A DNA stretch of 64,000 nt from Cyanophora paradoxa CCMP329 (taxonomy: Eukaryota > Plantae > Glaucophyta), in the NCBI GenBank assembly GCA_004431415.1, contig QPMI01000522.1, forward strand, positions 248,001 through 312,000. The letters are read 5' to 3'. Within the stretch, counting starts at the first letter, position 1, and each line of letters begins with the position of its first letter. The position numbers and the translations under genes were made by a program. Of the stretch, positions 1-64,000 are shown piece after piece. The notes beneath the pieces were generated by a model. It had not been told where the DNA came from. It did no database searches and worked only from the letters and a program-made list of their open reading frames with translations.

Positions 1-523
1 GGGGGAGCGCGCGGGCGCGTGCATGCGCACCCGATGTGCGGGGCGCCGGGGCGCTTCTTGGCCATGGTGGCGTCGGCGCGCGCCGGGTTCGTGAGCTCGT
101 GGCGGATCGACCTCTTCGCGCCCCGCAGGCGCATGCTCATCTCGCTCCAGCCGCCGCGCGCAGGAGCCGGTGTCCTCCCGAAGACCCGGACCGCGTGCTT
201 CGCCGGCGGGGCCGCGGACGACGCCGTCGTCGCGCCCATGTCGATCACAGCCGCCGTCGCCTCGGCCTCCGCCTCCCGCGTGTGCCGCGCCGCCTCCGCC
301 TCGACCGCATCCCACGCGCACGACGACTTCTGCGGGCGGGATCAGCGACTTGGCGAGTCCCTCTACACAGCTTTCGCTCCGGGCGCACGGTCGAGCGGAC
401 GACAACCTTGTGCGCAGGCCGGGCGGCCGGCCTGCTTTCCACTAGCTCTTGCGCGTTCTCCAAATCCACGCTCTCCATTGCGTCGCCCCCCTTGAGGTTG
501 ATAGGCGTTACAGCCGCCGCCAT
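1..523 (-). CDS. 5' part of a spliced hypothetical protein, runs off the left edge
   Basis: ATG at 523 (MAAAVTPINLKGGDAMESVDLENAQELVES..HK), GT donor, GCTGA branch and CGCAG acceptor at ~331, then an open exon KSSCAWDAVEAEAARHTREAEAE...HELTNPARADATMAKKRPGAPHI ending at a GTGCGC donor. Confidence 0.5.
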
Positions 524-1105
524 CGCACGCCGCTGGAGACTCGGGCGCTAGCGCGCACTCAGGGCTGGGCTGCCGCGGCGCAGCTAGCTATGGCCGCCCT
601 AATGCTGACACAAGGTCCAGATACCTAAAAGCAGCCCACCGAGTCGCGGGCCTCGCGGCGATTGCGAGCGGGGGTGGCGCGACCGCTGGCGATATCGATG
701 GAGCGGCGCAGCGGTACAGCTATTAGCCGGCTAGGGAGCTGCTTCCCTGCTTCGCGCTCGGGTGTTGCGCGCTTTGCTGGTATGATTTCAGCGCACCCCA
801 AGTTGCTCACTGCATGCAGGCCGCAGCTGCGGCAGGCTTCGCAATGCAGACTACCCGTACCCCCCTTCGCGAGTGGCCTTTCGTCTTTCATCTTCGAGCG
901 AAGCGATCGATGGCGGGCCATTGGCGGCCCAATCATGGATATGGATATATAAGGCTCTGCAATGCGGCAGCGCCGGGCAGGCCGGGGGCCGGCCCCGCCG
1001 GGGCAGCCTGCATGATGGCTGCATCTGAGTCATCAGGCTGAATGCGCTGCGATGGTGCGCATTGCATGCGCAGCAAAGACGAGCACGACGGCGCCTGGCG
1101 CAGGG

Positions 1106-4100
1106 CTACTGCATGGGGCACTGGGGCTGCTGCCCGCCGTGCCCCGGCGGCCGCGGCGCCGGGACCAGCATCTTGGGGTCTGTAACAACCTGCGGGCGCT
1201 CGAGCCTCAGCCCAAGTATCGCTTAAGGATAGGCTAGGCTAGGCTTGGCTTGGCTAGCCACCCCCCACTCTCCTACTCCTCGTGACCTGACCTGGAGGCG
1301 CTGGTCGATGATCTGGATGAGGTCCGTACCCGGCCCGTCGCAGATTGTGAAGATCTCCTTCGCTTTCCTGTACCCCCGGGGGACTTCAGGGGCAGGGCGG
1401 GCGACGCGGGGAGCCGCCGCACCGCAGGTGGTCGGCGGAGCGCTCGAAGAGGCGCCGGCGCAGCGCGACGGGCGCCTGCCGCGACCGTGAGGCGGGGGGA
1501 AGGGGGAAGTCCGAGGGGGGTACGCGCACGGTGGTGCCCTTCTGGTGGTAGCGGTCGGCGAGGGCCATGAGGAACTGGCCCCGCTCGGGGTGGAACGGCG
1601 GCAGGCACGCTTCCGCGTTCGCCAGCACCTGCCGAGGCTCGGCGTCAGCGCCAAGGAGAGGCTCGGGTTCAGGATACTAGTTATAGGAGCCTAAGAAGAA
1701 GAAGAGCTAGACGTGGCGCTCCGGCGCCTGTTCTACTGCACCGGGACGGGCGTCGGGAGCGGCGGGGACGGGGCCTCACCTCGCGGCCGTGGACGATGGC
1801 CTGGTCGGTCTCGTTGACGCGCATGTAGCACTGCAGGAGCAGCATGTTGCAGTGCAGCAGCAGCGAGTGGTTCTTGTGCAGCTTCTCCTTGTGCTCCGAC
1901 ATCACCTGAGGCCGCCCGGCGCTCGTTTGTTTGTTTGGTTCCGTGCGGTGCGGTCTTGCAGGCGCGGGGGCGGCACCTTCTCGATGGCGGCGGCGGCCTT
2001 GGCGAAGTCTGGCTGGGGCGGCTGCACACCGGGCGGCGCGCTCGGCTGCAGGCGGGGCGGGGCGGGGCTCAGGGACGGAGGCGGAGGCGGGGGCGGAAGG
2101 GACCGGGCGCGCCGACATGAGTTCGCGGGCGCGGCCGGCGGCCTCAGAAACGGCCCGGACGAGCCGCCCGACCTCGGCGTCGGGGCGCTTCGCCTTGCAC
2201 TTGGTGCAGCGCCAGTGCAGCACGTTCACCGGGCCCGGCACGCCCGGCGGCAGCCCGTCGTGCGAGTGGGCATCCCCCTGCGGTGCGGTACGGTTAGAGG
2301 GAGAAGAAGAAGAGAAGTGCGTGGGAGGGGTACGGCAGCGCACGTGGTCGTGGCCGCAGCAGCCGTCCCCGTGCACGTGGCCCTCCCCCCCCTCCTTCTT
2401 CTCCCCCCCCTCCTTCTTCTTCTCCTCGGTCCCCGCCTCCTTCTCGCCGGCCTTGCCCGCATCCGCAGCAGCCTTTGCCGGGGCGTCCTCGTGCAAGCCC
2501 TGCGGGGAAAGGGCCCTCGGCGGGGGGGTACGCAGGGCGGGGCGGGGCGGGGTAGACGGGCCTCGATGATGGGGACGAGGTACCCCCCGCACTTTTGGGA
2601 GAAGCACTTGACGCCGTTGAGGTACCGGCCCTGCTCGTCCGGCGACAGGCACCGCGGGCACCTGCGGGCCCCCGGCCGGACCGTGAGCGGAGGCGGGGAG
2701 GGGGGGTACAGGGGGCCCGGCTGCGCGCGCCTGCAGCAGAAGAACTTCGCCGCGCGGAGGTTCGCGTGCCGCTCGGGGGTAGAGCGCCACTGCTCCGCGT
2801 ACGAGACCTGGGGGAGGTTCGGCTCAGACAGGGCAGGGGCGGGTGGCGGGGGGTACGGGGCGTGCGCGCCGTGAGCTCGGAGCCGGCGGGGACGTCGGTG
2901 AGGCAGTGGACGGAGACGCGGCCGCGGCGGCTGGAGAAGCCGCAGTTCGGCACGCAGGAGTGCCCGAAGAGGGCTGCCTTGCAGTAGATTCCGGTACCCA
3001 GGTTGCGGTCCAGGGGCCCGTCCCCCGTGGCGAACGCGTTCACAACGATGCGCCCGATCCAGCTGCGGCGCGGCCCGAGCCTAAGAGAAGAGGACGGCCG
3101 GGCCGGGAGGGGCGGGGCGGGGCGGAAGGGGCGGGCCGACCCGACGACAAGGTCCCGGGTGATTGACTCGGGCTCGCCCTCCTTGCCCCGGATCGACTCG
3201 GGAAGATGCGCCAGAAGCCGCTCCGCCGCCGCCGCGAACACTAGGGAAGGTGGGCGGAGGAGGGAGGGAGGGGAGGGAGGGGGAGGGGTACGCTCGCGCA
3301 CTGGCGGCGTGCTGCGGGGGGAACTTGTCCAAGTGGGACTCCAGGCCCATGAACTCCGCGTACTTGCCCTTGGGCATCTTTCCCTTGCCCTCCAGGTGCC
3401 TGCCGCCGCCCCCGGCCCGTCAGTCAGCAGCGGGGCACCGCACCTCCTGCTCCCTCCCGCCCCCGCCCCCTCCCCCCTCACTTGGAGATGGCGATGCGGA
3501 AGCAGGTCCAAAGGAGGAAGGGATCGATGCGGAGTTCCATGGCCGAGTGCAGAACGTTCCGCAGGACATCGCCTGCCGCGCCGCGTCGGCGGGGCGGGCG
3601 GGCGGGCGGCGCGGGACGGGAGGGAGCGGGGGATGGGAGGCGCGGGGCCGGGGCCGGCGCGCACACTCGATGGAGTGCAGCGCTTCGTTCTTCTTCGCGC
3701 ACTCGGGCGAGCAGTACGGCAGGTCGCACTTCTTGCACCGGTGCGGCGCCGGCTTCCCCTCCTCGCGATCCACCTGCCCCCCCCCCGCCCGCCCCGGGTC
3801 ACGCGCCCGACCCACTTAGCTACGCGCCGGCCGCCGCCCCCCGGTGCCGCTCGCGCGCCCAGCCGACAGATAGGATGCTATTTGACCACGAGCCGGCCGC
3901 CCTCGCGCTCAACGCGGGGCTCCATTCGAAAGAAAGCCCCGGTCGATCCCGCGACTGGCGCACCTCGGAGGTGCAGCACAGGCAGACCATCAGAATCCGC
4001 GGGACGTTGGGGTGCGTCACGAAGTGGTCACTGCGCGCCGTGAGGGAGGCGCGTGAGAATGGCGGGGCAGCTCCGGTCACCGCGCGCGCGAAGTGCCCCG

Positions 4101-4419
4101 CGAGGCAGAGGCGGCGCGCGCTGGGTGCATGTGCCATTCTAGGTGGGACGCAGGCGCTCGCGCACTCTACGAGAACGACCTCGCCGGGCTTCACGTCGCG
4201 GGTCGGGACGATGAACCGGCCCTTCTCGGCAGACTCGCGGATCTCCAGGAGAGCTCCGATCTTCCCGATCACCTTCGAGGGCGCTGCCGGTGCTGCCGGT
4301 GCTGCGGGCGCGGCCGCCGGCGCGACGGGAGCGTCCGACGCGGCCGGAGCCGACTCGCTCGTCTGGGGCTCCGCCTGCGCCTTCGCGCCTGCACCGCCAC
4401 CTCCCTTCTTCTTTCCCAT
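1106..4419 (-). CDS. SET and MYND domain (SMYD-family) lysine methyltransferase with C-terminal TPR-like region and CaaX box; multi-exon
   Basis: Split SET-N (EKGRFIVPTRDVKPGEVVLVE), MYND finger (CLCC..RCKKCDLPYCSPECAKKNEALHSIEC), SET-C (IVVNAF..GTGIYCKAALFGHSCVPNC..ELT|VSY), post-SET cysteines (FFCC.., WRCTKC); last exon 1189-1106 reads VVTDPKMLVPAPRPPGHGGQQPQCPMQ*. Confidence 0.85.
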
Positions 4420-4652
4420 TTCGAAGCTGGGCGTTGTGTCGGTTCGCGAGTGTACCCCTGTCGAAGATCACTTCCTCCGCACGCTCCAGACTCGCGCGTC
4501 ACTGCCACCGCAAGGAAGGAAGAAGCGCCCCGGACGGGATGCGACCCAGCCTGGGCCGCCGCGGAGGAGCCCGCGTGAAGTTTCTCAGCGCTCCAGCGTA
4601 GCGCGTAAGCAGCGCTCGACCGTAGCGCGTAGGCGCGTAGGCAGCGCTCGTC

Positions 4653-7600
4653 ATGTACGGGAGACGCGCGAGCCTTCCTGGCGCGCTCTCGGTGCAGGGC
4701 GCCTCCGGTGCGGCGAGGCCAGCAGCGCTAGCGCTACCAGGCGGCGGTTTGCCGGCCGTGCCGCCAGCTGGACGTCCCGTGAGCTTCACGGGAGGCGCCG
4801 CTGGACCGCCCGGGCACGCTCTCCCGCACGTCCACTCGGGAGCGCAGCCCGCGCAGCGCTCCACGGGCCAGAATCCCTCGCATGCGGTCCCCGTCGCTTC
4901 CGCGGCGCACGGACCCGCAATCGGAGCGGGCGTCCCGCAGGCGGCGCCGCGGGCCCTTCCCGCCGCCATCGCCCGGCTGCAGCCGGGCCCGGCGCCGCCC
5001 GGGCCGTCGCCCGTCGGCGGCGTGGCCCGCAGGCGGAGCGTTGAGGGACCACTCCCGCCCCTCGGCTCCGTGGGCGGCGGCAGCGGTCCCGTTCCGAGTC
5101 CCGCCCCGCCCCTCGCCGCGCCGGCTCCCGCGCCCCGCGCCCCAGCACCCACCCCCGCGTACGTCAAAACCGAACCCGGACCCCCGGCACCCCCCGGGAC
5201 CTCCCTCCGTCCCAACCAGCCAGGAATCCGACAGCCCGTACCCCAGCCCCAGCAGCAGTCCTCGCAGGCGCCGCACCCCCTCTCCCAACAGTCTTCTTCG
5301 GCCGCCGCCCCCGCCCGCCCCCACCCGCCGGCCAAGCTTTCCCCGCCCCCCGCCGCCTCCTCTCCGGGGCCCGTACCCCCTCCTAAGCCCGCCTCCCCCG
5401 GGCCGGGGGACCTGGAGCACGCGGACGGGGGGGTGGAGTCCTTCGACGCCGGGTACGCCGACTCACGCACCGTCCGCGCCTTCCTCAGCTCCACCTTCCG
5501 GTCCGTACCCCCTTCATTTCCCTACCCCCCCCCCTTCCCTACCCTCCCTTCACTTCGACCCCTCCAGGGACATGGCCCCCGAGCGGGACGCCATCTTCAA
5601 GGTACCCCCCTCTTTTCCTCCCATCCTTTCTCCCCCCGACGCCCTCCGCTTGCAGAGTGCCGTACCCCGCATTCGGCGCGCCCTTGCGGACCGCGGCCTT
5701 TTCTTCGTCGCCGTCGATCTCCGCTGGGGTACGCCCCCTCCAGGGGGTACAGGACGCGCCGCCGTCGGCCCGCGATCGAGACCCGAACGCGCGCAGGGAT
5801 CACCGAGGAGGCTGCCAAGGGCGGGGAGGCGCGCCCGGGCCCCGCCCGCCCCGCGCGTGCCGCCCCCCGCCCCTGACGCTGTACCCTCCAGGTCGTGCGG
5901 CTGTGCCTTCGCGAGGTCTTGCGCTCGCGCTACTTTATCGGATTGTGCGCGTACCCCCATATGGATCCTTCCCCCCTCACCGCGCCCTCGGCAGCCTCAA
6001 GAAGCGCTACGGATGGCTCGCGCACACCCCCGTGCCCCCGACTCCGCCCCCCCTCCCTGACCCACCTTCCTGTACCCCCGCAGGCACCAGGACCCGAGCG
6101 CGCCCCGAGACGCCCTCCTCGCCAGGCGAGACCTTCGTACCCCTCTTCTCTCCCGTCCCACCAATAATTCGCGTAACCCCAGCTCGGTGGAGCGGGCGAC
6201 GGGCGAGTTCCCGTTTCTGCGCCGCTTCGCCGACCGAAGCGTCACTGAATGGGAGGCGCGACCCGTACCCCATGCGCCTCCCTCCCTCTAAGAGGCGCAG
6301 GTCCGACTGGGGGCCTTCCTCGATGCGTCGGTAACCCCTTTTGGCCTTCCTGCGCTTGCTCGCCCCCCCCCCCCCCCCCCCCCCCCCCGTTCTCCCCCTC
6401 TGAGCCTTGGCGGGGTACAGGGGGCGCCGGCGGTCCGGAAGGACACGAGCCGATTTTACTTCGCGAGCGCATCGCTCATGGAGGCGTCAGCACGGGTGCC
6501 CCGTACCCCTCCACTCTCAGCACCCCGCCCTGACTGGCTCGTAGGAGCCAGGAGACGCGGAGGTACCCGCGGCCGCCGCGAAGCTCGCGGCCCTCAAGGC
6601 ACGCGCGCGCTCGCACCGCACCCCCCGCCCCGTCTATTTTTAGACCGGCGGGCGCAGGAGGAAATCCGGGCGACGGAGGGCCTGCGGGTCGCCGACTACG
6701 GCGGCGCCTCCGAACTCGCCGCAGCCGTCTACGCAGACCTGATGGAGGTACCCCCATTGCCTCGTCCAGCCCCGAGGTACCCGGTTTCATAACGTGATGG
6801 GGGGTAGATGGTGGAGCGGGACTTCCCCCGGGGCCGCGAGCGGAGCTGGCTCCAGGAGGAGCGGTGCGCGCGCCGGGCGCCGGTGAAAAAGGGCCCCGCG
6901 ACGATTCGAACCGGGGCGGCGCAGGGCTGCGCACGAGGCGTTCGGGCAGGCGCGCCGCCGGCTCTACTTCGCCGATCGCGGCGACTACGAGCGGTCCGCA
7001 AATGAGATCAGATGAGATCTGAGCCGTATTCCGGCTCCTCGCTGATGTACCCCCCAGAATCGACGCGTACGCGGGCGGGAGCGGCCCTGAGCTGCTGCTC
7101 CTGCGCGGCGAGTCCGGCTCCGGCAAGTCGGGTGCGAGTGTACCCCTCTAAACGCCCGCCCGCCCCCACTCCCGCCGAGTGTACCCCCCCCCCAGCGCTG
7201 CTCGCGAACTGGAGCGCGAGCTGGCGACGGCGGTACCCCGACGACCTCCTCATCGTCCACTTTGTTGGAGGTGCGCCCCCGTACCCCCCTTCCCACCCGA
7301 AAGCCGACGGGGGTAGGGACGCAGGGAGCCAGCAGAGCGCCCGCGTGACGACCCTGATCCAGCGCGCACTTCTTACCCCCCCTCCCGCCTTCACCCCCTA
7401 CCCCCCCCGCATCGAACCGGTACCCCAGGCGGGTGGCGGAGGAGGCGCGGGAGGCGTTCCCGAACCTGCCGGCCCTCGAGATGGGCGGCCCCGAGAGCGA
7501 GGCGAGCGCTAGCTGCCCCCACTCCACTCCCAAACCAAGACAATGCCGTACAAGCTAGCGGGCGATTTAAAACAAAGCTAGTGTGCTGCCACGAATATGA

Positions 7601-8588
7601 GTTAGTTAGCTAATTATTCAGTGCCCTCCGCCGCCCCCCTCGCCTCGAATCTGACCTCGTCGCCCGGCGCCGCCGCGGCAGCTGATGGGCCGCTTCGGGG
7701 CGTGGCTCTCCGAGGCGGCGCTCTTACTCCCGCGCCGCCTCCTCCTCGTCGCCGACGCCCTCGACCAGGTCCAATACAATTTACTAACTGATTCTTCGAT
7801 AGAATCTCATAGGGCTCTATGTGATTCTTTGAATTCCGTTAGCTGGCGGACGAGGCGGACGCGCAGCTGCTGGCGTGGCTCCCGCCGGCGGCCGCGCCGC
7901 GCCTGCGCGTGATCGTCTCGACGGTGGCGGCGGGGCGGGCGGCGGAGGCGGCGGCGGCGCGCGCGCACGCCGCGCACGCGGCGGCCCCTCTGGACCCGAC
8001 CCGCCGCCGCGGCGTCATCGAGGCCTGCCTCCGCCAGGCCCGCCCGCCCGCCCTCTACTCCTTTCCTTTACTATTTACCCGCCCGCCCGCCCACCTTCAG
8101 GCCGGCAAGTCGCTGTCGGAGGGGCAGCTGGGCCGCCTGCTGCACGCCGCCCCCTGCGCCAACCCCCTCTTCCTCACGGTGCTTAAAATAGCGCGGCTAT
8201 TATTAGACTTAGGCCTCTCTGGATTAGATTCTCAGCCGCTGCGCTCTTTACGAGTCCTAGCTCCCTCGCGGTGCTTTAGCGAAGCGCTCCGGACTATACG
8301 GTGCTTAAAAAATAGCGCGGCTTCTTAGGTTTTTTCTGGTTTAGATTCCGAGCCGCTGGGCCCTAGAAAGCCTTCGCTCTGAGCCCGGCCCTGGGCTATG
8401 CGCGCCCTGAGCTTTACGCGCAGGTGCTGCTGGAGGAGCTGGAGGCGGGGGCGGTGCACGAGACGCTGGAGGCGCGCATGGGCGCCCTCCTCGCCTGCAG
8501 CGAGCCCCGCGACCTCTATGCCAAGGTGCCCCCGCCCCGCCCCGCCCCGCCCGAACCCAAGTGGAGAGAGGGTGAACGAGGGAATGAT

Positions 8589-8622
<34 letters not shown>

Positions 8623-11600
8623 CTTCGCCCTCGCCCTCCAACCATCCGCCCCCCGCGGAGAGATAGCCTAAGGACACCCAGTGCAATCAAGTCTTGCCCG
8701 ACTGGGCAGAGTCTTAACTCTACCAGCACACCTAAGCCACCTTAGGCTATCTCTCCACCCTCCGACCGTGCGCCCCCCGCGGCAGGTGATCGAGCGGTGG
8801 TCGGGCCTCTACGGCGCCGCCCTCGTCGAGGTGCCCCCGCCCCGGCCCCGCTCCGTGGCCACCGTTCCAGCTTTCTTGGACAGCGAGCGCCTTCCTACCA
8901 CTTTAAGCGCCTCTGAACTCGCCTCTGCTTCAGCCTCCGCCTAAAGCGGCGCCCCCCCTCCCCCCCCCCGCCCCCCGGAGTCCGCCCTCGGGGTCCGACG
9001 GAGGCGGGGGGGCGGGGGGCAGGGCTCCCTCTGCGCCATCGTCTGCTCCCGCCACGGCCTCGCCGACGCCGAGCTCCAGGCGAGCAAGCGCGCCCCCCTC
9101 GCGATTGTTTCCTTGCGGGGCCCGAGCGGGCGGGCGGGCCTGCGGCGCGCAGCTGCTGCTGGGGGTCGGGGACAGCGCGGGGGCCGGCGGGGCCGGCGGC
9201 GGCGGTGGCGGCGGCGGCGGCGCCGATGGCAAGGCCGTCGTCTCGCCCCTCGCGTGGTCCGCTTTCGCACATTTCTTCCATCCCGCGTTTGTTTCCTTCT
9301 GAAGCCCCGGCCCCGGCGCCGGCCCCGCGGCAGGTCGGAGTTCCTGGCTGTGGCGGGCTCCGTCCTCATCAACCGCGACGGCCTCTTCGGATTCTTCCAC
9401 CGCGCCGCCAGCGAGGCCAGCCCCTGCAAACGATAAAAACCGATCGCGATGAGCTAGACATAATATTTAATAAGAGCGCTATAATAGTAGCTAGAATTTA
9501 ACCTCCCATCCTTCCTCCTCCTCAGATCCGATCTGACCTGATCCGAGCGTCTGACCCGGGCCTCAGGCGGTGGAGGAGCTGTACGGGATCGAGGGCCGGG
9601 CGGGGGCCCCGCCGGCCGCCGCCGCCGCCCGCCGCGCCTGGCACGCGCGCCTCGGCGACTTTTTCGCTCGCCAGGCCCGCCCCGCCCCGCCCCGCCCCGC
9701 CCCGCCCCGCCCAATAGATAGGAGCCCGCCACTACTCCGCCCAGGAGTCCGCCTCGCGCTTCTCGTCCTCAGCGACCGCCACTCAGTGTGACTCCCCCTA
9801 GGGCCTGAACCCTTATCTCCGCCCGCCCCACCCCGCTCCGCCCCGCCCCGCCCCGCCCCGCTTATAATCTCCTCGCAAAGAAAGACGCGGCAGACTCGAG
9901 TTAGCAGAGGCGCCACAGTCTGACGCGCCGCCCCACGCTCTCTCTTCCGCCCATTCCTTATACTTAGAGGCGCCCGCGCCCGTCTGATGCGCAGCCGGCG
10001 GGGCGGCGGCGGGCGGAGGAGGGCCCGTGGCAGCTGGCGCGGGCCGGGGAGGCGGCGCGCCTCGCGGACCTCCTCGCCGACCTCGACACCCTCCGCCGCC
10101 TCACCGAGGCCCGCCCCGCCCGCCCCGCCCCGCCCCTCCCCGCCCCGCGCCGCACGTTCCAGCAAACGAACCGCCCCGCCCGCCCGGCCCCGCCCCGCCC
10201 GCCCCACACGTTCCAGCAAACGAACCGCCCCGCCCCGCCCCGCCCCGCCCACACCGCTTTACACGTTCCAGCAAACGAACCGCCCCGCCGCCCGGCCCCG
10301 CCCCACATGTACAGGCTCCAGCGCACAAACCGCCCCGCCCCGCCCGCCGATGCGGTGGCCCGCGCTCGCGCCCGGCCACCTCGAGCCATCCATCCTCCAT
10401 CCATCCATCCATCGCCGGGGCCGCCCAGCTCCATCTCTCCTGATTCGAGCGCCCCGCTTCGCGATCGCCGGCGCAGGCCTCGACGGGGCGGCACGAGCTC
10501 GTGGCCCTCTGGGTCGCCTCCGCCCGCAAGGAGGCACGGCCCCCGCCCTTCCCGGCCCCCTCAGCCTGCCTCTGCGGAAGACCCGCGCCGCTGCTTAGCT
10601 TTAAGTTCGATTGACCGACGGCGTACCGCAGGAGGCGCCGGCGCGGTACGAGAGGGCGATCGGGCGGGCGGAGGCGGCGGGGGCGCCCCCCGCCGAGCTC
10701 GCCCTCCACTGGCAGGCGCGCATACCCCCTCCCCTCCTTTTCCCCCCCGCCCCCCGCCTCTCTCCTCACCTTTGCTCTGCAGCGGGCGGGGGCGCTGCTG
10801 CGGCTGCTGGGGCTCCTCAGCGACGCCACCCCCTTTCTCGAGCGCGCCGTGCGCCCCTTCGAATTCTAATTGTTTGCTGTTGGGTCCTTTAGATCCGAAG
10901 ACCACTCAAGATCACTTTAGAGCGCGCCGTGTGCCTTTGAAGCTTTCAGTTGGGCGACTCGGTCTTCGCTTCTCGAGCGCGCCGAGCAACAATAATTCCG
11001 GGTCCTTTAGATCACTTCGGATCGCTCCTTAGCTGGCCGAGCGATGCTGATCGGGGCCCCCGCGCCCGTGCAGGTGAAGCTGATGGACGCGTCGGGCGCC
11101 GAGGACCCCGCCTCCCAGCTCCAGGCGCGGCCCCCCCTCTCCCTCCTCTTCCTTCCCTCCCTTCCTGTGCGGCTAGCACTAAGGCGCGCTCGCACGCTTG
11201 CACTCGCGCGCTTCGATACGACTCGGAAGGCGGCGGGGGCGTGCGAGGAGCTGGCGAACCTCTGCGCGGACCGGGGGCGCTACGACCGCGCCCTCCCCCT
11301 CCTCCAGGCCCGCCCGACTCAACGCTTGAACCGCCTCGCCCTTAAGCTTCTCTCTCACTTTGCTGGATGGCAGCGGGCGATGGCGATCCGTACGGGGGCG
11401 CAGGGTCCCCGGCACCCCGACGTCGCCCACTGGTTCGTTCGAGAGATCTGATGCCCCGAGAGATGCTAGCGCCGGCCGCTTGTGATTATTATCGACCGGC
11501 TGGCGCCCACGGCTCGCAGCCTGGACAGCCTGGCGGCCCTGTACTACCAGCAGGGCGAGGCGCGCCCGGCCCCGCCCACCCGATCCGATCCGATCCGACC

Positions 11601-14600
11601 CGACCTGATTTGATCTGGGCAGCACGGGCGGGCGGAGGCCCTCTTAGTGCAGGCGCAGGCCATCCGCGAGGCGGCCCTCGGCGGTCCGCCCCGCCCCGCC
11701 CCGCCCCGCTCCGCCAGTCTTCTAGAGACCTAGATCTAGATTCGCTTAAGCGGGATCTAGAGAAGAGGACCCCGTTGGGTTCGAGAAAAGGACCCCGCTG
11801 CTCGGTCCGCCCCGGCCCGGCCCGCCCCTCACCAACGCTCTTTCGCTGGTTTCCAGTCTCGGGGACTCCTTCCCCCCCGCGCGCGCCCCCCTCCGCCTCG
11901 GCGGACCCCAGTGAGGCCGCCCTCGGCGGTCTAATAGAGACCTAGAGAGAAGGACCCCGCCCGGTTCGATAAGAGCTCTTTAGTTCGCTCTTTAGCTCGA
12001 TAGGGCTACGCAGCCTCGCCCCGGCTCGACTGAAGGCCCTATCCCCGGCCCTATCTGCTTTCTTCCCTCAGAGAAAGGATCTGCTAGAGGGCCTTGCGGC
12101 CTGTGGCCACGGCGTCTGACCCCCTGGGGCCGGCCCCGCTGACCCCGCTGGCCCCGGCACTATCTGCGGTTTTTCCTTAGAGAAAGGATGGGGCCGGCCC
12201 CGCTGACCCCGCTGGCCCCGGCCGGCCCCCGGCGCAGAGCGGCACGGGGACGTGGCGGTGACGCTGGACCTTCTGGCCCGCCTCTACCGCTCCCTCGGCC
12301 GCCTCGACGAGGCCGAGACCCGCCTCCAGGTGCCCGCGCGCCAGTCGCAAGGGCGTTCCGCCTAGGGCGGAGGTGCGCTCTAGATCTAGGGCGGAAGGGC
12401 GAACGCGCTGTGCCCGAGCGCCTCGCCTCGGGTCTCGCCCCGCCTCGCCTCGAGACCAGCTTGCGGTCGACGTCTCGGCGATCGCGGCCCACTCTGACTC
12501 TCGCCCGCCCGCCCGCCCTCCCGCCCGCCGCGCGCAGCGCGCCCTGCAGATCCGCGAGGCCGTCCTGGGGGTACGAATGCATACGCCCACTTCCCTCTAA
12601 ATCCCTTCCCCCGCCCCGCCCCGCCCCGCCGCCCTCGCCCCCGCCCCCGCCCACTCTCGGCCTGCAGAAAGACCACCCGGAGGTGGCGGCGACGCTCATT
12701 GCCCTCTCCCTCATCAACACCGAGCAGGCCCGCCCGCCCGTCCCTTAGATCTGATCTGATCTGATCTGATCTGATCTGATCTGATCTGATCCGATCCGAT
12801 CCGACCCAGGGCGACTACGGCGAGGCCGAGGACCTCGCCATGGCACGCCGGGCCGCCCCCCTCCCCTCGCCCCTCCCCCTACCCCTTCTTATCAGAGACT
12901 CTGACCCGGCGCGCCCCCCCCGTTCGCCCGCGCAGCGCGCGACGCGCATCCGGGAGCGGGCGCTGGGCGGTCCGCGCGCCCCCTCCCTCTCGATCTATCC
13001 ATCTATATGTATCGTACCAAACTATCTATCTGCCCATCCATCGCAGGGAACCACCCGAAGGGGGCGGACTGCGTGCGGGCGCTGGCGGCGCTGCGGGCGG
13101 CCCAGGGGCGCCTCGCCGACGCCGAGCAGCTCTGCAGGGCGCGCCCTCGAGCTCCCCCCGCCTTCTCCCTTTGGAACGTGGAGTTCGGTTTTAAGCGTGG
13201 GAGCACAGCGGGCGCTGGAGCTGCAGAAGAGCGCCCTGGGGCGATCCCACCCGGAGGCCCGCCCCTCCCGCCCCGCCCCCTATCCCGCCCGCCCGCCTCA
13301 CAGCCGTTCTCTCGCAGGTGGCGGGGACGGAGCACCAGCTGGCGGGCGTGTGCGAGCGGCAGGGGCGCCTCGAAGAGGCCGAGGAGCGCTACCTCGTGCG
13401 CCCTTGCTTGAAATCGAAGCCTTCGATTTCGTTGATAAGAGACGGAGGCGTCTAGATTGGATGCTGAACTAGAGTCTCGGCGCCCCCTAATTGCGTCGAA
13501 ATCGGAACGCGCTTGTTTGAGGCTTCTCTAATCCCCCCGCCTGCATGTTTCAAAGCTCACGGCCTGGAAACTCACGGGGGCGCGCGCCCGGGCCGGGGCA
13601 GAGGGCGCTGGCGGTGCGGGAGGCGCGCTTCGCCTTCAACCACCCCCACGTCGCCGAGGCGCCCCCGCCCCCGCCCCAGCCCGGCCCGGCCCGCGGGTCC
13701 TAGGCCTGGGCCTGGGCCCTTAGAAGCCCGCCTCGATCTCACGCGGGCGGGCAGACGCTGGCGGCGCTGGTGTCGCTGCTGATGCGCGACGGTTTCCAGA
13801 AGCGCCTCGAGGACTTCCTCAAGGCGCGACTTTTGAAGTCAAACTTCGCTTTGTGCTTACTTAATTTCGTCCGGAGCGCAGGGGCGGGGCGGGGACGCGG
13901 TGGCGGCACTGCGGGCGGTGGCGCGGGCGTGCGGGACGCAGGGCGGCCGCATCGCCTCCGCCGCCTCCGCCATGCTCAAGCGGGCCCGCCCCCGCCCCGC
14001 CCCGCCCTCTGATTGAATGAATGAGCGAAAAAGAATGAACGAGATCTTAGAGAGCATAAAAGAGAGTCTGCCCGAATAAAAGAGCGCCGCCCTCTCTAGA
14101 TCTTTTCCCGCTCTCTCGCCCCCTGACCTCACTTCGTTACGCAGGCGCTGGAGATGGCGCGGGCGGCGCACGGGCCCCGCAGCGCCGCCGTGCACCCGCC
14201 CGCCCCACCCCATCCCATCCGCTCAGATCCGATCCGATCCGATCCGACCCTCGCGCTCGCCCCACCCTCGCAGGCGGGGGAGGTGCTCTTCGAGCTGGGG
14301 GCGCACCACGCCGCCCGGGGCGAGGTCTGGGAGGCTGAGCCCGCCCTCCAGGCCCGCGCCCCCCGCCCCGCCCCGCCCCGCCCGGACTAGCTGGAGCGAG
14401 GAAACTTGAAACTAGCTGTAGGCCCCTAAGCTTGAGAGGAACTGGGCCCCGCACGGACAGGCCCGCGGGCCCGCCGCCCGAGACAAATAGATCAGAAATA
14501 TATGACCGCAGGGGCCCCGACTGAGATAGAGCCCCAGATGCCCGCCATTTGAGACGTGATCCTACCTCCTGCCGTCTCCTGGCCATGGGGCCTAAACCCT

Positions 14601-17600
14601 CACCCCCGCGCGCAGGAGTGTGTGGAGGTGCGGAAGGCGGCGCACGGCCCGAGCGACCCCAAGGCGCGAGCGACCGCCCCCCTCCCCCCCTCCCCTCCCC
14701 AAGCCCTCCAAATAGAGCCTTCTGGACCCCGAACCCCCATATTGTGCTCTTCCTCTGACCTCTGACCTCTGGCCTCTGGCCTCTGGCCTCTGGGCAGGTC
14801 GGGGAGGCGCTGCTGGGCCTCGCCGCCCTCGCCACCCGCGAGCGCCGCCACGCCGCCGCCGAGCCCCTCCTCCGCGTGCGACCGTACCCCACACACACAC
14901 ACATTCCACGCTATTTATAGCTTACGCTGCACAAACTGCGCAGCGGGCGCTGGAGGTCGCGGAGCAGCGGGGCGGGCCCCCCGCGCGGGCGGCGGCGGCG
15001 GCGGCGCTGCTCCCCGGGGCCCTCTCCGGCCTCGCCGCCGCCTGCGCCGCCCTCGGCCGCCGCCCCGAGGCCGTCGCGCTCTACAAGGTGCTCTAGATCT
15101 AGTATACTTAGATCTGATTCGGCCTCTAGATCTGATTCCAGTTCTTTATATACTTGCCGCCCTCGGCCGCCCCGCCGAGGCCGTCGCGCTCTACCGCGTG
15201 CGCCCGGCCCTTGTCTTATGAGCTCCTCCCAGACATAGAATCTTAAGGCCCAGTCAAGCTATCAGCTTCGAGCTGCTTGGAGCTGAGCTCCCTACGCTTT
15301 GCTCTGCCACGCTCGTCGCAGCGGCTGGTGGAGGTGCAGGACGGGGCGGGGGCGGAGGGGGCGGACGCGGAGACGCTCCACGCGCTGGGGACCCTCCTGC
15401 GCGACGAGGAGCCGGCCGCCGCCCCGCCCGTCCTCGAGGCCCGCCCTTTCTATTTACAGACTCCTCCGCTATCCTTCCTTCTTCTTCTGATCCCTTCTTA
15501 CGGTAGCGGGCGCTGGCCGCGTGCGAGCGGGCGACGGGGCGCGGGGACGTGCGCGTGGCCGAGCTCCTCCTCGCCCTCGGCGCCCTCGCCGCCGCCACCG
15601 GCCGCCACGCAGACGCCGAGGCCCACTTCGAGGTCTGATCTGATCTGATCGGATCAGATCTGAGCCGTCTGATCGGAGCGCAGCGCTGCATGGCGGGGCG
15701 GCGGGAGGAGATCGGGTCGGGCCGGCTGGACGCGACGGGCCTCGCGGCGCTCCGCGGCCTCGCCGCCGCCCTCGCCGCCCAGGGCCGCCCCGACGAGGCC
15801 GCCGACGCCCTCCAGGTGCGAGCGAAGGAAGAGGAGGGGGAGAAGACGTAAGAGAAGAAGAGAGCGGCTCCTGATCGAGAGCCCTGCGCGCAGCGGCTGC
15901 TGGAGGCGCAGGAGCAGACGCCGGCGCTGGGGCCCGAGCACCCTGACGCCGCCGACACCCTCCAGGTCCCCGACCCATCCCAACTTCCCCCTGCTTAGCT
16001 CCCCGCTGAGATTCGCTTTGCTTCGCGTCGCGTGGCGCAGGCGCTGGGGGCGGTGCGGGGCGGGCAGGGCCGGGCGGCGGAGGCGGAGGCGCTCCTGCGG
16101 CGGGCCCTCGCCCTCCGCGAGAGGGCCCTCGCGCCCTCCGACCCCAAAGTACGCCGCGGCCGTCGCCTGGCGGAGATGGGGGGAAGCCCGGGGGCTAGAC
16201 TCTGAGACTCTTGAAGTATGTAAAGCCTAGGGAAGGCTGGATCGTTCGCTTAAGTTTGTGCGCAAAGCCTGCAGCTGATCGCGGGTGGCGGGGCGCGCGC
16301 GCGCAGGTCGCGGAGTCGCTAGGGTCGCTGGCGGCGCTGCTCGCCGCGCAGGGGCGCCACGCCGACGCGGAGCCCCTCTACCGCGTGCGCCCGTGCCCCC
16401 CTTCCTTCCTTGAGAGCATATCTCACGGCGAGGCGTCGGCCGCGGGCGGCAGCGGTGCGTGGCGGGGCTGGAGAAGGCGGGGGCGGGGGCGGGGGCGCCC
16501 CCGGGGGCCCTGCGGGAGGCCCTCTCCGGCCTCGCCGCCTCCTGCGAGGTGAGGTAGAGAGAGAGAGGGAGAGAGAGAGCGCGCACCCTTAAAACTTCGA
16601 AGCTAAGTCAGGCTTTAATCTTCGATCTCCCTTAATCCTTCCTGGCAGGCGCTGCAGAAGAAGGGAGAGGCGGCGGCCGTCCTCCAGCGGCTCCTCACCC
16701 TCCAGCGCACCTCCTCGACGGCCGCCGCCGCCGGAGGCGCCTCTGGAGGCCCCGGCACCGGCGGCACCTCAGCCGCCGCAGCCGCAGCTGTGGCCGCCGG
16801 CGACGCGGGGACGGAGCTGCGGCTGGGGGCGGCGCTGGCCCGCGACCGCAAGCTCGAGCAGGCGGAGCCGCACCTGCGGGTGGGCCCGACGATATACACG
16901 CCCCGGCCCCTTAGCTCAACCAGATTCTCGGAGTCCTACGAAACTTCCTCGGATCCGCTGAGCTGCGGGCCCTCGCCCCGCAGCGGGCGCTGGCGGGGCG
17001 GGAGGCGGAGGGCGGGGCGGACTCGCCCGGGGCGCTGGAGGCGGCCCTCGCCCTTGCCGACCTCCTCAAGGCCCGCCCCCCCCCGCCCGCCCCGCCCCGC
17101 CCGGAAGGATATATATTTCGAGGCATGTAGAAGTCTCTTGGAGACCGTCGGACATTTCTAGACATGCCCGCCGCCTCCCACCTTCGTCTCTGGCGCCTGA
17201 CGCGGCGCGTGCGCACGCGGGCGGCAGGCGCGGGGCAAGTACCCCGAGGCCCAGGCCCTCTACCAGGTATCCCCCTCCTCCTCCTTCCCCCCCTGGCGCA
17301 TCCTTATCTTCGCCCGCCCGCTCGCCCGCAGCGCTGGCTCCGCGCCAACTACGCCGCGCTGGGCGCCGGCGGCCCCGCCGCCGAGCAGGCTCGGGTCCCC
17401 CGTCCCCCCTCTTCCTTCCTTCCTGCTGACGGCGCCCCCCCCCTACCCCCCCCCCCCCCCCCCACCCCAGGGCCTGCGGCTGTTGGCGTCGCTGCACGAG
17501 TGCCAGCGCCACGAGCGCGCCGCTGACGCCATCGCCCGCGTCCGCGCCCCCGCCCCCGCCCGCCCGCCCCGCCCGCCCGCCCGCCCCCGCCCGCCCTCCC

Positions 17601-20380
17601 GCACTTAGCGAGAAGGAAGGCGCCTAGCAACGACACGGGCCCCCGCCTGCCCGCCCGCCTCGAAATCCATCGCCCTCATAATGCACCACGCGAGCCATTC
17701 CGCCGCCTGCGCCTCGGCTGAGAGGGCGGCCGGCCGCGCGCAGGAGCTGATCGAGCAGCTGGCCCCGCGCCTCGACAAGCCCGACAAGGACAAGAAGCAG
17801 AAGAAGGGGAAGAAGAAAGGGAAGGAGGAGGCGGAGGCCGGCCCTGGCGCCCCCGGGGAGGAGGACTGGGGCCCCCTGAATGGCGAGGGCGCCCGGCGCT
17901 GGAACGAGGCGATGGCCGCCCTCCGCCGCGGCGGGCCCCAGGTCCGCGCCGCGGGCCCGGGCGTCCATGTAAATATTTAAAAAGGCCTGCCCAGCGTATG
18001 ATTATAAGCACGTTGGGGCGGCGCAGGCAGCCTGCGCCCTAGCCTAGCCTAGCCGGCGCTGACCATATGACCGCCCCGCCCCGCCCCTTTGGAAGAGCTC
18101 TAAGGAAGGGCCCCGGCTCTAACTCTAAGGAAGGGCCCCAGAGAGGCGTTTAATCGTTTAAATGCGCGCTAGAGCTTGGCCCCGCCGGCGCTGACCGCCC
18201 CGCCCCGCCCCTTTGGCAGAGCGCGGAGTACATCGGCGCGATGAAGGCCGCCGAGGACGCCTTCGCGGTGCGCGCGTACCCTTCCCCCCGTCTCCCTCCC
18301 CCCCGGCTTGAGCTTCTTCGATCCCCCTAGCTTCCTCCCGCCCGCTTTTTTCGGCTCCCTTCGCCCTCCCCCTCCGCTCTCCCCTTGAACAGCTTAACTT
18401 CAGCTTCCCCCTCCATTCCTTCGAATTCCTCGGTTGCCTTCGCTTCGGTTCTCATCCCTCGACGCGTCTTTCTTCTTGGCAGGCGTCGCTGGGGAGCCGG
18501 GAGCGGCACCTGGGCCCCGCCGACCCCCGCGTCGCTTTCGCCGCAGCCAACCTCGCCCTCCTCCACGCCCACCGGTACCCCCCCCTTCTTTTTTCCAGGC
18601 CGTTCTATTCTATTCTTCTTTGCAGGGGTAGCGCGTCCCTCGCGGAGGTCCTCGCCAAGGTGCGATGTACCCCCGGCACGGCGAGCCGAGCGCGTACCCC
18701 TCTGTCTTTTCGAGTCCGAGGTCGATCGTACCCCGCCCGCCCGCAGCGGTCGCTGGCGCTGCAGGAGTCTGCCGCCTCTCAAAAGAAGGGAGGCGAGGCC
18801 AAGGCGCGGCTCGCCCCCCCCCCCCTCCCCGCACGTCTACCCCCCATCTTAATCGCCTACCCCCCACCAGGCGGGGGCGTTGGCGGAGGCGCTGACGCTC
18901 CTCGCGGCGCTGCTGCTGCGGAAGGGCGAGCTCGCGCCCGCAGAGGGGCACCTCTCAGTACGCCCCGCCCCGCCCCGCTCCGCCCCGCCCCGCCCCGCCC
19001 GCGCCGCTCCTTTTGTGCTTGTAAGCTACTTCACATTCCGCCCCTCCTGATACGGGCGGGGCGCGGTAGAGGGCGCTCGAGCTCCGCAAGAAGGCCCTTG
19101 GCGAGCGGGACCCCAAGGTGGTTCCCGTACCCCGCCTTTTTCCCCCCCCCCCCCCCCCCCCCCCCCTCTTGAGCCCGGGCGCAGGTGGCGGGTCTCATGT
19201 TCGCGCTGGGCTCCCTGCACGCCGCCCAGCAGCGGCCGGCCCAGGCCGAGCCCCTCCTCAGGGCGCGCCTGACCCTTCCACGCCTCGAGCTCCTAAACAC
19301 TTATGAACCTGAACTGCCTTCATATACATACATAAGAGAGCCTTATAATTACGTATGCAACTCGTCTCATCTCGCGTACTCTAACGCGAGCAGGCGTGCG
19401 CGGAGGGGCGGCAGCGGGCGCTGGGGGAGGCCCACCCCGCCACCGCGTCGGCCCTCGCCGCCCTCGCCGCCCTCCTCGCCGCGCAGGGCCGCCACGCCGA
19501 GGCCGAGCCCCTCCTCCGCGTGCGCCCGTACCCCCCGCCCCATCGCTCCGCTCAGCCTCAGCTGATCTCGGGGCGGCAGCGGGCGCTGGCGGCGAGGGAG
19601 GCCGCCCAGGGGGGTGCGCGCGCGCCCGGCCCGGGCTCCCTCTTGCAGGAACGATCTAGTCTAGTCTAGCGCTGCCTGCGCGAGCTTAAGCGATCAAAGC
19701 GGGCCTCCCATCGATGCTCCCGAGCCTTAAGAGCTTCTTTTGACGCTGCTGCTCTCGCTGCTCTCGGAGCTGTTCTCTTCCTGAGGGGCGGCCGCAGGGG
19801 AGCACAAAGCCTAAAGCTAGCAAGCAATGCTAGCTTTCTATCTATCTATCGAGCCTTAAGCTTCGCTTCCTGAGGGGCGGCCGCAGGGGAGCCGCTGGAG
19901 GCGGCGGAGGCGGCGGCGGCGCTGGCGGCGGCGCGGGCGGCGCAGGGCGACCCCGCCGAGGCCGAGCGGCTCCACCGCGTGCGCATACGCGGCCCTCGGG
20001 TCCAATACCACGATACCTGAATTCATAGCCTGGATCTTACTCTAATAAGAGGCTTAAGTAAAGCCTTAAAGCTTAGAATGAGAACGCGTTTTCCAGGACA
20101 TCAAACGCTGAGTCTGGGCGCAGAGGGCGCTGGGGGTCCGGGAGGGGCGGGCCGGGGGCGGCCCCGAGCACGCCGCCTCGCTCGCCCAGCTCGCCGCCCT
20201 CCTCCTCTCCCAGGCCCGCTTCCCCCCTTCCCCGCCTGGTCTATTCGTCTCTGAGGCGGACCGGGGCAGGGTCGGGGGCGGGAGGCGGCGCCTTTCGTCG
20301 AGCGTCTGCAGGGCATCCTCGCGAGGGGCCCCGGCGCCGGCGCGGACGCGGGGGGCGGCCCGGGCGGCCCCCCGAAATAG
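4653..20380 (+). CDS. Large STAND-type protein: Pro-rich N-terminus, DUF4062, NACHT/AAA-like P-loop NTPase, long kinesin-light-chain-type TPR array (nephrocystin-3/TEP1/TTC41-like architecture); dozens of introns
   Basis: Spliced DUF4062 signature VRAFLSSTFRDMAPERDAIFK..FFVAVDLRWGITEEAAKGGEVVRLCLREVLRSRYFIGFLKKRYGW; Walker A LLLLRGESGSGKSALLANW..LLIVHFVG; Walker B LLLVADALDQL; NPLFLTVLLEEL; repeated RAL.IRE..LG..HP.VA..L..LA TPR units from ~11.0 to 20.3 kb; stop TAG 20378-20380. Confidence 0.85.
9713..9820 (+). repeat. Intronic dispersed repeat, copy 1 (partner at 40061-40153)
   Basis: AGATAG..CTCCGCCCAGGAG(T/C)CCGCCTCGCGCT..CGTCCTCAG(C/T)GACCGCCAC..AACCCTTATCTCC aligns colinearly with 40061-40153. 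Confidence 0.75.
10153..10345 (+). repeat. Intronic tandem repeat, ~54-bp period
   Basis: CACGTTCCAGCAAACGAACCGCCCCGCC at ~10153, 10207 and 10262 plus a degenerate fourth copy. Confidence 0.8.
12748..12803. repeat. (GATCT/GATCC)n pentanucleotide microsatellite in an intron; shorter copies near 11581, 14220, 15636, 22796, 44605
   Basis: Direct reading of the sequence. Confidence 0.85.
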
Positions 20381-20984
20381 ATATATTACGTATACGTAAA
20401 CTAAAAAGTATTTACTGTTAATATTTAATGGAGGCGCACGTGCACCAGATCTAGATCGAGTGAATGGATCGCAGCGTACGCGTTTGCAAAATCACAAATT
20501 GTGAGTTATGATTAGGCAGTGCACTGCTCGCGGTTGCTGTGCAGCTCGCTCAAAGCATATATAATAGAACACATTCAGAAGGGCCTAGTTTCCGGTGCTG
20601 TTGGGTGTGACCATGCGTGCTGTGCAGCTTTGGCAGGCTGGCGGCGCGAGCGAGCAGATCTAGAGCTGGTATTCTAGGGGCAAGCAGTCACAGGGTACAA
20701 GTGTGTCACCCGGGGTGTGAGCCCGGGAGGGGTACATGAAAAGTAGTGGGGGTCCAATCGGCGCACTCAATGCGAGCGCTGCAGAGACTAAGGCCAAGCA
20801 CTGCGAGACAGTGCGAGTAGCGCGACTCGGGGCGCCGGCTCCTGACGGCAGAAAGCCGTGAGGCAATAGTGCCGCAATACCCGTAACATGCACAATATTA
20901 TGACATTGCGACAGCTTAGCAGCTCACGAATTAACATGATCGACGAAGTCGCGTCGCGCGGCCAATATCACGCCTAAATTACAT

Positions 20985-21748
20985 CTAGAGGAGGCGGGCG
21001 TCGCCCTCGGCCTCGGCGCCGAAGCCGAAGTCGAAGTCGGCGGCGGCGGCGCCCTCGTCCGCCGGCAGCGCAGCGTCGTCCCCCTCCTGCGCCGTCATGG
21101 GATCAGGTTCAAAAGAGGAAGTTCAAACGAGGGGCGGGGCGGGCGGGGCGAACGCGCACGGCGGCGAGGAGGGCGGCGGCGTCGTCGAGGGCCGCGTCGA
21201 AGGCCTCCGCCGAGTAGGCGACCACCTGGTCGTCCGCGTCCACCTGCCTGAAGAGAGGCACCCCGACCCTCTGCGCGTAGGCCCGCGCCCGCTCCTCGGG
21301 GGTCGAGTACGTCGGCGCGTTGATCGGCTGCATGGTCTGGCGCCCGGGCCGCGGTCGATCGGGGTCGCAGGGTCACGTAATTGATTGACGTCAGCCGCCA
21401 CCAGCGCAGAGCAAACCGCACTCCGCACTCACCGCGATGGTGCCAGAGGCGGTTCCCATGCCGTAAGTGGCGGTGGCGTCCGCCGCCGCGCTCAGCTCTC
21501 GCATCAGGCAGTCATCGTACTGAAAGCCCTGGAGATTCTGCCCCCGGCAAGTGTTCATCGCCCTCCCAACCGCGTTGGTCTGCCGGACGCATGCGAACAG
21601 CGCGGTGAGCGACGCCCGACTGTGGGAGCAGCACGACGGGGATCCCGGAGTGAATCGGCGCGGCCGCCCGGCCGCGCCCACGAGGCGCCGCTAGGATCGC
21701 CGATTCGAAGCCAGAGAAGCTTTTAAGATATCGCACACTCACCGCCAT
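20985..21748 (-). CDS. Small spliced hypothetical protein with acidic C-terminus
   Basis: Exons NLQGFQYDDCLMRELSAAADATATYGMGTASGTIA|TMQPINAPTYSTPEERARAYAQRVGVPLFRQVDADDQVVAYSAEAFDAALDDAAALLAA|EGDD..FDFGFGAEAEGDARLL* joined by GT..CAG introns; first exon uncertain. Confidence 0.45.
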
Positions 21749-22403
21749 GGCAAAAGAGTTGTCGGGGAGAAGAGAAGCCGGTTGATGAGTTGCCGCGCTC
21801 ACCAGGAGTGGGGGTACGAGGCTCCAGACAAAGAAAGCGTACCCCTGTCCGAAGCTACGTTCCGGATCCGGTAGCGCTGAGCTGAGCTGAGCGCCCTCGA
21901 GCTCGGCGCTGGCGCTTACGCACGGCGTGCACAGATCTAGTTCTAGCTAGTTCCGGCCGCACTGCGCGCGGCAGACCGCGCAGACCCGGAAGTCATGATA
22001 TCGATCATATGCATGCATATGATCGCGTCCGCGGCCGATGGTACCGGTCGACGCGCGCACGAGCGCACATGTACACCGCGGCGCGGCGCCGGCCGGCTCA
22101 GCTGCAGCGGCAAGCGCTGCGCATGAATATGCGCTGAAGTCATGGGCAGCTCTTCCGGACCTCGAGCTCAGGGGCTGGCGCCGGCGCCGGCGCGATGCCA
22201 GAGCACAGCCTGGCATGCGCAGCTGCCAGGCCTGCGCGGGCAGTCTCAGCGCAGAGCCTCGGAGCAGCGCTTATAATTAGCTATCTCGGATAATGCTAGT
22301 GACTGAGGGCCTGTTGAAACGAAATGCGATCGATCTACCCTACACAAGCGTCTAGCTGGCCGCGCGCTGCGGCGCAGGTCCTGGCCTGAGCTGCAGCCTA
22401 TAG

Positions 22404-23805
22404 CTAGATGTCCTTCTTGCCCTCGGTGAGCGCCGGCTTGTCCGCGGCGGCCGCCGCCCCCTCCCCGCCCTCCTCGTCGTCGTCCCCTGGGAGGGCGAAC
22501 TTGCCGCCCGCGACGGCGTTCTCGACGGCGGCGGAGAGGCGCGCCTCGACCCTCCGCAGCGCCGCGAGCGTCTGCCTCAGGTTCTCCCGCGTCGTCGCCT
22601 TCTCGGCCGCGCTCGCGCCCCGCCGCTCCGCCTCGGCCCGCGCGCGCGCGTACGAGCCGGCGGACTGGCAGAGGCGCCACGCCGAGTCCAGCAGCACCAC
22701 GAACTTGGCGATACCCCCCTTGGAGAAGGCGTCGATGTCCGGCCGCAGAGCCTCGTCCTCTGCAGACCGCGCCGGACCGGACCGGACCGGGTCAGATCAG
22801 ATCAGATCAGATCAGGTGCGAGCGAGCGAGCGCACCGGCCTTCTGGCGCGTGAGGGTCGTCCTGACGACGTAGAGCGTGACGAGGAGGATGAGGAGGCCG
22901 AGGGCGAAGAGGCGGTACGTCGGGTTGAATACCATCGCGCAGAAGGCCGCCAGCCCGCCCGACGCCAGCGCCTGCACGGGCCCCCAGAGCGTGTCGGAGA
23001 GAGAAAGTGAGAGGGAGAGAGAGAGGGCGTACCGTGCGGGCCATGCCCATCTTGGACTTGTTGCGCTCGCCCAGGACGTTCCGCAGGTAGAGGTCGATGT
23101 CCTTCCGGTTGCGGATCTCCTTCGCCGTCAGCACGCGCAGCTCCTTCGCGCGCTCCTCGCACGCCTCCGAGATGTCGTCCAGCGTCGGCAGCGGCGTCGT
23201 GCCGTCCTCGCCCACCATCCCGAGCGCCGCGAGGGGCGCCGTCGAGCCGGTCAGGAACGAATCCAGCAGCGCGGCCGTCGCCTGGCTCGCCTCCCTGCGC
23301 TCGCTCCGCGTCGGCAACTCCGCGCGCCGAGGCCCGCGCGCGCCGCGGGGAGGCCGGACCGGAAGAACACGAGCGAGTAAAAGAGCGACTGCACCGCTTC
23401 CTCCGTTCGGTTCGTCTCTCCCATGAGCACGCTCGTGGTTATTTGCATGCGCTTGAACCTGGGCGGGGGGCGTCGGCGAAGGGCCATAATGAGCGCTACT
23501 CGCGACAGCCCGAACCGGTAGAACTGTTCGAGAACGTCCATCGGAAGCGTCTCCAGGTGCGGATCGGCGTCTTTGAGGGACGTTTTTAACCGCCGCACCG
23601 CCCGCGGAAGCGAGACAGCCTTGGCCGCCGGCAGCGAGGTCAGCGCGCTGCCCGCCGGCGCCTCGTCTCCGGCTGTAGAGGCAGCGGCCGAGCTAGCTAG
23701 ACTCTCATCGCCGCTCCACGTCTCGTCGCCGACCGCGGCCGGGAGGTCCTGGCCCTCCTCGGGCAAACTGTCGGCTGGCCCTCCGCGCGTCGCTCTCGGC
23801 GGCAT
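22404..23805 (-). CDS. Hypothetical membrane protein (two adjacent TM helices flanked by coiled coils)
   Basis: Exons in ORFs 23251-23805, 22802-23317 and 22404-22700; hydrophobic exon ALASGGLAAFCAMVFNPTYRLFALGLLILLVTLYVVRTTLTRQK. Confidence 0.6.
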
Positions 23806-24168
23806 ACGGCTAGCCTACGCGTGTGGATGGTTTTATAGCGTCTTTGCTAAGCGCTACGCGTTGGCGGCGGAAGCCCTGCGAAGGATGCTCTCTAGATGCG
23901 GCCCCCGTGCGGCTCAATGACAGCGTACCCCTGTGCCGACCTGCCACCTCGCGCACGCGGCGCTTCCCGGAGCCTTCAGCGGCTTCCTGAGTTCCTCAAA
24001 CGATCTAGAGACCGGCAGTACAGCCTCGTCTCTTCGTCCGCAGTCCAACGGCTACCTGCACCGATCGCACGACCGACGCACCGGCGCGGCTCGAGCGGAA
24101 CTTGTAGTGGCTTAGATCAACCAGAATCAGCGGTTTCTGTTTGCCTGCCCACGCGAAGGGAGTCGGAG

Positions 24169-25535
24169 ATGCCGCCGAAGCGCGTGGACGAGCGCGTCAT
24201 AGAGATCCTCAGCAGCGATGACGACGACGACGACTGCGTCGTGGTCGCCAAGTCTCGTCGCAAGACGCTCGCGCCGCGGGCCCTCGGCCTTCAGCTGCCC
24301 CCGGCACCCGCGGCGCCGGCCCCGCGCCGGAGCTCTCGCCTCTCGGATCTCGGCGACGGCGAGCTGAAGGTAATGCGTCCATCTCGCGACCTCTCTCTCG
24401 CTCACGGGCCGCCTGCAGGTCGTTGGGGCGCAGGCGGGGGTCGCCCAGACCGCCCCCCACGCGCGCCAGCGTGCGTGCCGCCCCTTCCCCCTGCGAATTC
24501 GATCCGGCGACCGACCCCGCGCAGACTGCCTGGAGCACCCCTTCAAGCCCGGCGACGCGAACGTGAACGTGCAGCGCTGCGCCACGTGCTACTGCTGGGT
24601 GCGCCCGCGCACCCTGCGCGCCTCTGGCTCTAGATCTCCTCGCTCTGAGGGCGGGACAGGTCTGCGACATCCCAGCGAGCACATGCGCTTCCTGGGGCAC
24701 ACACTGCAACGGTGCGCGCCGCCAGCGCCGAGCTGGGAAGCTTAAGATCTTATAATTAAGATCTTAGATCTTATGAAGCTTAAGATCCGGGCCGCCTTCT
24801 CGTCTGTGAACGTTGCTGTTGGATTGACCCGGCCCGGCCCGCCCCGCAGCGACTGAGAAGGAGTCAAAGTGGATCCAGGAGAGGGGCATCGCGAGGCGAA
24901 AGGCGGCGGCGCCAGCGGCCAGCGCTTCCGCCCCGCGGCCGGCGCCGGCCCCCGCCCCGGCCGCCGTCCCGGCCCCGGCCCCGGCCCCGCGAGTGGCGCC
25001 GGGCCCCGCCCCGCGAGTGGCGCCGGGCCCCGCTCCGGCCCCGGCCCGCGAGCGGCTCCGGCGCCGGTCTTCCCGCACGCCTCCCGCGGCCCCGCAGCGC
25101 GCCGAGGTCGGAGGATGAGTCGGAAGAGGATTCCGACAGGGAGAATCAGGGGAGAACCCGAGGCAGCTGGCGGCGGCCCGCTGGGCGCCCCCGCGGCCGG
25201 CGCCGGCGCCGGCGCCGGCCCGCCGCTACTCGTCCTCCACGGACTACTCGAGCGAGGGGGAAGAGGCGCCGTTCGCGCCGGCCCGTGGCCGCCCGCAGAA
25301 GGCGCCGGTGGCGGCGGCGCCCGGCGCGCGGAAGGCCCCCTCCGGGCTGCAGAAGGCGCTGGCTTCCTCTTCGCGCGCCCCGCAGCGCGGCGGCGGCGGC
25401 GGCGTCGTCAAAAAGGCCCTCGCCCACAGCGGATCGGAATCCGCAAAGGCAAAGCAGGGGCACGGCTCCAAGAAGGCTCAGCAGGGGGGGCCCAAGCTCA
25501 AGAAGGCGCCCCTCGCGCCCCTCCCTGCCTCGTGA
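24169..25535 (+). CDS. RPM1-interacting protein 13 (RIN13)-like Cys/His-rich protein with N-terminal SUMO-interacting-like motifs; C-terminal frame uncertain
   Basis: Spliced motif PHARQHCLEHPF..RCATCYCWVCDIPASTCASWGTHCNA matches the family pattern PH.R..C..HPF..C..CYC.VCD..A.C..W..HC.A; VIEILSSDDDDDDCVVV at the N-terminus. Confidence 0.7.
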
Positions 25536-26183
25536 CGGCAGCAGGCTGGCTGGCCGGCTGTCCTCACCTCCAGGCTAGGAGCCGACAAGGTAGAGCCGAG
25601 TAGCATCAGTCAGAGAGTCGAACCAACTAACCGTTGAACCAAACAGTATGCAAACATGATCATGAGCCTCCAAACTCGTTTAATCGAATATTAATTCGAA
25701 CATGCACATGCACAACAGGTACCGCGCCACATGCATTCGCGGTACGTATCGTATTCAATTGCAATATTAATGATATCCGATGATCGATTCGAATTCAATG
25801 ATTCCCGAATTCCAATTCCAATTGCAATTGCAAGTTCTTCGATTCCGAAGTTCGTGGCATGATGCATATGGCCATGGATTCGTCACTCGCGCGCGCGCGT
25901 CACACGGCGTGTGCAGTGTGTGTCGTGATCACGGCGTGGCACACACTGACTGATCATGACTCGCAATCTGAATCGCAAATCGCAAAAGGCTCGAGACTCT
26001 GAGAAACGACATACCAATATGGTACTATGGTACTGAACTAACTGTAGTGCGTCAAAATGATCATGATGCATGCATTTCACTGTCAAAGAAACTCGAAAAA
26101 CAGAAAAAGATCGACTAACTCGTGAAAAAAAGGAGTGGGAGAACGATCGATGACCGGGCCCCTAAGAGGCCCTCAGAGACTCC

Positions 26184-29100
26184 TCACTCGACGGTGGCGG
26201 CGCCCCCCTCGGCCCCCGGCTCCATCTCGAAGGTGATCTGGAACTCTCCAAGGGGCGCCGACGCGCCCGGCTCCTCCACGGCCGGCGCCGGCGCCGGCGC
26301 CGCCGCGGGGACCGGGGCCGGGGTCGGGGTTGAGAGCGCCTCGCCCTCGAGGCCGGCCCCGCGGGGCGCGGCGGGGACGGTGCTCGGCCGCTGCTCCCGC
26401 GAGGCGCGTGGGGAAAAGCCCCGCGGCGCGGACCGCCGCGGGCGGCCGGGCGGCGGGGGCCGTCGGGGGCCGCCGGGCGGCGCGGGGGCTCCCGGGGGCC
26501 GAGGATGGGGACCAGGCGAAGGGGCGGGGGGCGTAGGCGGAGAGCGGGTGGCGGGGCGGGCCCCGGGGCGAGAGGTCGATGGGGGGGCCGAAGGAGGCGA
26601 ACGCGGAGAGGGGTAGGGGCGCGTACGAGGGGGGCGCAACGCGCCCCAGGGCCGCGGCCACGGGGTCTGGTGAGGCCCCCAGGAAGGGGGGCGAGGAGCG
26701 CGCGTGCTCGGAGCGGGGTACGGGAATCGGGGCGCGGTAGCTGAGGAGGGCGTCGAGCTCCCGGGAGCCCACGGCGCCGGGGGTAGCCAGCGCGAGCCGC
26801 GCGAGATCGAGCAGGTCGAGCTGGAGGCCCGTACCCCCCGCCCCCCGCGCCCGCTCCACCTCCTGGTGGGGAAAGGCGTCGGCGGGGTACTGCGAGCGCG
26901 GGAAGGGGGTAGGGGATACGCACGAGGCTGCGTCGGTACACCTCGTGAGCCTCAGGGGTACGGAGCTGCGAGCCGGTGAAGCGGCCGGCCCGGACGAGCT
27001 GTAGGGGTGAGCGTGAGGGGCTGGGTGGGAAGGATTTCAGGAAAGGTACGCAATTACCTTGACTGTATCCCGGAGGATGGAGGGGGGAGGCTCGACGGGG
27101 GGCGACGGCATCCGGGGTACGGGGGCGGGGGCGGGGGGAGCAGAGCGGGGCTGGAGGGGAGGAGCCGACAGACTTTGGTGGGGAGAGGCGAGGGGACGCG
27201 AGGAAAGCCTGTGAGGGCCGCCAGGGCGCGGGGCGGACCGGGCGGGCTGGGGCGGGGCGGGAGCCCGCGCGGGGCGGCGGGCCGGGCCGGCGAGGGCGGG
27301 TCCGAGGCGGTGTCGGGGCGGGGCGCGAGGGGCGTGGCGGGCGCGTCGCGATCGGGTCCGCGCGACCGGAGGCGGCGGCGGCCGGGGAGGAGGCCGGGGC
27401 GGCGGCCCGGCGCCGCCGACGGAGCCGCCCTGCAGCAGCATTCGGACCACAGCGGCCATACTGCTGCCGCCGCCGCCGCCGTCGGCGGCGCCCTTGGGCG
27501 CGGAGGCGGCGGGTGCCTCCGCCCCCGCCTCGCCGTCCTCGTCGTCGTCGCCGCCGCCGCCGTTCTTGTCGCCGGCCTCGCGGCGGGCGGCGCGGCCGGC
27601 GGCGGCGGCCTGCTTGAGCCTCGCTTCCGTCATGACCCGCTGCAGCACGCGCTGCGCCGCTTGCTGCGGGGCGGGTCGAGTGAGCCGCGAAAAACAGAGC
27701 GTGTGGAGCGGGTGTACCTTGGCCTGGCGCTGGGGGGGGATGGTGCGGGAGGGGTGCAGCGGGGGCCGCCCGCCGGGGCCCGCCGGCGCCTCCCGAGCGA
27801 ATCGGTCCTTGGCCGTGGGGGGCAGGAACGAGCCCGAGGGCCCGGCCCCGGAGAGGCCCCGGGCCGCCTGGGCGCCGCCCAGGACCACGGAGGCCGCGAT
27901 GCTCCCCGCCACTCGGAAGCGCATCCGAGGCTGCCCAAAGATGAGGCGGGAGACAGGGGTACACAGTCGATCGATGGTTCGGCGTACCCGGCGCTGGGAG
28001 GCCTGCTTGATGGCCGAGCGGTCCAGCACCTCCTCCTCCTCCTCCTCCTCCGTCTCTTCGGGGTACCCCGTGGCCGCTTCTTCCCCCCCGGCGGCGGCGC
28101 CCCCTCCGGCCGGCTCCTCGAGCCCGGCGGCGGCCCGCGAGGCGCTCCGCCGGAGGGACGTCGCGTGCCGCTTGGAGAGCGCCCGGGGGAGGAGCACCGT
28201 CCGGCGGATCACCTCCTGCGCCTCCGCCCCGGTGGGAAGCGCCGGCCCGGGCGCCGCCCCCGCCGACCCGCCCGGCCCGGCCGGCCCGGCCGTCACCTGC
28301 TTCCGCGAGGAGCGGGAGCGCGGCAGCGGCACGCGCACGTTGCCGCCCTCGGGCTCGGGCGGCGCCGGCGCGGGCCCCGGGAGCTGGAAGGGCAGGAAGC
28401 GGAGGGATCGGGAGGAGGGCACCGGGGCGGCGGCCGGGGAGTAGAGGCGGCAGTGGGTGAGGAAGGCGACGAGCGCCGACGCGCGCTGAGAGAAGAGGGC
28501 GAAGAGGGCGGGGAGGTTCCCCGGGTCCACGCGCACCGCCGCCGCCGCAGCGGACGGCGCCGCCGCCGCCGCCGCGAGGGATAGCGCGGGAGGGGCCGTG
28601 GAGGGCGCCCAGGACAAGGCCGATTCGCCCGAGGGGGGGCGGGGTCCCAGCCGGGGGGAGGCGAGTAGCCCGCCGCCGCCGCCGCCGCTACCCGCGGCCG
28701 AGGAAGACGAGGAGGATGGGGCCGGGGGCAGGGCCGGGGGCGTGGCGGGCCGCGCGGCCGCCTCCTCGGCCCAGTGCTGAGTCGCGTCCACCAGCCGCCC
28801 CGCGATGTCCACCACCTGCGGGGGGTACCCGTTTGCGGGGGGGGGGGAAGACAGAGCCGGGGGTACAGCGCACCGCCTGCTGGGCGGAGCACGCGGCCTG
28901 CATGAGGGCCTTCGCCGCCGCGCGCTTCGCCTCCGACTCTCGCTCCGCGTGCTGCGGGCGGGAAAAAGGCACCGTCGGAAAAGGGCGCCGCAAGGATTCG
29001 AACCCGCGCACGATGATGCGCGAGTAGACGGCGTCGACGGCGCGGGCGTCGGAGGGGCCGGCGCCCACCGCGAAGCGCTTCTCCTCCACCTCCATGGTCA

Positions 29101-31983
29101 GCTCCCGCTGCGCTCGGACCGGTTGGATCGGGCGGAGATGAAAAGGGCCCCGGCGGGGCTCGAACCCGGGTCTGGAGGAGCGTCTGGACGCGGGCCTGCG
29201 CCTCGTCGGCGGCGGCGATGAGCTCCTCGCGCGCCGCCAGCTGCTGCAGCAGCCTGCGCGCGCCGCGCCGGGCCGGTTAGAGGGCGAGGGTGGAGGGGGG
29301 AAGGGAGAGAGAGAAGGGGGGTACCGCTCGTAGACGTCGACGGGGGAGTCGAGCCCCGTGTTCTCCACCAGCTGCCGGATCTGCGGGAAAGAATAACGCA
29401 CAAGAAAAAGCTTGCTGGAGGGAAGTACAGTCGGCCGCGCGCCTTGGCCTCGGCGCCCTCGACGCGGTTCTGCTGCCGCACATACTCCTCTCGCTTCTCG
29501 CGGTACAGCTCCAGCACCTGCGGCGGCGGGGCCCCGCCCTCGGATCAAATCGAGAGGCGAGGTGGAGGGGGGGGAGAAGGAGGAGGGGGGTACGGTGCCG
29601 ACCTTGCGTATGGACTCGGCGGAGACGGCGGAGCGGCCGGAGCCGTGCGCCGCGTCGAAAGCGATCGCGTCCCGGCGCTCCGCCTGCGCCCCGGAACCGG
29701 TACCCCCCGCTCAGACACCGGTACCCCCCGGGATTCTAGGAAAGAAGCGGCTGGGCGGCTGATAGGGGGCGGGCTACGCGGCTCTACGGGGGAGTCAGCC
29801 TAGGGGCGCTGGCGGGGGGCCGTTGCGTGGGCCACTAGGGGCTGCGTCTCTGAGCAATCTGAAGATAAGAGGCGGAAAGGCGACGGCTGGGCCGCTGGGG
29901 GCTGCTAGGGGTCCCTAGCAAATCCGACGACAGGGACCGGGGCGCGGATCCGGGCGCACGCACGCACGCACTGCCCTCGGTCCCCAAGAGAATCTATCTA
30001 AGAGAATCTAAGAGAATCTATCAATATGTAAAATATGTAAAAATCCGTCCCTAAGAGAATCAATCCATCAGAGAGGGCGCACGCGCTGCTGGAGGTCGCG
30101 GTTGAGTCCGATCTGGGCCTCGAGGAGCGCCCGGAGCGCCGCCAGCTGCGCCCGCCACTGCTCCCGGTTCCGGTGGATGCGCCCCGCCAGCCGCACCACC
30201 TGCGCCTGCGTGCGCGCGTGCCCCGGGGGGCGCGTCAGAGACCAGCAGAGACCACGTGCGTCTCTTGTCGGCACGAGCTCGCAGTCAGAAGAGGCGCGGG
30301 AGGATCTAGCTACTCTCGTCCTCTAGATCCAGGGTCTAGCCACTTAGTCCCTCAGCTCGCGCCCGTCATTCGAAGTTGTCGCGCACCTCGTCGGCGCGGC
30401 GCTGGGCCTCTAGCTACTCTCGTCCTCTAGATCTCGAGCCAGAGCCTAGCCAGGGAGGCCTGGCCAGGGAGGCTAGCCAGGGAGACCTCTGTAGATCTAG
30501 GTACTCTCGTTCTAGCCTAGACAGTTAGTTAGCCCGCTCCAAGAAGCACCTCGTCGGCGCGGCGCTGGGATAGCCAGCTATCCCGTGGGATAGCCTGGCT
30601 AGGATAGCTGGCTCGAGCCAGGGCCTAGCCAGCTAGCTAGCCCACGCACCTCGTCGGCGCGGCGCTGGGCCTTGGCGTCGGCGCGCAGCAGGACGAGCTC
30701 CTCCCCGTCCCCCGCGTTCTGCTCCAGCCGCCCCCGCACCTCCCCGAGCCTTAAGGAGGGGAGAGTGAGCAAGGGAGGAGGTAGGAAGGGAGGGAGGGAG
30801 GGAGGGAGGGGCGGCACCGGCGCTCGGCGGCGTGCCGGGCCTCGCGGGTGCGGTCGATCATGTGCTCGAGCGTCACCGCCGCCTCCGCCTGCTCCTCCAC
30901 CTGCCCAGAGGAGGACGACAGGTTGAGAGGAATCTAAAGGGACTACTCTTCTTCGCTGCTCTGTGTAGCGAGAAAGAGGCGGGCACCTTGGCCTCGGCCT
31001 CGGCGCACTGCCGTTCGAGCTCCTCAATGCGGCCCGCCTCCAAGCCCCGCTGCAGAGGAGGGCTCAGAGAAATGGGGGAGGGCGGCCGGCCGGCCGGGCA
31101 AGGATGCGAAAGGACTCGCCTCGGGGCGGAAGGAGGGGTGCGAGGGGTCCATCTCCGTCAGGTGCGCCAGCTGCACCTGCGGTGCGGCGGCAATTTGATC
31201 CCAATTCGATCTCAATTTGATCCCAATTCGATCCCATCCCATCCCTCCCTTCTTCTTCTCACCTGGAGAGTGTGGAGGCGCAGTTCGCGCTCGCGCCGGG
31301 CCGCCATGAGCGTGTCCAGCTCCCCGCGCATCCCCGCGATTGCGGTGCGCAGCCGCCCCGCCTCCCGCGTCGCCTTCTGCAGGTGCTGTCCCTGCAGGCG
31401 CCGGGCTGAGCAGGGGGCGAGGAAGCAGGGACGGGGGGGATGCAAAAGGCGTGGGGCGCACCAGCGACGCCTCGAGGATAGCCGCGCGCGCCCCCCAATG
31501 CAGGAGCCTGCGGCCGCATGAGCGTCTCTATGACCGGACCGAACGGGCGCCGGGAGGGCGCAGAGCGCACCGCGGGTCCCGTGCGACCTTGCGCGTGGTT
31601 CGCTTGCGCGCCGCCCGCGCCATGCGAAGGCGCGCGGCGACCGAGAGGCTGCTCTTGGGCCGCTCCTCGCCAGATTTGGACTTCTGCGCTTCCTCCTTCT
31701 GCATCGCCTCCGCGAGCTCCAACATCTCGCGCTCCTCCCGCGCCAGTCGCTCCGCCTCCTGCGGCGTGCGCGGGGCGGCGGTCGCATGCACAGCGTGCGA
31801 AGGCCAGCGGGGAGAGAGCACCTGCTCGAGCTCCTGAGTCTCGTCATGCGGCTCTGCTTGTGCCTTCTTGCTGGGCGTGTCAGGTGCATTCACGGTGCTC
31901 CCGCTGAATGTGATTGTAGCCGCTGGCAGCGACGTGCGCCGGGACTCCGACGTGCGCAGCTTCGAAGGGCTGCCGCTCGCCAT
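26184..31983 (-). CDS. Long coiled-coil protein, possibly CCDC151/outer dynein arm docking complex-like, with low-complexity C-terminus
   Basis: Many heptad-rich exons; IRQLVENTGLDSPVDVYERLLQQLAARDEL resembles the I..ATG......V..RF..Q motif of ODA docking-complex subunits; 3' end uncertain (EFQITFEMEPGAEGGAATVE* chosen). Confidence 0.5.
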
Positions 31984-32322
31984 GGGGGCAGCGCTGCTCG
32001 CTGCGGCCCGGCCGTAGCTAAGCTGAAGCGCTCGCCGACCCGCACCGCAACGCGGCGTCTCTCAGCGAGACGCCGCTGATGACTGCGCCAACCCGCCCGT
32101 CTCGCTGGCTGAAGGAAGCGGCTGGGGCTGAAAGCGCACTGCAGGGGCAGCAGAGGCGAACCAGGGCCCTCTAGACTGCGGGCAAAACAGATCGGAGGAG
32201 GCCCAAGACAGGTGTTTCGCGTACCCCGGCAATCGTTGAATCGTTGAGCACGCGACTTAGCGAGCCCGTAGCCTGCTTCGTACACTGCCCGCTGGGCCTT
32301 CACAGTCGTCCCTCTAGCGAAA

Positions 32323-34218
32323 ATGATGGCCGCTGGGCCCTTCGGGGCCTCGTTCCCTATCGGGGCCGTCGGCTATTACCTCATCGAGCGGAACTACAAG
32401 GTGAAGGTGACCAAGGGTCAGGACCGCATTCGGGCGATGTACAAGGACGTCGAGGGTCACAACCCGCGCATCGAGACCGTTCCGGGCGCCCGGGAGCCCT
32501 GCTCTCTTTGCTGCGGTGAGCATCGTCACGACAACGTGCCCAAATGAGCGCTTCCCCCCTGAGAAACTTCCCCCCAGGCACCGAAGCCCAGGGCGAGAAC
32601 TACTTCGCATCCCGCGGGATGCCCTCGGCCACTTCCTGCCTTATGCCCATCTTCTCGCTGTTCTCGGAGCCTGCTCCCCCGGTGGCCGCCACGGCTTCGC
32701 AGCGCTGTGAGCCGTCCCACCTCCGCTCGGAGATACGTCCGTTGGCCGCCAATTTGATCCGGTTTGTCTGCAGCTCTCCGGGACGTGCCGCAGGCGATGT
32801 CGGCTTCGGCGAAGGTGAACGTCATGAGCAATGACTTGAAGTACACGTCGAACGACGCTGGCTCCCTTGCCCGCAATCTGATGGACGCGTATGAGATAAC
32901 CAAGTCGTCCCCCAGTGAGCGGGCTCTCGCCTCCGCGGCTCAAAGTTCCGTGCTGACTCTTTCCGGCCGAGCAGGCACCGTCAACAACCTCGTGAACCAG
33001 GGCTACGTGGAGGTTCGTGGATCGAACCTCGGCCGCTCGGCTGCAGCTGACGCGGGCCCCGAGCGCAGAGCTCCGTGCAGGGGATGATCAAGTTCCAGAA
33101 CAGCGAGGCCGTGCACGAGGCTGCGTTCCTCCTGCTCTCGCAGCTCGTCAACCACGGTCCGCCCGCGCCTTCCTTGCGACGATGCGCGGCGCCCTGCCAA
33201 CCGCTCGATGTGCTCAGACCGGGGCGAGAGAGTGTCCAAGTCGGGCGCGGTGGTGATGGTCTCCGAGATGATCGAGCGGCGGGCGAACTGGTACGGCGCG
33301 GCCCTCGCCGCGAAGGTCTTCATCGAGAAGATGTGCCTCGTCCAGCGTGCGCGCCGCCCCCCTCCGCTCTCCGCAGCGCCCCTGAGGTCCCCCGCAGCGA
33401 GCGTCGCCGAGTTCTGGGCGAACCGCGGCATCTGCGATGTGCTCTTCAAGGTGCGCCCCGCCCCGCCCCGCTGCGCGCGCCCGCCTCGGCCGCCCATGCG
33501 AGCGCCGCCGTCGGCCGCAGTCCATGGTGGACAAGTTCGAGCCGCGCACCGTCGAGACGACCTTCCGCGCGTTTAACGCGATGCTCGAGAACTGCCCCTC
33601 CAAGACCCGCATCAGTGCGCTGCCGCCGCCGCCGCCGCTGCCGCATGTCGGGCGCCGCCGCTCGCCCGTCGCCCTGTGACCTCACTCACCGCCGCGCGGC
33701 AGAGCTGCAGAACTACCTGAAGCGGGCGCGGCTGCTGGAGTCGGCGGGCAAGGCGATGGAGCTCAACATGAGGCGCCCCGAGGTCCTCGTGCAGGCCCTC
33801 CGCCTCTTCACCGCCATGCACGTCGGCAACGTCGGTCCGCCCATCCGCTCTCGCCCCGCCCCGCCCCGCTCTGCGGAGGAGCGCCGCCGAGCGCGCCGCC
33901 TCGCAGAGATCCTCACGTACTCGATGACCAAGAACCTGTGCGACCCCGTGATCCAGGTCCGCGCGGTCCAGGGCGGGGCGGGGCGGGGCGGGGCGCCGGC
34001 CGCGCTGACGGGTACCCCAGGTGATGGCGGCGTACCCCAACGACGACCACATCATCTCGCACGGCAAGGCCTGCGTCAAGATCCTCGTCACCCCCTTCGA
34101 GTGCGGCTTCTGGCGTACCCCGCCCGCTCCCTCCCTCCCCTCACGCCTTTCCTCCCGCTCCCGCAGCTACGACCTCGTGATGAAGACCATGACGGCAATG
34201 ATCATGCAGAAGGTGTAA
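32323..34218 (+). CDS. Hypothetical alpha-helical (ARM-repeat-like) protein, multi-exon
   Basis: Codon-biased exons e.g. GMIKFQNSEAVHEAAFLLLSQLVNH, ESAGKAMELNMRRPEVLVQALRLFTAM, VMAAYPNDDHIISHGKACVKIL, ending MKTMTAMIMQKV*. Confidence 0.6.
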
Positions 34219-34508
34219 CCGGAGGGTCCCCGCGATTTCATCTAGCTAGGCAGTTCCCCCGCCTCGCCCCAGGACCCCCCGCGCGCCCCCTCTCGCCCCC
34301 GCCCTCCCCGCTGGCGCTGGAGCAGCGCCGCTCGCTCGTATTGGGCCCCCAGCCCCTCCCGCTGTTATTGAACCAGATAAACCACCACTACGTATGTCTA
34401 TATATATGCTTTAAAATACCAAACGATACGGACGCCCTTCAATGAGAACTGCTTGAAGAATTAATGTAGTCTGCCTAGGCCTAGATAGATTCTGGACTAG
34501 TACTCCGG

Positions 34509-35970
34509 CTACTTGAAGAACCACCAGGTCGGAAGCCCGAGGCACTCTATGCAGCTCATCCCGCACTTCTGGTTGCAGCTGGTCGCGTGCACCGTCCGCC
34601 CCACCTGTGGACCGGGCCGGACCGGATCGGCTCTCGATCTGGGTCTGGGTCTGGGGACAGGTTCTAAAGAGCGGACCTTCAGAGCAAAGGCGTCGACTGC
34701 TGTCTTGACTCCGAACTCGGTATCGAAAGCGTGCCCGTCCAGGTAGTCGTGACCGGAGAAGAGCCCCCCGCGCCTCAGCTTCGGCCACCTGCGCCCGGGT
34801 TCAGAGCTGAGAGGCAGAGTGGCCCAAGTTTCGAATTAATATTCGAATTTCGCACCAGGCCTCGAGGTCCTCGGTGACGCCGGCGCGGTCGTGCCTCGCG
34901 TCCAGGTAGATGAAGTCGAAGTACCCGTCCTCGAACGTCTTCGCGGCCTCCTGAGGCATGCGCGTGTGGGCGAGGCGAGGGGCAAATTCGAGGCCGGATC
35001 AAATCAGACGAGGCAGAGCGCGCACGAGGGAGTAGCTCTTCATGACGACGACGCGGCCCTCGAAGGGGGCGACGTTCGCCTGCGCCGTGCGGTAGATCTC
35101 GTCTTGCTCAGCCTGCGGCCTGGAACTCAGCGCCGGCCTTGCCGGGTTCGAATTCACGATCACGGTCCTGCACTACGCGGACGGACCTGGCCCTTGTTCG
35201 CGATGTCTCTGTACTCTTTCGGATCCTGGTGCGCCCACTGCGCGCGCGGATCGCAAAGCTCGAAGTTTAGGAGAGCGGAAGGAGCCGGGGGCCGCGGCTG
35301 GGCGCGAGACGCGTACGCCGCGGCCGGTCGACGTCGCAGCGCCTTAAGCTTAGCTAGCTATAGGGGGCGAGCGGAAGCGCTGCGGCCGGAGCGAGCGCTG
35401 GAAGGAGTGCGGAGCGCACCGCGTCCACCAGATACAGCGTCTTTCCTCTCCAGCGCTCGAGGATCCCGCGCGCGTGCTCCGCTCGCTGCACGCCGACCTC
35501 CACACCGGCGCCCACGAGGCCCTGGTCATTGAGCGCCTCCGGAAGACCGATGCGTCCCATCTTAAGCGCTGCGGAGCGCGTGGACGCGTGCGTCACCTAC
35601 AGGGCGCACGTACGCGCGCGTACGCGCGGGCGGCGGCGCGGGCGGTGGCGCCGGCGGCGCTCCGGCTCGTGCCGAATGCGTCGAAGCTCACCTTGCGACG
35701 CTTCCACCTCGAGCGCCCTGCGCTCCGCTGCGCGCGGGAGAGAACCACATCAGACGCCCAAGCTTATGTGCGCCCGTCGGCGTCAACGCCCCAGCGCAAA
35801 CCGGCCGCTGGATCATCCACCAGGTTGAAGTTCGTGCCGTCGTGCATCGCCAACCGCGCCGCGATGGCGAGGAATCCGAGGGCGGCCAGGCCGACGAGCA
35901 GCCGGCGGCGGCCCGTCATGAGCGGAGCTCGAGGCGCCACGTAGGCCTCGCGATCATCGTCTCCGGCCAT
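34509..35970 (-). CDS. Class I SAM-dependent methyltransferase (Methyltransf_24 type) with N-terminal membrane anchor
   Basis: GVEVGVQRAEHA (motif I), LYLVDAWAHQD, FEDGYFDFIYLDARHD..VTEDLEAWWPKLRRGGLFSGHDYLDG..FGVKTAVDAF, ends PTWWFFK*; TM RRRLLVGLAALGFLAIAARL. Confidence 0.85.
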
Positions 35971-36380
35971 CCCTCCTTCTCCGGGCCTGGGGGAACGCCG
36001 CTCAATTGCAATTGCAAGCTTTTCACGCCGTACCCGGCGGATCAATTTTGGCCGACAGCGCGCTCGCAGGACGTCCGAAAGTTCCGAGTGCATATGCATT
36101 GTCTTGGCCGCGCTGCCAAGCCCGCCCTCTTGATCCTTCGGCTGCTTACTCGCATGCCCTTTATTGAACACGGGAACAAAACATCAAATCTCATCTCTAC
36201 AACCCGGACTACCGACTGGACACCCCAAACCCGAACGTGGTGCCCAAAGACGAGGGCGAAATGCAAGCAGGTAACTAATCTCAAAACGGTGATGCGTGCC
36301 GACGGGCCCGGCCCGAGAGGGCAGGGGGCGGCGGCCGCGGCCTTGGAAGGGGGCGCGGGGCCCCCGCTCGCGCCCGACGC

Positions 36381-38162
36381 TTACGCGTAGCTGTAGGGGG
36401 CGGCGGTGGCGGGGATGCCCGGGGCCGCGCCGAGGCCGGCGCTGTAGAGCGCGAACACTGCGGGCGGCAGAGAACGAAGTGTCAGAGGACCTCCAGGGGG
36501 GTACGCGATCGATCGATGGGGGCGCACGGTTCGACAGGATGTCGAGGGCGAACGCGGCGAAGATGATCCCGGGGCCCGAGAGGTACGAGGTGGCGGGGTA
36601 CCGGCGGATGAAGTCGCCTGCGCTCGCGCGGCGGCCGCTCAGCGGCGCGGTCCAAGGCGCAAGGGGAGGGGGGGCGGCGGGGCCGCCCAGGTCAAACACA
36701 CCGTAGGTCCAGACGAGGGCGATGAGGATGGCGGTGGCAAGGACGATGAACTTGCGGACGGTCGCGGCGTCGGCGCGGAGGAGGCCCTGTGCGAACAGGG
36801 TCGGACCGGGGCGGGGCCGGCGGGCGGGGCGGGGCGGAGCCGGGGCCGCCACGCACGGGGCAGATCATGCCGTTGAAGGCGGCGAAGTGGAGGGCCCAGA
36901 GGCGGGTCACGAAGACGGTGATCTACGGGAGACGTGCGCGGATCAGCGAGGCGCGGCGGCGGAGCAGAGACGAGCGACTCGGCGGGCGGGGCGGAGCGGC
37001 GCGGGCACCTCGTTGTCGTACAGGGGCTCGGCGGTGGTGCCGACGAACGCGGGGAACGACCAGCGGAGGTACGAGGCGGTGCCGAAGAGCGCCCACCTGC
37101 GCGAGGCGGCGGATCGGCGTCAGCTGCTGCTGGTTGCTGCTGCGAGGCGGGCGCTGTGCATCTGTACGCACAGGGCAATGACGAGCCAGCCGAGGGGCTT
37201 GACCCACAGGTAGACCTGCAATTTGATCCGAAGTCAGATTCGATCCGCGGGCGGCGAGCGGCGAGCGGCGCGCACGATGGTGAAGATGTCACGGCCGGAG
37301 CGGGGAGCGGCGCCCTGGACCTGGGTCGGGGCCTGGCCGGTGGCGTAGCGGTACGCTGCGGACGCGCCGAGTCGGTAAGTCCGTCATGGCGGGAACTCCG
37401 GATCGGCGGCGGGCGGCCGGACGAACCGAAGAGCGCGGCGAAAAGGAGCGTGACTGGCATCGTGCGCGGGTCAGAAGAGCCTCGGGGGCGCGGGCAACCG
37501 CGAAACGGCCGGCCGTGGCTCACCGACCCAGACGAGGAACACGATGACCGGGACGGCCTTGATCTCGGTGGGCTGGTGGGCCTTGTAGAACAGGCCTGGA
37601 TCGAACGTGAGGCGCGATTTCGGAGTCGGCGAGGCGAGGAATCGAGGGGCGACGAACCGTACATGATGAGGAAGATGGTCATACCGACAGCGACCTGCCC
37701 GGCCCAGGATTCGCTTTCGATCGCCGAAAAGCGAGGTGACAGGCTCGGACCTGGCCGAAGATGAGGAAGAGGGTCCGGCCATCGCCCTTGAGGTAGGCGT
37801 GCTTGGTGATGATGTAGTACAGCGAGACGACGGCCAGGCAGGACAGGCCGAGGATCTTGGCGTTGCATTCGAAGAGCTGTCGCCGGATCGCACGCCCGAT
37901 CAGGCCGGGCGCCCGACTCGGGAGTTGCAACGGCCGCCAGGGCGGGACTCACCGGGTCGCTGGCGTACGCCTTGGCGGCGACGCCCGGGAACCAGTGCTC
38001 CGTCGCCCAGTCGGGAGCCACAGTGAACCAGGCGCCCGAAATGGCGAAGATCCTGCCGGCCGGTTTCGGCGGAGATTCGCGGACTCGGAAAAAAGGTCAC
38101 GGCGTTACGTACGCTGCGACGGCTCCGAAGAGCATCCAGCTCTCGAGAAGGGAGAACCTCAT
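36381..38162 (-). CDS. Polytopic membrane protein (~8 TM, apparent 2 x 4-TM internal duplication)
   Basis: MRFSLLESWMLFGAVAAIFAISGAWFTVAPDWATEHWFPG.. followed by a series of hydrophobic exons, ends NLFALYSAGLG..PYSYA*; TATAAAT ~65 bp upstream of the ATG. Confidence 0.7.
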
Positions 38163-38340
38163 CTTGCCGGACGGTGGTTACTTTTGAGCCTTCCCGGAAT
38201 GTCCGATCGAGGGACAAACTCGGAATTTATAGCGTGTACCCCGGCGCTGACGTACCCGCGGCCGGCCCGCAAGCTCAGACTGCTCAGTGCTCGGCACCGC
38301 TGCATCGCAGCTGCTGTGGTAGAGCACATCCTGGTCACTT

Positions 38341-38389
38341 CCGGCAGTTAGGCAGCTGCCGGCAGTTACGCAACTTCCGCCGGCAGTTA
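38341..38389. promoter_or_regulatory. Triple CCGGCAGTTA motif (Myb-type TAACTG core) in a divergent promoter
   Basis: Three exact copies at 38341, 38359 and 38380 between ATGs at 38162(-) and 38452(+). Confidence 0.45.
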
Positions 38390-38451
38390 CGCGCAGGCGT
38401 CTCTTTCGACGTGCTGTATACGCAGTGTTCATCCAGTCTTGCTCACTACGA

Positions 38452-40241
38452 ATGGCCTTTGCGACCTGTCCACTCGGCGGCGGCGCTGCACCTGGCGGCG
38501 CGCGCGCTGCCTTCGGCATCGCGTCGACGTTGTGCGAGGCACGCGCCCCGCTGCAGGCCGCCCAGCGGCCGGTGCGCCTCGCTCCCAGTGGCGCGTTGGA
38601 TCGGCCGTGCTTGAGGCGGCCGGCGCCGCGGCAGGCCGGCGTCGTGTCTTGATCGTCGCGTCAAGTTCACTCGCGCCTTGCATTGCCTTCTGGGCTGCGC
38701 CCCGCTCTATGCGCCGATCACAACACACACACGCCGGCGCGTGTGTGCCCGCAGGAATGCATCGCCTCTCGACTCCTGGACTACTCGCCCGTGGAGTTCG
38801 CCGAGGACGCCGGCAACGTGCGCCTGCCACAACCGCGCCGCCTCTCGCCGATCGAGCCGCCCACAGGCGTTTGGCGGCGGCGTGCAGTCGCGTGCGAGCG
38901 GTTGCCGCAAGCATGCGCACGGGCGCCCCGCCCGCCTCCCAATCTGCCGAGCCGGACGGGGCGGGACCGCAGGGAGCCCTGAAGCCGGGCCTGCCAGAAC
39001 CGAAGGAGGGCGACACGTTGGAGATCGTCTGAGCCGACCTCCGCGCCGCCTCCGACGTGGCTCGCTACTCCCTGCTCGTTGAGGAATTGCCCAAGCGCAA
39101 GGTACCCCTACAGCTACCCGCACTCTCCGACACACCGTACCCCCTGACGCCTGGCACCCCGGCCCAGGGCGAGGCCCGCGACGTGGGCGGAGGGCAGTTC
39201 AATCGTTGAGTTCATCACGGAGGGGTAGCCCGACCCGACCCGCTTTCGATCTTGTACCCCCCTCACCCTCATCCCCCTGCAGGATGTACGACGGGTATGT
39301 GCGGAATTCGAAGAGAGACGGCATCCGCGCACCCCGTCCCGCCCTAGGCCTCCCCCCGTCCCGCTCCCGTACCCCCCCCCCCCTCCCCTCCGTCCCGCTC
39401 CACCCGAGGGAGGCTGAGCCTTGAAGCCCGTCAAGATCTGTAACTGCGTCTGTAACTACGGAGCCCCGGCGGGGCTCAGCACTTGCAATTGCACCCTGGC
39501 GGTGCGGAAGAGTTACGCCCATCGGCTGGCGGCTTACGAAAGTTCGCCCAAGAAGCTTTCGTGCGCTGTGCCCGTAACCCCCCCCCCCCCCGGCTCCTCT
39601 CGCGTCTCTCGCTCCTCTCGCCCCCTTTGAGCCGGCCCTCCGCGGCCGCGCAGGAACGTGAGCGACTAATGGCTGCCGCTCGTTCCGAGGCGCTAGTGCT
39701 TCGCTTCAAGTTTGCAAGATGCCGGGGCCGACTCTCGGCGAGGGGCCGGCCGAGGCGCTTCGCTTCAAGTTCTTTTAAATTTGCTTGCAATTTAAGTTTG
39801 CAAGATGGCGGGCGCCGGGGCCGGGGCGGGGCCGAGCCGGCCCAGGGCCTTCGATCCAGGCCTCCCCCAGCACGCTGGGCCGCATCGATCCCGTCGTCCT
39901 CCCCCCCCCTCGTTTCATTTCTTCGAATTCCTCCCTCCAGGGCCATCAGCCGCCTCTGCTGGGGGTGCCGGCCGCGGGGGAGCCCAGGAGGCGGGCGCGG
40001 CGCGGCGGCGCTGAAGAGGACCCCCGGGCTGAGGTGCTCGCGCTTCGCGCCTCGAGGTCAAAAGATAGAAGGCCGCCGCTCCGCCCAGGAGCCCGCCTCG
40101 CGCTACGCGTCCTCAGTGACCGCCACCCCATAAGGCCCTCAACCCTTATCTCCTCGGCCCGGGCCCGGGCCCGGGCCCGGGCGGAGGCCTGCTAGCGCCC
40201 GGTCCCTCGGGGCGCAGTCCCGCGGCGAGGAGTCAGCCTGA
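38452..40241 (+). CDS. Spliced hypothetical protein, possibly plastid-targeted
   Basis: Starts MAFATCPLGGGAAPGGARAAFGIAST.. (Ala/Arg-rich, Phe at position 3); GT/GC..CAG-bounded exons; last junction ..AEEDPRAE|SRGEESA*; internal exon structure not resolved. Confidence 0.45.
40061..40153 (+). repeat. Intronic dispersed repeat, copy 2 (partner at 9713-9820)
   Basis: Colinear alignment with 9713-9820; lies in the predicted last intron of the 38452-40241 gene. Confidence 0.75.
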
Positions 40242-40425
40242 GCATCCAGCTATAGGAAGAAATTGTACTTTCTACGAGGCCGACTTTCTTGTACCAATTT
40301 GTATTTGTACTTGTATTTCGTGCTGTCTGGTTGCAGTTCGAATTCGCTAAATCATGATTTCACAGTTATACAGCGCCCTACGTATACGCCTGCAAGCATT
40401 TGGCCATGGTGGCTTGGGCATCAAG

Positions 40426-43400
40426 CTAAAGACACCGATCGCGATCGCGAGGTCGACTAGTACTGTGGCACGCAGCCGAACGCCTCCATCCGCTTGTCTG
40501 GCGCGGCGCCGACTCCGCGTCAGCCCGGCGCTCGAGCGCTCGCTCATGGTCGCGATCGCGGGGATCGAGATCGATATCCGGATCCGGGCCAGTATGGCCC
40601 GGGGCCATGGGCGCACAGTACGTTAGGCAGAGGAAGGCGTGCTCCTCGCGCGCCGCCTCTCCCCCGCAGAACCGCGCCCAGTCCCGCCGCCTGGCCCCAA
40701 GGAGGCAGAAATTCAGCACAAATAAATTAAACATATACAAGTGATCATGATTCCAAACAGTGAATCTCACTCACCAGATGTTGCAGTAAATCTCGCGCTG
40801 ATCCTTCGAATTCGAATTTAATTATCATAGTATGAATTCGAAACGCGAATGCGAGGCCGTCGCGATAGAATGCTGACCGGGTCGGGGCGCCGGCTGCAGT
40901 GCAGTTTGTCCAGATGCGCCTCTGCAGAGAGAAATTCGGGCCGGCGCAGGGGAGGTCTAGAGGCCCGCAAATTAAAGGCCTCGGGATGGGGCGCGCGCGC
41001 GCGGACCGGCGTCCTGGCAGGACCTCCTGTGGGTGGGGAGGCGGAGGACGTAGGGGTCCGACTCGTTCATGCAGTACGTGATCCAGTGCGAGCGCCTGCA
41101 TGCGCGATATCAATAGACGCTGGCATCAAATTGAATTAAATCGAGGCTGGCGCGTAAATTTAATCTGCAGCTGCAGCTTTAATTGCTGAAGGCGACAGAT
41201 CTAGACGTCGACGCGGCGATTGTTAATTAATTACCAGAACGTGCACCACGAGTCCTCTTCGAATTCGAATCTCTGCCTCTGCGCATTCTTTTAAATATGC
41301 TTGCAATTTAAGCTTAAGCTTGTTCGAATTCCGGATCCAAATGCAGCTTACTGAAGCCTCGTTCTCGACGAGTTCGATTGCGCCGGGAGCGCGGAGCTCC
41401 GAATTAGATTGCGAGCTGGCCGTCTGCAGCTGTGCTCGCGCACAGTGCAACGTCTGCATCCTCAGTTCTGCGTTGAGGAGGAATATTAATTAATTACAGC
41501 GCTCGCAGCTGCAGCCTGTGATTAATATCCGAGATCTCGAGAAGCTTTAGCTCACCCGTGCTCTTGCAGTACAATTCCAGGCCCCGGCGCTCCCTCTCGC
41601 GCACGCGCGCGGCTCCACCTCGGCACTTTTCCGTCAACTCTCCGCCCCTGCGCATGCGCATGCGCATGCCGCGCCCCCGGCCAGGAGTCAGAGACGGGTA
41701 CGGGCCCACGCACGCGGTCCCGGCTCGGCTGTATAAAAATTCGCTCACAACCGAGTGCACAGCGCCTTGCGAAGCTCCTGCGAAAAACGCGTTATCGCAT
41801 CCATCCCAGCTCTCATCGAAATTTGCGAAATTTAAGATTGAGCTCCGATTTCGCACCGGGTCCGGCTCCAAGCCGCAATGCAGCTCTTTCAGCTTGGCAT
41901 CTGCGCTGGAAATTATAATCTAGATCTGGAGCTGGGGACAGAATGTTCGCCGACGTCGACGTCGACGGTGATGATTATAATTAAATATTAAGGGCCAACC
42001 TAACCTAAGGATCCAACCCAAGGGCCTCCTAATTATATAAGGAGCCAACCTAAGGGCCTCGAGCTCTCGTTTCCCCCCAAGCCCGATATCGACATCGATA
42101 CTCACCGACGTCGGCGCAGAAGGCGCGGTACACGCCGACGCGGTAGGGGTTCGTCTCGTTCGTGCAGTACACCACCCGCTGCACGAGCCTGGCACCGTGG
42201 CACGCGTACGTGAATGCAGTATACGTAAGAGATCGATAAGAAACCTGCAGCTGCAGGCGGCGCACCAGAACCTGCATCCAAACTGCGAAGGCGGTCACCG
42301 AAATTCATTTCAGGAGGCTTCCGATCGATTCAATAAAAGAGCTCGATTAATATTGAATATTCCGGTGCCGAACGCGAACTGTCCTCGCACCGGACTTGCA
42401 ATTGAGACTTCGAGCTCCGACATCGACGCGCCGTCGACGTCCACGTCGGCGTCGGCGTCCTCGCCATGCTCGCCGAGCTCGCCGATGTGGGGCCGCGGGC
42501 GCGGGCGCCGGAAGGCCGAGCCGAGGACGTCCGCGCAGGCGAGGGCGCCCTCGGCCTCCTCCACCGCCTTCCGCGCCAGCCGGCTAGCGCCCCCTGAGCA
42601 GACCCGAAATTCTAGAATTTTAATCGGGCGCGAACGCTAGAAATTATAATTAAAGCCGCGGCCCGACGGCGCACCCTGAAGGGTCTGCAGCTGGTGCAGG
42701 TCGCGCAGGAATTCGCACGCCTCGGTCATCTTCGCATCCCGCAGCTGCGGCGGCGGGTGCATCATGCATATGATCGTAGCCGGCCTCGATCGGGAAATAT
42801 CTCTAAATGAGCTCTACATCGAGATCTAGATCTAGATCTCGCACACCTCGTATTCGTTCAAGCCCGGCGCATACCAAGCGCTAGCGCGCGAAGCGAAGGA
42901 GCCCGAGCGATCGCGATCAGAGTTGCAGTCGAGGATCTGCGCCGGCAGCCCGGCCCGGCCCGGCCCCGCCCGCGCAAGCTCAGTCAGCACGCGCAAGCGC
43001 AGATCTAGATCTAGAGGCGAACGATACGACGAGGAGGACGAAAGCGGTGCGCACGTCCTCGATATTCGCGACGGCGCTGCAGGGCTGATCGTTGGCGGCC
43101 CGGCGCGCCGCGGTCCCGCACGCCAACGCCCAGACGAGGCGGCTGCGAAAATCGCAAGCGTGCCGACGTCGACGTCTAGATCTCACTCAAAATTTATAAT
43201 TAAATTTAAAGCGCGCGAGATCGATCGATCTAGATCTAGAGCGGGCACAGAAGCGCGGAAGCGAGGCTCGCATTCTGCGGCAGGCCAGGGCGCCCGGAGA
43301 GGTATCGACGTCGGAATTCGCGATCGAGCCCTCGTCGATGTCGGGGTCGATGTCCTGAGCATATGCATACGCCGGCCGCGGCAGCTCCTGGGCGCGCGCG

Positions 43401-43625
43401 CGCTGGATCAGGCGCCGCGCAAGGGCGGGATCTATTTATGAGATCAAGAGGTCTTCTTGCCTGGAGCGGGCGACCGAAGACGGACGCGCCCGGCGCGCCG
43501 AGCTCGCCCCCGCTACGCGCGCCGATCTCGAGCTGCCGGGTCGCACCGGCGTCGTCGCCGGTCGCGGCGATCGCAGCTGCGGAGACTGCGAGCGCGAGAA
43601 CGAGGAGCGCGGCGCGCGTGGTCAT
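40426..43625 (-). CDS. Secreted or lumenal hypothetical protein with AT-rich introns; weak fucosyltransferase-like (GT-B) hints
   Basis: Signal peptide MTTRAALLVLALAVSAAAIAA; coding-like exons RVVYCTNETNPYRVGVYRAFCADV and AVHSVVSEFLYSRAGTACVGPYPS; 3' end uncertain. Confidence 0.4.
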
Positions 43626-43667
43626 CGTGCACTTTGCAAGTCCCGGGTACGCCGATTCCTGGGCGCG

Positions 43668-46021
43668 ATGCCGGGGCCGGCGCGAGCCATCGTGTGGTTC
43701 CGGTGCACGGCGCTAGCTCCTCGCAACTAGCCCGCTGCAGCTGAGCGCGGGCCTGGGGCGCGCGTAGGTCCAACCTTCGACTGCACGACAACGAAGCGCT
43801 GACGCTGGCCGCGGCCTGCAGCCACCTGCTGCCCGTATATGTGCGTGCAAGTCACCCGTGGGAACGGCGCTTTCGTTCGAACCGAGCGCGCTCGGCACGA
43901 GCCGCCGCCCGTCGCACGTGCCCCGGCCCGCGGGTCTACCTCTACCGCGAAGGAAGCCCCAGCGCTGGAATCTAGAAGCGCGATCTATCTTCCAGTCGCG
44001 GCGCTGCGCGGCGCTGGCGCGCGTACGCCTCGGCCTCGCCATATCCGGGGGCCCGATCAGCGCCGCGCCCTCGCGCTCGAGCCAGCGCGCGCCCCGGCCC
44101 ACGCCAACGCCGCCCCGACCGCAGGTCTTCGACAAGCGGATCTTTGGGGCGCGCTCGCGCTGGTTCGACCAGGAGAAGACCGGCGCGCACCGCGCCCGCT
44201 TCCTCATCGAGTGCCCGCGAGCACGCGCACGCGCTCCGAGGCTCGCAGCGCGCCGCTCACGCCCCGCGCGCCGCGCAGGGCTGTGGAGGACCTGCGGGCG
44301 TCGCTGCGACGGATCGGCAGCGACCTGCACGTCGCCGTCGGGAAGCCGGAGGACATCATCCCGTCACTCTGCGAGCGGCCCGCCCCCGCCCCCGCCCCCG
44401 CCCTCGCCGTCGCCCTCGCGCTTCCACCTGATCCTCGTCCTGAGGCGCGCGCGCGGGGGGGTACCGCAGGTTCCGAGTGGAGCGGGTGCTGACGCAGGGC
44501 GAGGACTGCAGCGAGGAGGCCGAGGTCGAGCGCGGCCTCCAGCGGCGCCTCGCCGCCCTGCGGCCCCCCGCCTCCCTCGAGACGGTCCGGCCCGCTCTGA
44601 CGTCAGATCGGATCAGATCTGATCTGACCTGAGCCTTTGCCACCTCAGGTGAGGGACGCGACGATGGTGGACGCGCGTGACGTTCCCTTTGCTGTACCCC
44701 GCGGCCTCCCCGAGGTCTTCACGTCTTTCCGCAAGGTCCTATAGAATTCTTTCTTTCTTTCTCTCTACGTCTTAGCTTCCGCAATCTTTAATCTCCGACT
44801 AGATCGTGGAGGAACGGAGCGAGGTGCGGGCGCCGCTGCCCACGCCGGCCACTCTACCCCCCCTCCCCGAGGACGCCGCTGGGGCCCGCCCCGAGCCCGG
44901 CGACGTACCCCCCCTCGCCTCCTTCCGCCTCGCTTCCCCCCCTACCCCCCCTCCGGCCCCGACCTCCAGCGTCTCCGGAAAACCCGTACCCCCCGACGCG
45001 GCCTTCGAGGGGGGCGAGACGGCGGCTCTTAGGAGGCTGAAGGAGTACCTCTGGGACAAGGACCTCCTCAAGGCGTACAAGGAGACGCGGGACGGCATGC
45101 TCGGCGCCGACTACAGCAGCAAGGTGTACCCCCCTCCTACCCCCTCCCCGCCCTTCTTCCCGTCTCACCGTACCCCCTTCCCAAGTTCTCGCCCTGGCTG
45201 GCGGCTGGGTGCCTCTCCGCGCGGCTCGTGTACGCGGAGGTCCGCCGCTACGAGCGCGAGCGCGTCGCCAACCAGAGGTCCGCCCCCTTTCTTCCTCCCC
45301 CCGCCTCCCGCTCCGTCTAGGCTAAATTTAGATCGGTGGCCTTGCGCTTCTTTGAGCTCGCCGGCTCCGCATCTAAACGGGTACCCCCTAGCACGTACTG
45401 GCTTATCTTCGAGCTCCTCTGGCGCGACTTCTTCCGCTTCCTCGCCGCCAAGGTGCGCCGTACCCCCTCCGCTTCCCCCCTACCCCCCCGTCCGCCTCTC
45501 CTCCCGGCCCGACCGGTACCCCCCGGGGCAGCACGGGGACCACCTCTTCTTCCGGGCGGGGATCAAGCGGACGGGGTACGCCTGGCGCGAGGACGCCGCC
45601 CTCTTCGACGCGTGGGTCGCCGGCCGGGTACGCGTCCCGTACCCCCCTTCTCTCTCCCCCCCCAAACGGTCCCGCAGACGGGTATGCCGCTGGTGGACGC
45701 GGCGATGCGGGAGCTCGCGGCCACGGGCTTCATGTCCAACCGCGCACGCCAGGCAAGCCGGCGCCGGCCAGCCCCTCCGATGAGGCCCGGCCGGCTGTAG
45801 CGCTAGCCGGCTGTCACCAAGTGCCTATAAATAGATCTCTTCACGCCCCCCCCTCCCCCCTTCAGCCTCGATGAGGCCTGAGCTGGCTGTCGCCGAGTAC
45901 CTATAAATTGATCTTCATCTTCTCACACCTACCCCCTCAGAACGTGGCCAGCTACCTCGCCAAGGACCTCGGCATCAACTGTACCCCCCCGCGCGCTCCG
46001 TCTCTCTACCCGGCGCCCCTG

Positions 46022-46056
<35 letters not shown>

Positions 46057-47092
46057 CCCCGCTCCCTTCTTTCAGGGCAGATGGGTGCCGAGTACTTCGA
46101 GGCTGTTCTGCTCGACTACGACCCGGCCTCCAACTGGGGGAATTGGTACCCCTCCCCCTCCTTCGTTCGCCACGCTGAGCGCTGAACGCACGTACCCCCA
46201 GGCAGTACGTGGCGGGCGTGGGGAACGACCCGCGGGAGGACCGGCGGTTCAACATCACTAAGCAGGCGCGCCCCCGCCCGTCCTCGCATTCGCGTACCCC
46301 GGCCTCGATCGCGACGCCCCCCCCCCTCCTCCCCCCCTTCTCCCCCCCCGGCAGGCGAAAACGTACGACGCGGAAGGCGACTTCGTTCGCCGGTGGATAC
46401 CCGAGCTCCGGAGGTGCGGCTACCCCCCCCCCCTTCCCCCGGCCTGGATCGGTTCCCCGTATACGTACCCCTCCTGACCATCGCCGGCCTTCCCCCCGCC
46501 CGCCGCGCAGACTCCCGGCCTCGAGGATACAGTGCGAGCCTCCCGGCACACGCCCTCTGCTCGCGCCGCGGGGGCGCCTTAGATCTAGACCCGACGATCT
46601 GCGCGTCCAGGCGGTTCCTGCCCCTCTAGCTATATATAGCTTGCTCCTTCAGATCTGCGCGCTCGGCGCCCCCCCCCCCCCCCCTCCTCCCCCCCCCCCC
46701 TCCCCCCGGGCGCTCGCACTCGCCTCACGGTCGGGCTCGCCGCCCCGCAGCGAGCCCTGGACCCTTTCCTCCGAGGAGCAGGCCGCCTACGGCGTCACCC
46801 TCGGTACCCCTAGCCTCCCTCCTGTGCACTTTTGCGTACCGCCCTCACCCCCGGGGTCCTTGACAGGCGTGGACTACCCCTGCCCCTCGTGCCCCGCTGG
46901 CCTTTCGGCCGCAGTCCGGGGGTACGGCGGCGGCGGGCGCCAGGGGGCGCGGGGGCGGGGCGGGGCCTCAGGGGCGGGCGCGGGGCTGGCCGCGGCGGCG
47001 GCGGCGGCGGCGGCGGGGCGCCGCAGAAATACGGCGGGCCGAAACCGAACGAAGGTGCTTTTGGAGGCTCGAGCGCGAGGGGCCGCCGGTGA
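43668..47092 (+). CDS. CRYD: Cryptochrome DASH (photolyase/cryptochrome family) with Gly/Arg-rich tail
   Basis: AIVWFR|[56 protein letters not shown]|[53 protein letters not shown]|[18 protein letters not shown]|[21 protein letters not shown] (DASH-specific). Confidence 0.95.
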
Positions 47093-47727
47093 CTGCACCG
47101 CGGCGCACGAGGCGGCCGCGCCGGGGCTGCCCGGCCGGCGCGGCGCGCGCGCGGTCGACATCGACATTAACGTCACCCTTCAAGACGCTGATCCTCATTC
47201 GATTGCAGTCAATTTGCAGACAACAAGCCCGATCGAGGCTCACGGCCGCGACGCGGGCGCCGGCCCAGCCCGGCCCCGCGCCGTGCGCGCGCGCCGTGGG
47301 CCCGCGGCCCGCGACCGCATGCAGGCCCGGACCGCCCGGTGCGCGACCGTGCGCCCCTTCGCAAAAGAATCGCAATTTGCAATGCGCACAGTATGATCCA
47401 GCTAGATATCGATTGCAAACGTTAACTTGAAACTTGCAATCAAAAATAAATATTGCCGATCGAGCATATGCGCATGCACGAATATTAATCATCGAACTCG
47501 AAACAAAAAGTTCGCATTGCATGCGCGCGCGCGTGCGAATCGGTGCGATCGCGAAGCACTGATGAATGCCGCCAGAATGCGAAGCATTGCGAACCCCCTC
47601 GCGATCACTTCCTGCGCGTTTCGTTCCTCTAGTGCTATACCCCTCAGGGGAATCCTCAAAATTGGCTCGAACTCGAACTTCGAATTTCGAAGGCTCCGGT
47701 CCGAGACTCCGAGCGTGCAGCTGCAGG

Positions 47728-48233
47728 CAGTGATGGTATTCCGAATTAACCCAAAAATGGACCATTTCGGAAACGTTTCCGAAATATTTCGGAAATATTT
47801 CCGAAATATTTCCGAAATCAGGGGCCCCTCCCGAGGGCCCTTCTGCTGATGCCTGACGCTCCCTTTAACCTTCTTATGCTTTCCTTATTGGTAACAGTCC
47901 AGTTTCGTGTCTTCCGAATCATCAGAACATGCGACAGTACCAAAGGGAAATTCACACCTCGTACCCCCTGCCAGCCTTGTTGGCGGCTGAGTTCCGGTTC
48001 TAGACGTCTACGATAGACTCCTATCGTGTTATATAACCTTTCTATCACGTTTCCTATCATTTTAATGCGTTGTTTCGCCGTGTTTCGCGCAAAATGTGGC
48101 AAAACGAAAGTACCCCCCCTTTATTAGAAACAATTCCTAATTAGGGGGGTCTCTCGGGACCTTTTCGGAAACAATTTCGAAATTGATTTCGAAATTGTTT
48201 ATAGAAATGTTTCTAGAAAAAATGCCATCACTG
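47728..48233. mobile_element. Non-autonomous hAT-type DNA transposon (MITE), 506 bp
   Basis: TIRs CAGTGATGGTATT / AATGCCATCACTG; perfect 8-bp target duplication GCTGCAGG at 47720-47727 and 48234-48241; subterminal TTTC(C/G)GAAA arrays at both ends. Confidence 0.9.
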
Positions 48234-48559
48234 GCTGCAGGCGCCGGCTGCGCATGCGCGCGCGGCGTTGCAAGTTGCGCCGCTTGCGCGCATGCATATG
48301 CCCCTCGGCGCGGGCCGCTTTGCAAGTTGCCGGCAACTTGCCGCAGTGCAGCTGCTCGGAGCCACACCACCTGCTCTGCAGCTGCAGCTCCATCAGCCTC
48401 CATGCCTGCAGCACCCGGCTGCAGCCGCGCGCTGAGCGAAAGCTGAGGCGGCCTTCCGAAGCTCAGCGGCAGGACCGGCGGCCCGGCCCGCGGCCGGCCG
48501 GCGCCCGCGAAGCTTCATACGTATACCGGCGGCGGCTCGCAGCCAGCCGCGGCCGAGAG

Positions 48560-51500
48560 ATGGCGGCGGAGCGCGTTGCAAGTGAGTGCGAGGGCGAGGG
48601 CCCGGGCGCACCGGAGTTCTCGCTGCTGCGGCGCCAGGTGATGGGCATCGCGAACACCGTGCAGTCCTCCTTCCTCCTTTACGCTCCCGTCGCCGCCGCG
48701 GCCGCCTCGCTCTCGTCGCTCGACGAGGACAGCGGCGGCGGCCCCCTCGTGCACTACTCCGCAATCGTCAAGCAAAGGCACGGGCAGCCCGCCAGCTGCA
48801 GCCAAGTTCGCCAACTCGCGCTCGCTCATGCGCACTTGCGCGCACCGCCGCGGCCGCAGGCAGCACAAGCTAAGGGTGACGGACCCGAACAGCCCCTGGA
48901 TCGGGCGGCAGCTTATCATCGAGCTCGCCGACTGGGGTGCGCATGCGCGCGTGCCAGTGCCGGCCGCCACGTGCACGCGCCCCGCTGCCTCAAGCGCCGC
49001 TCACGTGCGAGCCGTGCGCTTCGGCGCGCTCGCGATCGCAGAGACTGGCAAACTCTACGAAGGCCACGCGTGCGCGGCGCGGACGACCTACCCCTTCGTG
49101 AACGCGCCGCGCGTGACGACGCCCGTGGACGCCTTCGGCGAGACGGGCAGCTTCGCGCTCGACTCGTGCCGCTGCTACCGGGACACCACATTCGAGCTGC
49201 GCATCCGGGATGCAGCCACAGGCCAGCGGCCCAGGGTGCGCACGCGCGCACGCGCTTCCCTCACCCTCGCGATCGCGCGCCCTCCCCGCCCCGCGCGCGA
49301 GCTCGAGCTCGAGCGGGCGGGGGGATCGCAGGTTCGCATCAAGGTGGAGCTGGTGAGGCCCGGCGCAAGCTCCAAAGCCGAGCGGGAGGCGGCCGCGGCC
49401 GAGCGCCGCGCGGCCCAGGCCGCGGCCCCGGCCCGGGCGGGCTCGCGCCCGCCCTCCCCGCCAAGCACGGCGCCGACCAGGCGCCGTGCCCGTGCCCTGC
49501 CTCAAGCGCCCCCGCGCGCGCGGCGCCGTACGCCCCGTACCCACTTTCTCCGCCACCACCGACGAAGACGACGAGGCCGATGAGTGGCCCGTACCCCTCC
49601 CGCCCCCCGCCCGTACCCCTCCCGCCCCCCGCCCCACCCCATCCCGCCCTCAGCCCGCCGCCCTGCTACGCCCCCTGCCGCCGGCGCCGCCCCTGCCGCC
49701 GGCGCTTCCCCTTCCCTCCCCCGCACCCCCCCCGCCCCCCCTCATCATCTCCCTCAACACCCGCCGAGAGGACAGCGTCCTGGAGGAGGCGGGGTACCTC
49801 GATTCGCTGCTCTCCGCGTTCACGCGATCGGCCCCCGCGGAGAACCGTTCCTCCGTCTCGGAGCTCCTGTCCTCCGCGGAGAAGAAGTTCTGGGACCTCT
49901 TCGTCAGCTCCGAGGCTGGGGAGCTCTCCTTCGGAACGTTGAAGGAGGAGGAGGGGGACGAGGGGGAGGGGGGGGAGGAGAGCGGCCGGGGTACGCTGCT
50001 GGCCGCCGTGGCGTCCGGCCTGGCGCCGCGGGGCCGGGGCGGCCGCCCCCCGCGCCCAGTGCCGGAGGCCGACGTAGAAGCGCTCTTCCTCCAGCTCTCC
50101 AACCTCTCCGTCGATCCCGACGCCCCCGCCCCCGTCGCCGTCAGCCCCGCCTCGCCCCTGGGTCTCGAGCCGGAGCCCCCCGCGCCCTTCGCCGCCCCCG
50201 TCCCGCCCCCCGTCCGCTTCTCCCCCCCGCCCTACATCCTCGACCCGTCCGAAGAGGACGAGTTCATGGTACCCCCCACCCCTTCCAAAAAAGAGTCCGC
50301 CTGACCGTATGGCCGGCCGGCAGCGGCGGGTGACTGCGGCAGAGGCGGCCGGCGCCGGCGCCGCCCTCACCGTCCTGCTCGGCGACCCCCGGTACCCCCC
50401 TGCCCCTCTGCCCCCCCCTTCCTCCCCCCGCCCTACCCCGACCCTTACCCCCCCGGAAGGGTCCTGGGCACGCCCCTCTTCCGGACGCCCGCCGGCAGGA
50501 TACGGACACGGCACCTCCTCGTGGTGCGGCCGCGTACCCCCCGCCGGGCCTTCCCTCCGCTCAACCCCATGTACCCCCCAGCTCGTACGCGTCTCTGCGC
50601 GCTCCGCCGGCCCCGGACGGCCCCGCGCCCTCTTTCCTCCCCCCTCGGTTCGGCCCGCTTCCGAATCCCGCACCCCATTGCTTCCTCACCCCCACCCCAC
50701 CCCAGTTCGACGCCATCCTGCAATCTCTCATCTTCAACCTCCACGCCGGCCCCTCTTCGTACCCCACCCTGTCCGTCCATTCCCCACCTCGAACTCGCGC
50801 GCTCGTACCCCCCGGCTCTCATTAACCGTACCCCCAGAGAGGAAGCGGAGCGCGCTTGCGAGAACGTGTGGAACTTCGTCACCGTCGCCACGTCCGGTGC
50901 GCGCCTTCGACGCCGTACCCCCTCCTTCTTCCCCCCCCCTCCCCCGCCTTGACGCCCCCCGCCCCCCCCCCCCCCCCCACAGACTTCGTTCTCGTGTCGC
51001 CCGACTTCCTGCTTGTATCCTTCGACGAGGTTCACTCCCCCCCCCTCTCCGCGCCAATCTCACTCCCGTACCCCCCTGAACAGGTTCTGGCGCTGCACGA
51101 GCGGGCGATGGAGCTCGCTGCGAACGCAGTCGCGAGGTTCGCGCGCGCGGGGGCGGGGCGCCTCCGCGGGCGGGCAGCGCCTGAGGGAGCGCCGCAGCTT
51201 CGGGCCGGAGCCGCGCGCCGAGCTCCTCGCGACGGCCGCAAAGGTAATTAGGGGCCGACTTTCTACCGCCTCGGGTTCCTCCTTGATCCCTCGCTAAGGG
51301 CCTTAAAGCTTGAGCTATCTTAAGGTTCCTCGGGGCCTTAAAGCATGAGCTAGGCGCTCGTCTAAGAACAGGTTCCCGCCTCCTAACTAAAACTATCTGC
51401 CGTCTCGGGTTAACGTTCCTCCTTGATTCCTCGCGGTCGCCCGCGCCCTCACCTCTCTCTCCCTCTGCCCCCACGCACGCAGGCGCGGGCGGCGTTCAGC

Positions 51501-54217
51501 CTGCGGCAGCACGGGCACCTCCGACCCTCCCTCGAGCTCCAGTTCGAGGTGAACGGTCGCCCCAGGCCTCTTCTAGACCTCCTCTCCTTGAAATTCTTGG
51601 AGGAACCTTTCGTTAGACGAGCGCCTAGCTCAAGCTTAGAGATGGACGCGGTTCATTTATAAGGCTTTAGAATCGAAGTATCTTTTTAAGATTTGTGTAG
51701 ATCCCCGCCCCCGCGCCTGCCAGGCTGACACCGCCCGCTGCGCCTCCCTCTGGAATTGTCGAACAGGCCTGGGACGACCTCCTGCGCCTGTGGGTGCGAG
51801 CCTCCCGCCCCCCCCCCCCCCCCCTCCCCCCCGCCCCCGCCCCCCTCCCCTCCTCCCCCCCCACGCCCCCGTGACTCGAGGGTAGGTGTACCCCACCGGC
51901 TCGAGTGCGAGGTCCTCCGCGAGCTCTGCGAGCTGCACGGTGCCGCCGTACCCCCCATCCCCCCCCCCCCCCCCTTCACCCCCTCTTACCCCGGCCGACG
52001 GCCTTCGGCGCGCAGTGCAAATCGAGCGGACGGACCTCGCGCGCCACTTCGCCGAGCGCCTCTACTGGTGCGTGTGGCTAAAGAGTTAAGACTTGGTGTG
52101 AGATAGCGGAGAGAGACCGGTGTGAGAGTTAAGACTGGTGCGTGCCGGCGGAGCGATAGCCCAAGGCGGCTTATAATTAGGCTCGAGCCGGGGCTGGCCC
52201 GGCTGTCTCACTTGAAACTTTGGACTCCGAAGTCCGTCTTTACTGGCAGGGGGGGGGGGGGAAGGGGGGGGTGAAGGGGATGAAACCTAACCGAATTCGT
52301 TACATGTCTGTTTCGATCCCCTACTAGAATCGAACCGAATCCAATCCGATCCGACGCCCCCCGTCAGGTTCGAGGAGACGGACGACGACATCGAGTTCAA
52401 GGTCTCCTGCCTCCAGACCCTCGGTACCCCCCGCTTCTCCCCCCCCCCCCGCCCCGCCCCGCCCCGCCCTTCCCCACCCGTGTCAACGCGCTGCTGCGCG
52501 GTCTCCGCTCTCCGGGACGGCTAGCTAGAGGGGGGGCTAGCTAGTGCTCCCCACTGCCCTTTCACCTTAAAAAATCTCGACGAGGTCCCGCGCCTCCGGA
52601 CCCTCGGTACCCCCCCGCCGCTTCGCCCCGCCCCGCCCCGCCCCGCTCCCCTTCGCCCCGCTACGTTTTGAGTCGCCCCTTCCTCTTTCTTAATTCACCG
52701 TCTGCTCTCCTCTGCACTCGCAGCATACATCGAGTGGCACGAGGGGGCGCCTGGCGCGGGGGCGGAGACCTACCGCCGCGCCGTCGAGACCTGCCGCCGT
52801 GCGCCCCCGCCCCGCCCGCGCCGGCCCCGCCCTCCCCGGCACGCTCCGTCTAGATGGAATCTTCTGGGAGATCGTTCGCGGCACACCCCCTCCGATCGGG
52901 GGGGTCCCGCACCGCACCGCCCCCCCCCCGCTCCGCCCCGCCGCGGCCCAGATCTAGAGCCCGAGCCCGTCCTGGACTAATTAATTCCTGGGTCCAGAGC
53001 TCGTGGAGCGGTCCGGGGGCAACCCCTCCTACGCCCTCCGCCTCGGCCGTGCCTCCAAGTCCATGAGCCTCTGCGAGCTCGCCGCCGGTTCGAATCCCTC
53101 CGGGGCCCCTTCATTGTTTTTTCGTATTCTCAGAGCCCGTTTTCGAATTCAGGGCTCGTTGCGCGCTGGGGCCGCTCCTTTAGCACAGGAACAAAGGTCC
53201 GAGACGCCGCTTCTTCGACCTATTTATAGGCGCTCAGCTGATCATGAGAGGCGGCGCGGCGCTCAGGTGATGGACGCAGTCCTCGAGCTCACGAGCTCCG
53301 AGCACGACGACTTCGGCCTCGCCGGTTCGAGAACCGCCCGCGCCCATTTAATGTATCGAATAATCCTTCGTTCGCAGCGTGCGGCGTGGTGTTCCGGCCG
53401 GAGGGCTTCAGGCTCCGCCACGCGATCCGCATCTTGCGCACCTGCTCGCTCCACCTCGAGGCGCGCCCGCGCCCGCGCCCGGCCGGCCCCGCCGCCGGAT
53501 TTCTCACACTTAAGCTTCCTGAAGAAGACCCTAAATAAATGAGGAACTCGAAATCAGAGCAAGTTGTAAAGCCCTAGCAGCTTCCTTCTTCTGACGCGGC
53601 GGGCGCAGTGGGGCCACCAGCGGTACCGTACCCCTCACAAGGTCGCCTCCGCCACCTACCACATCGGCCTCCTCTGGTAAATACCAATTCCAATTCTAAT
53701 AAGCTCTAAGTTCTAAGAAGATGAATTTCTATTATGCCGCGTCGTCTGGCTTTCCTTTTTCTCTAACCTGTCTGCGCGATTCGAAATTCGCAGCGCTCTG
53801 GACGGGCAGCTCGAGGAGGCGCTGGAGGCGTTCTCGGCGGCGATGGCCAAGTACACGTGCACGCCCGAGCTCGCCGCCTGCTTCGGCGACTCGCACCCCC
53901 GCATCCGCAACCTCCGCCGCGCCGCCGCCTGGGTCGCCGCCCGCCTCGGGCGGCCCCTGCCGCCCGAGCTCGCTTTCTCCCCCGGACACAACTCCGGATC
54001 CGAATCGGCGCCCCAGTCTCAGTCCCAATTACAAGCGCGGGCGGGGGCCTCGCGATCGGGGCGGCGGTTGACGCGGCTCGCGTGGCCGCCCTGCCTGGAC
54101 CCGGCGCTGTGGGCCAGCCGCGGGATCGACTCCGAGCTGCAGGAGGTCTTCCTGGCCACGTACCCCGCCGACGCGGTCCTCCAGATCGGCGCGTGGCTCG
54201 CCAACGGGCCCCTCTAA
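48560..54217 (+). CDS. Large spliced hypothetical protein: beta-rich N-terminal domain, Pro/acidic linker, helical TPR-like C-terminus
   Basis: Exons HKLRVTDPNSPWIGRQLIIELADW, FGETGSFALDSCRCYRDTTFELRIRD, VRIKVELVRPG; later HKVASATYHIGLL..GQLEEALEAFSAAMAKY..FGDSHPRIRNL; ends IGAWLANGPL*. Confidence 0.6.
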
Positions 54218-54351
54218 CGCGGCTCTAAATCTAACTATGTACACGTGCGGAATGTTTCGTTCTTTAAAGCCCTTTCGCCTAGATCTTTGTCGATATTATC
54301 TCCTCGTGCATATGCATGTGCATAAATCACCTGTACGTATACTGGGGTGCA

Positions 54352-54989
54352 AGGGGGGAACCGGGATCTAATGAAAGAGTCAGAATTCCCGAAGCTTAAG
54401 TGTTCACGGGCTCCGTCCGGACAATGTAAAATTCCGCCGTTGCATGATGACGACACCGTGCAGCCTGCGCCACCCGCCACGAAGTCCCGCCCCGGGACGA
54501 CGTCTCCGGGGCCCGAGTCCGGGCACAGAAGCGGCTGCAGCTCGCCGTCCCACTGGGCCATCTGATGCGGACTTGCACAGCAGCAGACTCACGCGCGCAT
54601 GCGCAATTTGGCGAAGCTACTAGCGGGCATAAGGCTGCGGCGCAATCTGCCGAAGCAAGCACCGCGGCGAGTCCGAGAAGCCGATCGATATCGCGCGAGC
54701 AGCGGAGTCAGTGACGGTGAGAGAGAAATTGGTTTTCCCCTCGAAAACCACTTTTCGCGAGTTCGAGCTCGAGAGAGCTCTCGCGAGCTCGACTTCGACG
54801 CTCGAAAGTCGAAGGCTGACCGGTCCACCGAGCCAATCGGAACGCGAATAAAGCATTTTTTTCTGGTGTTGCATACTGGACCTCGAAAACGGCCTCGTAG
54901 AAAAATTGTGGCTGAAGCGAGGGAACGGGAATTCGAAGCAATTCATGCAAGCTGGGAGAAGCCCTTCGGTCTTCTAGATCTTCCCCCCT
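54352..54989. mobile_element. Candidate MITE with short G-rich TIRs in a TGCA target
   Basis: AGGGGGGAA(CCGG)GATCTA at left, TAGATCTTCCCCCCT at right; TGCA on both flanks (54348-54351, 54990-54993); non-coding interior with palindromes. Confidence 0.55.
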
Positions 54990-55537
54990 TGCAACATGCG
55001 CCTGCACATACATGTACATGCACATCCTCGTCTTGCAATTGCACCTGTATACGTACGTATACATGCATATATATATAAATGTGTGTGGGACATGGGGGTA
55101 CGGAAAATTTGCGGTAGCGCGACGATTACGGCGGCGCAGCGGGCCAGGTTTCCCACCCGTGGGTTCCTGATAACGCTGCGTGTCAAGCTGCTCGGAAAGT
55201 CGCGCGCCAGCTCCACCCGACCCCCGTAGCCAGAACGCGCTAGATAGACCAGCCGGGCGTGCACGGACAGCCGACACGAGCACATCATCACCAAGCGCGA
55301 CCGCCGAAGTCGATAGCCCGCCCCCGGAGCGCCAGGCAGCCCCGCCAACCTCGCCGCGTCATCTTTTTTGAATTCCACGGACCCCCGGACCTCACCTGCG
55401 CCCTGCGCGGAGCGCAAAGCACTCGCCCTGCCTCTCCCGATAGAAGATAAGAGCTCTTAAGCAACTGAACTGCCGCCCAGTCCCCGCGCATTGCGCCCCG
55501 ATGCGGACACTCACTCGCTGCCTGTCACACCGCAGAC

Positions 55538-56821
55538 ATGAGCCGATCATCCACGGACGACACACCGGATGTCGCCGCCATGCCCGGCGAACGACGTAGA
55601 CCGTGCTTGCGCGACGCTCGCCGGCGCCCAGGCCCCGCGGGCCCACGCCCCCGCCCCCTTTCCCCCGGACTGGGCCCAAAGGGCGCCCACCTGGGCTCCT
55701 CCCCCCCGAGGCCGGTACAGAAGCGTGTACGCTCGGACCCCCTGCCCCCCCGTCCGCAGTCCGAGCCAGACGAGGCCCGCCCGGACCCGGCCTTCAAGCC
55801 GGCCCCCGCCCTCCCGCCCCAGCGCCCCGCCCTCGCCCTCCGGCTCCAGCGCCCCGCCCCCGCCCTCCGGCTCCAGCGCCCCGCCCTCGCCCTCCGGCTC
55901 CTGCGCCCCGCCCCCGCCCTCCGGCTCCTGCGCCCCGCCCCCGCCCTCCGGCTCCAGCACCCCGCCCCGCCCTCCGGCTCCAGCGCCCCGCCCCCGCCCT
56001 TCGGCTCCAGCGCCCCGCCCCCGCCCCCAGCTCCAGCTCCCCGCCCTCGCCCTCCGGCTCCAGCGCCCTGCCCCGCCCTCCGGCTCCCGCGCCCCGCCCC
56101 CGCCCTCCGGCTCCCGCGCCCCGCCCCCGCCCCCAGCTCCAGCACCCCGCCCCCGCCCTCCGGCTCCAGCGCCCCGCCCCCGCCCTCCGGCTCCAGCAGA
56201 CCGCCCCCGCCCTCCAGCTCCCGCGCCCCGCCCCCGCCCTCCGGCTCCAGCGCCCCGCCCCCGCCCTCCAGCTCCCGCGCCCCGCCCCGCCCTCCGGCTC
56301 CATCAGACCGCCCCCGCCCTCCAGCTCTAGCGCCCCGCCCCCGCCCTCCGGCTCCCGCGCCCCGCCCCCGCCCTCCTGCCCCAGCGCCCCGCCCCGCCCC
56401 CAGCTCCAGCGCCCCGCCCCGCCCTCCCGCCCAAGCGCCCCGCCCCGCCCTAGGCCTCCCGCCCCAGCGCCCCGCCCCCGCCCTCCTGCTCCAGCGCTCC
56501 GCCCCTGCCCTCCTGCTCCAGCACCCCGCCCCCGCCCTCCGGCTCCAGCGCCCCGCCCCGCTCCCAGCCCGTCACCCTTCCCGCCCGCCCCCCCAGCTTC
56601 CCGATTCCAGCGCCTCACTCCCGCCATCCTCCAGCGCTCCGTGTACCCCACTCCCTGCCCTTCTCCCCCCCCCCTACGCCGTGCCTCGGCGGGCACGCCT
56701 GCTGCTCTCCCCCTGCCCCGTGCGCCTCGCCTTCCCCCTCCCCTCCTTTTCCACAGGACCAAGGACACCAACGCCTCAGGCCCTCCTAAAGCCGCAGATC
56801 GATAGCTCCCAGCTAGGATAA
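55538..56821 (+). CDS. Pro-rich ORF running through the minisatellite; coding status doubtful
   Basis: 427-aa ORF with non-repetitive N-terminus (..PVQKRVRSDP..), then PALRLQRPA / PPPSGSSAP repeats; the repeat is open in all frames. Confidence 0.3.
   Translation: MSRSSTDDTPDVAAMPGERRRPCLRDARRRPGPAGPRPRPLSPGLGPKGAHLGSSPPRPVQKRVRSDPLPPRPQSEPDEARPDPAFKPAPALPPQRPALALRLQRPAPALRLQRPALALRLLRPAPALRLLRPAPALRLQHPAPPSGSSAPPPPFGSSAPPPPPAPAPRPRPPAPAPCPALRLPRPAPALRLPRPAPAPSSSTPPPPSGSSAPPPPSGSSRPPPPSSSRAPPPPSGSSAPPPPSSSRAPPRPPAPSDRPRPPALAPRPRPPAPAPRPRPPAPAPRPAPSSSAPPRPPAQAPRPALGLPPQRPAPALLLQRSAPALLLQHPAPALRLQRPAPLPARHPSRPPPQLPDSSASLPPSSSAPCTPLPALLPPPYAVPRRARLLLSPCPVRLAFPLPSFSTGPRTPTPQALLKPQIDSSQLG
55800..56565 (+). 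repeat. C-rich minisatellite, ~27-bp unit CCCCGCCCTCCGGCTCCAGCGCCCCGC
   Basis: More than 20 variant tandem units read directly. Confidence 0.9.
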
Positions 56822-57493
56822 GATAGCAGGACGTCTTCCCTCTATGCCGCAGAGCCTCAGAGCTAGCCTAGGTGCCCCCCCATGTCGACGTTAACGACGG
56901 GGCGGCGGTTGTTGTCATTAATATGAACATTGCCCGGTTGGGCTTTTGCAAAAACAATATATAAATGTGTGTGTACATGTACATGTAAATTAAACGTACA
57001 ATCGATATCTGCAGCTGATCATGGGAACACGGACGTTGACAATTTCAAGATTGCATATGGCCCGGCCCAGTACTAGTGGCATTTCAGACATTGCACGCAT
57101 GATCTTGCAATATTGTTTTTAATTGATCATGTATAGGTCAACGAAATTCTCTCCATTCCCTCCAAATCGACGTGCCTCCCCAAGGCCTCCGGATCCGCAT
57201 CCATACCCCCCCCCTCCCTCCCCCCCGCTTCCCCACCCGGGCCCCACCCTCCCCGCACTTCCCCTCAATCATTGTATTCAATATTCGCATTTCCCGCAAT
57301 AGCCTAGTAGCCACATAGGCCCCCCAATTGCAAGTCCATTAATATTCCTGCTTCGCACTGGCAGCTGCAAGGGTCGCTTCAATCAGGCTTGTTGTACAGT
57401 CGTCTAAGCTTTTATATATAGTACTAGTTGAGGGAATTCGAATTCGAAGGGCGCGCGCCGCGGCGCTCGCGCTCGCCAATTGCAAGAAACTCG

Positions 57494-59022
57494 TCAGGCG
57501 CACGCCTCCAAGAGCTCGCCGCCGGCGCTCACGCCTGCTTCAAGTTCGAATTCGGTGTCGAGTTCCATCGCCTTGTCCTCGATCTCGAACTCGAATTCTT
57601 CATCGGATGCCTGCGCAACAGGTTGGAGACGCGGTCTTGCTTGCGATCGCGAGTGGCAGCTTACCTCTTGCACGTCGTTGTCGAGAATCCGCTGCGCGCA
57701 CTGCGTGTGCATTGTTCATCACAAGCCGCTGATCATGATTCGGCACTAGTACTGCAGCTGAGGGACTATATATACTATGATAAATACGCACAAATTTCAT
57801 CGGCTCGCCGTTTTTATATCCGCTGTGGCAGTAGTTGCTCTTGCAGTCCTCGTTTTTGTAGCACTTGTAGCCGTTGTTGCACTTGCTAATATTACTGGAA
57901 GCACAGTGCCCGCCGCAGTCCACATCGCTTTCGCAGATTGTGTTGCCAGGACACCTCGTGCTTTCCTCACCGTCGTGGCTCTTGTTGTAGCAGTGCGCGA
58001 TGGTCTTCTTCTCGGTCTCCTCCACGAACATATACTGGATTCCCGAATTGCCGAAATGGGTGTTCAACTGATGTTCATGTACATGCATGTGGTGGCGTGT
58101 GAGTATACGTATCGCAGAATTAGTGTCGCAGCGCTAGCGCACATCAGATTTGTTTACCTGCGAAACGGGCTGAACAAAAAAAGATTGGGCATAAAAAAAA
58201 GTAGAAACTTTCTTACACATATCGGCCCGACAATGTAGTCCGTTTCTTTGTAATCCTTGAACGCTTTCTCCGCCGCCAAAGCAAAAGATTCCGGGATGCC
58301 TGCATGTGTAATATTAAATAATTTTTTTCAGAGTGCAATTTCCGAGCGTACGAGTGGCCTGGCAATTGCGCATCATGATCACTCACTTGGAAGAATGTTC
58401 AACCAAAAGAGCTGCATATTTGCGCCAGGGGTTCCATTCTCATACTGCGGCGGTTCGAATTCCATGACGAAAGTGCAGCTAATTTTATGAATGAACTCTC
58501 AAGCATGGTCATGCATATGGCCGACGCACGTCTTCGATCGCCTCTACGTATTTTTTATCTGCGCCGCCTCCAAACTTGATTTTGTAACTGAAATTGAAGA
58601 GATCAAGAGGCGCGCGGGCAAGGATGTGAGCCATCAAAGTGACTCATAATCAGTGACTTGCCCATCCTTGACGCAAACCGAGTTTACCCAACCGCGGATC
58701 CCTCGTGGCAGCTGCGGGTCGGATGAGGTCCGGGAGGACCGCAGCTGCGTGGTTCTAGATCTAGATCTCTCCCGGGCACGAACCTACCTTGGGTAAGGGA
58801 TCCTCCATCTTTCCGTTGAATCCCCTTGATCCAAAGTTGGAACCGCCGGACCGACCCTGGCACTATTTCGCAGCATCCCGACGCATTTAGACTTTGAGAC
58901 AGGGCAATTTTGAACTCGACATTTTCGAATTCAGCTGCGCACGTTCGTATCTTGGAAGATGCGCAATGCGAATAGCATGTCTGCGTCGCCACTGCCAGTA
59001 ACACCGTCGGCTTTCGGAGCAT
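57494..59022 (-). CDS. Spliced, lower-GC gene for a probably secreted protein with a DVDCGG-type Cys-rich module and acidic tail
   Basis: HCYNKSHDGEE..CESDVDCGGHC..KCNNGYKCYKNEDCKSNYCHSG; exon ITHAGIPESFALAAEKAFKDYKETDYIVGP; tail ASDEEFEFEIEDKAMELDTEFELEAG..EACA*; TATAAAT at ~59084-59090 upstream of MLRKPTVLLAVA. Confidence 0.55.
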
Positions 59023-59442
59023 AATTGATCTGCGCAGTCCAGCAACCGTCGGACTAAGTCGCCACGACCCGGCCGCGGTGGCCATTTATATTGCCAGGCC
59101 TAGGTGCATCGGCAACATGTACAGGCCTATATATATATCCTATATATAGATAGCTCGGCGTGCAAACCTGATAATGCACTGCGCGCGCGCGCGCTCGCGG
59201 TCGGCCGCGTCAGAATAGCAGAGACCGTGCAAACCACCGTGGCCCAGTGGCACGGTGCACGTGCACGGTTGCAAATGTGGTGCACCTTTTTCCCAGTCCT
59301 TGTTCTCGGGCGACGAGGTGCACGTCGGACCAGCTGCAGGTTTAGAGCTTGATCCGCCCATTTTCAAGCAAGCGCTAGCTTAAGTTGTGCGAGCTTAAGC
59401 TTAAGATCTTTGTCGATGTCGAGCTCCGGTCCAGCTGCGCGA

Positions 59443-59629
59443 GATATATACGTATATATACGTACACGTACTACTATAGCTAGCGCTACGTGTACGTATA
59501 AGTATACGTATACGTATACGTATATATTACGTATAGGCGTAATAAACCGCCGCGGCCCGGCGGCGGCGCCGGCGCGGCCGGTACGTACGCCACGGTACGC
59601 GTACGCGCGTATACCTATATATATATATA
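59443..59629. repeat. Alternating purine-pyrimidine, palindrome-rich tract ending in (TA)n
   Basis: Perfect 14-bp stem TATACGTACACGTA (59457-59470) / TACGTGTACGTATA (59487-59500); (GTATAC)n; TA run to 59629. Confidence 0.8.
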
Positions 59630-59986
59630 CGAGGGCCATCAATGGGCCAAACGCGAAAAGTCAACTCCGAGAGCTCGAGACTCGGAAGTGACGCTTGGAT
59701 TGCGGAGGTTCTTATAACCGCCGCAACAGCTGTGGGGGTACCCCCTCCGAGGCTGGCGATCGCGGCGATCACGACCCTGGCGATCGCGATTTTCTCCCGA
59801 TCGCGACCCTTTTCGATCGCGATTTCGAGATCGGGGACATTAATGCGATCGCGAGAAAGGAAAAATCGGAAAAGGCCGAAAAGTGCCGTTTTCACGCGTG
59901 AAATCGATCGAAAACGAGGGTTCGAATCCCGGGCCCGGATTTGGACTTGGTCAGAATCTCGAGTCAAAATGGGAGAAAAATGTGAC

Positions 59987-60070
59987 CTGGGACTTGGGAC
60001 TTGGACTTGGACTTGGGACTTGGGACTTGGACTTGGGACTTGGAAGAGTTGGAATCAGAGTCTGGACCCA
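59987..60070 (+). repeat. (GGGACTT/GGACTT)n module 1 with conserved GGAAGAGTT..GTCTGG.CCCA tail
   Basis: Direct reading; tail shared with modules 2 and 3. Confidence 0.9.
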
Positions 60071-60143
60071 AAAGCGGGGAAATTTTCGGACGGGGAGAAA
60101 AATGTCAGGCAATCTCTATTACGATTTTCCCTTTGAGTTGAAT

Positions 60144-60572
60144 ATGGCATTCGAGAGGTTGCGCGAGTTCTGGCGTTGGCACCTCACGGGACATGACATC
60201 CCCGACGTAACACCAGAGCCCAACACACAGGGCGTGCTTGAAGTCATCCGTCAATATCCGCGTCGATTCAATGAATGGATTGAGTTCCACGCGACGAGCC
60301 GTTTCCAGAGCCTCCCCGAGGCCATACGCGAAAATTTCGTGAGGCTGGTGGGACCAGGCTACGACAACCCTAACAATCATAGACCACGCCCAGCTGGCGT
60401 GACACGCGAAGCTCGAGAAGACCGTAGACTTTTCCGCAGGGAATTGAGAGAGGATAGACGGAGGCTTTCAATGGGGCTCCCGCAGATTGTGAGGGGGTAC
60501 AGCCCGGATTACGAGACTTACCAAGAATTGTACGGCTTCGAAAATCCCTTTGAGAGGGCACTACCAGGGTGA
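60144..60572 (+). CDS. Intronless hypothetical protein of the element (alternative ATG at 60102)
   Basis: MAFERLREFWRWHLTGHDIPDVTPEP..YQELYGFENPFERALPG*; natural amino-acid composition; the upstream extension in the ORF track is repeat translation. Confidence 0.6.
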   Translation: MAFERLREFWRWHLTGHDIPDVTPEPNTQGVLEVIRQYPRRFNEWIEFHATSRFQSLPEAIRENFVRLVGPGYDNPNNHRPRPAGVTREAREDRRLFRRELREDRRRLSMGLPQIVRGYSPDYETYQELYGFENPFERALPG

Positions 60573-60911
60573 GGGGCCAGGGGGGCCCCTGAGGGTGTAC
60601 CCCCCACCCGAGACTCGACCTTCGGCGGACGCACTCGGGCGATTTCCGTCAGGCCGGCTCCCTTTTTCTGCCTTCGGTCCAACGCTAAATTTGGCTTTTT
60701 TCAGGCCAGTTGGCAACGTTTTCCGTTGCGAACTAGACCGCGAAAAAAATCGCCCACAAAACCGCGGTCCGCCGCCATTTTGGCTCACTCTTGAAACGGG
60801 TTCGCCGCCTTCTCTCAGCCCAAGGAAACCCCGCCTCTCCGAATTTTCACAAGTCCGCCCTCACAGTCACCTCACGTTTTGCCTTTGCTGATTTCTTTTC
60901 CCTTTGCGCAG

Positions 60912-61981
60912 ATGTCGATTCCCGCTGAGCTTGCCGAGGACTTCGCCTTTGTCCAAGCAACGTGGGCTAACTCCGGTGGCACTCAAGGGGCTACCCCTGA
61001 GATGGAGCAGCGCGCCGACGCTCTGGGGTACATCTACAATTATGCCATCTTACGCGCCACTGGCCCCGAAGTGCAACTTCTCCCCAAGTCCGCCTTCACG
61101 TCCAAGGCCAAGAAATCCAAGTCCAAGCAACCCAAGCCCGAGCCCCCCGTCGACGTGCCCCCCGTCCCCGGCTGGGTCAAGACCGCCAACGGCTGGGGCG
61201 ACCCCAAGCTTTTCGCCGAGTCTGCTGCCGAGACGCTCGCCTGGGCCTACCCCCTCAAGTCTTCACGAATTACCCCCCTCCGTCATCGTCGTCATCTGCC
61301 CCTCAGCCCGTCGCCGAGCCCGCCCCCGAGCCCGCCGATGACGCCAAGTCCGAGGCCTCTGACGTCGAGTCTGACATCAACGACTTCATCGACTTTGACG
61401 TGCCGATTCCATACGACTCTGAGTCGTCTTCTGACTCTGAAGGCGACAACGAAAACCCGACTCGCAAGCGCCGCATTATCAAGACCAAGTCAATCGTCAA
61501 GAAGAAGTTCATGGAGACTACGTCATTCACCGACAACTCCGAGCGCGTCAAGGACCCCGCCAAGGCACACGAGAAGGACTTGAAGCTCGGCGCCGGCATT
61601 GCCCGTTCTCGCGTGACGTCACACTACAGCGAGCGCCTGACTCAGCACGTCAAGACCATTGAGAAGCGCGTCCTCTGCAACGAGCTCCGCAAGGAGTTGG
61701 AGCGCAAGCGGCGCCACGAGCGCCTTGTCCAGTACCAGATCAACAAGGCGCGGATCGCCGAGCGCAAGCAGAAGGAGGCGGCCGAGCTCAAGGCGCGCAT
61801 CGAGGCTCAGCAGCAGCGCGAGGCAGAGGCGGCAGCGGCCTTGGCGGCGCAGCGCGAGCGCGAGCGGCAGGACTTGGTGCAGGCAGCGCAGTCCCTTCCC
61901 CGCATTCCCCTTAAGTCGGCGCCCGAGGGCCTCATTGAGTTGGTTTCCGATGACGATGACTCTGACTTTGAGATGCTGTAA
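60912..61981 (+). CDS. Element-encoded nuclear coiled-coil protein (one gene with a 1-bp frameshift at the C run ~61250-61254)
   Basis: MSIPAELAEDFAF..TLAWAYP continues in the -1 frame as PQVFTNYPPPSSSSSAPQPVAEPAPEPADDAKSEASDVESD..PTRKRRIIK..coiled coil..LIELVSDDDDSDFEML*; strong codon bias in both parts. Confidence 0.7.
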
Positions 61982-62053
61982 ATAGTATTGCGTCATTCCA
62001 TTGTACATACTTGTAAAAATTGGCCGACTATTCAGTTACGACTTGGCGCGATC

Positions 62054-62171
62054 CTGGGACTTGGGACTTGGGACTTGGGACTTGGGACTTGGGACTTGGG
62101 ACTTGGGAAGAGTTAGACTCAGGGTCTGGGCCCAGAATCTCTCTGGATCTGAGAGTTTGCCGCGCCAAGTC
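62054..62171 (+). repeat. (GGGACTT)7 module 2, left arm of an inverted repeat
   Basis: Heptamer array plus ~65-bp tail aligning with the reverse complement of 62487-62549. Confidence 0.9.
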
Positions 62172-62394
62172 CCTAACCACCGGGCAGACATGTAGAGGGG
62201 TACGGAAATCTGCATATGACGTTTCTGGTGACATTCCAGGTGAGATTTCAAGCGAGGTAGAGTCTGAACTGGTGTACGACTTGTAGCATGATACTGGACA
62301 TGAAAGCTCACGAGAGTATGCAACCGAAAACGGATGTGAAGAGGGGTAGGAGTTTTCGTGTGAGATGTCGAGAGAAGGAGGGTACGAGATGGGA

Positions 62395-62469
62395 TACGAG
62401 TAAAAAAGACTACGAGTAAAAAGACTACGAGTAAAAAAGAGTATGAGGAGTGGTAGGAGTAAAAAAGTC
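62395..62469 (+). repeat. 16-bp iteron-like direct repeats TACGAGTAAAAAAGAC
   Basis: Two exact copies (62395, 62411) and two variants (62427, 62454). Confidence 0.85.
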
Positions 62470-62486
62470 GGTAGAAAAACTCACCT

Positions 62487-62632
62487 GACTTGTCTGACAA
62501 ATTTCTGATCCTGGAGAAAGTCTGGGCCGGGACCTGGGTTTCAACTCTTCCCAAGTCCCAAGTCCCAAGTCCCAAGTCCCAAGTCCCAAGTCCCAAGTCC
62601 CAAGTCCCAAGTCCCAAGTCCCAAGTCCCAGG
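62487..62632 (-). repeat. (GGGACTT)11 module 3, inverted; right arm
   Basis: Eleven CCCAAGT units at 62550-62626 preceded by the reverse-complemented tail. Confidence 0.9.
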
Positions 62633-62653
62633 TTTTTCTGAACCTAGGGCAAA

Positions 62654-63019
62654 ATGGCCCTGCTCCGGTGCACCGACTCGCAAGACGTCGCCTACAACGT
62701 CCTGGTCAACTCGGACGTACCCCCGAGTGCCTTGGAGTTTCCCTGGAGAGTGGACAGGGACAGGGTGAGCAAGACGTTTGGAGGGCGCAAGCACTACCTC
62801 TCCCAGCTGATCCTCGGGAAGTCGCCACGTGGACGCTACGTGGAACACATCAACGGCAACCCGCTGGACTACAGGAGGGAGAACCTGCGCTGGGCATCAA
62901 TGTCGGAGATTCGCAAGAAGAGGAGGGGGTACGCCAATTTACAGGAGAAGAGCGAGGAGATTCGGGAGATGATGGAGGCGACACAGGTGCTAATGCAGCT
63001 TAGCCAGTCTAGACGCTAG
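62654..63019 (+). CDS. HNH (HNH_3-type) endonuclease-like protein, active site degenerate
   Basis: YLSQLILGKSPRGRYVEHINGNPLDYRRENLRW matches the phage/virus pattern LHRLI.G....VDHINGN.LDNRR.NLR. Confidence 0.8.
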   Translation: MALLRCTDSQDVAYNVLVNSDVPPSALEFPWRVDRDRVSKTFGGRKHYLSQLILGKSPRGRYVEHINGNPLDYRRENLRWASMSEIRKKRRGYANLQEKSEEIREMMEATQVLMQLSQSRR

Positions 63020-63821
63020 TGGTGTGAATCTTGGTGTCGTACTCGCGACCGACCGTTTCCCAGGCCACGTAAACTTCGGCTCCGGCGCCTGGCGCTGTCG
63101 AGTTGGTAGTCGCAGTCGTGTAGTCCGCCTCTGCCTCAATTAGTTCGGCCATGAGGGTAGAGCCCACGACCATTCCAGAGGTAGGCATTCCGGCGATGTT
63201 GTTGTACAATTTGAAAGTGAATTTCGTGAAGAGGAGCCGGGGCCAGACCTGGGTACGGGGATTCGAGGCGCCGTATGAATAATCGGTACCCGAGGCGCCG
63301 CCCGTGGTGGCATTCGTCATCATCTCCTTTGCGGTCATCTTCCAGAGGTTGTACATCTCAAAGGGAACGGCCTGCGTGGTCTTGTGTGTGGCATCGATGA
63401 GGGCGCCATCTAAATGCGTTTTGATGTTCGGATTCGCACCATTCCCGAATTTGCGAGTGAGGGCGGTGTTAGCGGTGAACTTGAGTTCGAGCACGCGAAT
63501 GGCGGGCCGATCAGGCACAGAGGGCTCTATCTTTTTCAGGAGGCCCGAGAGCCAGAGCGCCTCCGCCTCATCCGCGCTCACGCCCGAGTCGATGTCAAAG
63601 TACACGTACACGGAGCAGGAGGCGGGATTCTCGAAATCGTTGGAGGTGACGCGCAACATGACGGGATTCTGGACCCTCACGGTGAGCGGGGTGGCGTAGT
63701 TTCCGTCCCACTCCACCTTGTCCGTCCCTGCGTTGGCCACGTTCCCAGCGTTGCCGTAGAAATCGGGGACGATCGAGCCGGCAGACACGGTCTTCACGAT
63801 GGTGGCCGAGGTGGTCGGCAT
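63009..63821 (-). CDS. Intronless 270-aa beta-rich protein, candidate virion structural protein
   Basis: Thr/Ala/Gly/Asn-rich with many alternating beta-strand segments (LTVRVQ, SVYVYFDI, IRVLELKF, FTFKLY, EVYVAW); no recognised motif. Confidence 0.65.
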   Translation of the reverse strand: MPTTSATIVKTVSAGSIVPDFYGNAGNVANAGTDKVEWDGNYATPLTVRVQNPVMLRVTSNDFENPASCSVYVYFDIDSGVSADEAEALWLSGLLKKIEPSVPDRPAIRVLELKFTANTALTRKFGNGANPNIKTHLDGALIDATHKTTQAVPFEMYNLWKMTAKEMMTNATTGGASGTDYSYGASNPRTQVWPRLLFTKFTFKLYNNIAGMPTSGMVVGSTLMAELIEAEADYTTATTNSTAPGAGAEVYVAWETVGREYDTKIHTTSV

Positions 63822-63844
63822 TTTGCGACCTCAAATGAGAAAGA

Positions 63845-64000
63845 TTATCCGTGAAAGAGGGTGATGTCGCCACCGATGTTCATGACGCGGGCCCCAGGCA
63901 CAGAGTCAGCGTCGGTGCCGTACGCGTAGGAAATCGAGCACTCACGCAGCTCCGCGCAGAGGCTGGCGCCCGTGCTGAAGTGGGGCTGGTCGGCGGCGTA
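63845..64000 (-). CDS. 3' end of a further element gene (absent from the ORF track; 5' part outside the window)
   Basis: Open frame from 64000: YAADQPHFSTGASLCAELRECSISYAYGTDADSVPGARVMNIGGDITLFHG*, stop at 63845-63847, 23 bp before the next ATG. Confidence 0.6.
   Translation of the reverse strand, partial: YAADQPHFSTGASLCAELRECSISYAYGTDADSVPGARVMNIGGDITLFHG

What the first reader, a model, noticed from the sequence alone, without database searches (positions are those of the whole stretch)
59630..64000. Left arm of an endogenous virus-like element of unrecognised type
Seen: after 59 kb of genes broken every 50-200 bp by introns, the style changes abruptly. Five compact ORFs follow with no coding introns, an 11-bp convergent overlap, a 23-bp spacer, an HNH gene and repeat motifs found nowhere else in the window. 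Known: protist genomes carry integrated Polinton-like viruses and virophages with this compact layout, HNH/GIY-YIG genes and divergent jelly-roll capsids that are hard to recognise by eye. Inference: 63009-63821 and the gene ending at 63845 start a structural module. I recognise no hallmark gene, so the class is unproven and could be new.
Basis: partly seen in the sequence, partly recalled or inferred. Interest (0 to 1): 0.9.

Follow-up and report, generated by a model that had tools for sequence, protein, structure and literature searches.

The report
Algal mobile element with twin SSBs
This is the left end of a mobile DNA element present in dozens of copies in an alga's genome, and its two paired genes are predicted to be phage-type single-stranded-DNA-binding proteins rather than the capsid proteins first suspected, so it is likely the replication arm of an integrating virus-derived element of a family that is still unnamed.

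The parts
59616..59629 (.). Host (TA)7 run, the insertion target; the longest TA run in the window
   Evidence: loose ends of other copies at 59617-59623 in 4 of 4 runs laid
59630..59684 (+). Left terminus of the element (starts CGAG). A single-copy 55-bp version of this stretch, ending CTCG and followed by a TA run, lies elsewhere in the genome
   Evidence: depth step; records 3 and 15 and the X9 loose end at 59684
59750..59860 (.). Subterminal cluster of five short palindromic repeats; one variant carries an extra 11-bp unit
   Evidence: table 4
59984..60085 (+). 7-bp-unit array 1 plus conserved tail, just upstream of ORF1; likely protein-binding sites (inferred)
60102..60572 (+). ORF1, 156 aa, Arg-rich C-half, no known family
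60912..61981 (+). ORF2, likely one ~357-aa gene with a frame switch near 61240; acidic and basic tracts and a predicted coiled coil; no known family
62053..62143 (+). Array 2 plus tail: left arm of an 89-nt inverted repeat (89% complementary)
62144..62513 (.). 370-bp non-coding core (GC 0.46, purine-skewed, 15-bp repeats) between the inverted arms; origin-like layout (inferred)
62514..62632 (-). Array 3 plus tail: right arm of the inverted repeat
62654..63019 (+). HNH_3-family protein, 121 aa. The His is kept, but the second Asn of the motif (motif recalled) is replaced, so it is likely a DNA binder or weak nickase
   Evidence: 8 cluster members
63009..63821 (-). Gene A, 270 aa, predicted T7/Enc34-type OB fold without an acidic tail
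63845..64000 (-). 3' end (51 codons) of gene B, 226 aa in other copies; paralog of A, predicted OB fold
   Evidence: (P0059 ends in the same 51 residues)

Best explanation
The DNA from 59,630 onward is the left arm of a mobile element that sits in dozens of copies next to TA runs in this alga's genome, and its paired genes A and B are predicted to be phage T7-type single-stranded-DNA-binding proteins, so this arm is likely the replication module of an integrating, virus-derived element. Shown: sharp terminus, TA-run target, many copies, conserved HNH-A-B order, and A/B paralogy with co-divergence across subtypes. Predicted: the OB fold. Inferred: an enzyme encoded beyond the window (tyrosine recombinase or TA-targeting transposase) inserts and excises the element. 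The free form would replicate by strand displacement, and A and B together would coat the displaced strand, as the two SSBs P12 and P19 do in phage PRD1 (analogy only). The three repeat arrays would be binding sites for an element protein, with arrays 2 and 3 flanking an origin. Capsid and packaging genes would lie further right.
Confidence: 0.55

Rival explanations
1. A and B are the structural proteins: a heteromeric OB-fold pair that wraps the element's DNA into a filamentous nucleocapsid, making this a new virus architecture.
For: Fixed tandem pair diverging in step. No acidic tail, and tail-less Enc34 ORF6 binds dsDNA as well as ssDNA. Composition rich in small polar residues, with variation concentrated in loops and termini. 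The family is unlike any known SSB family in sequence.
Against: I recall no OB-fold major capsid protein, and one paper search gave none by title or abstract start. The conserved basic and aromatic residues fit an SSB equally well. There are no particle data.
Confidence: 0.12
2. A capsid-less DNA transposon (TA-targeting DDE or tyrosine-recombinase type) that carries captured phage-type SSB and HNH genes to help its own DNA intermediates.
For: TA-run target; a terminus that starts CGAG; a 55-bp miniature bounded by CGAG and CTCG between TA runs; subterminal repeats. No virion gene in 4.4 kb. The likeness of the terminus to mariner ends is recalled, not tested.
Against: Five compact genes of phage/virus type are unusual cargo. 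The host is known to hold 366 PLV-type capsid genes, so a virus-type right half is plausible.
Confidence: 0.22
3. One reading: A and B are divergent jelly-roll capsid proteins starting a structural module.
For: Beta-rich, compact, paired; a weak atlas lead to a phage cement-protein family (cosine 0.84, a level shuffled proteins often reach).
Against: The confident model of B has an OB-type order of elements, with helices between strands 2/3 and 3/4, and its top structural matches are OB folds.
Confidence: 0.05
4. Chimeric assembly or contaminant DNA.
For: No single record spans the whole laid stretch.
Against: Junction contig in two runs, many independent flanks, and gene models on 41 contigs.
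Confidence: 0.02

Closest known systems
T7-type SSBs (T7 gp2.5, Enc34 ORF6/DUF2815, ASFV CP312R, giant-virus and gamadvirus SSBs)
   Same: Predicted OB barrel with the helix after strand 2 and the same order of extra strands; conserved basic and aromatic residues.
Polinton-like viruses endogenous in protists, including the 366 MCP genes in C. paradoxa (PMC10120064 Table S4) and its adintovirus-like elements (PMC8502044)
   Same: Integrated, multi-copy, compact genes, HNH, sharp terminus with subterminal repeats.
   Different: No MCP, penton, ATPase, pPolB or integrase seen in the window. No SSB is mentioned in the main text of four PLV papers searched for the term. The TA-run target does not look like a random 5-6-bp duplication.
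Mriyaviricetes (Gamadviridae)
   Same: Small eukaryotic DNA viruses with a predicted T7-like SSB.
   Different: One SSB; two double jelly-roll MCPs and HUH not seen here; the word stem 'integrat' does not occur in that paper's main text.
Tectivirus PRD1 P12/P19
   Same: Two SSBs in a linear DNA virus; P12 lacks an acidic tip.
   Different: P12 has an open pincer fold and was not among the listed fold hits; analogy only.
TA-targeting transposons (Tc1/mariner; tyrosine-recombinase elements)
   Same: TA context, short inverted terminal 4-mers in the miniature copy.
   Different: No transposase or recombinase in the window; the right end is unknown; the resemblance is recalled.

Membership tests
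Polinton-like viruses | Double jelly-roll major capsid protein | not testable with these tools
   Downstream DNA unavailable (no loci)
Polinton-like viruses | A or B is a single jelly-roll penton | tested here: inconclusive
   Models match OB folds with low Z; an unlisted family is not formally excluded
Polinton-like viruses | A32/FtsK packaging ATPase, pPolB or primase-helicase | not testable with these tools
   Not in the window; the rest of the element was not read
Polinton-like viruses | Terminal inverted repeats and an integrase (rve or tyrosine recombinase) | not testable with these tools
   Only the left end is held
Polinton-like viruses | Integrated in many copies with a sharp terminus | tested here: met
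T7-type SSB | OB barrel superposing on gp2.5/Enc34 at a significant score | tested here: inconclusive
T7-type SSB | Capping helix directly after strand 2, with extra strands in the Enc34 order | tested here: met
   On the predicted model: helix 67-75 after strand 53-59 against the description in PMC5686142; strand names assigned by me
T7-type SSB | Long acidic C-terminal tail | tested here: not met
   1-3 Asp/Glu in the last 20 residues, 10 of 10 proteins
T7-type SSB | Binds ssDNA | not testable with these tools
   Needs an assay
HNH_3 endonuclease | Pfam PF13392 above cut-off | tested here: met
   31.1 bits against 24.8
HNH_3 endonuclease | Full metal-binding motif (second Asn; motif recalled) | tested here: inconclusive
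   His65 kept; Tyr and Ile stand where Asn residues are recalled; no alignment to a solved HNH was obtained
Mriyaviricetes | Two DJR MCPs, HUH endonuclease, VLTF2/3, ATPase | not testable with these tools
   Not in the window
Tc1/mariner-type transposon | TA duplication, TIRs, DDE transposase | tested here: inconclusive
   Left flanks are TA runs longer than one dinucleotide; right end and enzyme not held

The most novel reading that the evidence does not exclude
A new kind of integrating eukaryotic DNA virus whose particle is built from two paralogous, tail-less OB-fold proteins, that is, SSBs turned into a nucleocapsid, and which targets TA microsatellites.
Probability: 0.12. Interest if true: 0.92.

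Novelty: new variant of a known kind. Interest (0 to 1): 0.6.

Why it matters
Surveys of protist endogenous viruses key on jelly-roll capsids and pPolB. This family has no sequence match in Pfam, PHROGs, NCBIfam or the PDB, and only four environmental homologs turned up in two very large protein collections, yet it occupies dozens of sites in a culturable model alga. If it is a PLV, it would supply an SSB pair for a group in which the papers searched here name none, a link to tectivirus- or T7-type replication. If it has no jelly-roll capsid, it is a class of mobile element or virus that capsid-based screens miss. Reading a few complete copies would settle which.

Full report
Observation. The layout is as described: ORFs at 60102-60572, 60912-61981 (two frames), 62654-63019, 63009-63821 and a gene cut by the window end at 63845-64000, with an 11-bp overlap and a 23-bp spacer. 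The HNH call passes Pfam's cut-off. A 7-bp unit forms three arrays found only here (20 matches against 0.03 expected). Each array is followed by a related tail (21-26 of 41-42 bases shared), and arrays 2 and 3 form 89-nt inverted arms around a 370-bp core. The two middle ORFs are likely one gene with a frame switch near 61240, by codon bias. GC falls at about 56750, not at the junction.

Host and copy number. Near-identical proteins are gene models named from Cyanophora paradoxa in EukProt. Gene A has named models on 33 contigs, gene B on 23 (plus one fused model), and the HNH on 7 (one cluster looked up): 41 contigs in all. A and B carry consecutive gene numbers on 18 of the 23 B contigs, and the HNH is the next number on at least three contigs by gene name. 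Laying contigs of four runs on 57500-59925 gave depth 67 (X1) and 21 (X9) on the host side, and 3,341-4,240 and 605-1,240 on element contigs. The ratio is about 30-60; the tool warns that depth is no copy number, but it agrees with the gene count. The species is reported as likely haploid (PMC6704402, passages).

The end. Loose ends with different flanks lie at 59617-59623 in all four runs (14 rows shown, 32 not shown), so other copies also start right after a TA run. Here the run is the longest in the window. A 154-nt contig at single-copy depth joins 59532 to 59650 in both DNA runs; it enters the element by only 20 bases. A single-copy 55-bp piece equal to 59630-59684 (6 differences in 66 bases) lies elsewhere between TA runs, bounded by CGAG and CTCG. 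A spliced contig on the minus strand ends at 59444, so the insertion lies about 190 bp from a host gene's 5' exon (all). This makes a chimera unlikely and shows a TA-run-targeting mobile element.

Genes A and B. The cut gene is 226 aa in other copies (P0059 ends in the window's 51 residues). A and B align along their length (hhalign 98.7%, E 4.5e-16) at 26-27% identity, form two clades that each hold environmental members, and diverge in step between loci (18 sequences chosen from the full-length models). A profile of both found 12 of 1.84 billion representatives: nine algal models, two Logan singletons and one false hit. Two more homologs (ENA, Logan) came. The family is therefore very small and has no named relatives.

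Mechanism. Shown: terminus, target, multiplicity, gene order, paralogy. Predicted: OB fold. Inferred: an unseen recombinase or transposase integrates at TA runs; the free element replicates with exposed single strands, which A and B coat; the arrays bind an element protein, perhaps the HNH derivative, whose second Asn is replaced (motif recalled); arrays 2 and 3 flank an origin. I put this at 0.55, a capsid-less transposon at 0.22, an OB-fold nucleocapsid at 0.12, jelly-roll capsids at 0.05 and an artefact at 0.02. A-B binding is untested.

What is known. C. paradoxa holds 366 PLV-type MCP genes in two clusters of 272 and 94 (PMC10120064: passages, part 2 of 7 of the text, supplementary rows), adintovirus-like elements (PMC8502044, passages) and giant-virus insertions (PMC12344493, abstract and passages). 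Endogenous viruses in this alga are therefore not new, and this element may be the arm of one of those PLVs. T7-like SSBs are reported in gamadviruses and nucleocytoviricots (PMC11253617 and PMC11410667, passages), and PRD1 has two SSBs (PMC11886824, passages). PLVs integrate by rve or tyrosine recombinase (PMC12220804: passages, section 10, supplementary rows). Term searches in PMC11071308, PMC12220804 and preprints 10.64898/2026.10.13.758929 and 10.64898/2026.06.19.733378 found no SSB. Paper searches, read as listings, showed no description of this gene pair. Preprint supplements and the annotated EVE datasets of PMC10120064 were not seen and may include these loci.

Verdict. A real, recently mobile, multi-copy element with an unreported pair of predicted OB-fold genes. 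Class unproven; new variant of a known kind; interest 0.6.

Noticed in passing
window 55071-55087 and 56957-56973: A 17-bp direct repeat flanks a ~1.87-kb block with a 27-bp tandem array of 28 copies (55802-56559); it looks like a separate insertion with a target duplication. An earlier count gave slightly wrong coordinates; these are corrected.
   Followed up: partly
window 47764-48200: An 11-bp array and an AT-rich block unlike the host style; possibly a small transposon.
   Followed up: no
window 57600-59444, minus strand: A host gene with spliced 5' exons and a Cys-rich ORF (weak DUF7107, E 0.1) ends about 190 bp left of the insertion.
   Followed up: partly
window 59623-59925 (records 9 and 12): In two runs guessed to be RNA, a deep contig joins another flank to the element's left end: possible read-through into a copy at another locus.
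   Followed up: no
window 59630-59684: A solo 55-bp copy of the terminus between TA runs elsewhere in the genome; it may reveal the recombination site.
   Followed up: partly
EukProt models P0001, P0014, P0018, P0024, P0027, P0069: The host annotation fuses or cuts A and B with false introns, which hides these intronless genes.
   Followed up: yes

Follow-up and report, generated by a model that had tools for sequence, protein, structure and literature searches.

Toward the right-hand end of a 64,000-nucleotide stretch of the Cyanophora paradoxa CCMP329 genome (contig QPMI01000522.1, positions 248,001 to 312,000; hereafter the window), a G-rich 7-bp unit, GGGACTT, is iterated in three modules, which raises the question of what such arrays do and to which genetic entity they belong. 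Protist genomes abound in small endogenous DNA viruses; in the literature covered, neither a replication origin nor a mode of integration is described for the mriyavirus-like ones. A first-pass annotation of the window had taken the modules for sites of protein binding, recombination or end processing. Here we argue that they are likely the protein-binding control sites of the element in which they lie, rather than telomeres or a flip switch; as far as protein binding is concerned, that annotation is probably right. Our best explanation, to which we assign a probability of roughly 0.4, is that the modules are iterated cis-acting sites with an origin or enhancer role.

The features of the locus are summarized in Table 1. 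Sequence inspection recovered the three previously proposed cassettes at 59987(+), 62054(+) and 62632(-), and their arrangement, with modules 1 and 2 as direct repeats and module 3 inverted, was reproduced by inspection, TRF and arm alignment alike. TRF delimited the arrays at 59984-60043 (module 1; period 7, 9.0 copies, 90% matches), 62055-62108 (module 2; 7-bp unit, 7.7 copies, 100% matches) and 62549-62630 (module 3, minus strand; 7-bp unit, 11.7 copies, 100% matches). All three modules are intergenic and lie inside 2.6 kb, and two of the three have a start codon within ~30 bp: module 1 ends ~30 bp upstream of the ATG of a doubtful ORF, and the outer end of module 3 is 21 bp upstream of the start of an HNH gene. 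Modules 2 and 3 had been described as inverted around ~315 bp, and with the tails counted the spacer (62172-62486) is indeed 315 bp long; it contains 15-bp purine-rich direct repeats of its own (62403-62448). Together, modules 2 and 3 provide 89-nt inverted arms of 89% identity.

Table 1. Features at the right-hand end of the window (positions counted from its first letter).
Feature	Position	Strand	Remarks
13-bp direct repeat around module 1	59971-59983 and 60093-60105	+	2/2000 shuffles
Module 1	59987..60073	+	~9 7-bp units and tail; several units one G short
155-aa ORF, doubtful gene	60105..60572	+	without homologue or gene model
Gene 2, acidic/coiled-coil protein of ~355 aa	60912..61981	+	unknown family
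Module 2	62053..62171	+	7.7 perfect units, then 64-bp tail
Core between inverted modules 2 and 3	62172..62486	.	315 bp, non-coding
Module 3	62487..62632	-	11.7 perfect units, then 63-bp tail; orientation opposite to that of modules 1 and 2
HNH endonuclease, free-standing, 121 aa	62654..63019	+	Pfam HNH_3, E 1.9e-07, above cut-off
270-aa protein, predicted OB fold (T7 gp2.5 / Enc34 ssDNA-binding type)	63009..63821	-	predicted structure
Second, distant SSB-like paralogue, 226 aa, 26% identical, 3' end	63848..64000	-	runs past the window

Behind each array comes a tail of 30-65 bp, and the three tails are related. Tails 1 and 2 share 25/30 matches and tails 2 and 3 align over 66 columns, in both cases with 0/2000 mononucleotide shuffles as good, and the resemblance of tails 1 and 3 is weaker (21/2000 mononucleotide shuffles). 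The flanks upstream of the arrays revealed no shared sequence (288 to 1965 of 2000 shuffles). The tail of module 2 contains a perfect 12-bp palindrome (62125-62136), which is imperfect in the tails of modules 1 and 3. Module 2 is enclosed by an 11-bp inverted repeat (62040-62050 / 62161-62171), and each copy of the 13-bp direct repeat around module 1 includes an AAAATG start context, which is used by 3/4 ORFs. Visual inspection also singled out a 20-bp inverted match (59734-59753 / 60585-60604; 17/20) around module 1 and the doubtful ORF; its core motif is a common one in host DNA, with 117 copies.

Whether such arrays might be common dispersed host microsatellites was asked at the outset, and within the window they are not. 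Tandem doublets of the 7-bp unit occur exclusively in the three modules across the 64-kb window, in which single copies outside the modules number five (one of them at 62167); the conserved tail, together with confinement to one 2.6-kb stretch, sets the modules apart from ordinary dispersed host microsatellites. It is important to note that the genome was assembled from long reads with majority-rule correction (PMC6704402), and given indel-type errors in the assembly, the unit counts and the short units of module 1 may be wrong. Such errors, seen as frameshifts in gene 2 and in many of its copies, speak for a reading of the modules as an assembly artefact, or, in related proposals, as a host microsatellite or telomere-derived arrays. 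These possibilities are nevertheless highly improbable, since one mis-assembled copy cannot give rise to three distinct tails with their own substitutions, no such array is present in the host part of the window, and the unit differs from the C. paradoxa telomere unit, given as TTAGGG (PMC3622300, supplement file 2, consulted in part).

The previously suggested link to telomeres is likewise not sustained, given the host unit and the complete lack of TTAGGG doublets in the 64-kb window. As the 7-bp unit differs from TTAGGG, 'telomere-like' describes a mere resemblance (the GGG run), which rules out insertion into telomeres by homology. The arrays of HHV-6 and Marek's disease virus copy the host telomere unit, lie at the genome termini and integrate at telomeres. 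The modules are like these in being short G-rich tandem arrays, but their unit is not the host's and this copy is surrounded by host genes; modules 2 and 3 have an internal position. The number of GGG runs given earlier for module 2 (8) and module 3 (12) proved correct, and module 1 has 5 GGG and 4 GG runs. While the runs of modules 2 and 3 thus agree with the proposed G-quadruplex pattern, that pattern is not distinctive, with 131/135 of the matches in the window falling in host DNA at 1-56800; module 1 does not match the G-quadruplex regex, and G4Hunter-type scores are 0.91-1.11.

Searches for the modules elsewhere returned little. The repeat-plus-tail pattern had 0 matches in viral contigs, and topic-based searches of the Cyanophora literature on telomeres, Polinton-like viruses, capsids, mirusvirus and mriyavirus brought up no account of the modules. 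Protein P0024 was considered as a second copy of a module; its end is a reading of module 2 with an identical unit count, and as it may be this very locus it was not counted.

That the modules belong to a mobile or viral element, as had been supposed, is borne out by their neighbour genes, which are multicopy and syntenic. In 2-kb steps, GC content is 58-75% up to 56 kb and drops to 52-59% beyond 58 kb, and the window covers ~4 kb of the element before it ends. The modules presumably arrived with the element and would be present in its other copies. Of the two genes that modules 1 and 2 were said to bracket, gene 2 is well supported, but the 155-aa ORF is doubtful: no homologue was found among 83 candidates of 85-272 aa, an exact look-up in the protein collection found it absent, and its GC3 is 0.59 compared with 0.77-0.83 in neighbour genes. 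Gene 2 matches no Pfam or PHROG family. In this assembly it has one frameshift near 61250, which is absent from intact copies and is likely a consensus error; many gene-2 models are frameshifted among the copies. Its N-terminus (60912-61250 in the window) exists in three divergent types over the first 70 residues (47-100% identity) and is possibly a variable host-interaction domain; beyond these residues the protein is highly conserved, with mosaics among copies.

The HNH gene beside module 3 also matched PHROG HNH families and belongs to a protein cluster of 8. Both the 121-aa and the 270-aa protein have exact matches in the protein collection, where every named member of their clusters is a gene model from Cyanophora paradoxa. 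No recombinase was detected among the ORFs scanned in the window, and no capsid, ATPase, integrase, polymerase or HUH gene lies within it. Of 24 sequencing runs containing at least half of the words of 59000-64000, 14 were listed, and no RNA run was among those listed.

At the sequence level the 270-aa protein had no match in PDB, Pfam or PHROGs, and its assignment relies on structure prediction. A model built from 12 sequences attained pLDDT 65 and pTM 0.71; an earlier one from 5 sequences (pLDDT 36) was unusable. Foldseek ranked Enc34 SSB first for this model (E 0.043, with no E below 0.001), and a viral structure library returned phage SSB/DUF2815 and uncharacterised giant-virus proteins (best E 0.002). 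The independent aligner VIA placed T7 gp2.5 (1je5) first (Z 4.5, rmsd 4.5, 118 aligned) and Enc34 SSB second (Z 4.3) in a list of mostly OB folds, with no Z >=5 and with bacterial SSBs, RecG and Cdc13 (Z 3.8) tying within 1 Z of the best. Because the structure searches agree and their scores are weak, the protein is likely, not certainly, an OB-fold ssDNA-binding protein. A penton was considered as an alternative identity and dropped, the top structure rows being OB folds with no jelly roll prominent (which is short of a formal exclusion). Relatives of the SSB-like protein beyond C. paradoxa amounted to four environmental or other-run records only (P0008, P0012, P0097, P0098).

The genes recur throughout the genome. 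Gene 2 has 42 named models on 42 contigs and the 270-aa SSB-like gene 33 named models on 32 contigs, for 55 contigs in all with HNH included; since masked members and proteins beyond the length limits are excluded, all of these counts are lower bounds. Gene 2 lies within two gene numbers on 20/32 of the SSB-like contigs, and an SSB-like or HNH gene lies within two gene numbers on 23/42 of the gene-2 contigs. On tig00000144, gene 2 is g9126, the HNH gene is g9127 and the second SSB-like paralogue is g9129. The recurrence of these neighbours in kept order indicates that the block is a stable part of a multicopy element. Gene 2 and the SSB-like gene occur together on 20 contigs, as immediate neighbours in 12/20 and separated by a single model in 8/20. 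Possibly the HNH gene is an optional insertion; alternatively, the gene caller may often miss it.

These copies bear directly on the proposal that recombination at the modules excises 59987-62053 or inverts either 62172-62486 or the whole span from module 1 to module 3. The geometry permits such events; 12/32 SSB-like contigs lack a named gene 2 nearby (though one of them, tig00000388, has gene 2 by accession number), and 3/15 typed copies are recombinant across modules 2-3. Linkage across these modules is, however, partly kept: gene-2 end type and SSB-like type are concordant in 12/15 (Fisher p 0.04) and a second marker in 13/18 (p 0.14), values to be read in light of markers picked by eye, the dropping of 5/20 pairs as untyped or mixed, the relatedness of the copies, possible chimeric assembly, and gene numbers that carry no strand and are thus blind to inversions. 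Internal mosaics are also found in 5/24 fully typed gene-2 models (40 models in all). The copies evidently recombine, but, with mosaics inside gene 2 too, no recombination hot spot is evident at modules 2-3. Furthermore, gene 2 is no less frequent than the SSB-like gene, the inner segment holds no gene to switch, and the scanned ORFs offer no recombinase. We consider a recombination switch very unlikely. Excision of a two-gene cassette, in particular, is not supported, given the adjacency of gene 2 to HNH or SSB-like genes on 23/42 contigs and the doubtful status of one of the two genes.

The intronless genes, the lower GC, the HNH gene, the SSB-like pair and the known viral load of the genome all point to an element that is likely an endogenous small DNA virus, either mriyavirus-like, which is our first guess, or Polinton-like, our second. 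According to the available text of the sources, C. paradoxa contains 366 viral MCP genes in two clusters, examples of which match giant-virus capsids, and has reported PLVs (PMC10120064); it also has giant-virus insertions and adintovirus-like proteins (PMC12344493, PMC8502044), and Mriyaviricetes-related regions occur in a Glaucocystophyceae assembly (10.1101/2025.04.19.649669). Protein-led searches of viral contigs, metagenome contigs and phage records retrieved no related loci.

With endogenous Mriyaviricetes, as portrayed in the accessible parts of PMC11253617, 10.1101/2025.04.19.649669 and PMC12480563, the locus has in common integration in a glaucophyte, a possible T7-like SSB and a GC content near that of the host, and one haptophyte example has flanking short tandem repeats. 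The T7-like SSB of gamadviruses matches PDB entry 1je5 (PMC11253617, in part), the one that also headed the VIA list. The group is recognized by MCP, packaging ATPase, VLTF2, VLTF3, RuvC, HUH endonuclease and a 35-45 kb genome, and no such gene lies in the window. Unlike its known members, the element has two tandem SSB-like paralogues, and the available portions of these sources describe no comparable cis-element. Likeness to Polinton-like viruses and endogenous virophages (PMC10120064, PMC12220804, PMC8547959, each in part) lies in the dozens of related, recombining copies in a protist genome, in a GC content below that of the host, and in the free-standing HNH gene. Their diagnostic features (double jelly-roll MCP, penton, ATPase, integrase and TIRs) would fall beyond the window, in which no TIR, target duplication, capsid or integrase was seen, and SSB terms had 0 matches in the accessible text of the PLV paper PMC12220804.

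On the left side, a model trained on the host does not distinguish 57-59.6 kb from the element, and no element genes were found left of module 1. The latter observation fits a reading of the modules as end signals, in which module 1 would mark the left junction or lie a little way inside it and the arrays would direct integration, excision or genome packaging, much like telomeric arrays and pac sites in some herpesviruses. The style of 57-59.6 kb, palindrome-rich like host intergenic DNA, fits this reading too. Further points in its favour are the Phaeocystis mriyavirus-type scaffold Phaglo-G, reported to be flanked by short tandem repeats (10.1101/2022.07.28.501842, available text), and the HNH nuclease adjoining module 3, a family that can serve in packaging (PMC12220804, likewise). 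Yet the unit is not the host telomere repeat, this copy has host genes as neighbours and two of the modules (2 and 3) lie internally; moreover, contigs with two named gene-2 copies number 0/42, so that the block is unlikely to lie inside a terminal inverted repeat. End signals are, in our judgement, an unlikely explanation, although one to be taken seriously.

Within this flank, a cluster of short palindromic GATCGCGA-type repeats occupies 59748-59855, immediately left of module 1, and folding of 59700-59930 gives z -3.3. The segment 59050-59700 has the densest palindromic hexamers of the window, with TA-rich hairpins and a folding z of -7.3. It was considered as a hairpin terminus and rejected, host intergenic DNA at 22.0 kb and 40-43.8 kb being similar in style; Rfam matches in this segment were all far under gathering scores.

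Alternatively, 62053-62632 could be a MITE-like remnant in which the arrays serve as terminal inverted repeats, with module 1 a solo end flanked by a 13-bp target duplication and with no role for the element. Its outward-pointing arms (89 nt, 89%) flank a short non-coding core, as terminal inverted repeats should, the 13-bp direct repeat around module 1 is rarely equalled by chance (2/2000 shuffles), and intergenic insertions are known in endogenous virophages (PMC8547959, in part). This reading is unlikely in view of sequence inspection, which found no target duplication directly outside 62053 and 62632, and of the 57 kb of host DNA, in which neither array nor tail is copied; the 13-bp repeat, for its part, coincides with the AAAATG start context of 3/4 ORFs. 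If the modules did turn out to be a local insertion, the finding would be a minor one.

We favour instead the reading of the modules as iterated cis-acting sites, in which the inverted modules 2 and 3 around the 315-bp core would constitute a replication origin or enhancer of the element. Under this model, a few dispersed non-coding copies with a palindromic core would act in both orientations, and array length would drift by slippage; on strand separation, the G-rich strand and the 89-nt arms would become available to the element's SSB-like proteins. Against this interpretation, the divergence of the tails (25/30 between modules 1 and 2) and the 13-bp direct repeat would fit an old insertion as well. 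Baculovirus hrs, each repeat unit of which contains an imperfect palindrome, are the proposed origin and enhancer of a dsDNA virus. The anatomy of the modules may be called hr-like in that they are few, intergenic and present in both orientations, with a palindrome in the conserved tail, drifting arrays, and SSB-like and nuclease genes as neighbours. Both systems have several dispersed intergenic copies with a conserved core and a palindromic part (PMC4535591, available portion); they differ in that the iterated unit here is a 7-bp G-rich microsatellite, not palindromic, that there is one palindrome per module tail, perfect in module 2 only, and that the virus is unrelated.

The most far-reaching form of the argument, in which the modules are the first cis-acting replication/integration signals of an endogenous mriyavirus-like element and the two neighbouring OB-fold proteins, encoded by the virus, bind the G-rich single-stranded arrays in the manner of telomere end-binding proteins, is one that we regard as quite improbable. 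If true, a private repeat and its binder would amount to a virus with its own telomere-like repeat, carried dozens of times over by an alga that can be cultured. A conserved module beside an SSB-like pair and an HNH nuclease, belonging to an element with dozens of diverged copies in a laboratory alga, would offer a directly testable candidate for an origin or integration site.

Two further repeat-bearing regions lie to the left of the modules. A cysteine-rich repeat ORF on the minus strand (57600-58088) occupies a low-GC stretch; it has no Pfam or PHROG match, and its exact sequence is absent from the protein collection. Farther left, a 27-bp unit is repeated 28 times (55802-56559) within a long proline-rich ORF (55538-56821), where GC reaches up to 87%.
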